Source of the DNA: an uncultured Bacteroidales bacterium
GTDB lineage: Bacteria; Bacteroidota; Bacteroidia; Bacteroidales; VadinHA17
Assembly: GCA_963825935.1 (NCBI GenBank)
Contig: CAWGUN010000012.1
Location: 5,323-69,322, forward strand
DNA length: 64,000 bases
Direction of reading: 5' to 3'
A program made the translations under genes and the position numbers. Positions 1 to 64,000 of this stretch are shown here, one piece after another (position 1 is the stretch's first letter; each line of letters opens with the position of its first letter). The notes under the pieces are model-generated. The model worked only from the letters and a program-made list of their open reading frames with translations. It was not told the DNA's origin and did no database searches.

Positions 1-81
1 TATTTTGACAGCAGAATTTGCAGCATCTTCCCAGCTCTTAGGAGATGATGCCATGATTTCAATAACTTTAAGTACAGCCAT
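1..81 (-). CDS. Dodecin-like small protein, N-terminal 27 codons only (gene runs off the window start)
   Basis: Minus-strand ATG at 79-81 followed by MAVLKVIEIMASSPKSWEDAANSAVKI, which resembles the start of dodecin/DUF1458-type proteins. Partial and below the ORF-track cutoff. Confidence 0.4.
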   Translation of the reverse strand, partial: MAVLKVIEIMASSPKSWEDAANSAVKI

Positions 82-267
82 AATTGTTTAGTTTAAAAAT
101 TGTTTAATATTAAAAAATATTTGATTTTTTTAACTTTCCAACATATTTATTATGAGTGTAATTTACAACAAATTGTCCGGATTAACAAACTGAATAATTT
201 ATAATTTTAGTCATCTGCAGTACCAGAATTTACTTGATCCCCGGATAGATCCGTTCAAGATTACCAT

Positions 268-615
268 CTAAATTGCAGAGTTTCCGCGTTCACCGGTTCT
301 GATCCTGATACACTCTTCAAGCGGGGTTATGAAAATCTTACCATCACCAACACGGCCTTCCTCGCCGTCTGTTCTGGCTGATTTCAATATCGCGTTAACT
401 GTTATGTCAACAAATGCTTCATTTACTGCTATTTCAATTTTAATTTTCGGTATAAGATCCGGTACAATTCGCTGACCCCTGTACATCTCCTCAATTCTTT
501 GCTGCCCGTGACCGGATACCCGGCTAACTGTGATCCTGGTAATTTCTGTGGCTATCAGCGCTTCACGGACTTTGTCGAGCTGAACTTCGCGGATAATTGC
601 TGTTATAAGTTTCAT
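268..615 (-). CDS. glnK: Nitrogen regulatory protein P-II (GlnK type, linked to amt)
   Basis: ORF 268-639. The family-typical start MKLITAIIREVQLDKVREAL is at codon 9, so the start is placed at 615. It lies directly downstream of the ammonium transporter (4-nt spacer). Confidence 0.9.
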   Translation of the reverse strand: MKLITAIIREVQLDKVREALIATEITRITVSRVSGHGQQRIEEMYRGQRIVPDLIPKIKIEIAVNEAFVDITVNAILKSARTDGEEGRVGDGKIFITPLEECIRIRTGERGNSAI

Positions 616-643
616 TCCGATAATTGTTAACGTATTCATTAGA

Positions 644-1975
644 TTAACTTGGATTCAGCATTCCATATCCTCTTTCGCCATGGTAAGATCTGTCGAGTCC
701 TGCCATTTCATCATCTTCAGAGGATTTTAATTTTACTACCTTATTTAGAAGATACAGTATTATAAAAGTCATACTGGCAGCAAACAGAATTGCAACTAAG
801 ACTGCCCGGGCCTGCACACCAAGCTGGTTCCATACGGTCCATGAACTTCCGTGCGCTAGGGTAGCTTCCTGCATCCATGACTTGCGGATAAAGAAGGTAA
901 GGAAAATTGCACCAACTATTCCCCCAACGCCATGGATCCCGAATGCATCCAGGCTATCATCATACCCAAGCTTGTTTTTTAGCTGGATCGACATGTAACA
1001 TATGAAAGAGGCCAGCATTCCAAGTATCATTGCGCCATAGGGCTGAACAACGCCGGCTGCAGGGGTCACTGCGACAAGTCCGGCAAGTATACCAGAGGCA
1101 AATCCAAGGGCAGTGGCTTTGCCCTGGTGAAGAGATTCGATTATAATCCATGAAAGAGCACCTGTTGCTGCTGCAACCTGAGTAGCTGTAAGGGCCTGTG
1201 CCGTACTCAGCCCGCTTGAAATACTGCTTCCTGCATTGAATCCGAACCATCCAACCCATAGAAGCCCGGCTCCGAGCATTGTAATCACCATATTATTTGG
1301 ACGTATTACCTGGTAAGGATATCCACGGCGGGCGCCCATATACAGTGCAGCCACCAGTCCGCTTACACCTGCAGAGATATGCACCACTGTGCCTCCTGCA
1401 AAATCGATAGCGCCTCTGGCTCCCATCTTGTACAGGAAACCATCCGCAGCCCATACCCAGTGGCATAACGGATTATATACCAGAAGGCTCCATATTGCAA
1501 TGAAAAAACAATAGGCTTTGAAGGATACCCTCTCAGCAAATGCCCCGGCTATAAGAGCAGGTGTGATTATTGCAAACTTACCCTGGAACATGGAAAAGAC
1601 ATATTCGGGAATTCCGGCATCCATTATATTGTTATCGATGCCCTTAAGAAAGAAATAGTCATTGTTCCAGCCAAACCACCCGCCAAGAATGTTCTTGCCG
1701 AAACTCATTGAATACCCGGCTACGACCCATAGAACGCTGATGATCCCCATCGCAACATAACTGTGCAATATTGTTCCAAGAACGTTTTTTGAACGCACCA
1801 GACCTCCATAAAACATCGCAAGCCCCGGAATCATAAGTAGTACAAGCGCTGTCGATGTCAGCATCCAGGCAGTCGCTCCCGAATCAATAGTTTTGCCATC
1901 AGAAGCAAATAATCCAGTTATGTTCACAAACATAAACAGCAGTGACAGAATAATTTTTTTAAATTTCTTAGTCAT
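644..1975 (-). CDS. amtB: Ammonium transporter (Amt family)
   Basis: 443 aa, signal-like N-terminus and about 11 TM segments. Amt-typical stretches DFAGGTVVHISAG and GFNAGS; operon with P-II. Confidence 0.93.
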   Translation of the reverse strand: MTKKFKKIILSLLFMFVNITGLFASDGKTIDSGATAWMLTSTALVLLMIPGLAMFYGGLVRSKNVLGTILHSYVAMGIISVLWVVAGYSMSFGKNILGGWFGWNNDYFFLKGIDNNIMDAGIPEYVFSMFQGKFAIITPALIAGAFAERVSFKAYCFFIAIWSLLVYNPLCHWVWAADGFLYKMGARGAIDFAGGTVVHISAGVSGLVAALYMGARRGYPYQVIRPNNMVITMLGAGLLWVGWFGFNAGSSISSGLSTAQALTATQVAAATGALSWIIIESLHQGKATALGFASGILAGLVAVTPAAGVVQPYGAMILGMLASFICYMSIQLKNKLGYDDSLDAFGIHGVGGIVGAIFLTFFIRKSWMQEATLAHGSSWTVWNQLGVQARAVLVAILFAASMTFIILYLLNKVVKLKSSEDDEMAGLDRSYHGERGYGMLNPS

Positions 1976-2015
1976 TAATTAATATCTCTAATTGCATTTT
2001 TGATTGGTTTCGTTG

Positions 2016-2023
2016 CAAACATA
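2016..2023 (-). promoter_or_regulatory. Candidate Bacteroidota -7 box (TATGTTTG on the minus strand) for amtB-glnK
   Basis: The plus strand reads CAAACATA, which matches TAnnTTTG on the coding strand. It lies 41-48 nt upstream of the amtB ATG. Confidence 0.35.
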
Positions 2024-2372
2024 TATATTTTTAGGGGTATCTTCATATATTTATATATTATTTTATATATTACCCTATATTTTATAGGGCATATATTATT
2101 TTTTATATATTATTTAGTACTATACCCCCATTTTTTTAGAGGTTAATTGATTTTTATAATTATTACAGAATGCTTTGAAAAATGATTTTTCCGGCTGCAA
2201 TTCAACTTGTGTGCGTTACAAATATCAGAACGCGTCCTGGAGGTTAAATGATTCCCCCACAGCCTTATTGGAATTAAATAAATAATTATAAATAAACAGA
2301 GACCCCTAATATGAAGTCCCTGTTTACAATTAATTAATATTTTACCACTGTTTGTCTGGACGCAATGAAAAG

Positions 2373-3311
2373 TTATTCAACTGAAGCTTTTATCATTGAC
2401 AAATTTGTCTCAAGGCCATCGAGGTAAATAAGCACCCAGGCAAGATTATTTCCAGATACATACCTGATTGTCCAGTCAGGTTCACTACCAATCTTTTCAG
2501 TCAGTCCCAGTATTGCTGGCAGTGCCTTTGCTGTCGACTCATAGCCCTTGCTCTGTTCCATAAGAGAAACCAGCTCTTTAAGAGCTGTTTGAAGCCTGTC
2601 ACCCGGCTCTGATTCTCCGCTATTCGCCAGCGCAGCCATAGGAATGTTTGGATTTTCAGGATAGAGCAAATTCCCCGGATTTTTCTTCCATTGTTCCCGC
2701 GTTAATTTTTGATTTTTTAATATCAGATCCTGATAATTATTGACGATTATCAATACCTCATCAATTTTTGCATTTACAGCCGATTCCTTGCCAATGACAG
2801 GGAGATTAGCCATCGCTGCTTCAACATTAACATAATTTCTTGATATTTTATAACTGTCATCAATGGTGCTTTTCGAGACATTCAGCGCAAGAAGTGCTGA
2901 AAAAACTGAGTTAAGAGCGAGTAAAAGCAATACAAAAACAGTATTGTAAGTGTTGAAATTCTTGTTTTTCGAAGTAACCACCAGAAAAACCGGAAGAAAT
3001 ACGACGTAAGGAAATGGAAGTGCAATAATTAATCCAAGTCCAGCATGCGGCCAATGCATTATTTTAAAAAGCATTGCAGTGAAAACGACAAAACATGTAA
3101 TATAGGTTACAATATAAAGCAACCTGTTCTTACTGTTTCCTTCAGTCTTGTAATTATTTATCAATGCAGCCGGAAGGAATAGCAGTAAAAGGATAAGGGT
3201 TCCGGAAATCAGTAAAATTGCTGCACAGGGCCAATGTTCTACTTTGAATATTGCACCTGTAGCCATTATCATAGCTGCTGCCACTCCGGGAATATATATC
3301 TTTTGTTTCAT
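2373..3311 (-). CDS. Membrane protein with two GldL-like FK[IV]xHWP hairpins, a GldM-like TM helix (ALLALNVSK) and an extracytoplasmic helical domain
   Basis: ORF 2373-3365. The likely start MKQKIYIPG is at 3311, 23 nt after the stop of the upstream gene. Motifs IFKVEHWPCAA and LFKIMHWPHAG sit between hydrophobic helices, followed by LLLALNSVFSALLALNVSKSTIDD and about 170 aa of non-hydrophobic sequence. Confidence 0.75.
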   Translation of the reverse strand: MKQKIYIPGVAAAMIMATGAIFKVEHWPCAAILLISGTLILLLLFLPAALINNYKTEGNSKNRLLYIVTYITCFVVFTAMLFKIMHWPHAGLGLIIALPFPYVVFLPVFLVVTSKNKNFNTYNTVFVLLLLALNSVFSALLALNVSKSTIDDSYKISRNYVNVEAAMANLPVIGKESAVNAKIDEVLIIVNNYQDLILKNQKLTREQWKKNPGNLLYPENPNIPMAALANSGESEPGDRLQTALKELVSLMEQSKGYESTAKALPAILGLTEKIGSEPDWTIRYVSGNNLAWVLIYLDGLETNLSMIKASVE

Positions 3312-3334
3312 GGTTTTTTGAATTAAAGTGATTA

Positions 3335-4768
3335 TTAATGTTTTGCAACTTGTTTTAAAACACATGATTCAACGGTAAGCAATCCGTTTTTCATAATCTC
3401 AAGGGAATGAAGCGCTGTCATTAATGACATTTCACCACTGCCGGAATTCTCCATGGACAGGTATGTTGACGGTTCTAAAAGATTCTTATATCTGATGAGA
3501 TCTTCCCCGGGAATAATTCCGGTCAGATAATCCAGGTATTCTGCCATTGCAATATTAATATTCTGGCGTGATGCACAGCCGGGTAAAAGAAAATCCTTTG
3601 CAGGGTTGATATCGAATGGCTTTGAAAGTTTATTGTAGATTATTTCCTGTCCGGTCTCAGTCTGGCTGATCTGAGCAGAACTCACGGCCGGATTGCCGGG
3701 TTCACCTTCTGATTCCTGTACCATCTTCTCCTGGATATTGCTGATAACTGCAAGCACCCCGGTGGTTCTGGTATGAAGCTGGAACAGTTTCGGGTAGGTC
3801 AATGAATCTTGTAACCTTATGACAAGGGAATTGTTATTCATGCATAAATAATTGTACATGGCAGTCTGCTGATTATTATTAGGATAATACTGGTTCAGGT
3901 AGGAGCGCTGCAGGCTCAGGTTTAGCAGAGCACTGGGAACTATCAGTAAAATAACTCCTATGACCATGTAAATGAACCTGGAACTGATATGACTCTCATC
4001 CTTCCAGGTAATCCGGGTAAACCATGGAAATGCCACAATGCATAACAGGACCAGCCCGAAGAGCATGGAAATAGTTGCCAGGGGCCAGTGCTGAATTTTA
4101 AAGAACACGCCTGCAATAATAAGTGCACAACCAGCTGAACCAATAATATAAACAGATCTTTTAGCCTTTGTTTCCGGGTCATTCAATCTGTCTATCAGCA
4201 GTGCAGGGATAAATAAAAGAATACCTGAAAATACTCCAAGTAACAAAAAAGAACCTGCTCCTGGCCAATGCTGAATCTTAAAAAGAGTACCGGCAATAAA
4301 GCATATTCCGGCCACGAATGCCGAAATGAAGAGGAATATTCTCTTTTTGTTGCGGGTCTCTTTCCAGAGAACTACAAGGGCTGAAGGTAAAAAAACAAAA
4401 GCCAGAACCAAAGCCCCAAGTGTTATCAGGATCCCTGCACCCGGCCAGTGCATGATCTTGAATATTGAAGCGAAGCCGAACATAATAGTTCCTGCGACGC
4501 CCGAAATTTTCATAGTGTTTTTCATTTTTCTGTATTTTGAATCAACTGCATAAAGTGTCTCTTCCTGGATTTCTTTAAGCCTGCGGGATCCCATTTTCTG
4601 CTTTACCCTGCGATATGCTTCAGAGAAAGATAATCCGTTCTGCATCTCATTTTCCACATCACAGCATATGTGATCGATAAGGTCGTCAAGAAGATGAGAA
4701 AATGTAATCTCCTGCTTGCTTACATCACGGCTGATCTGGTCAATATTCTGCAGACTTATTTCAGGCAT
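3335..4768 (-). CDS. PadR-coupled membrane protein: helical cytoplasmic N-module, three GldL-like FKIxHWP hairpins, a GldM-like TM helix and a periplasmic domain
   Basis: 477 aa. The start overlaps the padR stop by 8 nt. FKIMHWPGAG, FKIQHWPGAG and FKIQHWPLAT occur at aa 103, 163 and 223 (exact 60-aa period). These are followed by LIVPSALLNLSLQRSY and about 190 aa of soluble region. Confidence 0.8.
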   Translation of the reverse strand: MPEISLQNIDQISRDVSKQEITFSHLLDDLIDHICCDVENEMQNGLSFSEAYRRVKQKMGSRRLKEIQEETLYAVDSKYRKMKNTMKISGVAGTIMFGFASIFKIMHWPGAGILITLGALVLAFVFLPSALVVLWKETRNKKRIFLFISAFVAGICFIAGTLFKIQHWPGAGSFLLLGVFSGILLFIPALLIDRLNDPETKAKRSVYIIGSAGCALIIAGVFFKIQHWPLATISMLFGLVLLCIVAFPWFTRITWKDESHISSRFIYMVIGVILLIVPSALLNLSLQRSYLNQYYPNNNQQTAMYNYLCMNNNSLVIRLQDSLTYPKLFQLHTRTTGVLAVISNIQEKMVQESEGEPGNPAVSSAQISQTETGQEIIYNKLSKPFDINPAKDFLLPGCASRQNINIAMAEYLDYLTGIIPGEDLIRYKNLLEPSTYLSMENSGSGEMSLMTALHSLEIMKNGLLTVESCVLKQVAKH

Positions 4769-5105
4769 AGCTCAGTCCTGTTTTTGGTTCAATAATCCGT
4801 TGAAGCGATCCAATGAACTCGTTAAGCTCTTTGATTTTTTCTGCAACAACGGAATGTCCCTTTGGGGTAAGGGCGTAGTAAATTCGCATCCGGTTATTGA
4901 ATATTTCAGAAGCGGTAACAAGTATTTTTTCTTTTTCAAGTTTATGAAGTACCGGGTAAAGGGCGCCGTAGGTAAGTTTTATTTTACCCCTGGTTATTTC
5001 CTCGCATTTCTGTGTAATAGCATAGCCGTGCATAGGGCCATTTTCTTCAAGGATTTTAAGAACTATAGTCTTTAAGGATCCCTTGATCAGGTCTGAATGT
5101 ATCAT
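4761..5105 (-). CDS. PadR family transcriptional regulator
   Basis: 114 aa. LKGSLKTIVLKILEENGPMHGYAITQKCEEITRGKIKLTYGALYPVLHKLEKEKIL is a typical PadR winged-helix sequence. Confidence 0.9.
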   Translation of the reverse strand: MIHSDLIKGSLKTIVLKILEENGPMHGYAITQKCEEITRGKIKLTYGALYPVLHKLEKEKILVTASEIFNNRMRIYYALTPKGHSVVAEKIKELNEFIGSLQRIIEPKTGLSYA

Positions 5106-5137
5106 ACTTTTATAATATTTAAGATGCTTATATATTA

Positions 5138-5145
5138 CAAATGTA
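5138..5145 (-). promoter_or_regulatory. Candidate -7 box (TACATTTG) for the padR operon
   Basis: The plus strand reads CAAATGTA, 33-40 nt upstream of the padR ATG (5105). Confidence 0.35.
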
Positions 5146-5162
5146 AAATATTATTTTTTACA
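5142..5162. promoter_or_regulatory. Perfect 7-7-7 inverted repeat TGTAAAA-N7-TTTTACA overlapping the padR -7 box (candidate PadR operator)
   Basis: Read directly: tgtaaaa (5142-5148), tattatt, ttttaca (5156-5162). A second small palindrome, ttaca-aa-tgtaa, lies at 5135-5146. Confidence 0.4.
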
Positions 5163-5281
5163 AATACAAATATTTTGATGAATATTTTCAAAATAGAGGA
5201 TAGTCCTCCCTGTCACCCGGAATTAAGTATATAGAAATGATGAGTCTCATTCCCGGAAATAACTTTATATTTAAAATAAAA

Positions 5282-5962
5282 ATGACACCTGAAATCATCA
5301 TCCATAACTCCATCAGCCTTGATGGTTCACTTACAGGATTTGTGCCTGATATGAGCCTGCATTATTCAATTGCCGGAAGTTATAATCCTAATGCTCATCT
5401 TATTGGAGCTGATACAATCATTTCAGGAATAGAGATGTTCGGAGAGGGAATTCCGGTTGAGTCACTTTCAGATTTTAAACAACCTCAGAGGGATGAGACT
5501 CTTCCATACTGGGTTTTAATCGATTCCCGTGGCAGACTTAAAGGGATGCTTCACACCTGTCGCAGGTTTGAATATTGCCGCGACGTCATAATCCTTATCT
5601 CCAAAAACACACCCTCTGATTATATTGCTCATATTAGAAAAAGGAATTACAGATATATAATTACCGGGCATGATAAGGTCGATATTAAGTCTGGTTTAGA
5701 TTTACTGAACGAACAGTTCAACATTAACAGGATACTGACTGATACCGGCAGAGTTCTTGGGAACATTTTATTAAACCAGGGACTGGTAAATGAAATAAGT
5801 CTTCTTGTTCATCCGGTAATAGTCGGAGACAAATGTTATCCAATGTTTTCGAATATCAAAACACTCCAGCATCTTAAACAAAAAGAAATGCAAAATTATG
5901 AAAATGGCTGTACCTGGATTGCTTACAAAGTCGGTAATTCAGAAATAAGTCATAGAGATTGA
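5282..5962 (+). CDS. RibD C-terminal domain / dihydrofolate-reductase-like reductase family protein
   Basis: ORF 5237-5962. The likely start is MTPEIIIHNSISLDGSLTGF. The pattern is typical of pyrimidine reductase/RibD_C proteins. Confidence 0.7.
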   Translation: MTPEIIIHNSISLDGSLTGFVPDMSLHYSIAGSYNPNAHLIGADTIISGIEMFGEGIPVESLSDFKQPQRDETLPYWVLIDSRGRLKGMLHTCRRFEYCRDVIILISKNTPSDYIAHIRKRNYRYIITGHDKVDIKSGLDLLNEQFNINRILTDTGRVLGNILLNQGLVNEISLLVHPVIVGDKCYPMFSNIKTLQHLKQKEMQNYENGCTWIAYKVGNSEISHRD

Positions 5963-6799
5963 TTACAAATCAGCATTGAAAGTATCGCCCTGCTCAAAAT
6001 TTCCTGAGGTGTACCCTTTGCGGAACCATTCTTTGCGTTGTGCTGATGTGCCATGTGTAAATGAGTCAGGAATTACACGTCCCTGGTATTTCCCCTGTAG
6101 ATTGTCATCGCCGACAGCTGCAGCTGCGTTCATGGCTTCCTCAATATCGCCTGCTTCGAGAGTATTGAGCATTGTTTCGGCATAGTGTGCCCACATGCCT
6201 GCCAGGAAGTCGGCCTGGAGCTCAGTGCGCACAGAAAGCTCATTCGACCTAGTCTCGCTGACACGAGATCTCTGGGAATTTACCTTTTCGAGTATCCCGA
6301 GTTGATTCTGAACATGATGCCCTATCTCATGAGAAATGACATATGCAATTGCAAAATCGCCATAGGCTCCGAATTTTGTCTTTAGCTGATCGCAGAAGGC
6401 GAGATCAATATAAACCTTTTCATCTCCCGGACAGTAAAACGGACCACTGGCAGCACTTGCATAACCGCAGGCCGATTGAACCTGGTCCCTGAAAAGAACA
6501 AGTACCGGCTGCCTGTAAGTTGAGCCAGACTCTTCAAAAATCTTTCCCCATACTGTTTCGGTATCTTTTAAAACCACCGAAACAAATGTTGCCAGCTGAT
6601 CTTCTTCTTCCGTTGTAGCGACCTGCTCGGTCTCAGTACCCCCTGTGTTGTTCAGGAGGGATGACGGGTCTCCTCCCAAAAGCAAAACCACGAGAACAAT
6701 TACAATTGTCCCGATACCACCTCCGATTGCCATTTTCCCACCTGACATCCCACGACGATCTTCGACATTGTCGCTGCCTTGTCTGCCTTGCCATTTCAT
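5963..6799 (-). CDS. YpfJ-family neutral zinc metallopeptidase
   Basis: N-terminus MKWQGRQGSDNVEDRRG, one TM helix, and an HEIGHH zinc motif. Confidence 0.85.
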   Translation of the reverse strand: MKWQGRQGSDNVEDRRGMSGGKMAIGGGIGTIVIVLVVLLLGGDPSSLLNNTGGTETEQVATTEEEDQLATFVSVVLKDTETVWGKIFEESGSTYRQPVLVLFRDQVQSACGYASAASGPFYCPGDEKVYIDLAFCDQLKTKFGAYGDFAIAYVISHEIGHHVQNQLGILEKVNSQRSRVSETRSNELSVRTELQADFLAGMWAHYAETMLNTLEAGDIEEAMNAAAAVGDDNLQGKYQGRVIPDSFTHGTSAQRKEWFRKGYTSGNFEQGDTFNADL

Positions 6800-6954
6800 A
6801 ATAAAAGTCTTTAGTTGATAATCAGGTTTGTTATTGCAAAACTAGTTTTTTTAGTCCAAAGATTAACATTGTTAAACCATAAATGAACTTGCCGGATTTA
6901 ATGGTTCTGAATAATCAGTTTTTGACTGATATTTTTCCAAAGCCCGAGATTAGG

Positions 6955-7995
6955 TTAACGGCGTGTTGGTTTAAGATTAATTATTACTGGTTTATCCCTG
7001 TTACAGAGTATCTGTCCATTTTCATATTCGAGTTCGGCAACCTGAATAGCAGTTCTTCTTGTGCGTGAGAAATCGTTGATATTCTGATACCCTTTAGCCT
7101 GCCCAAAATGTGTAAAATAGAAAATATAGGCTCTGCCATCATTTACGACTATACCGGGATGCTGGCCAATTACCTGATCATCAGGCCCCGTACCTGGTAT
7201 CTGGAGAATATTATTCCCCTGACGTTCCCAGTTAACGAAGTCGTCGGAGGAGTAAATACCCAAACCTTTCCAATTATCGACTGCCATCCATGTCTTTCCT
7301 TTCCAGTAAAAAACATTGGGCCCTTCTCCTGCCTGGTCGCCAATAACTTTTTTCCCGCTGTTTGTCCAGTTATAAAGGTCAGGACTATCAGCATAATAAA
7401 TTGATTTATTGTCAGATTCATTGTTATAATACATTCTCCATGTTCCATCTTGAAGTCGGAAAACACATGCATCAATGCATTTTTCAGAAGCAAGGGTTAG
7501 TTTGGACTCGAAATCCCAGTTAATGAGGTTCTTGCTTGTAAGATGTATGATCCACCGTGGATGGTTCCAGTCATTAAAAATGCCCGGGACATATGTAAGA
7601 TACATATGGTATAAACCTTTGTTTTCAATTACCTCAGGTGCCCAGTGGGTATAATTTACATCGGGACGGTAACGGATATCACATGTGTCGCGGTATTTCC
7701 ATGTGGCACCGCCATCTGACGATTCTGCAATCCCTATCCGTGTACCATGAACCCAGCTTACACCATTTAGCCCCGGCGCACTTGCACGACGGTTAGTATA
7801 GAACATGAACCATTTCTTTTCTTTTCTGTTCCAAATAACTGTCGGATCGGCGGCGCCATCATAGACAGGATCGTGGTAAAGGGGTTTAGCGGCTGGTTTT
7901 CCCTGGTTCCTGTTCTGTGATAATAAAACAGCAGGTACCGATATGAATATTAATAACAGGAAGCATAGTTTCCGTTTCATTGAGTTGCTATTCAT
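6955..7995 (-). CDS. Secreted five-bladed beta-propeller glycoside hydrolase (GH43-like)
   Basis: Signal peptide, then DPTVIWNRKEKKWFMFYT, WAPEVIENKGLYHMYLTY and IDACVFRLQDGTWRMYY blade-like repeats. The family assignment is approximate. Confidence 0.6.
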   Translation of the reverse strand: MNSNSMKRKLCFLLLIFISVPAVLLSQNRNQGKPAAKPLYHDPVYDGAADPTVIWNRKEKKWFMFYTNRRASAPGLNGVSWVHGTRIGIAESSDGGATWKYRDTCDIRYRPDVNYTHWAPEVIENKGLYHMYLTYVPGIFNDWNHPRWIIHLTSKNLINWDFESKLTLASEKCIDACVFRLQDGTWRMYYNNESDNKSIYYADSPDLYNWTNSGKKVIGDQAGEGPNVFYWKGKTWMAVDNWKGLGIYSSDDFVNWERQGNNILQIPGTGPDDQVIGQHPGIVVNDGRAYIFYFTHFGQAKGYQNINDFSRTRRTAIQVAELEYENGQILCNRDKPVIINLKPTRR

Positions 7996-8150
7996 TTTTG
8001 TCAGTCTATACGTTCCAGATCATGCTTAATGGATTTTAAAATGTGAACAGGATCCGGCATTCCATTTATTACATAAGGCTTGTGTCCCTGCTGTTCATTA
8101 ATTATTTCTTAGCAACGATCCTTCTTATCTCTGTATCTCCCGGATAAGTA

Positions 8151-8603
8151 CTAAAGCAGTGTACTGGAATGTTTTTCGAGATTAATATTTTTCTTTTTTG
8201 AATAGCCGATCAAAAATTCATAAACCTCTTTTTTCTGTTCCCGCTCCATGAAACCAAGATTCAGCTTCAATGGTTTTATCGATTTCTGATATATTACAAT
8301 CTTCGTCCTTTCAAGACTTATCTTATCAATTCTTGAATCATGGATCTGCACCGGCATTATCCTGTTCATCCATTTGATAATTATGAAATTATCGCCAGTT
8401 TTGAACCATGATCTCTCAAGGCCAAATCCATTTGTAAGCTGATAAAAACCGTAGAATAAGAAAAAGAAGCCTGTAATTGGATATATTATTTTCTTCGATT
8501 CCAGTGATGTGATAAACCAGATTATAGCTGTTATAATCAAAAATATTCCAAGCCCACGTCTGATCATCATAAAGCTTTTGTTCCTGATCTCAAAATGTTC
8601 CAT
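8151..8603 (-). CDS. Small membrane protein, unknown function
   Basis: 150 aa with two N-terminal TM helices. No recognisable motif. Confidence 0.55.
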   Translation of the reverse strand: MEHFEIRNKSFMMIRRGLGIFLIITAIIWFITSLESKKIIYPITGFFFLFYGFYQLTNGFGLERSWFKTGDNFIIIKWMNRIMPVQIHDSRIDKISLERTKIVIYQKSIKPLKLNLGFMEREQKKEVYEFLIGYSKKKNINLEKHSSTLL

Positions 8604-8768
8604 TATAAATATCTTATTATTGGTTTGGGTACAAATAAGTTAATAATTAATAAAGTTACTAATAATTGATTTAAGTTATAAAATTTTAATCACAACCTGG
8701 CATTAGGATGGTTCAATACTTTTATTTAAAATTCTTTGAAATTATTTGCATTTATAAAAAATCTATTC

Positions 8769-8776
8769 TAATTTTG
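8769..8776 (+). promoter_or_regulatory. Candidate -7 box TAATTTTG for the TetR/efflux operon
   Basis: Exact TAnnTTTG, 45 nt upstream of the tetR-family ATG (8821). Confidence 0.4.
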
Positions 8777-8782
8777 ACCATT

Positions 8783-8815
8783 TGGTTAATCTTATTGGTT
8801 AAACCTTATGGTTAA
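8783..8815 (+). promoter_or_regulatory. Three direct TGGTTAA repeats at 13-bp spacing between the -7 box and the start codon (candidate operator)
   Basis: TGGTTAA occurs at 8783, 8796 and 8809. Flanks are also similar (tttggttaatc / tattggttaaac / ttatggttaaga). Confidence 0.4.
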
Positions 8816-8820
8816 GATTT

Positions 8821-9432
8821 ATGACTGTAAACGATAAACAAACTGAGGAGAAAATCTTTGAAGCTGCAACAGATGTATTTATTGAGAAGGGATTGGATGG
8901 ATCGCGTATGCAGGATATTGCCAATCACGCAGGTATAAACAAATCATTGCTGCATTATTATTACCGCACAAAGGATCATCTTTTCAATGCTGTATTTGAA
9001 AAGATCGCCGGACAGATGTTTAAAAAGTTTGCTCCGGTATTTAATGAAAAACTTCCCCTCGAAGAAAAGATCAGGTTCTTTTTCAGGGAACATATAACCT
9101 TCCTGCAAAAGAACCCGCGACTTCCGGCATTCCTGCTGAACGAAATAAACCGCAATCCTGCAAGGATCAAAAAGCTTATACAGCAGATTGATGTCAATAA
9201 ACTATGGCAGACACTGGAAGCGCAACATAAAGACGAACTTAAAAATTACAACATCACAAGGGAATCAATGCCTCAGCTGATGTCAACAATTGCTGCTATG
9301 AGCGTTTTTCCCTTTGCAGCCAGAGGAATCCTTGAGGGGATATTTGAAAAAATGAATATCAACTTCAATGATTATTTAGAAGAAAGGAAGAAGTATGCAG
9401 CTGATTTTGTGATCAAAGCCATAAAAAAATGA
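8821..9432 (+). CDS. TetR/AcrR family transcriptional regulator
   Basis: The N-terminal HTH region reads IFEAATDVFIEKGLDGSRMQDIANHAGINKSLLHYYY. First gene of the efflux operon. Confidence 0.9.
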   Translation: MTVNDKQTEEKIFEAATDVFIEKGLDGSRMQDIANHAGINKSLLHYYYRTKDHLFNAVFEKIAGQMFKKFAPVFNEKLPLEEKIRFFFREHITFLQKNPRLPAFLLNEINRNPARIKKLIQQIDVNKLWQTLEAQHKDELKNYNITRESMPQLMSTIAAMSVFPFAARGILEGIFEKMNINFNDYLEERKKYAADFVIKAIKK

Positions 9433-9466
9433 CTAAAGTTAATTGAGTTAAAAGTTAAATAATTTT

Positions 9467-10759
9467 ATGAAAAAGAGAGTTCTGATTTTGTTTATTCTTA
9501 TGATTCCCCGGGTATCGGCAATTCACTGCCAGAAAATTCTGACCCTGAAAGAGTGCTATGAGAAAGCTATGTCAGCTAACGCTCTCTCCGGGGAAAAGGA
9601 AGCCTATACAGGCATCTCTGCTCTGAAAGATAAAAACCTTTCAAAAGGATGGCTGCCCACACTGGATGCAAACGGGAGCTTTATATACAACTCTTCGGTT
9701 GTCGATATGACCAGTGCTCTGAGCGGACTGTCTCTTCCACCCGGTACAATAAAACCTCTTCCCCATGAACAGTATAAAATTACGGTCGACATTAATCAGG
9801 TAATTTACGATGGCGGAGCAATAAAAAGCGCAAGAGCTCTTGAAAAAGCCGATCTGCGTGTTAACGAAAACCTGACCGAAACTGATTTGTATAAGCTTAA
9901 AGGTCAGATTAACGGTTACTATTTCAACCTCCTGCTCCTTGCCCGCCAGAAAGAAATCCTTAACAACTTCCTGGAAGTCATAAACAAGCGAATTTCATCG
10001 ATGCAATCGGCTCTCAATAACGGAGTTGCATTAAAATCGGACATTGATGTCCTGACATCAGAAAAGCTGAAGACTGAACAACAGGTAAGTGAAAATGAAA
10101 TAAGAAGAGTTTCACTTCTAAAAATATTATCTTCTCTCACGGGAACAGAAATCGATCCTGGTGCTGAATTAATTCTACCCTCTGTTTCAGGTGAAATGAC
10201 AAATGAATTATCAAGACCTGAGCTTCAGCTATTCAACCTGAGAAAAGAACAGCTCGCAGCAGGTCTTAAAGTAATAGACAGTAAGAGGATGCCTAAAGCA
10301 TTTGGATTTGCAACCCTCGGATATGGTAATCCTCCCGGGAGTAATTTCTTCAGGGACGAATTTGCATCATTTTATATACTTGGTGCCGGCATTAAATGGA
10401 ACATATTTGACTGGAACAGGGCAAAAAATGACAAGCAGGTTATTTCCCTTCAGCAAAGCATTATTGATAAAAGGGAATCTGATCTGACGGATAATCTTAA
10501 AAGACTCCTTGAGGCAAAGAATGCTGAGATAACCAGTCTGGAAACTCTGATCGAAACCGATTCTGAACTGATTGCCCTCAGAAAAAGAATAACCGCAACA
10601 GCTGAATCACAGTACGGGAATGGAACAATTACAGCAACGGAATATCTTAATGAAATTAATTCAGAACGGCAGGTTCTGGTCAATTATGAAATTCATAAAA
10701 TAAACCTGGCAATGGCAAAAGTAGAGTATATGAACATAAGCGGAAAAGAAATTGAATGA
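9467..10759 (+). CDS. TolC-family outer membrane efflux protein
   Basis: 430 aa, signal peptide, two long coiled-coil/beta repeats, position in the efflux operon. Confidence 0.85.
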   Translation: MKKRVLILFILMIPRVSAIHCQKILTLKECYEKAMSANALSGEKEAYTGISALKDKNLSKGWLPTLDANGSFIYNSSVVDMTSALSGLSLPPGTIKPLPHEQYKITVDINQVIYDGGAIKSARALEKADLRVNENLTETDLYKLKGQINGYYFNLLLLARQKEILNNFLEVINKRISSMQSALNNGVALKSDIDVLTSEKLKTEQQVSENEIRRVSLLKILSSLTGTEIDPGAELILPSVSGEMTNELSRPELQLFNLRKEQLAAGLKVIDSKRMPKAFGFATLGYGNPPGSNFFRDEFASFYILGAGIKWNIFDWNRAKNDKQVISLQQSIIDKRESDLTDNLKRLLEAKNAEITSLETLIETDSELIALRKRITATAESQYGNGTITATEYLNEINSERQVLVNYEIHKINLAMAKVEYMNISGKEIE

Positions 10760-10783
10760 CCCCCCTGCCCCCCTGAAGGGGGG
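10760..10783. repeat. GC-rich element CCCCCCTG CCCCCCTG AAGGGGGG (hairpin CCCCCC-tgaa-GGGGGG)
   Basis: Read directly after the tolC-like stop. It is sharply GC-rich within AT-rich DNA and followed by an A-run. It may act as an attenuator or terminator, or belong to a repeat family. Confidence 0.5.
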
Positions 10784-10821
10784 TAAAAAAAGGAACAGAA
10801 ATTACTATAAAACAACATATA

Positions 10822-11706
10822 ATGCATATGAAAACCAGATCAATAATAATTATCGCTGCCATAATTCTGGCCGGTTGTAAAAACAAAACCGAGAAGGCTG
10901 ATGCTTACGGCAACTTTGAAGCCACGGAGGTTATCGTATCCTCTGAAACTAACGGTCGTATTCTTGATTTTAATGTGACTGAAGGGTCTGAGGTTGAAAA
11001 AGGATCGAAGATCGCATTTATCGATACAACACTTTACCATCTTCAGAAAGCTGAGATAGATGCCGGTATGAAGAGTGTATGGACACGCATCAGTTCAATA
11101 TCTGCCCAGAATAATATTCTTAGCCAGCAGATTGAGAACCTGAAGCTCAACATTACGAGAATCGAAGAAATGCTGAAGGACGATGCCGCAACACAGAAAC
11201 AGTACGATGATCTTACAGGCCAGGTGGCCGTTCTTCAGAAACAGATTGAAGCAAACAGTACGCAAAAGGCATCAGTGGCATCTGAGCTTTCTGTCTTTGA
11301 ATCAAAGAAAGCTACCCTTAATGAGCAGGTTATACGAAGCACTGTTAAAAGCCCGATAAAAGGAACTATTATTGAAAAGTACTCCGAAGCCGGTGAACTG
11401 ACAGCAGCAGGTAAACCCCTGGTAAAGATCGCCGATCTTTCAAAGATTAAACTTAAAGTATACGTTAGTGGCGCACAGCTAGGATCAATAAAAATCGGAC
11501 AACAATGTACTATAAGGACAGATAACGGGGAAAAAGGGTACAGCGCGTTTACCGGGACGATAAGTTATATTTCAGGCAAAGCAGAGTTTACACCTAAAAT
11601 CATTCAGACAAAAGAGGAACGGGTAACGCTGGTATATGCCGTAACGATTGATGTTGTGAATGACGGTACGATGAAGTCAGGTATGCCGGGGGAAGCAATC
11701 TTCTGA
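10822..11706 (+). CDS. HlyD-family periplasmic adaptor (YbhG-like)
   Basis: Lipoprotein-like N-terminus (AGCKNK), a coiled-coil centre and a beta-barrel C-terminus. Located between TolC and the ABC genes. Confidence 0.85.
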   Translation: MHMKTRSIIIIAAIILAGCKNKTEKADAYGNFEATEVIVSSETNGRILDFNVTEGSEVEKGSKIAFIDTTLYHLQKAEIDAGMKSVWTRISSISAQNNILSQQIENLKLNITRIEEMLKDDAATQKQYDDLTGQVAVLQKQIEANSTQKASVASELSVFESKKATLNEQVIRSTVKSPIKGTIIEKYSEAGELTAAGKPLVKIADLSKIKLKVYVSGAQLGSIKIGQQCTIRTDNGEKGYSAFTGTISYISGKAEFTPKIIQTKEERVTLVYAVTIDVVNDGTMKSGMPGEAIF

Positions 11707-11719
11707 ATAAAGAAATCAA

Positions 11720-12634
11720 ATGCAGAAAATTATTGAATCGTCAGGTATCAGTAAACGTTTCGGTAAGACAGAAGCTCTGAAGGATATCTCATTTGATGTA
11801 AATGAGGCGGAAATATTTGGCTTTATTGGTCCCGATGGTGCAGGTAAAACTACACTCTTCAGAATAGTTACAACTCTCCTGTTGCCTGATACAGGCAAAA
11901 TGAAGGTGCTGGGTCTGGATACGAAAGCTGATTTCAGGGAGCTGCGCAAAAATATCGGTTATATGCCCGGCAGGTTTAGCCTTTATCAGGATCTTTCAGT
12001 TGAGGAGAACCTTAATTTCTATGCTACCGTTTTCGGAACAACAGTAAATGAGAATTATGATCTCATTTCTGATATCTATTCTCATATAGAGCCATTTAAG
12101 AAAAGGCTGGCAGGTAAGCTCTCCGGAGGGATGAAACAGAAGCTTGCATTATCATGCGCACTTATTCATAAACCGCGCCTCCTTGTCCTTGATGAACCAA
12201 CAACAGGAGTGGATGCAGTTTCAAGGTCGGAGTTCTGGGATATGCTTAAGAAACTGGTAAAGTTTAATATAACAATAATTGTATCAACCCCTTACATGGA
12301 CGAAGCTATGCGCTGCGACAGAGTTGCACTAATTCAGAACGGAAGTATCCTTGCTGTAAATACTCCCTGGATGATTAAATCCGGATTTACAAGAAAATTA
12401 TTCAGCATCAAAGCTGAAGAAAAATACAGACTTATAAATGCTTTGAGGGAATTTCCGGCAACTGTTTCTGCATATCCCTTCGGAGATTCTGTTCATGTCA
12501 CATTTACGAATGATATACTTGATAATTCAATATACGATCATCTTACAAAAAGTGGAGTAGACAATGCTGAAATACATGAAACAGAAGCCGGAATTGAAGA
12601 CAGGTTTCTGGAACTGATGGAAAAAACGGTTTAG
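11720..12634 (+). CDS. ABC transporter ATP-binding protein
   Basis: Walker A GPDGAGKTT, signature LSGGMKQK, Walker B LLVLDEP. Confidence 0.93.
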   Translation: MQKIIESSGISKRFGKTEALKDISFDVNEAEIFGFIGPDGAGKTTLFRIVTTLLLPDTGKMKVLGLDTKADFRELRKNIGYMPGRFSLYQDLSVEENLNFYATVFGTTVNENYDLISDIYSHIEPFKKRLAGKLSGGMKQKLALSCALIHKPRLLVLDEPTTGVDAVSRSEFWDMLKKLVKFNITIIVSTPYMDEAMRCDRVALIQNGSILAVNTPWMIKSGFTRKLFSIKAEEKYRLINALREFPATVSAYPFGDSVHVTFTNDILDNSIYDHLTKSGVDNAEIHETEAGIEDRFLELMEKTV

Positions 12635-12656
12635 TGGTACAATGGTACAAAGGTGT

Positions 12657-12705
12657 AATTCCCCCTTTGAAGAGCTTGTCCCGCGTAGCGGGAGGGTTAG
12701 GGGGA
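12657..12705. repeat. GC-rich nested palindromic element between the two ABC ATPase genes
   Basis: The outer arms TCCCCCT (12660-12666) and AGGGGGA (12699-12705) enclose the hairpin TCCCGC-gta-GCGGGA (12679-12693). It shares the 10-mer AATTCCCCCT with the palindrome at 29521. Confidence 0.5.
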
Positions 12706-12737
12706 TGTAAGACAGGGATAAAGATTTAAAATGATAG

Positions 12738-13472
12738 ATGAATAAAGCAGTTATATCGGTCCATAATCTGGTGAAGAAATTCGGAAACTTCATTGCCAAT
12801 GATAATCTGAATTTTGAGGTCTTTGAAGGGGAAATATTTGGTTTCCTGGGTGCCAATGGCGCAGGGAAAACAACAACTATCAGAATTTTGTCAGGATTAT
12901 CAGAGCCAACATCAGGTGAAGTTATTGTAGCAGGATATAATGCCGGGAAACAGCCCGAAAAAATTAAAAAGAATATTGGATATATGTGTCAGAAATTTTC
13001 TCTTTACGAGGATCTGACTGTAAAAGAGAACATCATGCTTTATGGTGGCATTTATAGTATGAGAAAATCTCTGATAAAAGAAAGAACTACTGAGCTGCTG
13101 AAAAAGCTCCGTTTTGAGGATTATGAAAACAGGTTGATATCAGATCTGCCTCTTGGATTAAAACAGAAGCTGGCGTTTTCAGTAGCAGTTCTTCATGAAC
13201 CAAAGATTGTTTTCCTTGATGAACCGACCGGTGGAGTAGATCCCATAACACGCCGGCAGTTCTGGGAAATGATCTATGAGGCTGCATCTAGGGGAATAAC
13301 CCTGTTTGTAACAACACATTATATGGACGAAGCAGAATATTGCGACCGGATTTCAATTATGAGTGAAGGAAGGATTGTAGCTCTTGACACGCCGGCTGCG
13401 CTTAAAAAACAATATAATTCAGCATCGGTTGATGAGGTGTTTTTGAAGATTGCAAGGCCGGTTAAAAACTGA
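12738..13472 (+). CDS. ABC transporter ATP-binding protein
   Basis: Walker A GANGAGKTT, Walker B IVFLDEP, ABC-2 type partner. Confidence 0.93.
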   Translation: MNKAVISVHNLVKKFGNFIANDNLNFEVFEGEIFGFLGANGAGKTTTIRILSGLSEPTSGEVIVAGYNAGKQPEKIKKNIGYMCQKFSLYEDLTVKENIMLYGGIYSMRKSLIKERTTELLKKLRFEDYENRLISDLPLGLKQKLAFSVAVLHEPKIVFLDEPTGGVDPITRRQFWEMIYEAASRGITLFVTTHYMDEAEYCDRISIMSEGRIVALDTPAALKKQYNSASVDEVFLKIARPVKN

Positions 13473-13476
13473 GAGT

Positions 13477-14586
13477 ATGAAACGTTTCCTGGGTTTTGTT
13501 AAAAAAGAGTTCCTGCATATTTTCAGGGATTTCCGGACTCTTATAATTCTTTTCGGGATTCCGGCTGCCCAGATATTGTTATTCGGTTATGTTGTAAGCA
13601 CTGATATTAAAAATGCCGGGGTAGCCTTTCTTGATCTTTCGAAAGATGAGGTCACACAGAAACTGACTGATAAAATTATCTCTTCCGGATTTTTTAAAAG
13701 TAATGGGAACCTCCTGCATTACAATGACATAGATAAGATCCTGAAAAAGGGTAAAACAAAGGCGGTGATCATCTTTGAAGAAAACTTCGGACGGAATCTT
13801 ATAAGCGAAGGGAAAGCTACTTTGAGCATTATTGCCGATGGTTCTGAGCCAAATATTGCAGCCCTTGTTACAAATTATACAACAGCAATAGTGGCCGACT
13901 TCAATCGCGAATTTGCAGGCACCGCCGGAAATACCGTATCAATGATCCAGCCGGAAGTGAAAATGTTCTATAATCCAAGTCTTAAAGGTCATTTTATGTT
14001 TGTTCCGGGGGTAATTACCCTTATCCTCATACTGATCTGTGCTCTTATGACATCTGTTACCATTACACGTGAAAAAGAGTTCGGAACTATGGAAGTATTG
14101 CTTGTATCGCCCCTGAAGCCTGTTCAGATCATTCTTGGTAAGGTCCTGCCCTACTTTATCCTGTCTGTTATCAATGTAATTGTTATCCTTTTACTTTCAT
14201 GGTTAGTATTCGGACTGCCTGTGAAGGGAAGTATTGTCCTTCTTATGGCTGAAAGCATGCTCTATATTCTCATGAGTCTTTCACTTGGCATATTGATATC
14301 AACTGTCTCAAAAACTATGCAGCAGGCAATCTTTATCTCCCTTGTAGGGATGATGTTACCGACAATCCTGCTTTCAGGATTCATTTTCCCGATAGAAAAT
14401 ATGCCCGTAATTTATGACTGGATAAGCGCCGTGCTGCCACCAAGGTATTTCGTTGTGATTATAAAAAACATTATGATAAAGGGGACCGGATTCCCCGATG
14501 TCTGGAAGGAAACCCTGGTGCTTACAGCTATGACAATGATATTCATCGGATTGAGCATCAGGAATTTTAAAATCAGGTTAGAGTAA
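13477..14586 (+). CDS. ABC-2 type transporter permease (YbhS/YbhR-like)
   Basis: ORF 13450-14586. The start MKRFLGFVKKEF at 13477 avoids overlap with the upstream gene. One N-terminal TM helix, a large loop, then 5 TM helices. Confidence 0.88.
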   Translation: MKRFLGFVKKEFLHIFRDFRTLIILFGIPAAQILLFGYVVSTDIKNAGVAFLDLSKDEVTQKLTDKIISSGFFKSNGNLLHYNDIDKILKKGKTKAVIIFEENFGRNLISEGKATLSIIADGSEPNIAALVTNYTTAIVADFNREFAGTAGNTVSMIQPEVKMFYNPSLKGHFMFVPGVITLILILICALMTSVTITREKEFGTMEVLLVSPLKPVQIILGKVLPYFILSVINVIVILLLSWLVFGLPVKGSIVLLMAESMLYILMSLSLGILISTVSKTMQQAIFISLVGMMLPTILLSGFIFPIENMPVIYDWISAVLPPRYFVVIIKNIMIKGTGFPDVWKETLVLTAMTMIFIGLSIRNFKIRLE

Positions 14587-14617
14587 GAAAGACAAAAGAC
14601 AAAAGATAAAAGAAGAG

Positions 14618-15736
14618 ATGAGAACCATATTATATCTAATCAGAAAAGAGTTCATTCAGATCTTCCGGAATAAATTTATTTCGCGGGCGATTTTCGGAGT
14701 TCCGATAATTCAGATGCTTATCCTGGTTCCGGCTGTTACCTTTGAAATTAAGAATGTCAGACTTTGCATAATTGACAGGGATATGACATCCGAATCAAGG
14801 GGTCTTATTTCCCAGTTGGAGGGTTCTACTTTCTTTAAAGTTAGATTCTCAACCTTTTCGGAAGAGGAAGCCAGTAGCCTGCTTGATAAGGGCAAATGTG
14901 ATCTTGCTCTTCAGATCCCCTCAGGGTTCGGCCGGGATATCGGTTCAGGAAAACCCTCAAAGCTCCTTGCTTCTGTCAATGCAATAAATGCATCTGTTGC
15001 CCAGCTTTCGTGGGCTTACCTTAACGGAGTACTCCGGGATTACAATATGAATATAATCGCACAAAATATCAATATAAATCCGCCTGCTCTGTTCCCACAG
15101 ATAATTGTTACAAACAGGTACTGGTACAACGAAATGCTTAATTACAAGTATTATATGCTGCCCGGCATTCTTGGGATACTGGTCACCGCTATCGGATTCC
15201 TGCTGGCAGGATTAAATCTTGTCAGGGAAAAAGAGATTGGAACCATAGAACAGATAAATGTCACACCTGTCAGAAAATATCAATTCATCATTGCGAAAAT
15301 GGTCCCCTTTCTCATAATCGGGCTAGTTGATCTTGCCCTTGGTCTGATCCTCGGGAAGATCGCCTTTAATATTCCGTTTGAAGGAAGTATCGCCTTGCTT
15401 TTCCTTTGTTCTGCAATTTTCCTGATTGCTGTTCTGGGGCTTGCTTTGTTTATTTCAACTTTTTCTTCTACACAGCAGCAATTTATGTTCATAGCATTTT
15501 TCTGTATGATCATTTTCATCCTTATGAGCGGTATTTTCACGCCTCTGGAAAGCATGCCGGTCTGGGCTCAGAAAGCCGATCTTATCAATCCAGTTGCATA
15601 CCTTATGAGGATCAACAGAATGGTGATGTTAAAAGGATCAACAATTCATGATATCAGCAGCGATATATTTGCACTGATAGCAATTGCAATATTATTTACA
15701 GCTTTTGCTGTAAGCAGGTACAGAAAAACGGCCTGA
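14618..15736 (+). CDS. ABC-2 type transporter permease (YbhS/YbhR-like)
   Basis: Paralogue of the preceding permease with the same topology. Confidence 0.88.
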   Translation: MRTILYLIRKEFIQIFRNKFISRAIFGVPIIQMLILVPAVTFEIKNVRLCIIDRDMTSESRGLISQLEGSTFFKVRFSTFSEEEASSLLDKGKCDLALQIPSGFGRDIGSGKPSKLLASVNAINASVAQLSWAYLNGVLRDYNMNIIAQNININPPALFPQIIVTNRYWYNEMLNYKYYMLPGILGILVTAIGFLLAGLNLVREKEIGTIEQINVTPVRKYQFIIAKMVPFLIIGLVDLALGLILGKIAFNIPFEGSIALLFLCSAIFLIAVLGLALFISTFSSTQQQFMFIAFFCMIIFILMSGIFTPLESMPVWAQKADLINPVAYLMRINRMVMLKGSTIHDISSDIFALIAIAILFTAFAVSRYRKTA

Positions 15737-15756
15737 TTAATAGAAATTTAATTAAA

Positions 15757-15812
15757 AGAAATCACTGCCTCCACAGGCCAGTGATCGGAGATATAAATTC
15801 TGCGCTCTTTTT
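15757..15812. repeat. 56-bp direct repeat, copy 1 (orphan copy of the EEP gene 3' end)
   Basis: Identical base-for-base to 16702-16757 (agaaatcactgcctccacaggccagtgatcggagatataaattctgcgctcttttt). Confidence 0.9.
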
Positions 15813-15893
15813 CCTGTTTTGTGCGAAAGACACCCATAATTAAGATAGACAGACAAGACAATAAACTTTTCATAATTGACATTAATACATTTA

Positions 15894-16199
15894 CTAACAG
15901 GTCTTGAATAATCCAGTATGTGATAATTCTTTCCAATCTTTATTAAACTGATTAATAAGTGCCAGTTTTTTCCCCCTGGAAAACCCTTTAATCTGTTTTT
16001 CCCTTTCTATTGCTGAAACAATTGAATCAAACCTTTCAAAATAAATCAGTTTATCAACATTATATTTCTGTGTAAATCCCTTTATTTTCTTTTGTTTATG
16101 TTCATAACACCTTCTCTCTAAGTCATTAGTAACTCCGGTATAAAGAACATTATGATATGTATTTGTCAGGATATAAACATAATATACCCGGGTTCTCAT
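15894..16199 (-). CDS. GIY-YIG nuclease family protein (stand-alone, about 100 aa)
   Basis: VYILTNTYHNVLYTGVTNDLERRCYEHK matches the GIY-(10 aa)-YIG-type core with downstream R and E residues. Confidence 0.85.
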   Translation of the reverse strand: MRTRVYYVYILTNTYHNVLYTGVTNDLERRCYEHKQKKIKGFTQKYNVDKLIYFERFDSIVSAIEREKQIKGFSRGKKLALINQFNKDWKELSHTGLFKTC

Positions 16200-16257
16200 T
16201 TAACTAACAGATTATTAATGACATTTATGATGAAGACCAAATTACAAAAAATCAGGA

Positions 16258-16491
16258 GATTCCTCGCTGGCTCTCGGAATGACGTGGCGAGATTGTGAGG
16301 TATAGGGGGAAAGAAGTGGCGATTCGCAAACTTTATTTTGACTCGTCCTAAAAAAAGTTTACAGATTAATAATTAAATCCTGATATCAATTTACACTTTT
16401 GAACTCTTTCGATATTTTTCAGCGAATCGCCACTTCTTTCCCCACCCCCTGTAAAATAATAAATTGTCATTCCGAGCGTTAGCGAGGAATC
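16258..16491. repeat. Nested long inverted repeat (outer 26-nt arms, inner perfect 22-nt arms)
   Basis: The outer arm gattcctcgctggctctcggaatgac (16258-16283) pairs with gtcattccgagcgttagcgaggaatc (16466-16491), with 23 of 26 positions complementary. The inner arm ggggaaagaagtggcgattcgc (16306-16327) pairs perfectly with gcgaatcgccacttctttcccc (16422-16443). Confidence 0.85.
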
Positions 16492-16671
16492 CCCGGCTCG
16501 CGTGAACATTCACCTTCAGTTATTCAGACAAACAATCACAAATCAGAGATGCCTTGTCCCGCTTAGACCTCACCGGAGGTAATCTACCGGATTCATGGTA
16601 TGGACAATGGAGAGACACCCATATTTTCTATAAATAAATCTCTTATTTGCTACTAATAAAATAGTTATACT

Positions 16672-17559
16672 TTATTGAAGCTGAAAACCGCTCAAAACAG
16701 GAGAAATCACTGCCTCCACAGGCCAGTGATCGGAGATATAAATTCTGCGCTCTTTTTTAATTATTGTCTTGTGAGTAAGTACCTTCAGGCCGTCCTTTAC
16801 AAAAATATAATCTATCCTGCCTGATCCCTGCTTATCTGAGAATCCATTAAAAGTATACATCGGGCCAGCCGGAGTTTTTTCAGAAATAACGAATGAATCA
16901 TTAAGGAGAGGAACACTTTCAGAAGGTCCTGTAAGAATTCCATAACCCTTGCTGGTAGACAGCATATTAAAATCGCCGGTTATAACAAACGGGAAATCCG
17001 AAGAAATACTATCAACTTTACTGAGCAGCAATCCTGCGCTCATAATCCTTGCCGAATCTGAATCGTGGGCAAAATGTGTATTGAAAAAGTAAATATGCTG
17101 ATGGCTGTTTTTATCAACAAGCTCCATCCATGTAACGATCCGGGGAAGGCCTGCACCCCATGCCTGTGATCCGGGCACTTCAGGTGTTTCAGATAACCAG
17201 AACGTTTTTGTCCTGATCATGTCGAACCTTTCTTTCCTGTAAAAGACAGGATTCATTTCACCCATTTTTGCCCCGTCAGTGCGACCAACTCCCACTGAAC
17301 CGTAATCTTTCAGGACCGAATCGAGAAATTCAAACTGATGCTGAAGAACTTCCTGCATCCCGAGAAGGTCGGGCTTTTCATTCCTGATAAAATTACTGAC
17401 AATAGCCGCCCTGTTGGACCAGGCATTAATACTGTCGCGCGGATTATCATATCTGACATTTAATGTCATCACTTTAATTGCATCCTTATCAGATTCACGT
17501 GAACATCCACTGAAAATCAACAGGAGGAGGAATGCAGAAAATATCAGAGATCTTTTCAT
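16672..17559 (-). CDS. Endonuclease/exonuclease/phosphatase (EEP) family lipoprotein
   Basis: Lipobox LLIFSGC, EEP motifs LGMQEV, GDFN and C-terminal SDHWPV. Confidence 0.85.
   Translation of the reverse strand: MKRSLIFSAFLLLLIFSGCSRESDKDAIKVMTLNVRYDNPRDSINAWSNRAAIVSNFIRNEKPDLLGMQEVLQHQFEFLDSVLKDYGSVGVGRTDGAKMGEMNPVFYRKERFDMIRTKTFWLSETPEVPGSQAWGAGLPRIVTWMELVDKNSHQHIYFFNTHFAHDSDSARIMSAGLLLSKVDSISSDFPFVITGDFNMLSTSKGYGILTGPSESVPLLNDSFVISEKTPAGPMYTFNGFSDKQGSGRIDYIFVKDGLKVLTHKTIIKKERRIYISDHWPVEAVISPVLSGFQLQ
16702..16757. repeat. 56-bp direct repeat, copy 2 (inside the intact EEP gene, encodes ERRIYISDHWPVEAVIS)
   Basis: Identical to 15757-15812. Confidence 0.9.
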
Positions 17560-17652
17560 ATTCGAAAATTTTATCCAAAGATAATCAACTGAAGGCTAAT
17601 TTGGACTATAGTTTGATCATTAGGTTAGGAAAGGTCATCCGGCAATTATTTA

Positions 17653-17660
17653 TATATTTG
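17653..17660 (+). promoter_or_regulatory. Candidate -7 box TATATTTG upstream of mutL
   Basis: Exact TAnnTTTG, 90 nt upstream of the mutL ATG at 17750. Confidence 0.3.
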
Positions 17661-17749
17661 TGCAATTATTAAAAGGGGGATATAAAGTGTATTGTAAACA
17701 CTTGTTCTCCAAATATTTAATAAATTTAATCTTAAAATCATTTATATTA

Positions 17750-19558
17750 ATGCCTGATGTAATCAAGCTTTTACCCGACTCGGTTGCCAACCAGATAGCT
17801 GCCGGGGAAGTAATACTGAGGCCGGCGTCTGTAGTGAAGGAGCTGATGGAGAATGCTGTTGATGCGGGCGGTAAGAATATAAATGTCATAATTAAAGATT
17901 CCGGCAAAACACTTATCCAGGTGATTGATGATGGTTCAGGCATGTCGGAAACTGATGCCAGGCTGGCATTTGAGAGGCATGCCACATCAAAAATTTCATC
18001 TGCGAAGGATCTTTTTGCTATCACCACCAAAGGATTCAGGGGTGAAGCGCTCGCGTCGATTGCTGCGGTGGCTATGGTAGAGCTGAAGACCCGGAAGGAG
18101 GACAATGATGCCGGGACTCTCGTTGTGATTAACGGGTCAAAGGTTGATGCACAGGAACCATGCAGTTGTCCCAGGGGTTCAAGTTTCTCCGTCAAGAACC
18201 TGTTCTATAATATTCCGGCCAGGCGTAAATTTCTTAAATCAGATAATACTGAATTGCGTCATATAATTAATGAATTTCAGAAAGTCGTTATCGCACATTC
18301 TGATATCAGATTTTCGCTTCACCATAATGACAACGAAATCTATAATCTGGTATCTGGTAACCAAAGGCAGCGGATAATAGGTGTCTTCGGAAAACAGATT
18401 AACCAGGATCTTATCACGCTTGAAACTGAAACCAGTCTTATCTGTATAAGAGGATTCATTGGCAAACCAGAGAATGCCCGCCGTACATATGGCGAACAAT
18501 TCTTCTTTGTCAATAACCGGTTTATGAAGCATCCATATTTTCATAAAGCTGTGGCTGAAGCCTATCAGAACATTCTCCCTGCGGACTCTATCCCGACATA
18601 TTTTATATTCATGGAATCAGACCCGGCTTCAATTGACATCAACATCCACCCTACCAAGACAGAAATAAAATTTGAAGATGAAAGATCTATCTGGCAGATA
18701 CTTATGGCCTCAGTCCGCGAAGCTCTGGGACGTTTCAATATTGTACCTTCGCTCGACTTTGAGAATGAAGCTTTAATTGATATACCTGTCAGAAGTTCAA
18801 TGGATGCTATTCCGGAACAACCCGGAATTGAAGTTGATCCTCTTTATAATCCATTTGACAGAGATGAGACATCAATGCACAGGCCGGATTTTGTAGAAAG
18901 GTTCGAAAGAGAGAATGTCGCTAACTGGGAGAAGCTTTATTCGACTCTTGAAAAAGAAAATGAAAACCAGGACAATACCGGAAAAATAAGGGAAAGTGAA
19001 AGGAGATTTTTCCAGGTAAAAAATAAATATATTGTTTGCACTGTTAAATCCGGGCTAATGCTTATCGATCAGAAACGGGCTCATGAAAGGGTGCTATATG
19101 AGAAATACCTCGAGTGTCTCAGGAAGAACAGGTCAGTAAGCCAGTCAGAACTATTTCCTGTAACTGTTGAAATAAATCCGGCCGATGTCCAGGTTTTAAA
19201 AGAATTGGAAAATGAACTGAAACTTCTTGGCTTTTCAATTCAGTTTTCAGGGAAAAACAAGATTATAATAAAAGCGCGCCCATCAGAATCGGGCTCCTCC
19301 GATCCGGCTGAAATGCTTGAAATACTTATTGAAGAGTTCAAGAGCACCCAGGCTGATCCTTTGACAGGCAGAATAGAAAAACTCGCAGCTGCAATGGCCG
19401 GAGCCTCAGCTATACCTTACGGCAAAGCGCTGGTCCAGGGTGAAATGGAGGATCTTTTTGATACTTTGTTTGCATGCTCGGCACCAAACTATACAGCAAA
19501 AGGAAGACCTGTAATGACAATAATCACACTTGAAGATCTTGATAAAAAATTTAAATAG
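17750..19558 (+). CDS. mutL: DNA mismatch repair protein MutL
   Basis: ORF 17660-19558. The canonical start MPDVIKLLPDSVANQIAAGEV is at 17750. GHKL ATPase motifs are present (DDGSGM, GFRGEAL). Confidence 0.95.
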   Translation: MPDVIKLLPDSVANQIAAGEVILRPASVVKELMENAVDAGGKNINVIIKDSGKTLIQVIDDGSGMSETDARLAFERHATSKISSAKDLFAITTKGFRGEALASIAAVAMVELKTRKEDNDAGTLVVINGSKVDAQEPCSCPRGSSFSVKNLFYNIPARRKFLKSDNTELRHIINEFQKVVIAHSDIRFSLHHNDNEIYNLVSGNQRQRIIGVFGKQINQDLITLETETSLICIRGFIGKPENARRTYGEQFFFVNNRFMKHPYFHKAVAEAYQNILPADSIPTYFIFMESDPASIDINIHPTKTEIKFEDERSIWQILMASVREALGRFNIVPSLDFENEALIDIPVRSSMDAIPEQPGIEVDPLYNPFDRDETSMHRPDFVERFERENVANWEKLYSTLEKENENQDNTGKIRESERRFFQVKNKYIVCTVKSGLMLIDQKRAHERVLYEKYLECLRKNRSVSQSELFPVTVEINPADVQVLKELENELKLLGFSIQFSGKNKIIIKARPSESGSSDPAEMLEILIEEFKSTQADPLTGRIEKLAAAMAGASAIPYGKALVQGEMEDLFDTLFACSAPNYTAKGRPVMTIITLEDLDKKFK

Positions 19559-19564
19559 GTTTAA

Positions 19565-20233
19565 ATGAACGGATACGGAAGAGGTTTTTTAGGATTGCCA
19601 CCAGTGGTGAAGAACATCATAATTATAAACATAATAATGCTGCTGGCAAAATATATAGCTGCAAGCGTTTTTCAGGTTGACCTTGTTGAAACCCTCGGAC
19701 TCTTTTTTCCGAAGTCAGAGCATTTCAGACCTGTCCAGATACTAACCCATATGTTCATGCATGCAGATTTCTGGCATCTATTTTTCAATATGTATGCATT
19801 ATTCATATTCGGGCAGGTTCTTGAAAATGTATGGGGACCGAAACGTTTTCTGATATATTATCTTGTTTGCGGACTTGGGGCAGTATTAGTTCATGAATCT
19901 GTAATTGCATTTGAATATCACCAGCTCATGAACAGTTCCAATCCTGAACTGGTTCAGATCTTGTTAAATACACCGACAATCGGTGCTTCAGGTGCTATCT
20001 TCGGCGTTCTTCTTGCATTCGGTGTACTGTTTCCAAATACTCAGCTTATGCTTCTCTTCCCTCCTATCCCCATCAAGGCAAAATACTTTGTACTGGGTTA
20101 TGGTGCTATTGAACTTTACCTTGCTTTTTCACAACCGGGAAGCAACATTGCTCATGCAGCGCATCTGGGGGGAATGCTGTTTGGTTATTTACTTATAAGA
20201 TACTGGAGAAAAACTACAAAAACCCTATACTGA
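19565..20233 (+). CDS. Rhomboid family intramembrane serine protease
   Basis: GASGAIFG catalytic Ser motif and AHLGGMLFG His motif, 6 TM helices. Confidence 0.88.
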   Translation: MNGYGRGFLGLPPVVKNIIIINIIMLLAKYIAASVFQVDLVETLGLFFPKSEHFRPVQILTHMFMHADFWHLFFNMYALFIFGQVLENVWGPKRFLIYYLVCGLGAVLVHESVIAFEYHQLMNSSNPELVQILLNTPTIGASGAIFGVLLAFGVLFPNTQLMLLFPPIPIKAKYFVLGYGAIELYLAFSQPGSNIAHAAHLGGMLFGYLLIRYWRKTTKTLY

Positions 20234-21120
20234 TGGGAATCTGGGACGAAATAAAAAATACATTCCATAAAGGTACTAACCTGACCAGGCTGATCTACAT
20301 CAATACTGGAGTTTTTCTTATTATTTCAGCAGCTGCCATTATTGGATTTTTGCTTAAGAATCCTGCTGTTGCATCAAAAACCCTTAACCTGTTCGCTATT
20401 CCTGCTTCATTACATACTTTGTTTGTAAGACCCTGGACTTTAATAACATATATGTTTACCCACAAAGATATCCTGCATATCCTTTTTAATATGCTCTGGC
20501 TTTACTGGTTCGGAAGGATTTTTCTTGAATACCTCGATCAGAGAAAGCTGGTCGCGGTATATCTTCTCGGGGGGATTTGCGGTGCCGTTGTTTATGTACT
20601 TTCCTTTAATATTTTCCCTGCTTTCACAGGTATTGTAGACGAATCTGTAGCTATTGGAGCTTCAGCATCAGTAATGGCCATTGTAATTGCAATTGCTGCA
20701 TATGTTCCCGACTATACCATCCAGCTTTTTCTTTTCGGAAGAATAAAGATCAAATATATGGCGCTTGCAATATTCGTACTGACTTCATTAGTGGATTTCT
20801 CGGTTAATTCAGGGGGCAAGCTGGCACATATCGGTGGGGCTTTTTTCGGATTGTTTTATACGTTAAATCTGAAAAAGGGACTTGATATCGGAAAGGGGTT
20901 CAACAGGATCATTGATTTCTTCGCGACATTATTCAAACCAAGGAAGAAGCTTAAGGTTACTTATAAGAAGCCTGTTACCGACTACGATTATAACAAAATA
21001 AAGGCTGATCATCAGGCTAAAATCAATCATATTCTGGATAAAATCTCAAAGGGCGGCTACGATAGCCTGACAAAAGAGGAAAAAGATACTCTCTTCAGAG
21101 AAAGCCAGAAGAAAAATTGA
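20233..21120 (+). CDS. Rhomboid family intramembrane serine protease (second paralogue, with C-terminal extension)
   Basis: GASASVMA and AHIGGAFFG motifs. The start overlaps the previous stop by 1 nt. Confidence 0.85.
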   Translation: MGIWDEIKNTFHKGTNLTRLIYINTGVFLIISAAAIIGFLLKNPAVASKTLNLFAIPASLHTLFVRPWTLITYMFTHKDILHILFNMLWLYWFGRIFLEYLDQRKLVAVYLLGGICGAVVYVLSFNIFPAFTGIVDESVAIGASASVMAIVIAIAAYVPDYTIQLFLFGRIKIKYMALAIFVLTSLVDFSVNSGGKLAHIGGAFFGLFYTLNLKKGLDIGKGFNRIIDFFATLFKPRKKLKVTYKKPVTDYDYNKIKADHQAKINHILDKISKGGYDSLTKEEKDTLFRESQKKN

Positions 21121-21234
21121 TCAACTCAAAAGTCTATTTTAAATAACCATAGCTGCAGCTTGTCAAAAAACGGCATTTACAAATGCTTTTTCCTCTGAAT
21201 ATCAGTAATTTCGATTCTAATTAACAGTGAATTT

Positions 21235-22326
21235 TTGAGAAAACTTCTATATAAAATCCTTCTGGCTGTAAATGTTTTGTTTGCGTTTGCGCTTCTCTTT
21301 TCATATCTGGCAGTACATATAAATCCGGAGAGCTTTGCCTTACCTGCCCTTTTTGGACTGGCCTATCCCTATCTTTTGCTGATCAATGTTATACTGGCTG
21401 TAACATGGGCAGTGTTATTAAGATATGAAGCTTTGATATCTGTTCTCGTTATTGCTACAGGATTTACTCACCTTTCCAATTATATTAAGATCGCGAAGCC
21501 GGTAGGGAATAAGGAAAATACAATTAAAGTCCTAAGCTATAACGTCAGATTATTCAATAATTTCGAGGGGGAAAATGCCAGTTCAGAAAATAAAATACTT
21601 GCGTTCCTTAAAGATCAGCATCCTGATATTCTCTTTCTTCAGGAGTTTTATGTAAATGGCGATCCTGTAGAGAAAGATCTCGCCATAAAAGCAGCGCTCG
21701 GAGGTGAATATTATTCGCATACAAAATTGATTGGCAGCGGTAGAAACCGCTATTATGGCATTGCAACCTACACAAAATACCAGATTGTCCGGAAGGGTCA
21801 AATAGTCCATCCGGGATCATCGAGCCTTTCAATCTTCACTGATATTCTGGTCGGAAAGGATACCTTCAGGATTTTCAATAACCATCTTCAATCATTCCGG
21901 TTAAGGAAAATGGAGCGTTCATTCATTAATGAAATGACCGTTGACGACAAAGAAACTATTAATGAGTTCAAAACTCTGTCAGTAAGTCTTAAAAAAGGAT
22001 TCATAAGGAGGGCCCAGCAGTCTGAAGCAGTAAAGGCACAGATCAATCATTCACCATATCCGGTAATAGTGGCAGGCGATTTTAATGATACGCCGGTTTC
22101 ATATTCCTACAGAAAGATCCGTAAAGGACTTAATGATTCATTTGTCAATTCGGGTTATGGAGCAGGATTCACCTACAGGGGAAATTATCCTGCTAACAGA
22201 ATCGATTATATTCTTTATGATAATACACTGGAAAGCAGGTACTTTCAAATATTCAAGGTTAAATATTCTGACCACTATCCCATTGTTGCATATTTAAGAA
22301 AAGCCACTAAAAAGGCAGCTTCCTGA
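21235..22326 (+). CDS. Membrane-anchored endonuclease/exonuclease/phosphatase (EEP) family protein
   Basis: TTG start on the ORF track. Three N-terminal TM helices, then EEP motifs (LSYNV, LQEF, GDFND, SDHYPI). Confidence 0.8.
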   Translation: MRKLLYKILLAVNVLFAFALLFSYLAVHINPESFALPALFGLAYPYLLLINVILAVTWAVLLRYEALISVLVIATGFTHLSNYIKIAKPVGNKENTIKVLSYNVRLFNNFEGENASSENKILAFLKDQHPDILFLQEFYVNGDPVEKDLAIKAALGGEYYSHTKLIGSGRNRYYGIATYTKYQIVRKGQIVHPGSSSLSIFTDILVGKDTFRIFNNHLQSFRLRKMERSFINEMTVDDKETINEFKTLSVSLKKGFIRRAQQSEAVKAQINHSPYPVIVAGDFNDTPVSYSYRKIRKGLNDSFVNSGYGAGFTYRGNYPANRIDYILYDNTLESRYFQIFKVKYSDHYPIVAYLRKATKKAAS

Positions 22327-23251
22327 AATCCACATTTCCTCCGCTGATAATTAATCCGGTCTTTTTCCTCCGGAAAAAATCGGGATTTTCTTTAATAATT
22401 GCAAGTACCGTTGCTGAAGATGGTTCAATTATAATTTTCATTCTTTCCCACACAAGGAGCATACATTCTATAATAGATTCTTCCCTGGCAGTAAAAATAT
22501 AATCTACATTTTTCCTGATAACTGAAAAAGTCAATTCACTGAGTGAGGTCAGGAGCCCGTCGGCTACTGTTAATGGATTAACAGAAGGGGTCAGCTTTCC
22601 TGTAGTAAATGATTTCCAGGCATCGTTTGCATTTAACGGTTCGGCGCCAACCACCTTTATGCTTTCATTTATTCCCCTGACTGTTGTTGAGGTACCGCTC
22701 ATCAAGCCTCCTCCGCCAACCGGGGCAACAACAATTTCGAGATCTTTTATCTCATCAAGCAGCTCGAGAGCCGCAGTTCCCTGTCCGCAGATCACATTGA
22801 AATTATCATATGGATGAATGAGTGTCGCTCCTGTTTTTTCCATTATGATCCTCGTGGTTTCTTCCCTTGCCTGCAGCGTAGGTTTACAGAATGTGATCTC
22901 AGCTCCATACCCCGCAACAGCATTTTTCTTTACAGCAGGAGCGCTCTCGGGCATTACAATATATGCTTTTACACCATTCATGCGGGCTGCAAGCGAAAGC
23001 GCAGCAGCATGGTTCCCGGAGGAATGTGTTGCCACTCCCATCTTTTTCTCGCTATCCGTCAATGAAAGAACAGCGTTAGTTGCACCGCGAAATTTAAATG
23101 CACCTACTTTCTGAAAATTTTCGCATTTAAAGAATAGTTCACTATCAAAGATTTTGTTGAGCTGATGTGAACTCAGAACAGGAGTAAGATGGATGAATGG
23201 CCTTATCCTGGAATGAGCTGCCCTGATATCGGAGAGGGTTGGGAGATTCAT
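22307..23251 (-). CDS. PLP-dependent serine/threonine dehydratase family protein (threonine ammonia-lyase / serine racemase-like)
   Basis: FKCENFQKVGAFKFRGA (PLP lysine motif), GGGGL glycine loop, 314 aa. Confidence 0.85.
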   Translation of the reverse strand: MNLPTLSDIRAAHSRIRPFIHLTPVLSSHQLNKIFDSELFFKCENFQKVGAFKFRGATNAVLSLTDSEKKMGVATHSSGNHAAALSLAARMNGVKAYIVMPESAPAVKKNAVAGYGAEITFCKPTLQAREETTRIIMEKTGATLIHPYDNFNVICGQGTAALELLDEIKDLEIVVAPVGGGGLMSGTSTTVRGINESIKVVGAEPLNANDAWKSFTTGKLTPSVNPLTVADGLLTSLSELTFSVIRKNVDYIFTAREESIIECMLLVWERMKIIIEPSSATVLAIIKENPDFFRRKKTGLIISGGNVDFRKLPF

Positions 23252-23404
23252 AATAAGAGATTTTATTCAAAATTAAGAAAAAAGGAATCACATATATTCA
23301 GCCCCTCTCTCCGATCTTATTCTTAGAATCCTTTGTACATGAATAATATATTTCTTCTTAAGGTTCCATTATTAAATTTGAAAATGAGAAAATTTGAAAA
23401 AATG

Positions 23405-24802
23405 TTATATAAACAATCTCTTAAAACATAACTCAAACCGAGTACTTTCATTTTCTGTACTATCTACCTTTAAAGTCACTTCATGCAACTCCAATATTTT
23501 GGTAACCAGAGAAAGACCGATACCAAATCCACCTATGAATTTTACATTAGTTGCTCTCTTAAACGGTTTGTAAATACTTTCAACTTCATTGGATGGTATG
23601 CCTATGCCCTTATCAGAAATAATGATATTGATGAAATTGTCTGTAATTTCAAATTCTATACTAACAAAATAATGATATTAATGAACTTGTCCGAAATAAT
23701 ATTCCACGTCCTCATTAGAAAATTTACATGCATTATCGAGCAGATTTTTAAAAGCAATTTCAAGCATCCCAAAATTGCCATTAATAAGTAGTTCATTGCT
23801 ATTCTCAGGATATGTTATTTTGGGCACAATTTTACGTCCCTGATACTTGGTTTTTACTTGCTGAATGGTGTTAAATACTATCTCATCAATTCGCACATCT
23901 GAAAAAACGATACTTTTATCTTTATTAATTTGTGCTAATTCAAGTAGACTATTAATGAGTACATTAAGTTTTTTAAGGTCGCTGATTAATCCTGAAATAT
24001 GAGCGATATATTCCTCCTGCTTTCGCTCTCGGCTTAAAAAATAATCGCTCTCACCAATCATTACTGTGAGTGGTGTGCGCAATTCATGGGATGCATTAGA
24101 AACAAAATCTTCCTGATTATTAAATGCAATTTCCAAATCTGAAAGCATCTCATTGAATGTTATTGACAACTGGTCAATTTCATCTTTCCCGTTTCCTTCG
24201 TCAAGCCTATTACTAAGTTTTAAAGAATTAATTTCTTTGACATTTCTTACAATACGTGAAATTGGTTTTATTGCCCTTTTGGAGAATAAATATGAAAGCA
24301 GTACCGATAACCAAACACTGAACAGGATGCTCCAAAACAAGATTTTTCGAAGTTCTGATAAATTCTCAATACGGGATTTATCGTATGCCATAATATATAC
24401 ATAATAGGTGCGATTATCAAAGATGTGCTTATAGTAAACACCATCTTTTTCTGCAATTGAGAAGTAATTTAAATTACCATTAGCATAATTTATAAGAGTA
24501 CCATTATTTGACAGATATTGAATATTGTTACTGTAAACAAGATTATAGGCAGAATCGGTTATTACCAGTTCTTCCTTTTCCCATGATATGGTTGATTGCT
24601 GAATCTTTTTTAATAATGTTGAATCAACTTCGGCAACATTAATCAACAGAGTTGCCGTATTTTTTGCACTATCAAGAAGGTTTTGTCTGAATTTGGCGTG
24701 TTGGCTTGAATATGAAAAATAATATACAAGTACTGAGAAAAACAATAATATTCCAGCGACAATAAGTGTGAATTGAAATGATAATCTTGTTTTAATTTTC
24801 AT
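23405..24802 (-). pseudogene. Sensor histidine kinase interrupted by one in-frame TAA (23678-23680) between the N box and the G1 box
   Basis: The upstream part (374 aa) has 2 TM helices, a HAMP-like region, the H box SHELRTPL and the N box LLDNACKFS. Continuing in the same frame after the TAA gives YHYFVSIEFEITDNFINIIISDKGIGIPSNEVESIYKPFKRATNVKFIGGFGIGLSLVTKILELHEVTLKVDSTENESTRFELCFKRLFI, which contains the G1, F and G2 boxes, with the stop at 23405-23407. Confidence 0.75.
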
Positions 24803-24805
24803 CGC

Positions 24806-25498
24806 TTATATTTCTTTATCACTGCAATAAAAGCCAAAGCCAAATTTTGTATGGATTACTTTTGGCTCAAAATCTTTATCAATTTTTTTCCTTAAATAAT
24901 TGATATACACATCAATAATATTAGTATTTGGGTCAAATTCGATGCCCCAGACCTGTTCAATAATGAATTCACGTGTGAGTAATTTATCTTTATTTTTTAA
25001 GAAAGTCTCCAACAATAAAAATTCTTTCGCTGTTAAATCAATTTTTTTACTTGCTCGTGTAACTGTTTTAGTGTTCAAATCCATTTCAAGGTCGGCAATT
25101 CCAATCTTTTCAGGATTCATGACATTAGAATCTGAACGTCTGATAAACACATTCACACGTGCTAACAATTCTCTGAAATCAAATGGTTTTACTATATAGT
25201 CATCCGCACCCACATCGAATCCTGCTATTTTATTGTCAGATGTACCAAAGGCAGTTAGCATTATAATAGGAATGTTACTATTTGTCTTACGAATTTCTCT
25301 ACATAAATCATAACCATTAATTAATGGCAGATTAATGTCTAAAATGATAAGATTATATTTATTTCTTTCAACCAATTGTTTGCCGACATACCCATCGTAA
25401 GCAATTTCTGCGTTGAATCCAGAATCTTCTAATTGTTTTTTTAATATTTCAGCAAGTCGTTGTTCATCCTCAACGATTAATATTTTGATGTCCTCCAT
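24806..25498 (-). CDS. OmpR/PhoB-family response regulator
   Basis: Receiver domain (ILIVEDE, LIILDINLP, MLTA, KPF) plus a winged-helix C-terminus. Lies 3 nt upstream of the kinase gene. Confidence 0.92.
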   Translation of the reverse strand: MEDIKILIVEDEQRLAEILKKQLEDSGFNAEIAYDGYVGKQLVERNKYNLIILDINLPLINGYDLCREIRKTNSNIPIIMLTAFGTSDNKIAGFDVGADDYIVKPFDFRELLARVNVFIRRSDSNVMNPEKIGIADLEMDLNTKTVTRASKKIDLTAKEFLLLETFLKNKDKLLTREFIIEQVWGIEFDPNTNIIDVYINYLRKKIDKDFEPKVIHTKFGFGFYCSDKEI

Positions 25499-25517
25499 TG
25501 TGACTGTCTTTTATATA

Positions 25518-25525
25518 CAAATTTA
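25518..25525 (-). promoter_or_regulatory. Candidate -7 box (TAAATTTG) for the response regulator/kinase operon
   Basis: The plus strand reads CAAATTTA, 20-27 nt upstream of the ATG at 25498. Confidence 0.35.
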
Positions 25526-25560
25526 CAATATGAAAGACAAATAATCCAAGTTTAAGGAGT

Positions 25561-25578
25561 TTCTAATCAACTTCTAAT
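25561..25578 (+). promoter_or_regulatory. Direct repeat TTCTAAT-N4-TTCTAAT (module A), candidate OmpR-family binding site
   Basis: Two identical heptamers 11 bp apart, centre to centre. They lie 33 nt upstream of TAGATTTA (25612-25619) on the plus strand and 36 nt from the minus-strand -7 box. Confidence 0.45.
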
Positions 25579-25652
25579 GTTTTTTTAATCAAAAATAATG
25601 TGGCTCATTCATAGATTTACTGCAGAACTATAAAGCATAATTGCTATTTATT

Positions 25653-25751
25653 TTGAAAAGTCAAAAATTTTCAAACGAATTTCTTAACATAATTGCATTG
25701 GCAATTGTAATTGTATCAATTATTTTAGTTATAGTTCTTATTATGATTTAA
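25653..25751 (+). CDS. Possible 32-aa hydrophobic peptide (TTG start): KSQKFSNEFLNIIALAIVIVSIILVIVLIMI
   Basis: Lies downstream of promoter module A. It has a single TM-like stretch and is followed by a weak hairpin (25757-25786). Below the ORF-track cutoff, non-ATG start. Confidence 0.2.
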   Translation: MKSQKFSNEFLNIIALAIVIVSIILVIVLIMI

Positions 25752-25794
25752 TGATTGATTCAGAAAAATTTGGCTGAATTGTTTTCTAAAGAGT

Positions 25795-25812
25795 TTCTAA
25801 TAATCTTCTAAT
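25795..25812 (+). promoter_or_regulatory. Direct repeat TTCTAAT-N4-TTCTAAT (module B), candidate OmpR-family binding site
   Basis: Same heptamers and same 11-bp spacing as module A. It lies 32 nt upstream of a perfect TAAATTTG. The surrounding region of about 70 nt is a diverged copy of 25558-25626. Confidence 0.45.
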
Positions 25813-25844
25813 CATTTTTTAACCAATATAATAATAGTCATCTG

Positions 25845-25852
25845 TAAATTTG
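25845..25852 (+). promoter_or_regulatory. Candidate -7 box TAAATTTG (module B promoter)
   Basis: Exact TAnnTTTG, 29 nt upstream of the small-ORF ATG at 25881. Confidence 0.4.
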
Positions 25853-25880
25853 TTACAGTCATATCAACTCATTTATTATT

Positions 25881-25982
25881 ATGAAACTACCAAAAATGTC
25901 AAATGGATTTAAGGTTTTTCTTATTTGGTTAGGATTTTTTATTCTATTAGCCATTCTCAAGATATATTTTTTCCCCGGGTAG
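25881..25982 (+). CDS. Possible 33-aa hydrophobic peptide MKLPKMSNGFKVFLIWLGFFILLAILKIYFFPG
   Basis: ATG start with a promoter module upstream, one TM-like helix, and a good terminator hairpin downstream (26068-26108). Confidence 0.35.
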   Translation: MKLPKMSNGFKVFLIWLGFFILLAILKIYFFPG

Positions 25983-26067
25983 GCAAAGCAAACAATTATA
26001 ATTGTTAAAAATAACTTGATATAAAAAATGTGAAAAACCTTGTTTACTTAATACTTTGTTTCTTCAG

Positions 26068-26108
26068 AAGGCAGTTGTCATTATAATTCATCGGCAACTG
26101 CTTTTTTT
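26068..26108 (+). terminator. Rho-independent terminator-like hairpin
   Basis: Stem GCAGTTG (26071-26077) pairs with CAACTGC (26095-26101), extendable by flanking pairs, followed by T7 (26102-26108). Confidence 0.6.
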
Positions 26109-26145
26109 AATTAATTGATTTCCTGTTGCTAATATTTCACATGAA

Positions 26146-27519
26146 ATGATTACAGTAATCATTCCAACACTAAATGAGCAAACTACTATTTCGCATGTAG
26201 TTCGTCTGGTAAAAAAAACACCAGAAGTAACTGAAATCCTGGTAATTGATGATAAATCGTTTGATGATACAATTAAAAATGCAAAGAGAGAAAAAGTAAA
26301 AATCTACACAAGCACAAAATTAGGTAAAGGAGCATCAATGCGTGACGGGATGCTACTTGCAAATAATGAAATTATAGTTTATCTGGATGCAGATATCGTG
26401 ACATATCCGCAAAATATTATTACGCTCCTGACTGACCCATTAATTACTGACAATGCGGATTTTGTAAAATCTGACTTTGACCGACAAGCAGGGAGAGTAA
26501 CAGAATTAGTTGCTAAACCTTTAATAAATCTGCTCTTCCCAGAACTTGCACATTTTTCACAACCTTTAAGTGGTATGATAGCGGGTAAAAAATCCTTTTT
26601 TGAAAAAGTATCTTTTGAAAATGATTATGGAGTGGACATTGGGTTGCTAATTGATATGTATCGCATAAAAGCAAGAATATCAGAAGTAAATATCGGATAT
26701 ATTGAAAACCGGATGCAATCATGGGAAGCTCTTAGTAAAATGTCACATGAAGTTTCAAGAGCAATTTTAAAACGTGCAGAATTAATAAAACAATCTAATC
26801 TTGAAATACTTGAAAACATTTCAATAATCAGAGACCAGATGGATTTTGCAATTAAAGAAAGTGTACTTGGACTAAAGAAAATGCTCATTTTTGACATGGA
26901 TAATACTATCCTTCATTATAGTTTTATTACAACGCTTGCCGAGAAATTTGATTTCAAATCTAAACTAATATCAGTCGTATCTGAAAACAGTAATCCTTAT
27001 GCACGTACCAAACTAATTGCAAAATTACTCAAAGGATTAAATATAAAGCAGTTATTAGATACTGTCGATGGCATTCCCGTAACACACGATTTCGAAAACA
27101 TAATTAAAGTTTTCAAAAATAATGGATATATATGTGGAATAATCAGTGATAGTTATGATTGTATTACAAATCATATTGTCAACAAATATGGCTTGGACTT
27201 TTCAGTTGCTAATGAATTGGAATTTTCAAACAGTATTGCATCCGGAGAAGTCAAAATACCATCTGTATTTATTAAAACTAAAGAAAGTAATTGTAACCAT
27301 GATTTTTGTAAATCAAACGCAATGAGAGAAATTGCCCAGCGATATATAATAGATGTCATGAATATTATAGCAATTGGTGACAGTGAAAGCGATATATGTA
27401 TGATAAAAGATTGTGGTATTGGTATAGCCTTTTGCTCATCAAATGAGACTTTAAATTTAGTAGCCAGTAAAATAATATCCGAAAGAAGTTTTACATCACT
27501 TGTCGATTTCATTCAATAA
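26146..27519 (+). CDS. Fusion protein: glucosyl-3-phosphoglycerate synthase-like glycosyltransferase (GT81/GT2 fold) plus C-terminal HAD-IB phosphatase
   Basis: The N-terminal half has [13 protein letters not shown] and YLDADI, and [33 protein letters not shown]...[11 protein letters not shown] mirrors the GpgS core ([13 protein letters not shown]...PEL...QPLGGEYA...YGVEIGLL). The C-terminal half has HAD motifs FDMDNT (DxDxT), IISDS and GDSESD. Confidence 0.75.
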
Positions 27520-27636
27520 TAACAATAATCTTAAACCATAATGACAGGAATAATAATATCCATTTTTATTAAGAACAATAAAGAATAATTTTATCACATT
27601 GTCAATGAACATGGTTCAAGAAGTAAAACCGTTTAA

Positions 27637-27741
27637 ATGAGAGCAATAGCAGGTATTCTGGCTTTTGCAGCAATAGTAATGATTGCTGTAATAATGATAA
27701 TCCAGGAACAGATTAAACAGCGCAAAAATAAATTGAAATGA
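27637..27741 (+). CDS. Possible 34-aa single-TM peptide MRAIAGILAFAAIVMIAVIMIIQEQIKQRKNKLK
   Basis: ATG start and a hydrophobic helix followed by a basic tail. Below the ORF-track cutoff; no other support. Confidence 0.25.
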   Translation: MRAIAGILAFAAIVMIAVIMIIQEQIKQRKNKLK

Positions 27742-27863
27742 TTAAGGAAAGAAAAACATTATCAAACTACTGATTTTTCAATAACTATAACCGCTTTACA
27801 ATCAACAGGTATTTTAATGAACCCTAAGATTTAATATTGCATTAAATAGAACTTTAAAAACAG

Positions 27864-28094
27864 ATGGAACTGCATTTCCATTCATTTCTGCAATGGCTCA
27901 TCCCAATAATTATTATTCTTAAAATATGGGACTATGTCTGGAAAATATTTGCATTGTTGAAAGCAGCAAAAAATAATCATATGGCTTGGTTTGTTTGTAT
28001 TTTAATCTTTAACACTTTAGGAATTTTGCCCATTATTTATCTTCTGATACAGAGAAGGATTAGTAACATTCAATCGAATAATAGTGTGAATTGA
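27864..28094 (+). CDS. Small two-TM membrane protein (DUF5652 / PLD-N-terminal-like)
   Basis: The 76-aa pattern WDYVWKIFALLKAAKNNHMAWFVCILIFNTLGILPIIYL resembles the W..WK..AL.KAA......WF......NT.GILP..YL small-protein family. Confidence 0.5.
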   Translation: MELHFHSFLQWLIPIIIILKIWDYVWKIFALLKAAKNNHMAWFVCILIFNTLGILPIIYLLIQRRISNIQSNNSVN

Positions 28095-28122
28095 TCTCTT
28101 TTTCACTTAATTATTAACGAAA

Positions 28123-29403
28123 ATGTCAGAATTGATAATCGCAATTTTTGTGTTAGGATACGCAGCAATTGCACTCGAACATAAGATTAAATTAAATAAG
28201 GCAGCATTTGCATTAATTACTGGTGTTTTATGTTGGGTTATTTATATAGTTTTTATACCAGAAAAACAATTGATAAACGAGCAACTGACTGGTCATTTGG
28301 GCGAACTTTCTGGTATCTTGTTTTTCCTGTTGAGTGCAATGACAATCGTAGAACTAATTGATTCACATGGCGGTTTCAATTTATTAACAGATAGAATAAC
28401 TCAGACAAATAAAAAAACATTGATATGGATAGTAGGATTTATAACATTTTTTCTGTCAGCAATATTAGACAACTTAACCACAACTATTGTAATGATTTCA
28501 CTGCTGAGAAAATTAATAAAAGATGATAATGATAGGCTCTTATTTGTAGGAACTGTTGTGATAGCAGCCAATGCAGGTGGAGCATGGTCACCAATTGGTG
28601 ATGTTACAACTACGATGTTGTGGATTGGCGGACAAATAACAGCATTTAAGATTATTTTGAAATTAATAATACCAAGTCTGTTCTGTTTAATTGTACCTTT
28701 AATATTTATCTCTTTTAAATTAAAAGGTAACGTAGAGAGAATCGAATATAACAAAAGTATTCAAAGAATATCTTTACCAAGAAACCAGCAGAAAATTGTA
28801 TTATTCTCTGGTGTTTTAATTCTTATTTCAGTACCTGTTTTTAAAACTTTTACAGGCTTGCCCCCCTATATGGGAATTTTATTAGGTCTGGGTATCCTAT
28901 GGATTATCACAGAAATTTTGCATAGTTCAAAAGACGAAGAAGATAAGCATAATCTTACAGTGGTCCACGCACTTCGAAAAATTGACAGTTCTACCATATT
29001 GTTTTTCCTTGGCATTTTAATTGCCATATCAGCCTTGCAATCAACAGGTATTTTAATGAATCTTGCAAAGTTTATGACTTTATCAATTGGCAATGAGAGT
29101 ATTATTGTGATTTCAATTGGATTACTATCATCTATTGTTGATAATGTTCCATTAGTTGCAGCCGTACAAGGGATGTATGACTTAGTACAATATCCGCCAG
29201 ACCATTATTTTTGGGAATTTCTGGCATATTGCGCAGGAACTGGGGGAAGTGCTTTAATAATAGGCTCTGCTGCTGGAGTTGCAGCAATGGGTATGGAAAG
29301 AATAAACTTTTTCTGGTATCTTAAAAAAATTAGTTGGCTTGCATTAATTGGATTCTTTTCAGGTGCAATTATTTATATTCTTCAAGATTCAATATTACAC
29401 TGA
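28123..29403 (+). CDS. nhaD: Na+/H+ antiporter NhaD-type (ArsB/NhaD permease superfamily)
   Basis: 426 aa with about 11-12 TM helices. N-terminus GYAAIALEHKIKLNKAAFAL and the motifs DNLTTT and DNVPLV are typical of NhaD/citrate-transporter-fold permeases. Confidence 0.75.
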   Translation: MSELIIAIFVLGYAAIALEHKIKLNKAAFALITGVLCWVIYIVFIPEKQLINEQLTGHLGELSGILFFLLSAMTIVELIDSHGGFNLLTDRITQTNKKTLIWIVGFITFFLSAILDNLTTTIVMISLLRKLIKDDNDRLLFVGTVVIAANAGGAWSPIGDVTTTMLWIGGQITAFKIILKLIIPSLFCLIVPLIFISFKLKGNVERIEYNKSIQRISLPRNQQKIVLFSGVLILISVPVFKTFTGLPPYMGILLGLGILWIITEILHSSKDEEDKHNLTVVHALRKIDSSTILFFLGILIAISALQSTGILMNLAKFMTLSIGNESIIVISIGLLSSIVDNVPLVAAVQGMYDLVQYPPDHYFWEFLAYCAGTGGSALIIGSAAGVAAMGMERINFFWYLKKISWLALIGFFSGAIIYILQDSILH

Positions 29404-29520
29404 AACATAAAGAATTAAATATTAGTAAGTAATTTTCACCATGAAGAAAAGATTTACGTTTAGTGGTCATGGTTATGGAATGCTCGCTGTCACAGATACT
29501 TAATAAACTGTATATTAATA

Positions 29521-29562
29521 AATTCCCCCTCTTTCCGCCAATTGGCGGAGAGAGGGGGAATT
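29521..29562. terminator. 42-nt near-perfect palindrome between convergent nhaD and hppA (bidirectional terminator and/or REP-like element)
   Basis: aattccccctctttccgccaatt / aattggcggagagagggggaatt, with one mismatch across 21-nt arms. Confidence 0.6.
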
Positions 29563-29588
29563 AACGGAAGTGAATACGTGTGTATCTA

Positions 29589-31883
29589 TTAATTGAAGAT
29601 GCTGAATGCAACAGTAAGACCTGCGAGAACAACTGATACCATCGACATTAGCTTGATAAGAATATTAAGTGCCGGACCGGAAGTATCCTTGAAAGGATCA
29701 CCAACTGTGTCTCCAACAACGGTAGCTTTATGACATTGACTACCTTTTCCGCCATAATTACCTCTTTCAACAAATTTCTTTGCATTATCCCATGCACCGC
29801 CTGAGTTGTTAAGCATACTTGCGAGAACGAAGCCTGTGCTCATACCTCCTGCAAGAAGACCGATAACACCAGGTACGCCGAGAACAATACCAACAACAAG
29901 AGGAACAGCAATTGCCATCAAAGCAGGAATGAGCATTTCGCTTTGTGCACCTGCAGTTGATATTTCAACGCACTTTGCATATTCAGGTTTTCCGGTACCT
30001 TCCATAATCCCTGGAATTTCACGGAACTGACGACGTACTTCATCAACCATTTTACCGGCAGCACGACCAACAGCTTTCATACTCATTGAACTGAAAAGAA
30101 AAGCCATCATACCACCAATAAATATGCCACCAAGAAGAATCGGATTGAAAACTGAGAGATTATAAGCTGCTATGAAATCCTTCATAGTTGCAGTACTTAA
30201 ATTAACAGCTACCTGATTTTCAGCAATTGCTGTCGGAACAGTATTGTGATAGAATAATGTGTCGCCAATCAGTTTAAATCCTTCAGGAGCTTTATCTATT
30301 ACTTTTACCAGCCACATTTTTATTTCTTCCATATAAGCAGCCATAAGAGCAAGAGCTGTAAGGGCAGCTGAGCCTATAGCAAAGCCCTTTCCTGTTGCAG
30401 CTGTGGTGTTTCCAAGTCCGTCGAGAGCATCGGTTCTTTCTCTTACTTCTTTCGGAAGTCCCGACATTTCAGCATTACCGCCGGCATTGTCAGCAATAGG
30501 ACCGAATGCGTCAGTTGCTAGAGTTACACCAAGAGTTGAAAGCATACCTACAGCAGCAAAACCGATACCGTATACACCCATTGCAAAGTGACTGAAACCA
30601 CCTGCAAAACCATAGGCTGCAATAATACCGGCAACTATTGTTACAACAGGTATCCATGTTGAGGACATACCCACGGCCATACCTTCAATTATAACGGTAG
30701 CAGGTCCCTGCTGTGATTGTTTGGCAATACCCTGTGTAGGTTTGTTCCCATCAGAAGTATAATATTCGGTAGATTGGCCAATAATAACACCCGCAACAAG
30801 ACCTGATACAGCAGCACCAAATACACCCCAGGTAATCCAGTTTACAGCAGCCATAACTGCAAGTACAACAAGAATAAGGGCAGAACTGCCTCCTGTACCA
30901 AGAAGAAGTGCACGAAGAAGAGTCTTTGGAGATGCGTCTTCTTTAGTCCTTACCATGTAAACACCTGCTATTGAAAGCAATATTCCGACAGCCGAAACCA
31001 TCATCGGGGCAATTATTGCTGTGAGCTGTTCACCCGGAGCAAGTGACGGGAGTGCAGCACCAAGAGCTGCAGTTGAAAGGATTGATCCGGCATATGATTC
31101 ATATAGGTCAGCACCCATACCGGCTACATCACCAACGTTGTCACCAACGTTATCAGCAATGGTTGCAGGGTTACGCGGGTCGTCTTCAGGAATACCTGCT
31201 TCAACCTTACCAACCAGGTCAGCGCCTACGTCAGCAGCTTTTGTAAATATACCACCACCAACACGTGCAAAAAGAGCCTGTGTTGAAGCACCCATACCGA
31301 ATGTAAGCATGGTAGCGGTTATTTCAACCAGTTTCTGATGGTCGTCAGTCCCTGCATTTACAAAATTAAGTCCAAGCCAATGGAGACCATTTGCCATGTG
31401 TTCAGGTGTGAAAACTGCCTTGTCAAGTATAAGAAACCAGATGGCAATATCCAGAAGTCCAAAACCTACAACAACAAGACCCATAACAGCGCCGCTTCGT
31501 AACGCTACTTTTAATCCTTTATTGAGTGATTTTGATGCTGCCCATGCTGTTCTGCTAGAGGCAGCTGTAGCTGATTTCATCCCCAGATAACCGCATAATC
31601 CTGAGAAAAATCCACCAGTAAGGAACGCAACAGGTACAAATGGGTTTTGTATGCCCATGTATGCCAGTATCAACAATAAAACAGAAAGAATAATAAATAC
31701 CTTGGTTACAACAGTGTACTGGCGTTTAAGATAGGCCATTGCGCCCTCACTTACATAAGCTGCAATCTCTTTCATCTTGTCTGTGCCGGCTTCCTGTACC
31801 ATCATTCCTTTATAGAAGATCCAGGCAAACAGTAATGCGATGAGTGCTGAAGTTGGAATAATCCAAAATAAACTACTAATCAT
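29589..31883 (-). CDS. hppA: Membrane-bound ion-translocating pyrophosphatase (K+-dependent signature)
   Basis: 764 aa with about 16 TM helices. Motifs DNVGDNVGD and [18 protein letters not shown] (Ala rather than Lys after GNTT, the K+-dependent subfamily marker). Confidence 0.95.
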
Positions 31884-32191
31884 GATATCAATTTTTTAAA
31901 CGTTCAAAAATAATTAATGTAATTATTATGTAAACAATAAATTATATAATCCTGAAATAGAGCAAATTGAATACAAACTTGATAAAAATTTATTCAGAGG
32001 GCGATATTAATAAAAATAATTTGATTTCCGTTCTTACAGAAGAAATATAAACTATAAAATTCATAACAAAAGGATTTGTAAATGGCCAGTAGGATGGTCC
32101 TAAAAAAGGAACCGGTTCAATTCTGTTGAAAATATAATCAGGTATACTAATAACTTCCATATTCCGTTTTAAAGTGATTTTTTATTTGTGC

Positions 32192-32199
32192 TAATTTTG
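32192..32199 (+). promoter_or_regulatory. Candidate -7 box TAATTTTG upstream of the ExbB-like gene
   Basis: Exact TAnnTTTG, 24 nt upstream of the ATG at 32223. Confidence 0.35.
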
Positions 32200-32222
32200 C
32201 AGAAACATAAAACAGGTTAAAA

Positions 32223-32885
32223 ATGGATTTTTTCAATGTCACGGCACTTTTGGTACAAACTCAGCTAAAAGACACCAGTTCAGTCGATAATCTGGCTGAG
32301 TTGCTTATGAAAGGCGGATTTATAATGATACCCATTATTCTTCTGTCGATAATCAGTGTGTATGTATTTATAGAGAGATATGCTTATATACGAAAAAACT
32401 CGAAAATTGATAATAACCTCATTAATAATATTATCAATGAGATCAGAAACAAAAAACCTGAAGAAGCTCTTGTCCACACTAAATATAATATGACTTCGAT
32501 TGGAAAAATCCTGGAAAGCGGATTGATCCAGACTGATAAGTCGCCGAAAGAGATTGAGAATTCCTTTGAAGCCACTGCCAACCTTGAGATTTCCGAGATG
32601 GAAAAAAATACAGGGTACCTCGGTATTATTGCCGGTATAGCACCAATGCTGGGATTTATTGGAACAATTGCAGGTGTTATAAAAATATTTTATAATATCT
32701 CACTTGCCGATAATATCAGTATCGGTATTATCGCTGGAGGTTTATATCAGAAGATGATCTGTAGCGGGACAGGATTAATAGTTGGAGTTATAGCTTACAG
32801 CTTTTATCATTATTTGCAGATGATGATAGACCGTTTTTCGATAAATATGCAAAGGCAGGTAAATGAGGTAATAAAAGTTTTATAA
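32223..32885 (+). CDS. MotA/TolQ/ExbB proton-channel family protein
   Basis: 220 aa with 3 TM helices and the conserved C-terminal LGFIGTIAG...GGLYQKMICSGTGL region. Confidence 0.88.
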   Translation: MDFFNVTALLVQTQLKDTSSVDNLAELLMKGGFIMIPIILLSIISVYVFIERYAYIRKNSKIDNNLINNIINEIRNKKPEEALVHTKYNMTSIGKILESGLIQTDKSPKEIENSFEATANLEISEMEKNTGYLGIIAGIAPMLGFIGTIAGVIKIFYNISLADNISIGIIAGGLYQKMICSGTGLIVGVIAYSFYHYLQMMIDRFSINMQRQVNEVIKVL

Positions 32886-32886
32886 A

Positions 32887-33291
32887 ATGAATATTCAGAG
32901 AAAAAGACGTTTTAAACCGGAGGTGAGCACCTCATCTCTGAATGATATTATGTTTTTCCTTCTTTTATTCTTTCTTATTGTTTCATCATTAGCTAATCCT
33001 AATGTGATAAAGCTATTATTGCCTGATTCGAAATCAGCTCAGACACTTGATAAACAACAAATAACTATTTCAGTAACAAGGGATAAAAGATATTTTATTG
33101 ATAACCAGCAGATCAGTTTCAGAGATATTGAGCAAATTCTTAAAAATAAAATCAGTGCCATAAAGGAGCCGACTGTGATCCTGAGGCTTGAGAACTCCCT
33201 TTCTGTTCAGGATTTAGTAGATGTCCTTGAGATAGGTACCAGGCTGAATGTTAAAATGGTTATGGCTACAAATAAAAAGACGGGATCATAG
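32887..33291 (+). CDS. ExbD/TolR family biopolymer transport protein
   Basis: 134 aa. N-terminal LNDIMFFLLLFFLIV TM helix and a periplasmic alpha/beta domain. Adjacent to the ExbB-like gene. Confidence 0.88.
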   Translation: MNIQRKRRFKPEVSTSSLNDIMFFLLLFFLIVSSLANPNVIKLLLPDSKSAQTLDKQQITISVTRDKRYFIDNQQISFRDIEQILKNKISAIKEPTVILRLENSLSVQDLVDVLEIGTRLNVKMVMATNKKTGS

Positions 33292-33307
33292 ATCCCTGAA
33301 TCTTGAA

Positions 33308-34072
33308 TTAAATAGCTCTGAAAAATTCATAATTTATATTTTCCAGTTCCGTCATTTTTGGATAAGGATAGTAAGCAATATCATCTTTAGCCCCGACATA
33401 AAATCCTGTTTCAATAGTCCTGTAAAGCAGAGTACCGGAAAAAATTCTTTGAACGGTTTTCATGTGTTTTTCATATTCCCCCTGGAGTATCTCAAGACAG
33501 TCCCTGAGATGTCCGACATTTGAATAGGGCAAATGTTCAGCTGATCCTAAAAGCGGATTTGTTGCCAATTCCCCAAGTTTCAGCTCAACAAAGAATAATT
33601 TAGGCAGAACTATTGGAGTCGACCCGTCTGTCAGCTTTTTAAGAAACGATGAAGGTGCGAAACCGCTGGCTACAAGCGGAGTTACCGGACATAATTCCTG
33701 GTAAAGGTGAAGGGCATTTTCCTGTTCCCCGGATTTATCGTATGGTGCTTTTTTTAATTCAAGCACAACACCATGGTCAGTTGTAAGGTAAAGGCTTTTC
33801 AGCGCTGAGGTTGGAATTGTCTCAAGGACTCTGTAAACAGAAAGATAAACTGAGCTTTTCGGACTGCCATCCTCTTTTGCAACACACCTTTTATTAAGGC
33901 TGTTCATATCAATTAAGTTTTCTATACTGTCAAGGTCTACCTCAAAAAAAATTGTCTGGCCTTTGTTTCGTTTTTTGGTCCCGGTTGAGAGATACAAACC
34001 AAAACCTTCAGGAGGCAGCATTGAAGCAACAAGTGCTTCAGGACTACAGGTCAAGTAAATGTATTTGCTCAT
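33308..34072 (-). CDS. Hypothetical protein (254 aa, no motif recognised)
   Basis: Long clean ORF, no TM helix and no signal peptide. I cannot place it in a family. Confidence 0.6.
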   Translation of the reverse strand: MSKYIYLTCSPEALVASMLPPEGFGLYLSTGTKKRNKGQTIFFEVDLDSIENLIDMNSLNKRCVAKEDGSPKSSVYLSVYRVLETIPTSALKSLYLTTDHGVVLELKKAPYDKSGEQENALHLYQELCPVTPLVASGFAPSSFLKKLTDGSTPIVLPKLFFVELKLGELATNPLLGSAEHLPYSNVGHLRDCLEILQGEYEKHMKTVQRIFSGTLLYRTIETGFYVGAKDDIAYYPYPKMTELENINYEFFRAI

Positions 34073-34244
34073 AATTTTCTATATTTATTTGAAGAAAAAA
34101 AGGTTCCCGGGCAATCAAGAACAAATCAACTTTTTAAGAATGTTATTTCAAATTTACATTTCTTTTTGCAATTGTGAAAGCAAAAGCCGGCTTTTCATTC
34201 GTTATTAACATGTCCGGTTTTTGACTTTTTCATTTTACATTTTC

Positions 34245-34252
34245 TACCTTTG
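34245..34252 (+). promoter_or_regulatory. Candidate -7 box TACCTTTG upstream of the aminotransferase gene
   Basis: Exact TAnnTTTG, 49 nt upstream of the ATG at 34301. Confidence 0.3.
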
Positions 34253-34300
34253 GGCGGAACAATTATTAAAAGTCAGCTTTAATAAAAACAGGGAATAATC

Positions 34301-35536
34301 ATGACTAATTTTTTCGATGACAAAATTGCTGAGAGACTAGGCGGTGCCGGCTTTGGGAAATCTACAGTTATTTACAAATTTGAAATTATTAAAAGGGCAA
34401 AGGCAGCTGCAAAAAAGGCACATCCTGAAATAGAACTTATAGACATGGGTGTCGGAGAACCTGATTGGCCCGCAGACGAACTGGTAGTCAAAGCTTTATC
34501 GGAAGAGGCCGGGAAACCTGAAAACAGGTGGTATGCCGATAATGGTATTCCTGAATTCCAGGAAGCAGCTGCCCTGTATCTTAAAAAAGTTTATGGGCTT
34601 TCAGGTATAATACCATCAGAACATATTATTCACGGGATAGGATCCAAGCCGGTGCTTGCGATGCTCCCCGTCTGCTTTATTAATCCCGGAGATGTTTTAC
34701 TTACAACAGTTCCGGGTTATCCGGTTACAGCAACCTATACAAAATACCTGGGCGGCGAAGTATTCAACCTGCCATTGTTTGAATCAAATTCATTTTTCCC
34801 CGACTTCAGCAGTGTGCCTCAACCGGTTTTAAAAAAAGCTAAACTGCTTTATCTGAATTATCCTAATAATCCTACCGGAGCCGTGGCAACTCCTGAATTC
34901 TTTAAACAGGTAGTTGATTTTGCATGGAAAAACAATATCATTGTTATACATGATGCACCCTACAGTGCATTAACTTACGATGGATATAAGCCTCTTAGCT
35001 TTCTTTCTGCTGATGGAGCAATGGAGGTCGGAATTGAAGTCCATTCTTTATCGAAGGCATTCAATATGACAGGATGGAGAATCGGGTTTGTCTGCGGGAA
35101 CAGCAAAGCAGTAAAAGCCTATGCAACAGTAAAGGATAATACCGACTCGGGCCAGTTCAGGGCAATTCAGAAGGCCGCAATCGAGGCATTAAGGCACACG
35201 GAAATTACTGATAAGACAGTAGCTAAATATTCCAGGAAATTCAATCTGCTTGTTGATGCGTTGAACGAACTGGGATTTGATGCAAAAAAACCGAAGGGAT
35301 CTTTCTACTGTTATGTCAAAGCTCCCGCAGGAACCGAAAACGGGAGACTCTTCAATACAGCAACAGAATTTTCCGAATTTCTGATCCATGAGTCATTGAT
35401 CTCCACTGTTCCCTGGGATGATGCCGGTAAATATATCCGGTTCTCGGTTACCTTTGAGGCTGATTCTCTTGCAAAAGAAATTGAAGTAATTAATGAAATA
35501 AAAGACAGGATAAAGAGATTAAAGCTTAAATTCTGA
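34301..35536 (+). CDS. Class I/II PLP-dependent aminotransferase (LL-diaminopimelate aminotransferase-like)
   Basis: 411 aa with GVGEPD, NYPNNPTG and the PLP-lysine motif SLSKAFNMTGWRIGF. Confidence 0.8.
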   Translation: MTNFFDDKIAERLGGAGFGKSTVIYKFEIIKRAKAAAKKAHPEIELIDMGVGEPDWPADELVVKALSEEAGKPENRWYADNGIPEFQEAAALYLKKVYGLSGIIPSEHIIHGIGSKPVLAMLPVCFINPGDVLLTTVPGYPVTATYTKYLGGEVFNLPLFESNSFFPDFSSVPQPVLKKAKLLYLNYPNNPTGAVATPEFFKQVVDFAWKNNIIVIHDAPYSALTYDGYKPLSFLSADGAMEVGIEVHSLSKAFNMTGWRIGFVCGNSKAVKAYATVKDNTDSGQFRAIQKAAIEALRHTEITDKTVAKYSRKFNLLVDALNELGFDAKKPKGSFYCYVKAPAGTENGRLFNTATEFSEFLIHESLISTVPWDDAGKYIRFSVTFEADSLAKEIEVINEIKDRIKRLKLKF

Positions 35537-35571
35537 AATGTATGAACAGCTTATAAACTGAAACGCCTGAT

Positions 35572-36333
35572 ATGCCAAAGATTTCTGCCGTTATTATTAC
35601 ATTGAATGAGGAGAAATTCATCGGACAATGTCTTAAATCGCTTGAAGGTGTTGCAGATGAGGTAATTGTGGTTGATTCTTTTTCGACGGATGCAACTGAA
35701 GATATCTGCAGCAGGCATAATGTCAGGTTCGTAAAGCATGCATTTGAGGGTTATGTTGAACAAAAGAATTTTGCCGTATCACTGGCTGCTTATCAGTATG
35801 TTCTGTCACTTGATGCTGATGAAGCGCTAAGCGATGAACTGAAAAAATCAATATTGCAGATCAAGGATAATCCGGTATCCGACGGTTATAATTTTAACAG
35901 GCTTAACAATTATTGCGGAAAATGGATAAACCATTCAAGGTGGTATCCTGACAGGCATCTCAGGTTGTTCAATCCCTCAAAGGGCAAGTGGGTCGGGCCA
36001 AATCCTCACGACAGGTTCATGCTTAATCAGGGCTGTAAAACAACCTGGTTGAAAGGGGATCTGCATCACTGGAACTATTCATCGTTCGAGGACCACATGG
36101 ATAAGATGAACAGGTTTTCAACCATAAGTGCAAATGAATATTTTAAAGCAGGGAAGAGAGCCGGACCATGTACAGCATCTCTTCACTGCATATGGAGCTT
36201 TTTCAGATCCTTTTTTCTTAAAGCAGGATTTCTTGACGGGTATATTGGATTTGTTGGGTGCTCAATAACAGCTTATGGAAGTTTTCTGAAATATTCAAAG
36301 CTCAGGAGACTGATTCTGAATTCGAAAAAATAG
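35572..36333 (+). CDS. Family 2 glycosyltransferase (LPS-core KdtX/WaaE-like)
   Basis: ISAVIITLNEE, VVDSFSTD and LSLDADE motifs, 253 aa. Confidence 0.8.
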   Translation: MPKISAVIITLNEEKFIGQCLKSLEGVADEVIVVDSFSTDATEDICSRHNVRFVKHAFEGYVEQKNFAVSLAAYQYVLSLDADEALSDELKKSILQIKDNPVSDGYNFNRLNNYCGKWINHSRWYPDRHLRLFNPSKGKWVGPNPHDRFMLNQGCKTTWLKGDLHHWNYSSFEDHMDKMNRFSTISANEYFKAGKRAGPCTASLHCIWSFFRSFFLKAGFLDGYIGFVGCSITAYGSFLKYSKLRRLILNSKK

Positions 36334-36345
36334 AAAAGAAATCTT

Positions 36346-36915
36346 ATGATATTCGGCGAGGATATAAAAAATGCATTAAATGCCCTTAAATCGGGGGGAG
36401 TGATTTTATACCCGACTGATACTGTCTGGGGTTTAGGTTGTGACGCAACCAATGCTTCTGCACTGGAAAAGATCTTTAAAATAAAATCAAGGAGTGAAAG
36501 CAAGAGCCTGATTATCCTTGTTAACAGCACGGCAATGCTTGAAAGGTATGTCAGGGATATTCCTGAAATCGCTTTTGAAATTACCGAAGCTTCTGATACT
36601 CCGATAACTATTATTTATCCGCAGGGAAAAAACCTTGCTCCGGGAGTATGCAGTGAAGATGGTTCTGTCGGTATCCGTATCTGCTACGAAGAGTTCTGCA
36701 GTGAACTTATTCAAAGATTCCGCAAGCCAGTTGTTTCAACATCGGCAAATATCAGTGGAAAACCATTCCCGTCAAATTTTGATGAAATCGATGATTCTGT
36801 AATCTCCGCGGTTGATTATGCAGTAAAATACAGACAGGAAGACCGGCGAAAGCATTCTCCTTCACCGGTCATAAAAATCGATAAAAACGGAGTATTTAAA
36901 ATTATCAGGATGTAG
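36346..36915 (+). CDS. tsaC: L-threonylcarbamoyladenylate synthase (YrdC/TsaC type)
   Basis: 189 aa. GGVILYPTDTVWGLGCDA and VVSTSANISG motifs. Confidence 0.88.
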   Translation: MIFGEDIKNALNALKSGGVILYPTDTVWGLGCDATNASALEKIFKIKSRSESKSLIILVNSTAMLERYVRDIPEIAFEITEASDTPITIIYPQGKNLAPGVCSEDGSVGIRICYEEFCSELIQRFRKPVVSTSANISGKPFPSNFDEIDDSVISAVDYAVKYRQEDRRKHSPSPVIKIDKNGVFKIIRM

Positions 36916-36916
36916 C

Positions 36917-37627
36917 CTAATTTGCGGCTCTTACATGTCCAGATCCTGAAGTTCTTGCATCAATCCTGGGATTCCCGAAATATGAAATGTTACCGCTTCC
37001 TGAGATCCTGGCATTAAGAGAATCGCCAGCTTTACACAGGCAACTTCCGCTTCCGGATATATTTGCTTCAAGATGGTCAATCTCAAAATCCTTACCTGAA
37101 TAATTTCCTGATCCGCTGATTATAATCTCACCTCTGTCAGCACTGCCAGACGAGCCTATTGTTACATTTCCGGAACCGGATATATTGCAGTTCAGTTCAT
37201 CAGCCACCAACCCTGCAGTAACAATTCTTCCGCTGCCGCTGACATTCAGACTAAAGTTATCAGCTTCTTTGATCGCATCGAGAATTTCAGCTTTACCTGA
37301 ACCTGAAACGCTTAATCCATTTAATTCGGGCATAGTTATGTAAATATTTACCCTTCCCCTTAAGTTGAATCTCCAGGTTTCCTGCTTTATTAAAAGCCTG
37401 TCACCTGAAACTTCTGTAACGATTCTTTCAAGATCATTTTTTTCTCCCTCCAGAACAACACTGAATTCAGGACCAAGCTTAATACTCAGGTTACCGGAGA
37501 CACCGAAATTTACACTGGAAAATCCTTTTACGTTCCTGGTTTCCTTTGAAACTGACTGACCCGTACACAGACATGTGGAAACCATCAGACAAACAGCAAT
37601 TGATGACGAAAGAAGTAATCTTTTCAT
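36917..37627 (-). CDS. Head GIN domain (DUF2807) protein, secreted
   Basis: ORF 36917-37660, with the signal-peptide start MKRLLLSS at 37627. Repeated SGSGxx beta-helix-like units. Confidence 0.7.
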   Translation of the reverse strand: MKRLLLSSSIAVCLMVSTCLCTGQSVSKETRNVKGFSSVNFGVSGNLSIKLGPEFSVVLEGEKNDLERIVTEVSGDRLLIKQETWRFNLRGRVNIYITMPELNGLSVSGSGKAEILDAIKEADNFSLNVSGSGRIVTAGLVADELNCNISGSGNVTIGSSGSADRGEIIISGSGNYSGKDFEIDHLEANISGSGSCLCKAGDSLNARISGSGNISYFGNPRIDARTSGSGHVRAAN

Positions 37628-37700
37628 TTTAATATGGATTAAGTAATGATATTTTGTCAAAAGACACCTTTTTTGACAAAATGTTGCATCTTCTTTTTTA

Positions 37701-38537
37701 TCAGTACTCTTCAGGCAGAGTCAATATCTGTTCATAGCTGAACACGGGACCATCTTTGCATACAAAAACTTTCCCGACATTGCACCGTCCGCATTTGCCA
37801 AAACCACATTTCATCCTGTTCTCCAGGGTGGTGTAAATGTCCTTATCTTCAAAGCCCAGCTTTTTCAAAACCGGCATTGTGAATTTTATCATTACAGGAG
37901 GACCGCAGAGGATTGCAATGCAGTTGTTTGATGAAGGTGCCACTTTCTCAAGAACAGTCGGGACAAAACCAATTTCGCCTTTCCATTCCGGTGTCTGTCC
38001 TCCCGGATCAACAGTCGTAATGAGCTTAATATCAGGTCTCTCCTCCCACTCTTTCAGTTCATGTTTATAAACAAGGTCTGCCACAGAACGGGCACCATAA
38101 ATGATTGTTATGTCTTTATATTTATCACGCAGGTCCAATGTGTTCCAGATCACGCAACGCATCGGAGGCAGTGCAATACCACCTGCAATATATAATAAAT
38201 TCTTTCCCTCCCATTGTTCTATCGGAAAAGTGTTCCCGTAAGGACCTCTGAAGCCTACAGTATCACCAACTTCAAGATTTGCAAGGGCATTTGTAACCCT
38301 TCCGGCCTTCCTGAAAGTGCATTCAATATAGTCTTTACGTGTCGGAGAAGATGCTACGCAAAAAGTTGATTCTCCTTCACCAAGGACAGAGTATTCACCA
38401 AACTGACCGGCTTTAAATGAAAACTTTTCAGCTTCCTCTCCATTTTTAAATTTCAGACGGAATGTTCTTACATCAGGAGTTTCTTCGATTATATTATCGA
38501 TCTCCATCAGGTAGGGCTTATATATGTTGTCACTCAT
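37701..38537 (-). CDS. flxA: FAD/NAD(P)-binding oxidoreductase with C-terminal [2Fe-2S] motif (PyrK/HydG-like; FlxA-type)
   Basis: ORF 37701-38633, with the start MSDNIYKPY at 38537 (no overlap with the upstream gene). RTFRL...F.AGQF FAD module, GGIALPP NAD module, C-terminal MKCGFGKCGRCNVG. Confidence 0.75.
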   Translation of the reverse strand: MSDNIYKPYLMEIDNIIEETPDVRTFRLKFKNGEEAEKFSFKAGQFGEYSVLGEGESTFCVASSPTRKDYIECTFRKAGRVTNALANLEVGDTVGFRGPYGNTFPIEQWEGKNLLYIAGGIALPPMRCVIWNTLDLRDKYKDITIIYGARSVADLVYKHELKEWEERPDIKLITTVDPGGQTPEWKGEIGFVPTVLEKVAPSSNNCIAILCGPPVMIKFTMPVLKKLGFEDKDIYTTLENRMKCGFGKCGRCNVGKVFVCKDGPVFSYEQILTLPEEY

Positions 38538-38548
38538 AATTGGTCTGA

Positions 38549-39559
38549 TTAAATGTTTTGTAATGCTTCCAGCTGCTCTGCAAGATTCATATCGACCGGA
38601 CAGGCACTTGAACAACGTCCGCAGCCGACGCATCCGAGCGTTTTATTACGTTCGGGCATATATGAAAATTTATGCAGAACCCTTTGCCTCCATCTCTGGC
38701 TCTGAATATGACGGGGGTTATGGCCCGAAGTATGCAGTGTGAACAAACCGAAACCGCATGAATCCCAGCTGCGGTAACGCCTGCCGTTTTTCCCCCTTGT
38801 TTCATCCTGAATATCAAAACATGCACAGGTAGGGCAGACATAAGCACATGCTCCGCAACCAATACATCTTAATGAATTTGCCACCCAGAAAGGATGCTCA
38901 AAAGCTCCTGCCAGCTTTACTGTTACCTGTTCGTGACTGAACTTCTGCTTTACTTCTGTAATTTCTGCATCTTCGCCTGAGGCTGGTTCAAAAAGATCAG
39001 GGAATGAAGCAACCAGGCTATCCCCTTTTTCAGTGAGAATCCGAGCCTGATAATCGCCATTCTTTAATCTTGCCAGCAGGATATCGCTGCCTTTTGCAGA
39101 ATCGGGCGCCAGACCCACAGAAGTGCAAAAACAATATTCATCGCTCAGGTGGCATGCCAGACCAATGACAACCAGCTTTTCCATACGTTTGGTAAAAAAC
39201 TGGTCTTCAATATCCCAGCAGAAAATTGAACGGAGAACATCAAGAGCAGCTGTATCACATGGATGCGCACCCCATAAAACCACTTCCTTTATTTTATCCT
39301 TATCGATATCAGTTATCGTACTTTCAGTTTTGCTGTTTGTGTAAAAAAACAGATTCTCAACTCTCGGAAATACGACATTCTTAACTGACAGAGTTGATCT
39401 GATGTGGTCAAGGGTCACTTCAGCGAAAGGCGGATTGTATTTATACACTATCTGTTTATCCGGGGCAGTGACAGGAGCATAAATCATGTGGTCCGCCGAT
39501 AAATGAGAATATAATTTTTCCAGCGATGGCTTCCTTATTAATTTTATGTTCGTTTTCAT
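38549..39559 (-). CDS. flxB: 4Fe-4S cluster protein (sulfhydrogenase beta / FlxB-type)
   Basis: 336 aa with CIGCGACAYVCPTC and CVGCGRCSSACP motifs. Located between the FlxA-like and FlxC-like genes. Confidence 0.7.
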   Translation of the reverse strand: MKTNIKLIRKPSLEKLYSHLSADHMIYAPVTAPDKQIVYKYNPPFAEVTLDHIRSTLSVKNVVFPRVENLFFYTNSKTESTITDIDKDKIKEVVLWGAHPCDTAALDVLRSIFCWDIEDQFFTKRMEKLVVIGLACHLSDEYCFCTSVGLAPDSAKGSDILLARLKNGDYQARILTEKGDSLVASFPDLFEPASGEDAEITEVKQKFSHEQVTVKLAGAFEHPFWVANSLRCIGCGACAYVCPTCACFDIQDETRGKNGRRYRSWDSCGFGLFTLHTSGHNPRHIQSQRWRQRVLHKFSYMPERNKTLGCVGCGRCSSACPVDMNLAEQLEALQNI

Positions 39560-39560
39560 A

Positions 39561-40382
39561 TTAAATTATAAAGCTTTCTTTGTCATTAGGTTCATAAGTC
39601 GACAAGACAGAACTCATTTTATCTGATGTGCCTGCATAAATATTGAAGTAATTGTGAACCTGATCTGCAAGTTGCATAGTCAGAAGATGGCAGGGAATGC
39701 CAACAGGGCAGGCTCTTCCGCATTCACCACAGCTTATGCACCGGCCGGCAAGGTGCATGGCTCTCAATATGTGCCACTCCATATTTCCATGAGTATTTGA
39801 CTGGACAGGTATCCATTGGGGCTGATTTACCTCAACTGAACAGCGGGTACAATAACACATCGGGCATGCCTGCCTGCAGGCATAACATTTAATGCATTTT
39901 GAGAGCTCATTCTGCCAGTAAGCAAATTTTTCTTCAGGAGTCAGCTTATTCAGCTTAGCCAGAAGCTCTTTATCTTTTTCAGGATTACTTAAGTCTGCTT
40001 TCCCTATATAATCCTGCATTACTTTGGTGTCGGCGATATCAAGAAGTTTCCCTTCAGAAGAGATACCCAGCACAACAATACTTTCTGCAAATACCTGCTG
40101 TTCAGATATTAACATCATTATGCTTCGCATGGTTGGAAGGGCGGCTACAATTGCCATTTTACCAAACTGTTTAACCTCAGGTTTTGTCAGGTAGACCGCC
40201 AGGTTCTGAACACAACGGTCATCATAGATAAGAGTATCTGTATGTGCAGGATCAGTTATGAAGGCAGGACGTGCCAACCCGGCAGACCCGGCTTCGTAAC
40301 CAATAACAACCTGAACATTTTTATTTTCAAGCAGCTCTTTTGACCTGGTTATTAAATTATTCATTTTCGACCTCCTCTTCAA
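39561..40382 (-). CDS. flxC: 4Fe-4S cluster protein (FlxC-type)
   Basis: 273 aa (or 267 from MNNLITR) with CIKCYACRQACPMC and CISCGECGRACP motifs. Confidence 0.7.
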   Translation of the reverse strand: MKRRSKMNNLITRSKELLENKNVQVVIGYEAGSAGLARPAFITDPAHTDTLIYDDRCVQNLAVYLTKPEVKQFGKMAIVAALPTMRSIMMLISEQQVFAESIVVLGISSEGKLLDIADTKVMQDYIGKADLSNPEKDKELLAKLNKLTPEEKFAYWQNELSKCIKCYACRQACPMCYCTRCSVEVNQPQWIPVQSNTHGNMEWHILRAMHLAGRCISCGECGRACPVGIPCHLLTMQLADQVHNYFNIYAGTSDKMSSVLSTYEPNDKESFII

Positions 40383-40809
40383 CTGATTTATTTACCAGGT
40401 CCTTATATGCTACATATGGTCCGAGTTCCCGTATGCGGCCGACAGTTGTGTTAACCACTTCTGCCCACCTGGCACCTTCGGCAGCCGATACCCATGAAAA
40501 GGTAATCCGGTTCATGTCAATCCCCATAAAATCCATCAGTTCCTTAAACATTATCCACCGGCGTTTTGCGTGAAAGTTGCCGGAGGTGTAATGACAATCA
40601 TTCGGATGGCAGCCTGAAACGATAATTCCATCAGCCCCGTTTGCAAATGCTTTCAGCAAAAGCATAAAATCGATACGTCCGGTACAGGGGAAACGGATAA
40701 TCTTGACGTTCGATGCATATTTTATACGGCTTGTACCCGTTAAATCGGCACCTGCATATGTACACCAGTTACATACGAAGGCGACAACTTTTGGTTCAAA
40801 TTCTGACAT
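40357..40809 (-). CDS. flxD: MvhD-like (methyl-viologen-reducing hydrogenase delta subunit family) protein, FlxD-type
   Basis: 150 aa. VVAFVCNWCTYAGADLTG and IRFPCTGRID are typical of MvhD. Lies directly downstream of hdrA. Confidence 0.8.
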   Translation of the reverse strand: MSEFEPKVVAFVCNWCTYAGADLTGTSRIKYASNVKIIRFPCTGRIDFMLLLKAFANGADGIIVSGCHPNDCHYTSGNFHAKRRWIMFKELMDFMGIDMNRITFSWVSAAEGARWAEVVNTTVGRIRELGPYVAYKDLVNKSVEEEVENE

Positions 40810-40848
40810 ATTATGTTCTTTATATAAAATGTAATCTTATAATATTAA

Positions 40849-42852
40849 CTAGTATTCGTTCAGCAAGGCCACTACTTCGGCATACACCTGGTTATTTGAA
40901 TAACCATGCAGATCAATTGATTTTGACCGGCATAAAGCAACACATGTGCCACAGCCCTGGCAGAGACCTTCATTAATCTTAGCTACGGTTTTAATTATCT
41001 TACCGTCGCGTGTTTTGAAATCCTCGCGTTCAATAGCCTGATACGGGCAAACCGACTGGCATAAAAAGCATCCCACACACGTGGAGTACATTGGCGGCGC
41101 TGTCCGGTTGACATAAGCAATAAGAGGTTCGCGTGTCAGCTCATTCTGTGAAAAGAGAGCAGCAACTTTAACAGCGGCACCTGAAGCTTGCGATACAGAA
41201 TCAGGAATATCCTTGGGATTCTGACATGCACCTGCCAGGAATATACCGGCTGTATTAGTCTCTACAGGCCTTAATTTAGGATGAGCTTCCGCAAAAAACT
41301 TATGAGCATCGTACGAAACGTGCAGTTTCTGGGCAAGTTCCTCGGCACCATGACTGGCAACCCCTGCGGTGGCAAGAACTACCATGTCGGCAACAACTTC
41401 AACAGGCTCTCCACCAAGAAGTGTATCAACACCTTTGACAATCAATTTCCCGTCTCTTTCATATATTGTTGATACCCTTCCGCGTACATAATTTACATGG
41501 TCTTCTTCAATGGCACGCCGGACAAATTCTTCATAATTTTTTCCGCCTGCCCTGATATCCATGTAAAAAACATAGGCATTGCCTTCATGCACTTTATGTT
41601 TATAGAGCATGGCATGTTTAGCTGTGTACATGCAGCAAATCTTTGAGCAATATGCAATTCCTTTTGCCGGATCACGCGAACCGGCACAGGCAACAAATAC
41701 AATATTCTTTGGCACCTGACCGTCGGAAGGCCTCAGAATTGCTCCGGAAGTCGGTCCTGATGCAGAAGCCAGTCTTTCAAACTGCAGTCCGTCAATAATA
41801 TCTTTATACTTACCGTAACCGTATTCGGGAAAGAAATCAGTATGCTTGATATCAAAACCGGTAGCGACCACAATAGCTCCGATTTCAAGATCGAGGATCT
41901 CATCAGGCTGATCGAATCTTATGGCTTTTGTGGGACAGACAATTTCACACACTTTGCATTTCCCTTTAATATAATATGTACAATGCTCCCTGTCGATTAC
42001 CGGTCTGTTTGGCACTGCCTGAGGAAACGGGATATAAATTGCCGGCCTCATTCCCATTCCCTGTTCAAACTCGTTTGGAATTTTCTTTTGAGGGCATTTG
42101 GTAGTACATAATCCGCAGCCTGTACAGACTTTTTCATCAAGACTTTTAGCCTTTTTCCTGATTTTTACCTTAAAGTTTCCTATGAATCCCTCAACACTCT
42201 CTACTTCAGCATATGTGTATAGAGTAATATTGGGATGTTGAGCCACCTCAACCATTCGCGGGGTCAGTATACATTGTGAACAGTCGAGTGTGGGGAATGT
42301 CTCCGAAAGCTGCGACATATGTCCGCCTATAGAAGGTGATCGCTCAACCATCACTACTTTATGTCCTGTATTTGCAATATCAAGTGCTGACTGAATTCCT
42401 GCAATACCGCCTCCAATCACAAGTGCTGTTTTTGTTACCGGGACCCTGATCGGCTGAAGAGCATGATTAAGCTTGACCTTTTCCACCTGCGTCCTGACTA
42501 TATCAATAGCTTTCTCCGTTGTCAGATCATTTTTCTCATGAACCCATGAGCAATGTTCCCGCAGATTGGCCATTTCACATAAATATGGATTTAACCCTGC
42601 CTCAGCACAGGCTTTTCTGAAAGTAGGCTCGTGCATTCGCGGAGAGCATGCAGCAACAACAACACCGGTAAGTTTATGTTCTTTAATAGCATCCTTAATC
42701 AATGTCTGGCCCGGATCGGAGCACATATACTTATACTCCGTGCTATAGGCAACATGTTTTAACTTCCCTGTTATTTCGGCAACCTTATTAACATCGACTG
42801 TTGCACTTATATTTTCGCCGCAATGACAAATAAAAACTCCAATTCTTGCCAT
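40849..42852 (-). CDS. hdrA: Heterodisulfide reductase subunit A-like flavoprotein
   Basis: 667 aa. N-terminus MARIGVFICHCGENI, FAD motif VIGGGIAGIQSALD, and several CxxCxxCxxxCP ferredoxin motifs. Confidence 0.88.
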   Translation of the reverse strand: MARIGVFICHCGENISATVDVNKVAEITGKLKHVAYSTEYKYMCSDPGQTLIKDAIKEHKLTGVVVAACSPRMHEPTFRKACAEAGLNPYLCEMANLREHCSWVHEKNDLTTEKAIDIVRTQVEKVKLNHALQPIRVPVTKTALVIGGGIAGIQSALDIANTGHKVVMVERSPSIGGHMSQLSETFPTLDCSQCILTPRMVEVAQHPNITLYTYAEVESVEGFIGNFKVKIRKKAKSLDEKVCTGCGLCTTKCPQKKIPNEFEQGMGMRPAIYIPFPQAVPNRPVIDREHCTYYIKGKCKVCEIVCPTKAIRFDQPDEILDLEIGAIVVATGFDIKHTDFFPEYGYGKYKDIIDGLQFERLASASGPTSGAILRPSDGQVPKNIVFVACAGSRDPAKGIAYCSKICCMYTAKHAMLYKHKVHEGNAYVFYMDIRAGGKNYEEFVRRAIEEDHVNYVRGRVSTIYERDGKLIVKGVDTLLGGEPVEVVADMVVLATAGVASHGAEELAQKLHVSYDAHKFFAEAHPKLRPVETNTAGIFLAGACQNPKDIPDSVSQASGAAVKVAALFSQNELTREPLIAYVNRTAPPMYSTCVGCFLCQSVCPYQAIEREDFKTRDGKIIKTVAKINEGLCQGCGTCVALCRSKSIDLHGYSNNQVYAEVVALLNEY

Positions 42853-42872
42853 CTTAAATTATATTTTCTTCT

Positions 42873-43718
42873 TTAACTGATATTAACATCTACAAAATGC
42901 CGTTTTAAACCAACCTTTTCGGCTGACAGTCCAATTGCCAGGCCGATAGCCTGCGTCATAAAAACGACAGGAATTTTATAATCTTCTTTCCAGTATTTAT
43001 TTATATCCGATCTGCGCATATCCAGATTTGAGTGACACATCGGACAGGCAACAATAATTGCTTCAGCGCCACGATGTTCTGCTTCTTCTATAATTTTACC
43101 CGATAATCTGGATACAATATCGGTACGTGAAATTGAGAATCCCGCACCGCAACATTCGGTTTTATGAGGAAAATCAACCGGAGAAGCTCCTATTTTGCTC
43201 ATTACAATGTCCATAGTCTGAGGATCTTCAGCACGGTCATAATTAAGGATTTTATTCGGCCGTACCAGCAGACAACCATAATAACATGCAACTTTATGAT
43301 TAAAGGGATGAACAATTTTCCCGTTAAGTTTTGGGAAAATATACTTATCGATCCACTCAATAACATTTAATATTCCGCATGTTCCCCTGTAATCCATATC
43401 GAGGATTTCTTTTACACGGTTTTTGAGCTCAGGATTTTTTTTCAGTTCGTACTGAGTTACCGTGAGGCGGCTGTAACATGCTGCGCAGGGTACAATTATC
43501 TCATCCATGCCATTTTGTTCGGCCAGGGCCAGGATGCGGGCCGGGAGTGCCAGGGATAATTCTTTGTTCAGGTTATGTGCAGCTGTGGCGCCGCAGCAGT
43601 TCCAGTCGGGAATCTGGGCAGCCTCAAAATCAAATGCTTCCGCAAGGGCAAAAACAGATTCATTATAGTCACGGGCTGAGCCGGTTAAAGAGCATCCGGG
43701 ATAAAAACCAGTTTTCAT
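42873..43718 (-). CDS. hdrB: Heterodisulfide reductase subunit B-like (two CCG domains)
   Basis: MKTGFYPGCSL, DWNCCGA and TECCGAG motifs, 281 aa. Confidence 0.88.
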   Translation of the reverse strand: MKTGFYPGCSLTGSARDYNESVFALAEAFDFEAAQIPDWNCCGATAAHNLNKELSLALPARILALAEQNGMDEIIVPCAACYSRLTVTQYELKKNPELKNRVKEILDMDYRGTCGILNVIEWIDKYIFPKLNGKIVHPFNHKVACYYGCLLVRPNKILNYDRAEDPQTMDIVMSKIGASPVDFPHKTECCGAGFSISRTDIVSRLSGKIIEEAEHRGAEAIIVACPMCHSNLDMRRSDINKYWKEDYKIPVVFMTQAIGLAIGLSAEKVGLKRHFVDVNIS

Positions 43719-43728
43719 TTATACCTTT

Positions 43729-44289
43729 TTATTTGCTTGTTTTCTTAAATATTCTGGCCATCTGAGATTTTCCTTTAATCATATGAGGAATAAAGTGCAG
43801 CTTGCCTCTTGTTATCATTCGCGGTGCCAGGGAAATATCCTGAGTCAGGTTAAAAGACTGACGTTTATAGTCGAGTATAAGCCCCAGCTCGAACAACCTG
43901 CCTGTATACCTTATGGAATTCAGAAATGACTTATGAAACGCTATAATATTTTTAGCTTTCCGGTTGACTTTCTTTTCACTGCGTGATCTCTGCCGCAGGA
44001 AATCCATCATAGAGGGAATATCTATTTCCATCGGGCAGCGGCTCAGGCACATCTCGCAGGCTACGCAGAGCCAGATTGAATAAGACTTAAGGATTTTGTC
44101 ATCATTGGCAGGTGTTTCTGTCTGAAGCAGACGCATTACCATGCTTGGGGGCAGGTCCATATCGTATGCCACCGGGCAGCCTGCCGAGCATTTGCCGCAC
44201 TGGTAGCATTTCTGAGCATTAACCTCAACATTTTTTTCAATGCTGTATGCCAGAGAATTTCTTTCGGTATGATGTTCGGAACTGGACAT
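43729..44289 (-). CDS. hdrC: Heterodisulfide reductase subunit C-like (2x[4Fe-4S])
   Basis: CYQCGKCSAGCPV and CVACEMCLSRCP motifs, 186 aa. Confidence 0.85.
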   Translation of the reverse strand: MSSSEHHTERNSLAYSIEKNVEVNAQKCYQCGKCSAGCPVAYDMDLPPSMVMRLLQTETPANDDKILKSYSIWLCVACEMCLSRCPMEIDIPSMMDFLRQRSRSEKKVNRKAKNIIAFHKSFLNSIRYTGRLFELGLILDYKRQSFNLTQDISLAPRMITRGKLHFIPHMIKGKSQMARIFKKTSK

Positions 44290-44309
44290 TTTTATTTTCT
44301 GAATTTTAT

Positions 44310-45344
44310 TTATTCAATACTTGAAAACAATCGTAAAAATTGAACTCGTTCGTAAGCAGCAGGATTTTGAACTTTTTTCTGCGATAATAATCCTTTAAAG
44401 TCAGAAATGGTGTTGAATTTGTGATGTTCCATCCAGGATTCCAGACCACTTATAACTTGCGGAAGAACTTCAAAATGATTCTTATAGAATACAGAGACCA
44501 TGTGAACGGCATCGGCTCCTGCCAGGATCTGCTTTATAACCGTTTCGTGGTTATGTATGCCTGTTGATGCAGCAATGTCGCATTTAATCCTTCCCGATAA
44601 AAGAGCAACCCAACGCAGTGTATGTGAATACTCTGAATCGCTGCTGAACATATTTGATGCATTTACCTGAAGATTTTCAATATCGATATCAGGATTGAAC
44701 GGCCTGTTAAAAAGAGTTAATCCTGCAATCCCGGTCTCAGATAATCTGAGTATAGAGCGGGCAAGACCCGAAAAATAGAATCCCACTTTAAGCGAAACAG
44801 GGATTGAAACATATTTCTTAACTTCCTGTACTATATCAAAATATACCTTTTCATTCTCATCACCGCTTTTTTCAAAATCAGAAGGTAAAAGATATACATT
44901 GAGCTCAAGAGCATCAGCGCCGGCATCCTGGATACGCTTTGCGAAGTACTGCCAGTCATATTGGGTAGAGCAATTAATACTGGCAATTACCGGAATATCT
45001 ATTGCCTTTCCGGCATCGGAAATTAATGTCAGATATTTGCTCAGGGTATGCTCCTTTGCATAACTGGTGAGGTAATCGAAGGCTTCATCGTAATAGAACT
45101 CCGTTTTGCTTACGATCCCCTGAAATGCTTCATTCCAGGATTTCATCTGAGGATTGTCCGATTGGATTAATTTCTCAGTTTCGAATTTTATCTGTTCTTC
45201 AAAAATAGATTTCAGAACTACAGCACCTGCTCCCATCTGAGCAATGGTCTTAAGGCTATCTATGGAAGAAGTTAATCCGGAGCTCCCGACAACCAAAGGG
45301 TTCCTTAACTTCAAACCCAGGTATTTACATGAAAGATCGACCAT
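44310..45344 (-). CDS. Dihydroorotate dehydrogenase-like (class 1 DHOD/DHPD TIM-barrel flavoprotein family) protein
   Basis: 344 aa. N-terminus LSCKYLGLKLRNPLVVGSSGLT is typical of the PyrD/PreA fold. An insertion after the first strand is typical of the DHOD-like subgroup. First gene of the hdr-flx cluster. Confidence 0.75.
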   Translation of the reverse strand: MVDLSCKYLGLKLRNPLVVGSSGLTSSIDSLKTIAQMGAGAVVLKSIFEEQIKFETEKLIQSDNPQMKSWNEAFQGIVSKTEFYYDEAFDYLTSYAKEHTLSKYLTLISDAGKAIDIPVIASINCSTQYDWQYFAKRIQDAGADALELNVYLLPSDFEKSGDENEKVYFDIVQEVKKYVSIPVSLKVGFYFSGLARSILRLSETGIAGLTLFNRPFNPDIDIENLQVNASNMFSSDSEYSHTLRWVALLSGRIKCDIAASTGIHNHETVIKQILAGADAVHMVSVFYKNHFEVLPQVISGLESWMEHHKFNTISDFKGLLSQKKVQNPAAYERVQFLRLFSSIE

Positions 45345-45346
45345 AG

Positions 45347-45362
45347 TGTTAATTTATTAACA
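45347..45362. promoter_or_regulatory. Palindrome TGTTAA-tтта-TTAACA type site (TGTTAATTTATTAACA), Rex-operator-like
   Basis: Read directly. It starts 3 nt upstream of the DHOD-like ATG and lies immediately downstream of the -7 box. It matches the TTGTTAA-N4-TTAACAA Rex consensus except at the outermost bases. Confidence 0.45.
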
Positions 45363-45365
45363 GTA

Positions 45366-45373
45366 CAAATGTA
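45366..45373 (-). promoter_or_regulatory. Candidate -7 box (TACATTTG) for the DHOD-like/hdr/flx operon
   Basis: The plus strand reads CAAATGTA, 22-29 nt upstream of the ATG at 45344. Confidence 0.4.
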
Positions 45374-45475
45374 ACGACATCATCAATACGTAAAATATGA
45401 TATATATACATATTTTCAAATACTGGTATTATCTATAAAGGCGGGGACGGGGTGGTTGAAAAATCTTAAGATGTC

Positions 45476-45994
45476 TTAATTAAGATCAATCAAACCTTCC
45501 GGAAGATCCATCGTAATGGTCTTCTTTTTTTTATCGACCCTGATGATGAAATGCTCGTGTAAAGGAATCAGGATTTCCCTGCCGGCTTCTGCTTCAACAC
45601 CCAAAAGCCATTGCTCCGGATTTTCAGTAATGCTTTTGACAGTGCCAACCAGGCTGTTATCTTTGAGGATAATTTTGAAACCAAATAGTTCTGAGGTGGC
45701 ATTTTCTAATGATTTCCCCTTGCTACCGGAGGTGAGAAATACTTTGCAGCCGATAAAATCGTTTACCTTTTCACCTGATCCGTATCCTTCAAATTTAAGT
45801 CTCAGGATATCAGCTCCGGGGTAATCTGTTTCAGAGATAAAAAAAGGAACCGGTTTCCCTTCAATTTCAAGAAAAACCGATTCCAATACAGGTATATTTT
45901 CAGTAAAGCTCTTTTCCAGTTTCACTGTAACGGCACCTTCGTAACCGTACAATTTTGTGATCTTACCTAGTAATATTTGAGCTTTATACACCAT
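45476..45994 (-). CDS. rimM: 16S rRNA processing protein RimM
   Basis: 172 aa. LGKITKLYGYEGAV (RimM N-domain) plus a PRC barrel. Downstream of rpsP, as in most bacteria. Confidence 0.85.
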   Translation of the reverse strand: MVYKAQILLGKITKLYGYEGAVTVKLEKSFTENIPVLESVFLEIEGKPVPFFISETDYPGADILRLKFEGYGSGEKVNDFIGCKVFLTSGSKGKSLENATSELFGFKIILKDNSLVGTVKSITENPEQWLLGVEAEAGREILIPLHEHFIIRVDKKKKTITMDLPEGLIDLN

Positions 45995-46018
45995 TGGATA
46001 ACTGATCCTTATGATCAG

Positions 46019-46687
46019 CTACTCCTTCGGCATATCATCTGCAGCCGGTTCTGATGCAGTTTCTTCTGCAACAGGAGCATCAGTTGATTCTGCAACTGGA
46101 GCATCAGAAGCCTCTGTTACCGGAGCTTCAATTGTCTCTGCTACCGGAGCCTCAGTTGTCTCTGCTGCAGGAGTTACCTCTGCTGCAGGAGCCTCAGGTT
46201 TGTCTGCAGCTTCAGCTTTTGCTGCCAGATCGGCTTGTTTTTTAGCAAGTTTTGCTGCCCTTGCTTCATTGATTTTCTTTTCAGCTGCAAGATTCTTTTC
46301 AACCTGGTCATCCTGCGACTTCTCAAGACCTGATCTTTTTGCATCAATTTTTGCTTCATTCTGCTTCATCCACTCGTCAAAACGTCTCGTGGCTTCAGCT
46401 TCATCGAATGCATTTTTCTTAACACCTTCAAGAAGATGCTTTTTCATTAGAATACCCTTATAAGACAGGATAGCTCTACATGTTTCAGTAGGTAATGCGC
46501 CATTTTGCAGCCAACCGAGAGCCTTATCGAAATCGAGTTCGATTGTGGCGGGGTTAGTGAGCGGATTATATTTTCCGATCTTTTCAATATATCTGCCATC
46601 CCGTGGCGATCTGCTATCTGCTACCACAATGTGGTAATAGGCCAGTTTCTTACGGCCTTTCCTAGCTAATCTGATTTTAACTGCCAT
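46019..46687 (-). CDS. rpsP: 30S ribosomal protein S16 with a long acidic/Ala-Pro-rich C-terminal extension
   Basis: [38 protein letters not shown] is canonical S16. It is followed by about 130 extra residues. Confidence 0.93.
46065..46210. repeat. Tandem 24-nt (8-codon) repeats inside the rpsP 3' extension
   Basis: Plus-strand units start with tctgc (tctgcaacaggagcatcagttgat / tctgcaactggagcatcagaagcc / tctgttaccggagcttcaattgtc / tctgctaccggagcctcagttgtc ...). They encode xxEAPVAE-type octapeptides. Confidence 0.8.
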
Positions 46688-46877
46688 TAATTTTTACGCT
46701 TTTTATTTAACCTGCTTTAAAATTGTGGGTGCAAAGATAAATAAATATTTATTGCAAACAATCTCATTTTAAATAGAATCGGGAACAATGTTTTTTAAAT
46801 CAAAAAAAATATCTTAATTCTTTGTCCATTTTTGCCTATTTTTGTGAACCAATCCAATAGATTTTATCACTTTTTCT

Positions 46878-49800
46878 ATGGCAATTTTTTCACACTTACA
46901 TGTTCATACTCAGTACTCTATATTAGACGGGGCTTCAAATATTGCACTGCTTTTCGACAAAGTGAAATCGCTGGGCATGGAGGCTCTGGCAATCACCGAC
47001 CATGGCAATATGTTTGGTGTCAAGGAGTTTCATAATGCCGCCACAAAAAAGGGTATCAAACCTATTATCGGATGCGAAATTTATGTTGCCAGAAGATCAA
47101 TGGCAGATACAAGTGGTAAGGAAGATCGCTCAGGCGATCATCTAATACTCCTTGCCAAGAACCTGATCGGATACAAAAATCTCATCAAGCTTGTTTCGAC
47201 AGCATGGATAAAAGGGTTCTATTACAAGCCACGGATAGATAAAGAACTCCTTGCAAAATACAAGGAAGGACTGATTGCATCATCCGCATGCCTTGCAGGA
47301 GAGATTCAGGATGAAATACTCAACGGGACAATTTCAGGTGCCGAAACTGCTCTGAAAAGTTACACGGACCTCTTCGGCGAAGATTTTTATCTCGAGATCA
47401 TGCGTCATGAAACCAATGATCCTGAGGCAGACAGAACCGCATTTCCTCTTCAGCAAAAAGTGATTGAGGCGCTGAAAAAACTTTCGGTAAAGCATAATGT
47501 GAAGATCATTGCTACAAATGATGTTCATTTCATTAATGCTGAAGATGCTGAAGCACACGACAGGCTGATATGCATTAATACTGCGAAGGATATTGATGAT
47601 CCCGACAGGTTAAGGTATTCCAAGCAGGAGTATCTCAAGACTGAAGATGAAATGAGGGCAATTTTCAGCGATATTCCGGAAGCTATTGAAAATGTTGCCG
47701 AAGTTGTTGCCAAGATTGAAAAATATAAGCTTGATCATAGTCCCATAATGCCTGAATTTGAGCTGCCCTCCGGATATTCCGATAAAGATGAATATCTCAG
47801 ATATCTCACCTATAAAGGGGCAGCAGCAAGATGGGGCAATCTTACAAAAGAGCAGACAGAAAGGATCGATTTTGAACTCGAAACTATCGCCAAAATGGGA
47901 TTCCCCGGGTACTTTCTTATCGTCCAGGATTTTCTAAGTGCTGCCAGGGAAATGGGGGTCGCCGTTGGCCCGGGACGGGGCTCCGCGGCCGGATCTGCTG
48001 TTGCATTCTGTCTGAGAATAACGGATATAGATCCGATAAAATATGGCCTCCTTTTTGAGCGGTTTCTGAATCTTGATCGTATTTCAATGCCGGATATTGA
48101 TATCGATTTCGATGAAGACGGAAGGGAATCGGTATTAAAATATGTCGTGAATAAATATGGACATGATAAAGTGGCTCATATAATAACATTTGGTACCATG
48201 GCCGCAAAGATGGCTATAAGGGATGTTGCCAGGGTCCAGAAGCTGCCATTGCCCGATGCAGATCGTCTTGCGAAGCTTGTACCCGAACGTCCAGGGGTGA
48301 CGCTCACCCAGGCTTATGCTGAGGTACCTGAGCTGGCAAAGGAAAAAGAGTCGTCGAATAAGCTTATTTCACAGACGCTTAAATATGCTGAAGTGCTGGA
48401 AGGTTCGGTAAGGCAGACCGGAGTTCATGCCTGCGGGATAATCATTGGAAAAGATTCCCTTGATAATTACATTCCGCTGTGCACGGCAAAAGACACTGAA
48501 CTCTATGCAACACAGTATGACGGAAGCCATGTCGAATCAGTAGGCCTGCTTAAGATGGATTTCCTCGGGCTGAAGACGCTTTCAATAATAAAGGATGCTG
48601 TCGACAATATCAGAAAATCCAAAGGGGAAGAGATCGATATTGAGTCCCTTACTCTTAACGACAAAAAGACTTTTGAATTATTCAGCAACGGGGAAACAAC
48701 CGGGATCTTCCAGTTCGAATCTACCGGGATGAAAAGATACCTGAGAGATCTTAAGCCTAACAGGTTTGAAGATCTTATAGCAATGAATGCTCTTTACCGT
48801 CCCGGACCAATGGAGTATATCCCGAAATTCATCAAAAGAAAACTTGGCCAGGAAAAAATCGATTACCCGCTGCCGGTAATGGAAAAATATCTCAATGATT
48901 CCTACGGAATTACAGTTTATCAGGAACAGGTTATGCTTCTTTCACAGGAGCTTGCAGGTTTCACAAAAGGGGAAGCAGATTCGCTCAGGAAGGCAATGGG
49001 GAAGAAGAAGAGATCGATCATGGATGAGATGAAGGTCAAATTCATGGAAGGATGCAGCAAAAAAGGATACGACGAGAATATCATAACAAAAATATGGTCC
49101 GACTGGGAAGCTTTTGCGCAATATGCTTTTAATAAATCACATTCCACATGTTATGCTCTTGTTGCATACCAGACAGGTTATCTGAAAGCGAATTACCCGG
49201 CAGAATTTATGGCTGCTGTTCTCAGCCGTAATATAAGTGATATTAAAAAGATAACAACTTTCATGGATGAAACACGCCGGATGGGGATGGAGGTTCTGGG
49301 TCCGGACATAAATGAAAGTAATGTAAAGTTCACTGTAAACAGGGACGGAAATATAAGATTTGGCCTTGGAGCTATTAAAGGTGTCGGCGAAAGTGCTGTG
49401 CTTCTGCTGATTGAAGAAAGAGAAAAGAACGGGCTTTACAAAGATGTATTTGACCTGGTGGAAAGAGTTAACCTTAATTCACTAAATAAGAAAAATCTCG
49501 AAGCAATGGCTGTTGCCGGTGCTTTTGACTGCTTTGAGAATATTATCAGGGCACAATATTTTGCACTCGACACCAGGGGAACAAGCTTTATAGAAAGCCT
49601 TATCCGTTATGGCAATAATGCTAAAACCATTAAGCTTTCCAGCCAGCAAACCCTTTTTGGTGAGTCAGGAGGTTTCGACCTTATAAAACCTGAACCAACT
49701 ATTTGCCCTGACTGGCCCAAACTGGAGAAGCTGAACAGGGAAAAAGAGGTTATAGGAATATACCTTTCATCCCACCCTCTCGATGATTTCAGACTTGAGA

Positions 49801-50363
49801 TCAATACATTTACCACCGCAACACTTGCTGATCTGCAGAATCTTCGCGATTATCTCGACAGGGAAGTGGTCGTTGCAGGAATGGTGACTGATACAAAAAA
49901 CGGAATCGGGAAAAACGGCAAGCCTTATGGCTCTTTTACACTGCAGGATTATACCGATTCATTCAGGTTCATAATGTTTGATAAGGATTATCTTGACAAC
50001 AGCAAATTCTTCATAACAGGTTACTACCTGCTTATAAAAGGGAGAGTCCAGAAACGAAAATTCAGGGACGACGAACTGGAATTCAGCATAAGGAAGATCA
50101 ACCTGCTTTCGAGCGTAAAGGATGAGCTTATCAAAACAGTTACATTGATAATCAATCCTGAAAATATCAGCAATGAAATGATCGGTCAGCTCAAAGATCT
50201 TATAAGGGAAAACAAAGGTGAAACGGAGCTTAAATTCATGTTCCTTGATTCTGAAGATAAAATTTCATTACCGATGTTTTCCAGAACTCTGCGGGTAAGG
50301 CTTAACAATGAATTTATTTCTTACATCGACGATCATCCGGGGATAGATTATAAAGTTAATTAG
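46878..50363 (+). CDS. dnaE: DNA polymerase III alpha subunit
   Basis: 1161 aa. PHP domain FSHLHVHTQYSILDGA, polymerase core motifs, C-terminal OB fold. Confidence 0.96.
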   Translation: MAIFSHLHVHTQYSILDGASNIALLFDKVKSLGMEALAITDHGNMFGVKEFHNAATKKGIKPIIGCEIYVARRSMADTSGKEDRSGDHLILLAKNLIGYKNLIKLVSTAWIKGFYYKPRIDKELLAKYKEGLIASSACLAGEIQDEILNGTISGAETALKSYTDLFGEDFYLEIMRHETNDPEADRTAFPLQQKVIEALKKLSVKHNVKIIATNDVHFINAEDAEAHDRLICINTAKDIDDPDRLRYSKQEYLKTEDEMRAIFSDIPEAIENVAEVVAKIEKYKLDHSPIMPEFELPSGYSDKDEYLRYLTYKGAAARWGNLTKEQTERIDFELETIAKMGFPGYFLIVQDFLSAAREMGVAVGPGRGSAAGSAVAFCLRITDIDPIKYGLLFERFLNLDRISMPDIDIDFDEDGRESVLKYVVNKYGHDKVAHIITFGTMAAKMAIRDVARVQKLPLPDADRLAKLVPERPGVTLTQAYAEVPELAKEKESSNKLISQTLKYAEVLEGSVRQTGVHACGIIIGKDSLDNYIPLCTAKDTELYATQYDGSHVESVGLLKMDFLGLKTLSIIKDAVDNIRKSKGEEIDIESLTLNDKKTFELFSNGETTGIFQFESTGMKRYLRDLKPNRFEDLIAMNALYRPGPMEYIPKFIKRKLGQEKIDYPLPVMEKYLNDSYGITVYQEQVMLLSQELAGFTKGEADSLRKAMGKKKRSIMDEMKVKFMEGCSKKGYDENIITKIWSDWEAFAQYAFNKSHSTCYALVAYQTGYLKANYPAEFMAAVLSRNISDIKKITTFMDETRRMGMEVLGPDINESNVKFTVNRDGNIRFGLGAIKGVGESAVLLLIEEREKNGLYKDVFDLVERVNLNSLNKKNLEAMAVAGAFDCFENIIRAQYFALDTRGTSFIESLIRYGNNAKTIKLSSQQTLFGESGGFDLIKPEPTICPDWPKLEKLNREKEVIGIYLSSHPLDDFRLEINTFTTATLADLQNLRDYLDREVVVAGMVTDTKNGIGKNGKPYGSFTLQDYTDSFRFIMFDKDYLDNSKFFITGYYLLIKGRVQKRKFRDDELEFSIRKINLLSSVKDELIKTVTLIINPENISNEMIGQLKDLIRENKGETELKFMFLDSEDKISLPMFSRTLRVRLNNEFISYIDDHPGIDYKVN

Positions 50364-50364
50364 C

Positions 50365-50372
50365 TATATTTG
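50365..50372 (+). promoter_or_regulatory. Candidate -7 box TATATTTG upstream of trxA
   Basis: Exact TAnnTTTG, 40 nt upstream of the ATG at 50412. Confidence 0.35.
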
Positions 50373-50411
50373 CGACCTTTACTTTTAGATAAAATATTAA
50401 AACAAACCACT

Positions 50412-50729
50412 ATGGCATTAGATGTAAATGATGGGAACTTTGAAGAGGTTGTTGTTAAGTCAGACAAGCCTGTTATTGTTGATTTCTGGGCAGAATGGTG
50501 CGGCCCATGCAGAATGATTGCTCCCATTATTGAAGAAATTTCCATAGAATATTCCGGTAAAGCTGTCGTTGTCAAATGCGATGTCGACAACAGCCCCCAG
50601 GTCGCAGCAAAATATAGCATCAGGAATATTCCGACTGTACTATATTTCAAGGGTGGAAAAATTGCCGACAAGCAAGTCGGTGCTGTTCCTAAAAACAACT
50701 TTGTCAGTAAGCTTAATGCACTCTTATAA
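50412..50729 (+). CDS. trxA: Thioredoxin
   Basis: ORF 50370-50729 with the start MALDVNDGNFEE at 50412. Active site WCGPC, 105 aa. Confidence 0.93.
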   Translation: MALDVNDGNFEEVVVKSDKPVIVDFWAEWCGPCRMIAPIIEEISIEYSGKAVVVKCDVDNSPQVAAKYSIRNIPTVLYFKGGKIADKQVGAVPKNNFVSKLNALL

Positions 50730-50749
50730 GAATTAATTTTACATAATCT

Positions 50750-50781
50750 GGCCGTGCAATTAATCTGCAACGGCCTTTTTT
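50750..50781 (+). terminator. Rho-independent terminator after trxA
   Basis: Stem GGCCGTGCA / TGCAaCGGCC with a 7-nt loop, followed by T6. Confidence 0.7.
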
Positions 50782-50792
50782 AATTAATAAAA

Positions 50793-51368
50793 ATGACAGT
50801 TTGTGTTTTTGCATCATCAAGCAGCAGGATAAACAGTGAATTTGGAATTGCTGCTGCCAGGCTCGGATCACTGCTTGCAAAAGCCGGCATAGATGTCGTT
50901 TTCGGAGGTGGCGGCATAGGTCTGATGGGTAAGCTTGCAGACGCGGTAGTGGGAAACGGAGGAAAGATTACGGGAGTGATCCCTGCATTCATGAAAGAGG
51001 AAGGGTGGCACCATAATGGTGTGAAGGAGATGATCATCACTCAAAATATGAGTGACAGAAAGAACAGGATGTTCTCTATGTCTGATGCTGTTGTTGCACT
51101 GCCGGGAGGGATGGGGACCCTTGAAGAGCTTACTGAAGCAATAACTCTCAAGCAACTTAGCCTCTGGGATGGTCCGATAATAATTCTTAATACTTTGGGC
51201 TATTACAAATCTCTTCTGGAGTTTATTGATAATATGGTCAATAATCACTTTATGAGATTTGAGCATAAAGGTATATGGGAAATCGTTAATACCCCCGAAG
51301 AGGTTATCACTGCCTTAGGTAAAAAAGAGAGAGGCAATGAGCAATGGCGGAAAATAGCAAAGATCTAG
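50793..51368 (+). CDS. LOG family (TIGR00730) nucleotide phosphoribohydrolase-like protein
   Basis: GGGGIGLMG and PGGMGTLEEL motifs, 191 aa. Confidence 0.85.
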   Translation: MTVCVFASSSSRINSEFGIAAARLGSLLAKAGIDVVFGGGGIGLMGKLADAVVGNGGKITGVIPAFMKEEGWHHNGVKEMIITQNMSDRKNRMFSMSDAVVALPGGMGTLEELTEAITLKQLSLWDGPIIILNTLGYYKSLLEFIDNMVNNHFMRFEHKGIWEIVNTPEEVITALGKKERGNEQWRKIAKI

Positions 51369-54300
51369 CGTTCAGGTATCTTTGTTCCGATAAACATTAT
51401 ATCATCAACCTGCGGCAGGTCTCCTTTCCAGGCAATTATCTCATTTTTCAGCTTTGTGCGTTGTTCGCTTACAGGAAGTTGCCATATCTCGGTAAGCAGC
51501 TTCTTTACATTGCCCGATTTATATTTCTTTGAATCCGGTGTGCCAAACTGATCAGCATAACCATCGGAACACATATAAAGCATATCACCCGGTTCAATAT
51601 CAACCTGCCTGGTTGCAAATGATTTTTTTACAATCAGGGAAGACATTCCAATTGGGAACCTGTCACCTTTATAGGTGGTCAGCTTTCCATTCCTGACAAC
51701 ATATAACGGGTTGTATGCACCGGCAAATTCAAGAGTGAATTTTTTCCTGTCGAATGTAATAAGTGCAAGATCCATCCCATCATTAATTGTCTCTTCTTTT
51801 CTCTGCATCAGTGCTTTAACAACTTCGTCATTCAGTTGATCAAGAATCGCACCCGGGCTTATCACGCCGCTTTCTTTCACAATTTTATTCAGAGAGTTAT
51901 GCCCGATGATCGACATAAATGCGCCGGGGACACCGTGTCCTGTACAATCGCAGGCTGCTATGAATGCAAGCTCTCCGTTATCCCACATCCAGTAAAAATC
52001 GCCGCTTACGATATCTTTAGGCATATAAAGAACGAATGTGTCATTGAAAAGACCTTCTCTTGGAAGCATGGCCCTCTGGATCCGTTCGGCATATCTGATG
52101 CTTGCAGTAATGTCCCTGTTTTTCGCTTCAATCTCCATGCTTTTCTGAACTACCTCAGCAGTTCTTTCTTCAACTTTGGTTTCAAGTCTTTTCTTTTCAC
52201 GGACGAGGTTCTTCTCCCTGATCTTGATATAGGAAACAATCCCGATTGCTGCAATGATAAGGCATATTGCAACGAACCACCAGGTCAGCCAGAAAGGAGG
52301 TTTTATTATGAAATGAAAAGTTTCAGGATTAGTGTTCCAGATACCCTGACTATTGCTGGCTATCACCATGAATGTGTATTTCCCGGGGGTCAGTGCAGGA
52401 TAAATTGCTTCTGTCTGGTCGGTTACCGGACGCCAGTCTTCGTCTGCACCTTCAAGCTTTACCTTATATTTTACAACATCAGGATTCGTAAGACAAATAC
52501 TGTAATAGTCGAATAAAATGGAATTCTCTTTATAGCTTAACTTCAATCCCGGTTTCATTTCACGTGTTTCATAGTTTACACGCATACCCATTATATGGGT
52601 TAGTGGTTCAAAGCTTTGGGTTCCCGTTTTTTCAGGAATAAGCCGGGTTACACCATTGGCGGTACCAAACCACAAATCTCCTCCGGAGCTTTTATATACA
52701 GCATTAGGTCTGGTCTCAATTCCTGTAAACCCGTTTCTTTCAGTATATGAAAAGATTCTTTTACTTTCAGGAAAATATCTGTTTAATCCATTGTTAGTGC
52801 CTATATAAATACTTCCGTCTTTCCCTGTAGTAAGAAGGTTAATATTATTTGATAGGAGACCATCATCCTGAGTTACTGTTGAAATTATCGAATCATTCTT
52901 AAATGCTATCAGTCCCTGTCCGGTTCCAATCCATAAAACACCTTTCCCATCCATTACCATTGTTTGAGGAATTATTCCGGGAAGAGCATAAACCAGTTTG
53001 AAATTTTTCTTATCAGAATTGTATTTAATGAGGCCCGGCTTACTGCCGCGTGGCTCAGTTCCAATCCACATATCTCCATTTGGATCGCAATAAAGGGAGG
53101 TTATGGTAAATATTGTTAAGCTATCCACGAGGGTATACCTCTGGAAATTTTGTTCATTTATAGTACCTACAGCAACTCCCTGAACTGTTCCAATCCAGAG
53201 GTTGTTCTGCCTGTCAATTTCCAGGGCTTTGACCTGTCCGCCGACGTAAAGAATTTCGTTTATATATGGCTGAGCTTCAAATCTGGAAGACTTCATGTTG
53301 TACATGATCACTCCTCCTGCGTTTGCTCCGATCCATAAATTTCCATCCCTGTCTTCTCTGAAAAATCTGATGTCGTCGAAGATAGAGTTATTAGCTTCAT
53401 TATAAATTAATGGTCTTTTATCCGATCCGGGGTAATACCGCGAAATGCCGGCATTGGTTCCAAACCATAAGGCTCCTGTTTTATCCTGAAAGATTGCATT
53501 TACATTCGGATCGGGCAGAATTTCTTTCTCAGTAATTGTTTCAAATGCATCTCCCTTAAATATAGAAAGCCCGTTATTCTGATCAGCAATAAGAATATTA
53601 CCTTCAACATCCTCAATAATATCATAGATCCTTAAAGCTTTAAGTCCGTTTTCTGTATTGAACTTATGTATGCTATCTCCATCAAAAACTGCGATTCCAC
53701 CCCAGGTCCCTGCCCATATCCGGCCTCTTCTATCTTCAGTAAGACAGCTGATTGCATTGCTTGAAAACCCTTCCCTGATCAAATCATAAAAGACCATTTT
53801 GCTCTCTGCCATAACATACTTATAAATCCCCCCGTTATAGGTTCCGAACCATAAGTTCCCGGCTTTGTCTTCAAGCAGACAGGTGGTATTGAAATAGGTA
53901 GTCATGTGAGGCATCCTGTAGTTTTCAAACTTCTTATTCTCAGGATTAAAACGTCGTAATCCCACATCTGTAATACATATTAATGATCCGTCCCTTTTCA
54001 GGTTAGCTCCAAAAACCTGGTCGCTCAGTCCATCCTTCCCCAGGAACTGCTTTGCTTTAATATGCTTAATGTTATTTACTGGAAAATCCGTCAGAATTGC
54101 TCCGTCATTAGCAGAGGTAAACCACATTTTATCTTTATTCTGAGCAATACCTGTTACGTCCCCGGTGATCGTTAATGAGTCGAAGCCCGCCTGTTGAAAT
54201 TTATGCCCGTTGTACCTGGATATTCCTCCATTCAGATGACCAAACCAGATATATCCCAGTGAATCTTCGATTATAGATCTGACACCTCCGGTTGCGAGAC

Positions 54301-54550
54301 TGTCACGAAATGTAAAATTTTCAAACTTCTTCCCATCGAATCTTGAAACCCCGTTTGCGGTTCCGAGCCAGATATAATCTTTTGAATCCTGAAGAAGTGT
54401 ATAAACTTTTTGTGTGCTAAGCCCCTGTTTGACACTATAGTTATCAAAAAAGTACTGCTGCGCTTTTAAGGGTATAATCGTGACAAGCAAAAAAAGCACA
54501 AGCAAGGCAAAGATTCTTGTCTTGCACTTATTGACAGTTAAGATTAACAT
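51365..54550 (-). CDS. Periplasmic two-propeller/Y_Y_Y sensor fused via one TM helix to a cytoplasmic PP2C (SpoIIE-type) phosphatase
   Basis: 1061 aa. Signal peptide, many W.GT..G(l/v) propeller blades, Y_Y_Y-like region (YKVKLEGADEDW), TM helix WLTWWFVAICLIIAAIGIV, a coiled coil, then PP2C motifs SGDFYW and DCTGHGVPGAFMS. Confidence 0.85.
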   Translation of the reverse strand: MLILTVNKCKTRIFALLVLFLLVTIIPLKAQQYFFDNYSVKQGLSTQKVYTLLQDSKDYIWLGTANGVSRFDGKKFENFTFRDSLATGGVRSIIEDSLGYIWFGHLNGGISRYNGHKFQQAGFDSLTITGDVTGIAQNKDKMWFTSANDGAILTDFPVNNIKHIKAKQFLGKDGLSDQVFGANLKRDGSLICITDVGLRRFNPENKKFENYRMPHMTTYFNTTCLLEDKAGNLWFGTYNGGIYKYVMAESKMVFYDLIREGFSSNAISCLTEDRRGRIWAGTWGGIAVFDGDSIHKFNTENGLKALRIYDIIEDVEGNILIADQNNGLSIFKGDAFETITEKEILPDPNVNAIFQDKTGALWFGTNAGISRYYPGSDKRPLIYNEANNSIFDDIRFFREDRDGNLWIGANAGGVIMYNMKSSRFEAQPYINEILYVGGQVKALEIDRQNNLWIGTVQGVAVGTINEQNFQRYTLVDSLTIFTITSLYCDPNGDMWIGTEPRGSKPGLIKYNSDKKNFKLVYALPGIIPQTMVMDGKGVLWIGTGQGLIAFKNDSIISTVTQDDGLLSNNINLLTTGKDGSIYIGTNNGLNRYFPESKRIFSYTERNGFTGIETRPNAVYKSSGGDLWFGTANGVTRLIPEKTGTQSFEPLTHIMGMRVNYETREMKPGLKLSYKENSILFDYYSICLTNPDVVKYKVKLEGADEDWRPVTDQTEAIYPALTPGKYTFMVIASNSQGIWNTNPETFHFIIKPPFWLTWWFVAICLIIAAIGIVSYIKIREKNLVREKKRLETKVEERTAEVVQKSMEIEAKNRDITASIRYAERIQRAMLPREGLFNDTFVLYMPKDIVSGDFYWMWDNGELAFIAACDCTGHGVPGAFMSIIGHNSLNKIVKESGVISPGAILDQLNDEVVKALMQRKEETINDGMDLALITFDRKKFTLEFAGAYNPLYVVRNGKLTTYKGDRFPIGMSSLIVKKSFATRQVDIEPGDMLYMCSDGYADQFGTPDSKKYKSGNVKKLLTEIWQLPVSEQRTKLKNEIIAWKGDLPQVDDIMFIGTKIPER

Positions 54551-54557
54551 ATAGATT

Positions 54558-56903
54558 CTATTTTGCTACAAAGAAGAATGTCCCGTTCATGACCTCCATT
54601 CCCTGAATATTACCAAACTGTGGTTTCTGGCCTTTAGTATTAGTAACAGCTGCAGTAACTGATTTGACTATACTTTCGATCGGAATGCAGGCATTTTTAT
54701 TGTTCATCAGTGTATTTGCAAATGTTGCTGTGAATCTCGAATTATCAACGGCAAGTTCATACCCGGCAGAGGAGAATACCTGTGCTGATTTGCCTCCGGT
54801 TGCCTGTGGATCTTCACATGTCGGGGGTGCAGTTGCTCCGCCACGCATGGCAGTATAAAATCCCGGGCCCGATTCACAGGCGTCTGTCACCACAAGAGTA
54901 TGAACAACACCATCTCCATAACCCTGTAATCCGGCTTTCAGGGCATTGATATTAAAATATGTAAACTCATCATCCCTTTTTGCATCGACTGGAATCCAAT
55001 AACCGATGTCATTTATGAATTTACCATGACCGGCATACCATATTACTAATGACTTAACCTGATTTTTCTTAACCCGGTCGCGGAGATCAATATTAAAGAA
55101 GTACTCCATCTCCTTCTTTGTCATATCTTTCTCATGAATAAAGCTGTTTATCTGGTAATTGGCAAGAGCCCTCTGAATTGTGCTTGCATCTTTTATTGGT
55201 CCCTCAAGAGCAGCATAGTTTTCATAACTTGAGTTTTCGATGAATACAACCCAGGTTTTTCCCATCGGGTTATTTGCAGCAATCAGTGCACCTTCCCTGT
55301 TTATTTTAAAATCAGCCACCTGCCGGTTCCCATAAATATCTTCGGCAATAACAGTTATCTTATCCTGATTAGCAATCTCTACAGGTGAAGCTATAAATAC
55401 CGGATTCAATTCATTCTGGTCATAACTTGCTGTTTTATTGCTTACTGTAATCGACTTTATCCGGCTGTCATCAATGATTTTTCCCTGTATTGCTATGTTT
55501 TGTGCCGGCGAATCAAGGAAAATCTGTCCGTTTTCCGAATAAGGCGCAATTATGTTAATTAACGGACGATTGGTTTCGGTACGGAAAATCGGGTATGTAA
55601 GTGTTTTTTCATTATTATAATCATCAAGAGCCGTCAGAACGATTTTATCCTTCCCTGAAATATTGACATCTGAAAGGAAATCATAAATCCCATTTTTTTC
55701 AGCAATATTAATGATCTTCTCACCATTGATAGTGAATGATTTTATAATGCTCCTGTCTTTTATCTTCCCTGTAATAAGGAAACTCTGGCTGTCGCCCCTT
55801 ATTTGAATAGAATCATTTACAAGGACCGGGTTGACAATGGTTATTTCAGGAGGATCGTTTTCCTTGTTCAGCTCATAAAGCCTGTCCTGTGCTTCTTTCA
55901 AAGCTTTACGGGCTTCCTGGTTGAATTCAGCAAGCTCCGTAATCTTTTTATAATCATCTATAGCTTTTTCGAAATCCATAATTTCCTCGTAAGATTTTGC
56001 TCTTTTGAAATATGGCTGGTAATCATTGGGAGTAAGAGCAATATATTTCGTGAAATCATTGATTGCGTACGGATGCTGATTGAACTCCTGGTAACATTGA
56101 CCGCGTTCAAAGTAAAACTGGGGGTTTTCAGGCTGAATAAGGATATTTTTAGAGAGATCATTTATTGCACTCGGCATATCAAAATTTGCCTTGAAAACTT
56201 TGCTTCGCATCGAATACGCTGCAGTATTCCTGTCATCATTCTTAAGGACTTCATTGCATTGATCCATGGCACCCTGAATATTATTATTTTTTAAAAGCAG
56301 CCCGGCGAGTTCCAGCCTTGGTTCGGCGAGCTTTTTATTCTTTGAAATGGCCTTTTCAAATTCCTTCTTAGCCATAAAATCATTGTTCAGCTTTGAATAT
56401 ACCAATCCCCTGAAATAATAATTCATAGGGTCATCTTTAATAATTATTGCTGTATCGGAAGCATTCAGGGCCTGATCAAATTTTTCAAGGTTTAAAAGTG
56501 TAATGACTTTTTCAGGATATACAGCCTGGTTTCTTTTATCAAGAGAAGCTGCATGGTTCAGATAGACCAGAGCTTCTGAAAAGTTTCCCATATCATTACA
56601 AACGGCTCCAAGTCTTACATGGGCATCAACACTCTTTGGATTAAAGACAATAGCTTTTCCGAAATCTGATTTTGCCTCTTTGTATTTTAAAAGAGATTCA
56701 TATGCTTTTCCCCTGGCACAATAATAATCGCCGTTGGATGGCTCAACTCCTATGGCACTGGTGAACTGGGCTACAGCATCTTCATATTTCATACTTTTAA
56801 CCAACTCATTCCCTGCCTTGAAATATCTTTTACCGCTCTGGCCATAAGTGCACAAAGTGAAAAGAGCAAGTAAGGTTACCAGAAATAATATCCGCTTATT
56901 CAT
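54558..56903 (-). CDS. Secreted TPR-repeat protein with two Ig-like repeats and a C-terminal caspase (peptidase C14) domain
   Basis: 781 aa. Signal peptide, about 8 TPR units (aa 25-340), duplicated units of about 95 aa (PPEITIVNP... / RPLINIIAP...), and a caspase dyad YAGHG (His626, nt 55026-55028) and DACESG (Cys676, nt 54876-54878). Confidence 0.8.
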   Translation of the reverse strand: MNKRILFLVTLLALFTLCTYGQSGKRYFKAGNELVKSMKYEDAVAQFTSAIGVEPSNGDYYCARGKAYESLLKYKEAKSDFGKAIVFNPKSVDAHVRLGAVCNDMGNFSEALVYLNHAASLDKRNQAVYPEKVITLLNLEKFDQALNASDTAIIIKDDPMNYYFRGLVYSKLNNDFMAKKEFEKAISKNKKLAEPRLELAGLLLKNNNIQGAMDQCNEVLKNDDRNTAAYSMRSKVFKANFDMPSAINDLSKNILIQPENPQFYFERGQCYQEFNQHPYAINDFTKYIALTPNDYQPYFKRAKSYEEIMDFEKAIDDYKKITELAEFNQEARKALKEAQDRLYELNKENDPPEITIVNPVLVNDSIQIRGDSQSFLITGKIKDRSIIKSFTINGEKIINIAEKNGIYDFLSDVNISGKDKIVLTALDDYNNEKTLTYPIFRTETNRPLINIIAPYSENGQIFLDSPAQNIAIQGKIIDDSRIKSITVSNKTASYDQNELNPVFIASPVEIANQDKITVIAEDIYGNRQVADFKINREGALIAANNPMGKTWVVFIENSSYENYAALEGPIKDASTIQRALANYQINSFIHEKDMTKKEMEYFFNIDLRDRVKKNQVKSLVIWYAGHGKFINDIGYWIPVDAKRDDEFTYFNINALKAGLQGYGDGVVHTLVVTDACESGPGFYTAMRGGATAPPTCEDPQATGGKSAQVFSSAGYELAVDNSRFTATFANTLMNNKNACIPIESIVKSVTAAVTNTKGQKPQFGNIQGMEVMNGTFFFVAK

Positions 56904-56936
56904 AGTGTTATAGCTAAAGTGAGATTAATTGACTAT

Positions 56937-56944
56937 CAAAAATA
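56937..56944 (-). promoter_or_regulatory. Candidate -7 box (TATTTTTG) for the caspase/PP2C gene pair
   Basis: The plus strand reads CAAAAATA, 34-41 nt upstream of the ATG at 56903. Confidence 0.35.
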
Positions 56945-56980
56945 TAAATATTTATCGAAATAATCAACCCTTAAAGGTTG

Positions 56981-58042
56981 TTAATCAGCTTCATTTATTA
57001 GTATCTTCAATAAACTCCTGCTGAATATTGTCTGTGAAATAATTACTCCTTTCAGTTCAGGGGCTTTTATTCCGTTTTTAAAGTAATCCTTTCCATAAAA
57101 TATCCTGGCCTCATCCCATAATCCTTCAGAAATAAAATGTCCGAGGACCCTGGCCCCTCCTTCTATCAGTATAGACTGAATATCAATGCTGTAGAGGTAA
57201 TCTGAGATTTGCAGGGCAGCACTCCTGCTTCTATTTAATTTCACAAATGTAGTATCAGAAATTCCTGCATCAGCATTGTATGTAAACACAATATTTGTGC
57301 CATTAGCATTGAAAATAGCTGCGTTACTGTCCAGCAGTCCTGATCCGCTAAGGATCAGTCTTAATGGATCGTTACCTGCCCAATACCTTACATTCAGTTG
57401 CGGGTTATCAGCCTTCAGCGTACCGGCGCCGACAAGTATTGACTGTTCTGACGCCCTCCATTTATGCACAAGAGCTCTTTCTGTATTCCCTGTTATACGT
57501 GCAGGTTTATGTTTATGATCCGCTCCTCTGTCAGCATCAAGAAATCCGTCTGCACTCTGTGCCCATTTTAATATAATATAAGGCCTGTTTTTCTCATTAA
57601 AGGTAAAAAACCTTCTGTTTATCCGGCGACACTCTTTTCCCAGCACTCCCGTTATAACATCACATCCGGCATCCGTTAATTTTGCTATTCCTTCCCCTGC
57701 AACTTTTTCGCTTGTGTCGGTAGTTCCTATTATTACTTTTCTTATCCCGCCTGAAATAATAAGATCAGCACATGGAGGCGTCTTACCGGTATGGGAGCAG
57801 GGTTCAAGGTTAACATATAGAGATGAAGATCCCAGAAGATTTTTATTTCTGACAGAATTTATTGCGTTAACCTCAGCATGGGGCCCTCCTGCTTTAAGGT
57901 GATAACCTTCTCCAATAATAATCCTATCGTGAACAATCACAGAACCTACTAACGGATTAGGGTATGTCATACCTTCAGCCTTGCCTGCCAGGTCGAGACA
58001 CCTTCTCATGAATTTTATATCATCGTTCTCCTGAATTTTCAT
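56981..58042 (-). CDS. ribD: Bifunctional riboflavin biosynthesis protein RibD (deaminase/reductase)
   Basis: N-terminal CMP/dCMP deaminase zinc motifs (HAEVNA, PCSHTGKTPPC) and a C-terminal RibD_C reductase, 353 aa. Confidence 0.92.
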   Translation of the reverse strand: MKIQENDDIKFMRRCLDLAGKAEGMTYPNPLVGSVIVHDRIIIGEGYHLKAGGPHAEVNAINSVRNKNLLGSSSLYVNLEPCSHTGKTPPCADLIISGGIRKVIIGTTDTSEKVAGEGIAKLTDAGCDVITGVLGKECRRINRRFFTFNEKNRPYIILKWAQSADGFLDADRGADHKHKPARITGNTERALVHKWRASEQSILVGAGTLKADNPQLNVRYWAGNDPLRLILSGSGLLDSNAAIFNANGTNIVFTYNADAGISDTTFVKLNRSRSAALQISDYLYSIDIQSILIEGGARVLGHFISEGLWDEARIFYGKDYFKNGIKAPELKGVIISQTIFSRSLLKILINEAD

Positions 58043-58050
58043 GAAAGTGC

Positions 58051-58058
58051 TAATTTTG
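58051..58058 (+). promoter_or_regulatory. Candidate -7 box TAATTTTG only 5 nt before the prmC ATG (near-leaderless transcript)
   Basis: Exact TAnnTTTG within the 20-nt ribD/prmC divergent spacer. Confidence 0.3.
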
Positions 58059-58062
58059 ACAA

Positions 58063-58929
58063 ATGGGCATCAAGATACAAACAATAAAAGATATCAGACA
58101 ATACCTCTCAGATGAACTTAATGGCTCCTTCCCCGGACCCGAGATAAGTGCCATTACCAATATCATAATCAAGACTCTCTTCAGTTTCACAAAGTTGCAT
58201 ACAATGGCCTTTCCGGAGAGCTCCGTTTCACAAAAGAAGGTTCATGAAATTATCAGGATTTGCAGGGAGTTGAAAACCGGGAAACCGATACAATACATCC
58301 TCGGAGAAACAAATTTCTATAATTGCATCATTAAAGTAAACAATGAGACACTGATACCGCGTCCTGAAACTGAGGAGCTTGTCGATCTTGTCATAAAAGA
58401 AAACAAGGGACTCGCAGGCACGATCCTTGATGTCGGGACAGGCTCCGGGTGTATTGCAATTGCACTAGCTATCAATCTGCCCGGAACGGCTGTAACAGGG
58501 ATAGATATTTCTGAGGATGCTGTTGAAACTGCAAGGCAGAATGCAAGTCTCAACAAAACTGATGTCACTTTTAAAAAAGCCGATATCTTAAATATTGATT
58601 CTTTTTCTCCGGGTGCCATTGATATTATTGTTGCCAATCCCCCCTATGTCAGGGAATCCGAAAAAAAACATATGTCAATAAATGTGCTTGATTTTGAACC
58701 TCATGCTGCTCTTTTTGTCCCCGATTCAGATCCGCTTGTCCATTACCGTGCAATTCTGAATTTTGCCCGGACTCTTCTTAATCCAGCCGGAAAAGTTTAT
58801 TTCGAAATTAATGAAGCAATGGGAAATCCCATGTCAGACCTTTTACAGGCATATGGTTATTCCGGAGTAGAAATCATAAAAGACATTAATGGAAAGGATA
58901 GAATAATAAAAGGATATAAAAATGGCTGA
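58063..58929 (+). CDS. prmC: Release factor glutamine N5-methyltransferase
   Basis: PIQYILGE, LDVGTGSGCIAI and the catalytic NPPY motif. Confidence 0.9.
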   Translation: MGIKIQTIKDIRQYLSDELNGSFPGPEISAITNIIIKTLFSFTKLHTMAFPESSVSQKKVHEIIRICRELKTGKPIQYILGETNFYNCIIKVNNETLIPRPETEELVDLVIKENKGLAGTILDVGTGSGCIAIALAINLPGTAVTGIDISEDAVETARQNASLNKTDVTFKKADILNIDSFSPGAIDIIVANPPYVRESEKKHMSINVLDFEPHAALFVPDSDPLVHYRAILNFARTLLNPAGKVYFEINEAMGNPMSDLLQAYGYSGVEIIKDINGKDRIIKGYKNG

Positions 58930-59383
58930 AAACGCTCTTTATAAAACTGCGCTGACAAAAGCAATGACATTATGTTCACATCGTGAATACTGCAATGAGG
59001 ATATCCGCATAAAGCTCCGGTCATGGGGTGTTACAGAAGAAGATACGGAGAAAATAATTGTGGCACTTATAAAAGAGAATTTTTTAAATGAAGCTCGCTA
59101 TTCAGAAGCATTTGTGAAGGATAAATTCAGGTACAATAAATGGGGAAGGGTAAAGATAGCAGCTCATCTGAAAGCAAAATCGATACCGGGGGAACTGATA
59201 AGGTCGGCCCTTGATACTATTGATGATGAATTTTACAGAAATACTTTAAAGGAGCTGATTGCCTCTCATCGTAAATCAGTAAAAGCGAAAAACCAATACG
59301 ACCTTAAAGGAAAGCTTCTCAGGTACGGATTATCAAAGGGATTTGAAAGCAGCCTGCTATATGATATTCTGAATGATCTGTGA
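58922..59383 (+). CDS. recX: Regulatory protein RecX
   Basis: 153 aa. CSHREYC, FLNEARYSEAFVKDKFRYNKWGRVKI pattern. Confidence 0.85.
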   Translation: MAENALYKTALTKAMTLCSHREYCNEDIRIKLRSWGVTEEDTEKIIVALIKENFLNEARYSEAFVKDKFRYNKWGRVKIAAHLKAKSIPGELIRSALDTIDDEFYRNTLKELIASHRKSVKAKNQYDLKGKLLRYGLSKGFESSLLYDILNDL

Positions 59384-59386
59384 TTT

Positions 59387-59839
59387 TCAGAGCCATCTGA
59401 AGATGCTGACAATAAACGGCATGAATGCAATCAGGAAAATAAGCGATGAACCTGTTATATCAAATAAAATAAGCTGTTTACGCGAGTCCGGAAATTTTAA
59501 ATAAAACCTTGAAAAGAATATCCTCAGGAATAGCTGGGAGACAAAGAAGAGGAAGACTCTCATCCCGTTTTCATTCCATTTGTATGCTTCATCTATTCTT
59601 CCTCTGAGTATCAGGGAAAAGCTGTGCGACAAGCCGCATGATGTACATGGTTCACCAGTAAGTTTCTCATGAATACAGACAACAGGATAATCATTTTTGT
59701 CGGGTGAAAAAATGCCGGAGTATGCCATAATCAGCAGTATTACTCCGGCAAGTATCAAATTTATAATAAGGTAAGGCTCATTTTTCAGCCTTATCCCGGA
59801 TTTAACGTCAGGATTATTTTTTCGGGACAATAGTATCAT
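59387..59839 (-). CDS. DUF2752 family membrane protein
   Basis: CIHEKLTGEPCTSCGLSHS (C..........C..CG motif) followed by TM helices. Confidence 0.7.
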   Translation of the reverse strand: MILLSRKNNPDVKSGIRLKNEPYLIINLILAGVILLIMAYSGIFSPDKNDYPVVCIHEKLTGEPCTSCGLSHSFSLILRGRIDEAYKWNENGMRVFLFFVSQLFLRIFFSRFYLKFPDSRKQLILFDITGSSLIFLIAFMPFIVSIFRWL

Positions 59840-60353
59840 TAGAGGTTGTGTTTCCCTTTTCCAGATCTTCGAGGGTTTGTTCGCGGTCTTTTTTACCGGA
59901 TTTGGTGTTTATTTCCACGGTGTCACCATTGCTTTCAACCTTTATGGAAATATTAGCATCCTCCAGATCTTTCATCACATTATCCTGAACATCATTTACG
60001 ATATTCTCAATACTTTTCGGCCATTTGTCAGCATGCTTAAAGATTTTTCCTGCGACGAATACCTGTGAGAACGATATCAGGGAGGCAATAATGGCAATGA
60101 TCAGCCCTGCAACAATCACACCGCGGGGGGAATTATTCTTTGCTGCCTGAGATAGTCCGACCGATGCAAGCACAATTGCTATTATCCCCGGAATAATTGC
60201 AATCAGACCCACACATGGGATAACGGCAAGCACAAAAGTTATTATTGCTGTTATCAGGGCAGCTATTCCCAGATTTTGTCCTGATGTCTGACCTGTTGGT
60301 TGTCCCGGACCTATTCCTGAGTTTTGTTCCGTTTTATTACTAAAATCTTCCAT
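59814..60353 (-). CDS. DUF4190-like membrane protein with a soluble C-terminal domain
   Basis: Gly/Gln-rich N-terminus, then two or three TM helices with a GIIAIVLASVGLSQAAKNN-type loop. Commonly paired with DUF2752. Confidence 0.6.
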   Translation of the reverse strand: MEDFSNKTEQNSGIGPGQPTGQTSGQNLGIAALITAIITFVLAVIPCVGLIAIIPGIIAIVLASVGLSQAAKNNSPRGVIVAGLIIAIIASLISFSQVFVAGKIFKHADKWPKSIENIVNDVQDNVMKDLEDANISIKVESNGDTVEINTKSGKKDREQTLEDLEKGNTTSNDTIVPKK

Positions 60354-60374
60354 GACACTTTTAAGTATTTATTA

Positions 60375-60936
60375 TTATTCATTCCTTGTAAGAATATTTA
60401 TCATATCCTGTTCTAAAGACGTAACAGGATTTTCAATGATGCGTCCTGCTTCAACATTATTTTTATATAAGATAAAAGTAGGCACTCTTTGAATATCCAG
60501 CTTATCGTATTCTCCTACAGGTGAAAGCTTTGCATTATCTACGCCTATAAATGTCACCTTTTCCGATGGAAATTTCCAGAGATCAAGGATACGCATGAAC
60601 CGTGGTACTTCACGCCGGCTGTCGGGGCACCAGGTACCCATAACAATTTTGATAGTAAGGTTATCTTTGCTTATTGCTGTTAATTTATTAACAGCTTCAT
60701 TATCAGGCTTGATATTCGTCATAACCCTTCTGATACCACTCTGAATGAGGTGGATGTGCCAGAAGATTCCCGGAAAAATATCCCAGCAACCATGTGGTCT
60801 GCTCTGAGAAATTTGTCGTAGGGTTAGCCTGACCAGCCTGCTTCATTGCCGGTTTAATTTCCGTTATTGGCTGCTTTACTTTGCATCCTGAAGTTACCGT
60901 CAGGACCAGAATAATGATAAAAAGTACTCTTTTCAT
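60375..60936 (-). pseudogene. Thioredoxin-like lipoprotein split by a single-nucleotide frameshift near 60708-60722
   Basis: ORF 60703-60936 (lipoprotein signal ...TSGC, ends ...EWYQKGYDEYQA*) and ORF 60375-60722 (MTNIKPDNEAV..., WCPDS thioredoxin motif) join as GYDEY-KPDNEAV if one base (the C in GAA TAT C AAG) is removed. Confidence 0.6.
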
Positions 60937-60974
60937 TGGAGTCTAATTTAATACAAATATTTTAGATCAGTGTT

Positions 60975-63125
60975 TTAATCAAATGAATGAATAAGAATTT
61001 CGAGGATCTGCTTTGCAGCTTTTGAGACAGATGTTCCCGGACCGAAAATTGCAGCCACTCCTGCATCATAAAGAAACTGGTAATCCTGCGAAGGTATTAC
61101 ACCTCCGGCAATTACCAGAATATCTTCTCTTCCCAGATGTTTCAGTTCATCAATAACCTGCGGGACCAGAGTTTTATGTCCGGCAGCAAGACTCGAGACT
61201 CCGAGCACATGAACATCATTTTCCACTGCCTGTTTTGCAGCTTCTGCCGGTGTCTGGAAGAGAGGGCCGATATCAACATCAAAACCAATATCGGCATATC
61301 CTGTCGATACAACCTTGGCACCCCGATCGTGGCCATCCTGACCCATCTTGGCGATCATTATCCTGGGCTGACGCCCCTCTTTTTCAGCAAATCTGGCAAC
61401 AAGTGCCTTTGCTTCTTCAAAATCCTTATCAGATTTATACTCTGATGAATAAACTCCTGATATTGTTCTTACCACTGCTTTATACCTCCCGACTATTTTT
61501 TCACATGCATAAGATATTTCACCAAGGCTTGCCCGTTTTGAGGCAGCCTCAACAGCTAATTCAAGAAGATTGCCATTCCCTGTTCCGGCACATTCTGTAA
61601 TTGCATCCAGCGAAGCCTGACATTCAGCTTCATTACGTCCGGCACGAAGCTTTTCAAGTCTCTTTATCTGGGAATCACGGACGGCAGTATTGTCGACCTC
61701 GAGTGTTTCAAGCGGATCTTCCTTTTCAAGCCTGTATTTGTTTGTCCCCACAATTGTCTGAATTCCGGAATCAATTTTTGCCTGGGCTCGTGCAGCAGCT
61801 TCTTCGATTCTCATTTTCGGGACGCCCGATTCAATTGCTTTTGCCATTCCTCCAAGGTTTTCAATCTCCGTAATATGATCCCATGCTTTATGAGCAATTT
61901 CATGTGTCAGTGTTTCAACATAATATGAACCGGCCCATGGATCGACAGCCCTGCAGATCTTTGTTTCTTCCTGAAGATATATCTGTGTATTTCTGGCTAT
62001 CCCTGCAGAAAAATCAGTAGGAAGGGCAATTGCTTCATCAAGTGCATTGGTATGAAGACTCTGTGTATGACCAAGAGCAGCAGCCATTGCTTCAATGCAG
62101 GTTCTTCCGACATTATTGTACGGATCCTGTTCAGTAAGGCTCCATCCGGATGTCTGGCAATGTGTACGGAGAGCAAGGGATTTCGGATTCTTCGGATTGA
62201 AACCACTTACAATTTTTGCCCACAGCATTCTGGCTGCCCTCATCTTGGCAATTTCCATAAAATGATTCATCCCGATTGCCCAGAAAAATGAGATCCTTGG
62301 AGCAAAAGCATCAATATCAAGACCTGCTTTAATACCTGTTCGGAGATATTCAAGCCCGTCGGCAAGGGTATAGGCCAGCTCAATATCGCATGTTGCACCG
62401 GCCTCCTGCATATGATAACCGGAAATGCTTATTGAATTGAATTTGGGCATCTTTGCCGTGGTGTATAGCAAAAATATCGGCAATGATCCTCATTGAGAAT
62501 TCAGGCGGATATATATAGGTATTCCTGACCATGAATTCCTTCAGGATATCATTCTGAATGGTACCTGTAAGTTCCTCAAGCTTTGCTCCCTGTTCAAGGG
62601 CTGCAACAATATAAAATGCCATTATGGGCAAGACAGCTCCATTCATTGTCATCGAAACCGACATCTTATTCAGAGGAATCTGATCGAAAAGAATCTTCAT
62701 ATCGAGGATGGAATCGACGGCAACACCGGCTTTACCAACATCACCCGCAACTCTCTCATGATCTGAATCATATCCTCGGTGAGTCGGCAGGTCAAATGCA
62801 ACAGAGAGTCCTTTTTGACCGGCAGCCAGGTTGCGTCTGTAAAATGCATTTGAATCTTCTGCTGTTGAAAAACCTGCATATTGTCTGATGGTCCATGGCT
62901 GCATAACATACATGGCGGAATAGGGACCGCTGAAGAAACGGAGGTATACCGGCTGCATAATTCAGATGCTCCATCCCCTCAAGATCATGTCGGACCATAC
63001 TTTCCTTTAACACGGATATCCTCTGCAGTAATCCACGATCCACCATCATTTTTAGTAATTTCTCCATTCCTGAAATCTTCTTTTTTAAAGGGAAGATCAG
63101 TTAAGTCATTATAAGTGAAGTCCAT
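60975..63125 (-). pseudogene. mutB: Methylmalonyl-CoA mutase large (catalytic, B12-binding) subunit with three frame disruptions in its 5' third
   Basis: Four frames piece together into a full-length protein of about 716 aa: MDFTYNDL...IRVK / ...[17 protein letters not shown] / ...[34 protein letters not shown]...SMRIIADI / ...[24 protein letters not shown]...[10 protein letters not shown]. The frame switches lie near 63000, 62935 and 62470. Confidence 0.8.
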
Positions 63126-64000
63126 ACAGGTTTCTTTCAGAGATCTTTCCTTCCGGTTTCAATAGATGAAGGGATCAGAGATTCTTGTTCCTTATAGTTT
63201 CATTCTGTGATTTTTTTACATTTTCATTTATTTTCCGACTGACGAATCCGTTTATCAGGGATTTCAAGAAATCCTCCGTTCTTTTCAATTTCAAGGAATA
63301 GTTTCCAGGCGCTCTCAGCAATCAGCTTTGTCAGTTTTTCAATATAGTAAGATCCTCCTGCCGGATCAGCAACTTTATCAAAATATGATTCTTCCTTTAG
63401 AATAAGTTGCTGATTTCGGGCAATTCTTTCCGAAAATTCATCAGGTGTCTGAAGACAATATCGAATGGTTCAACTGTGAGAGAATCAGTTCCTCCAAGTA
63501 CAGCAGCCATTGCTTCAGTCTGGGTTCTGAGAATATTAATATGGATCATCAGTCAATGTTTTATTCCACTTACTTGTTACACAATGAATTTCCATTTTCG
63601 CGGAATCAGTACTGTCAGGGTCTTGAAGCCGTTTATAACTGCTGACCATAATAATCTGGCAGCTCTCAGTTTCGCAATTTCCGGGAAATAATCTGATCCG
63701 TGCTGAATGAAAACCTGATCTTTGATGCTGCAAGATCTGCATTGATTCCCCTTTGAGTAAGCTGTGCCATATATTCAGCTCCCATGGAAATACCGAATGC
63801 CAGTTCCTGAACAATATCAGCTCCTGCATTCCCGAAATTTGATGCATTTAGATGTATTGCACGAAATCCTGGAAGATGAAGTTCTGTAGCCTGGCTAACA
63901 CCAGCAAGGTAATCAAATCCCTGCTTCAACAGGAATACAGAGAGTTCCGTTAAGCATAAGCCTGCCTAATGGATCTGTTTCAATTGCACCGGTAATTTTT
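63109..64000 (-). pseudogene. mutA: Methylmalonyl-CoA mutase small subunit, 3' part (runs off the window), with at least 6 frame disruptions
   Basis: Family-typical pieces lie in different frames: GADIVQELAFGISMGAEYM; GSDYFPEIAKLRAARLLWSAV; MEIHCVTSKWNKTLTDDPY; NILRTQTEAMAAVLGGTDSLTVEPFD; TPDEFSERIARNQQLILKEESYFDKVADPAGGSYYIEKLT. The 3' end assignment is uncertain. Confidence 0.65.

What the first reader, a model, noticed from the sequence alone, without database searches (positions are those of the whole stretch)
15757..16757. GIY-YIG cassette bracketed by a perfect 56-bp duplication of a host gene 3' end
Positions 15757-15812 and 16702-16757 are identical over 56 nt. Copy 2 encodes the C-terminal ERRIYISDHWPVEAVIS of the intact EEP-family gene (16672-17559). 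Copy 1 is an orphan in the same orientation and frame context (remnant ORF ...ERRIYISDHWPVEAVISFN*), ending 11 nt from the stop of the convergent ABC permease. The 889 nt between the copies hold only a stand-alone GIY-YIG nuclease gene and a highly structured GC-rich inverted-repeat region. The simplest reading is a 945-bp insertion into the end of the EEP gene. The insertion either carries or generated a replacement 3' end, so the host gene stays intact, much as elements that integrate into tRNA 3' ends restore them. No integrase or transposase is present, which points to the GIY-YIG nuclease as the mobility function (homing-like).
Basis: partly seen in the sequence, partly recalled or inferred. 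Interest (0 to 1): 0.65.

Follow-up and report, generated by a model that had tools for sequence, protein, structure and literature searches.

The report
Mobile Ssn-nuclease element with 56-bp target duplication
An 889-bp mobile element whose only gene is a small GIY-YIG (Ssn-type single-strand DNA) nuclease has inserted into the end of a Bacteroidales gene and duplicated 56 bp of it; related copies elsewhere duplicate 40 to over 100 bp, giving direct evidence that these recently described nuclease genes move and do so in an unusual way.

Summary
Positions 15757-15812 and 16702-16757 are identical (56 nt) and bracket an 889-nt insert. A 94%-identical relative (L001) and contigs in two other metagenomes carry the empty site: one copy of the 56-mer, with the EEP gene ending ...AVISFN* 11 nt from the permease stop.

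The insert belongs to a multi-copy Bacteroidales element family. Its ends are conserved and imperfectly inverted (CCTGTTTTGWGCG). Six independent insertions have target duplications of 40, 56, 78, 82, 82 and at least 106 nt. All lie at gene 3' ends, the flanks show a strong ARAAA signature, and some junctions show microhomology or filler DNA.

The only ORF is a 101-aa single-domain GIY-YIG nuclease under purifying selection. It is homologous (45% identity) to the NTS-flanked Neisseria ssnA locus. The insert's GC-rich inverted repeats are variants of that family's hairpin motif (SRM). Ssn enzymes are site-specific ssDNA nucleases, and their mobility had only been hypothesised.

"Homing-like" is the wrong label. 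The behaviour is transposon-like and matches the unexplained "insertion with long target duplication" known for restriction-modification genes. Whether Ssn itself drives insertion is inferred, not shown.

The parts
15757..15812 (.). Target-site duplication, copy 1. This orphan copy keeps the original gene end (...AVIS, followed by FN* at 15748-15756).
   Evidence: Exact 56-nt repeat. Aligns to the single copy in empty site L001.
16702..16757 (.). Target-site duplication, copy 2, still attached to the body of the EEP gene.
   Evidence: Empty-site joint 15756->16702 in runs X5 and X6.
15813..16701 (-). The inserted mobile element: 889 nt, 34.6% GC against 39.5% for the window.
   Evidence: Absent from L001 and from X5/X6 contigs. 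The same unit with the same ends occurs at other sites in L082, L083/L164-168, L086, L163, L169, L171.
15813..15835 (+). Element terminus downstream of the nuclease gene (CCTGTTTTGTGCGAAAGACACCC). The first 13 nt are the inverted match of the other end.
   Evidence: Sharp, conserved boundary in all copies. Read depth is 3-7 times that of the ORF in metagenomes.
16689..16701 (+). The other element terminus (CGCTCAAAACAGG), a 12/13 inverted match to 15813-15825. It supplies the new C-terminal codons and stop of the EEP gene.
   Evidence: Inverted pair I4.
15894..16199 (-). ssn-type gene: a 101-aa single-domain GIY-YIG nuclease.
   Evidence: PF01541 E 9e-16. Catalytic residues are invariant. dN/dS is 0.10-0.24 between copies. 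45% identical to the NTS-flanked Neisseria gonorrhoeae ssnA locus.
16255..16284 (-). SRM-like hairpin motif (GTCATTCCGAGAGCCAGCGAGGAATC), 58 nt upstream of the nuclease start codon and on the gene's strand.
16465..16494 (+). Second SRM-like motif (TGTCATTCCGAGCGTTAGCGAGGAATCCCC), inverted relative to the first.
   Evidence: One substitution from the published SRM pattern. These are the only two copies of the motif in the 64 kb.
16306..16443 (.). Long hairpin between the two motifs: perfect 22-nt stems at 16306-27 and 16422-43. Its loop is replaced by unrelated sequence in other copies.
   Evidence: tables 5 and 5c.
15851..16301 (-). About 451 nt (motif + leader + nuclease gene + tail) that are missing from GIY-less derivatives of the element. 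The remaining ~438 nt form a motif-bearing MITE-like shell.
   Evidence: Joints 15846->16305 and 15850->16302 in runs X7 and X10.
16672..17559 (-). Host EEP-family (endonuclease/exonuclease/phosphatase) gene, 295 aa, with a chimeric tail. Its last 30 nt (16672-16701) are element sequence.
14618..15736 (+). Convergent ABC-2 permease gene that bounds the target site.

Best explanation
Shown: an 889-bp non-canonical transposable element inserted into the last codons of the EEP gene of a Bacteroidales bacterium and duplicated 56 bp of target DNA. It belongs to a multi-copy family with these features: (a) conserved ends, 5'-CCTGTTTTGWGCG...CGCWCAAAACAGG-3'; (b) one ORF, an Ssn-family single-domain GIY-YIG nuclease; (c) one or two copies of that family's hairpin recognition motif (SRM-like), here arranged as a long palindrome upstream of the gene; (d) shorter derivatives that lack the gene.

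Inferred mechanism: the target is opened by two single-strand cuts on opposite strands, each just 5' of an A-rich pentamer (N^ARAAA) and sometimes just upstream of a hairpin. This is the geometry by which characterised Ssn enzymes cut ssDNA a few nucleotides upstream of their hairpin. The nuclease acts only on single-stranded DNA, so the two cuts would be independent events in transiently unwound DNA at gene ends or terminators, and therefore fall 40 to over 100 bp apart. The resulting long 5' overhangs are filled in, giving the long, variable duplication. The element is joined by host repair (annealing at microhomologies, ligation or primed copying), not by a transposase-type strand transfer. 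This would explain the microhomologies and filler DNA at some junctions.

The duplication leaves an intact or nearly intact copy of the interrupted gene end, so such insertions are tolerated.
For: Insertion and target origin of the repeat:
- Empty site in L001, with alignments overlapping by exactly 56 nt.
- The same empty joint in two other metagenomes.
- Orthologues are 288 aa and the closest one ends AVISFN.

Family and ends:
- The same termini at other loci.
- Other flanks joined at the same boundaries in reads.

Long, variable duplications at six independent sites, all overlapping gene 3' ends or convergent intergenic regions:
- 56 nt (window), 78 nt (L083/L164-166), 82 nt (L163), 40 nt (L169), >=106 nt (L171), 82 nt (L173).

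Target signature over 20 junction flanks:
- First base is A in 17/20 (P 5e-7).
- A count in the first 5 nt is 3.35 against 1.56 in controls (P 2e-8).
- A strong hairpin within 40 nt in 4/20 against 4.2% of controls (P 0.009).
- In L168 a second, diverged element is joined at the identical nucleotide beside a terminator hairpin.

Repair-type junctions: microhomology in L169, L171 and L173; 18-nt filler in L163.

Nuclease identity and function:
- PF01541; invariant catalytic residues; dN/dS 0.10-0.24.
- 45% identity, E 4e-17, to the N. gonorrhoeae locus embedded in seven exact NTS repeats.
- Motif sharing GTCATTCC...GGAATC with NTS, found only inside the insert in 64 kb but in 104 of 168 homologous loci.
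- Biochemistry of the family (ssDNA-only, cuts about 3 nt upstream of the hairpin) and its IS-like architecture: PMC11893778.

GIY-less derivatives that keep a motif copy, as expected for non-autonomous elements served in trans.
Against: - No experiment links this nuclease to insertion.
- Characterised Ssn enzymes cut only ssDNA next to their cognate motif, and the element's ends and the target duplications contain no such motif.
- GIY-YIG enzymes hydrolyse DNA and are not known to join strands, so all joining steps are assumed to be done by the host.
- In L005 and L114 the motif-plus-gene cassette is inverted relative to the termini, so the gene may be a separate unit nested in a shell.
- The terminus is several times more abundant than the gene.
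- Two copies with both ends (L005, L086) show no flanking duplication.
- Hairpin enrichment at junctions is weak (rank test P 0.14).
- Location at gene ends could reflect survival of harmless insertions, not targeting.
- Read-level support for this exact locus was not obtainable.
Confidence: 0.55

Rival explanations
1. The nuclease gene is a passenger or parasite. In this reading, the unit that moved is a MITE-like shell defined by the CCTGTTTTG termini and mobilised in trans by an unidentified enzyme encoded elsewhere. The ssn cassette (motif + gene, ~451 nt) had merely inserted into that shell earlier.
For: GIY-less forms exist and the terminus has 3-7 times the depth of the ORF. The cassette is inverted relative to the termini in L005 and L114. 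The termini carry no Ssn motif. The gene-plus-motif unit occurs without these termini in other phyla.
Against: No known transposase family makes 40 to >=106-bp variable duplications with microhomology and filler at junctions. No other candidate gene lies in or near any copy; the IS110-family gene in L082/L173 is an insertion into the element and is absent from the others. The shell itself carries an Ssn-type motif, as a non-autonomous partner of Ssn would. The ORF is under purifying selection in copies at different sites.
Confidence: 0.25
2. Host-driven capture with no element-encoded function. Staggered breaks or template switches arise spontaneously at convergent gene ends or terminators (replication-transcription conflict, hairpins). 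Any abundant DNA fragment, for example one taken up by transformation, is patched in and produces the long duplication.
For: Junction microhomology and filler. All sites are at gene 3' ends or terminators. The same kind of long duplication flanks unrelated restriction-modification genes, mostly in naturally competent species (PMC2853133).
Against: The inserted DNA has the same sharply defined ends at every site. The flanks show a strong symmetric ARAAA signature. A diverged second element joined at the same nucleotide in L168. Random capture would give ragged, varied inserts.
Confidence: 0.12
3. Site-specific integration: the element carries its own copy of the gene's 3' end (an attP-like segment) and recombines with the chromosomal copy, as islands that integrate into tRNA genes do.
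For: The result resembles attL/attR repeats, and the host gene stays functional.
Against: There is no integrase or recombinase in the insert. Each of six sites has a different repeat of different length. Both copies here carry the window lineage's own two substitutions relative to L001.
Confidence: 0.03
4. Assembly artefact: the second 56-mer and the insert were joined in wrongly.
For: No reads covering this exact locus could be laid.
Against: The same architecture (repeat-element-repeat) was assembled independently at other sites and, for one site, in four or more samples from two data sources. The chimeric ORF reads through the junction in frame. The repeat sits exactly at the conserved element ends.
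Confidence: 0.03

Closest known systems
Ssn family of site-specific ssDNA nucleases with NTS/SRM hairpin repeats (Chenal et al. 2025, PMC11893778)
   Same: The protein is a ~100-aa single-domain GIY-YIG with the same catalytic residues. It is 45% identical to the NTS-flanked Neisseria locus. It is accompanied by a hairpin motif sharing GTCATTCC...GGAATC with NTS. The authors already remarked on the IS-like gene-plus-repeat layout.
   Different: In the paper, mobility is only a hypothesis (domesticated element) and no insertion polymorphism or target duplication is reported. Here there is an occupied/empty site pair, defined non-SRM termini, long variable duplications, GIY-less derivatives, and both motif copies on one side of the gene. 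The motif does not match the published SRM pattern literally.
'Insertion with long target duplication' of restriction-modification genes (Nobusato et al. 2000; Furuta et al. 2010, PMC2853133)
   Same: A nuclease-encoding insert with no integrase or transposase. Target duplications are over 30 bp and of variable length. The repeats often span a gene's start or stop. It is detected by comparison with an empty site. The mechanism is unknown.
   Different: Those are one-off insertions of different R-M units with no common ends. This is a multi-copy family with conserved inverted termini, a target signature, no methyltransferase and a 0.9-kb size.
IS200/IS605 elements and REP-associated tyrosine transposases (RAYT/REP)
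   Same: A small element or gene tied to hairpin repeats. The enzyme acts on single-stranded DNA at hairpins. Non-autonomous hairpin repeats are amplified in the genome.
   Different: Those use an HUH/Y1 transposase with a covalent intermediate, insert at a fixed short sequence and make no target duplication.
Nick-initiated retroelements with endonucleases (LINE-type target-primed insertion; Penelope-like elements with a GIY-YIG endonuclease)
   Same: Works alike in outline: a T/A-rich nick site, variable-length target duplications set by a second offset nick, and microhomology or extra bases at some junctions. This comparison rests on general knowledge of those elements.
   Different: There is no reverse transcriptase and no RNA intermediate is indicated. 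This is a bacterial DNA element.
Free-standing or intron-encoded GIY-YIG homing endonucleases (I-TevI, Seg proteins)
   Same: The GIY-YIG catalytic fold (weak structural matches).
   Different: Those carry a DNA-binding domain, cut double-stranded DNA at one cognate allele and spread by homologous repair without target duplication.

Membership tests
Ssn nuclease family (cd10448; PMC11893778) | Single-domain GIY-YIG protein of about 94-100 aa | tested here: met
   101 aa. PF01541 covers residues 6-75 with no other domain. The model shows one compact GIY-YIG domain.
Ssn nuclease family (cd10448; PMC11893778) | Homology to Neisseria SsnA (the paper's criterion: tblastn E < 1e-10) | tested here: met
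   Single hit in the N. gonorrhoeae chromosome: 44.7% identity, E 4e-17. That locus sits among seven exact NTS repeats. Pairwise BLASTP gives 45% identity, E 5e-27. That this locus is the ssnA orthologue is inferred from the NTS context. CDD assignment itself was not available.
Ssn nuclease family (cd10448; PMC11893778) | Catalytic Tyr, Tyr and Glu (Y6, Y17, E64 in N. meningitidis SsnA) | tested here: met
   Y6/Y8, Y19 and E66 are invariant in 21 clade members, as are R28, H33 and N85.
Ssn nuclease family (cd10448; PMC11893778) | Gene accompanied by SRM hairpin repeats (published pattern HGTCWYN(0-2)YYVSBRHN(0-5)WNVSBRGN(0-2)RNCYNB) | tested here: inconclusive
   The literal pattern gives no hit in the window. 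The two motif copies are 1 and 3 substitutions away. They share GTCATTCC...GGAATC with NTS, are the only copies in 64 kb, and the same variant motif accompanies 104 of 168 homologous genes.
Ssn nuclease family (cd10448; PMC11893778) | Cleaves only single-stranded DNA, a few nt upstream of its motif | not testable with these tools
   Needs purified protein and oligonucleotide assays.
Insertion with long target duplication (PMC2853133) | Insert present in one genome with an empty site in a close relative | tested here: met
   L001; X5 and X6 contigs.
Insertion with long target duplication (PMC2853133) | Target duplication longer than 30 bp, with no integrase or transposase in the insert | tested here: met
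   56 bp here and 40 to >=106 bp in related copies. The only ORF with a domain is the GIY-YIG nuclease.
Insertion with long target duplication (PMC2853133) | Insert carries restriction and modification genes | tested here: not met
   There is no methyltransferase and no second gene in the 889 nt.
Classical insertion sequence (transposase-encoding) | Encodes a DDE, serine, tyrosine or HUH transposase | tested here: not met
   Only PF01541 was found, and no other ORF over 62 aa lies in the insert.
Classical insertion sequence (transposase-encoding) | Terminal inverted repeats and a short target duplication of fixed length | tested here: not met
   An imperfect 13-nt inverted terminus is present (12/13). 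The duplications, however, are 40 to >=106 nt and variable.
GIY-YIG homing endonuclease gene | Nuclease with an added DNA-binding domain that spreads to one cognate allele without target duplication | tested here: not met
   Single domain. Six or more unrelated sites, each with a flanking duplication.
Integrase-mediated integrative element that restores a gene's 3' end | Tyrosine or serine recombinase and a common attachment core in all copies | tested here: not met
   No recombinase. The repeats differ in sequence and length at every site.

The most novel reading that the evidence does not exclude
The Ssn single-strand nuclease is the only element-encoded function of a previously unrecognised class of bacterial transposon. 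It opens the target by two independent ssDNA cuts upstream of A-tracts or hairpins on opposite strands and leaves joining to host repair, which yields 40 to over 100-bp target duplications. The same nuclease-plus-repair route would then explain the long-standing puzzle of 'insertion with long target duplication' of restriction-modification genes and the genome-wide spread of NTS/SRM repeats.
Probability: 0.35. Interest if true: 0.85.

Novelty: new variant of a known kind. Interest (0 to 1): 0.7.

Why it matters
Ssn nucleases were described in 2025 as a very widespread family with thousands of homologues. Their biological role outside Neisseria is unknown, and the authors suggested, without evidence, that the gene-plus-repeat unit might be a (domesticated) mobile element. 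This locus and its relatives supply that evidence: an occupied and an empty allele, defined ends, several independent insertions and non-autonomous derivatives.

The element also gives the phenomenon of long, variable target duplications a compact, repeatable and experimentally tractable example. Until now that phenomenon was known only from scattered restriction-modification insertions. If the nuclease is the driver, this would be a transposition route that needs no transposase chemistry.

There is also a practical point for annotation. Long exact repeats of gene ends next to small GIY-YIG genes are real insertions, not assembly errors, and the interrupted genes usually stay functional because the duplication preserves their ends.

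Tried and rejected
- Rfam at gathering threshold on the whole window gave no hit. A permissive scan of 15700-16800 gave only sub-threshold microRNA-hairpin matches on the long palindrome, so no known RNA family is present.
- No other copy of the insert, its terminus or the nuclease gene exists in the 64-kb window.
- Exact-protein look-ups of the window's EEP and GIY proteins, and of P0122 and P0123, found nothing.
- The viral-contig scan for the terminus found nothing.
- NCBIfam gave only a weak sub-threshold group I intron endonuclease hit.
- PDB sequence and fold searches gave only generic GIY-YIG relatives (UPF0213 BH0048, UvrC N-terminal domain, I-TevI, Slx1), all weak, so nothing specific can be said about structure-specific activity.
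- The published SRM pattern does not match literally, and with 2 or more substitutions allowed it is no longer specific.
- The idea that each duplication equals one hairpin cut at both bases fits L169 but not the window, where the hairpin fills only half of the 56 nt. Overall hairpin enrichment is weak.
- Public runs are low-coverage contig sets and could not confirm the two copies at this locus.
- Literature searches for a GIY-YIG transposase or for GIY-YIG-associated target duplication in bacteria found nothing beyond the two papers cited.
- The Ssn paper's supplements are not held, so its homologue lists could not be checked.
Full report
**1. The observation**

Positions 15757-15812 and 16702-16757 are an exact 56-nt direct repeat 945 nt apart. 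The sequence occurs nowhere else in the window, and none is expected by chance.

Copy 2 is the 3' part of a 295-aa endonuclease/exonuclease/phosphatase (EEP) gene on the minus strand (16672-17559; PF03372). Copy 1 lies in a remnant ORF that ends ...ERRIYISDHWPVEAVISFN*, 11 nt from the stop of the convergent ABC-2 permease gene.

The 889 nt between the copies contain:
- one gene with a recognisable domain, a 101-aa GIY-YIG protein (15894-16199, minus strand);
- nested inverted repeats that fold far better than shuffled sequence.

**2. It is an insertion, and the repeat comes from the target**

Nearly all orthologues of the EEP protein are 288 aa. The closest one (P0002, 94% identity) ends ...AVISFN, exactly as the orphan copy does.

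Its locus (L001) has the same gene order: MutL, EEP, then the convergent permease, with 11 nt between the two stops. Aligned to the window, the left part of L001 matches up to 15812 and the right part matches from 16702. The two alignments overlap by exactly the 56 nt.

Both window copies carry the same two substitutions relative to L001. The duplicate was therefore made from this lineage's own DNA and not brought in.

Contigs in two further freshwater-sediment metagenomes carry the same empty joint (15756 to 16702, 945 nt skipped, 56 nt shared).

The gene is not restored perfectly. FN* is replaced by PVLSGFQLQ*, read from the element's end. The catalytic C-terminal SDH motif is kept.

**3. 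The insert is one copy of an element family**

The nuclease has thousands of close relatives. Many sit on very short contigs, as expected for a repeat that breaks assemblies.

DNA comparison with the closest copies shows the same unit with the same boundaries at other chromosomal sites (L082, L083/L164-168, L086, L163, L169, L171):
- downstream of the gene: ...GGGTGTCTTTCGCACAAAACAGG|
- at the other end: |CCTGTTTTGAGCGG...

The ends are a 12/13 inverted pair. Short contigs from other runs join these same ends to yet other flanks.

Some contigs lack about 451 nt (motif, leader, gene and tail), and the terminal 36 nt have 3-7 times the depth of the gene. Gene-less, MITE-like derivatives therefore exist.

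**4. Long, variable target duplications are the rule**

| Site | Duplication | Identity |
|---|---|---|
| window | 56 nt | 100% |
| L083/L164-166 | 78 nt | 97% |
| L163 | 82 nt | 90% |
| L169 | 40 nt | 92.5% |
| L171 | >=106 nt | 98% |
| L173 | 82 nt | 97.6% |

The L083/L164-166 site was assembled independently in four or more samples.

Every repeat has a different sequence. Each overlaps a gene's 3' end or a convergent or terminator region. In L173 the repeat spans the ends of both convergent genes, so both stay whole.

Two copies with both ends visible (L005, L086) have no flanking repeat.

**5. Target and junction features**

Reading outward from each element end over 20 junctions:
- The first base is A in 17 (P 5e-7).
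- The first five bases hold 3.35 A on average, against 1.56 in controls (P 2e-8). The target therefore looks like ARAAA...TTTYT, with the element joined just outside each pentamer. This is the geometry of two cuts on opposite strands leaving 5' overhangs.
- A strong hairpin begins within a few nucleotides of the junction in 4 of 20 flanks, against 4% of controls (P 0.009). A rank test is not significant.

In L168 a second, diverged element is joined at the very same nucleotide beside a terminator-like hairpin.

Several junctions show microhomology between element end and target (L169, L171, L173), and one has 18 nt of filler (L163). These are marks of repair-mediated joining, not of transposase chemistry.

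**6. What the gene and the inverted repeats are**

The protein is a single GIY-YIG domain with invariant catalytic residues. It is under purifying selection between copies at different sites (dN/dS 0.10-0.24).

The 'GC-rich inverted repeats' are two inverted copies of a motif, GTCATTCCGAG...CGAGGAATC. It occurs only inside the insert in this window but accompanies 104 of 168 homologous genes from many phyla, typically right next to the gene.

Chenal et al. 2025 (PMC11893778) described exactly this kind of pair. SsnA of Neisseria meningitidis is a 94-aa single-domain GIY-YIG enzyme. It binds the hairpin repeat NTS (CGTCATTCCCGCG...GCGGGAATC) in single-stranded DNA only and cuts a few nucleotides upstream. 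Its homologues across bacteria are flanked by related motifs (SRM).

The window's protein matches a single locus in N. gonorrhoeae at 45% identity (E 4e-17). That locus is embedded in seven exact NTS repeats. The window's motif shares the outer blocks of NTS but misses the published degenerate pattern by 1 and 3 substitutions.

I therefore file the gene as an Ssn-family member with a variant motif. The authors noted that NTS-ssnA-NTS looks like an insertion sequence, but they offered mobility only as a hypothesis.

**7. How it most likely works**

Shown: insertion, target-derived duplication, family with defined ends, target signature, functional nuclease gene.

Inferred:
- The nuclease, which acts on single-stranded DNA, makes two independent cuts on opposite strands where DNA at gene ends or terminators is transiently unwound or extruded.
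- Because the cuts are independent, they lie tens of bases apart.
- Fill-in of the long overhangs gives the duplication.
- Host enzymes join the element.

I put about 0.55 on this full account and about 0.95 on the insertion-with-duplication part.

The main rival (0.25) is that the gene-plus-motif cassette merely rides in a shell moved by an unknown enzyme. The cassette is inverted relative to the ends in L005 and L114, and the ends carry no Ssn motif.

Capture by host repair alone (0.12) fits the junctions but not the constant ends and the target signature. Site-specific integration and assembly error are effectively excluded.

**8. Relation to what is known**

The closest described phenomenon is 'insertion with long target duplication' of restriction-modification genes (PMC2853133). 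Like this case, it involves nuclease-bearing inserts, duplications over 30 bp that often span gene starts or stops, no mobility gene and an unknown mechanism.

The present element differs in being a compact multi-copy family with conserved inverted ends, and it has no methyltransferase.

It resembles IS200/IS605 and RAYT/REP systems in its tie to hairpins and single-stranded DNA, but it lacks their enzyme and their duplication-free insertion.

It is not a homing endonuclease gene in behaviour.

In the library searched, no paper reports mobility, empty sites or target duplications for Ssn genes, or a GIY-YIG-based bacterial transposon.

**9. Verdict**

This is a real and well-supported insertion. 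Novelty: a new variant of known kinds (Ssn gene-repeat units; insertions with long target duplication). There is a fair chance that it represents a distinct nuclease-plus-repair mode of transposition.

Noticed in passing
L082:250-1548 and L173:761-2059: Two copies of the element at different chromosomal sites each carry an IS110-family (DEDD transposase) gene at the same internal position, in or next to the SRM-like motif upstream of the nuclease gene. The two IS parts are 78.5% identical over 1.5 kb. In L173 the 82-nt target duplication flanks the whole 2.2-kb composite. So either the composite moved as a unit or this IS repeatedly targets the motif.
   Followed up: partly
L168:1-1217: After the right-hand copy of the 78-nt duplication, a second and clearly diverged element begins at exactly the same nucleotide next to a terminator-like hairpin (repeat-element-repeat-element). 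This suggests repeated insertion at one spot, or tandem growth through the long repeats.
   Followed up: partly
L163:3001-3456: In this copy the nuclease ORF has lost its stop codon. It reads through the element terminus into the duplicated end of the neighbouring HTH gene (151 aa instead of 101). All four in-ORF differences between the two repeat copies are synonymous.
   Followed up: no
window 16328-16420: The loop of the long hairpin between the two motif copies is replaced by unrelated sequences of 5-32 nt in many other copies seen in metagenome contigs, while the stems are kept.
   Followed up: no
L004:2552-4640; L172:1463-2045: L004 holds tandem repeats of a whole nuclease-gene unit with a 774-nt period. 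L172 has an array of seven or more 80-nt tandem repeats, each with half of the motif, just upstream of the nuclease gene.
   Followed up: no
L013, L020, L023, L029, L031, L036, L045, L052, L055, L056, L067, L075 (around 2900-3450 in each): In Firmicutes, Chloroflexi, Patescibacteria, Nitrospirota and others, homologous nuclease genes are tightly bracketed by exact 29-75-nt direct repeats spaced 370-475 nt apart. The repeats consist of the hairpin motif itself. This may be the same duplication process acting on a motif copy as target.
   Followed up: partly
L170 (NZ_CP119142.1 1880219-1883473): Two Neisseria gonorrhoeae chromosomes (2.17 Mb) are filed as plasmids in the plasmid collection. In the one fetched, the ssnA-like reading frame has no in-frame ATG just upstream of the conserved VYIL start (the nearby ATG is in another frame), so the gene may be disrupted or use another start.
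   Followed up: no
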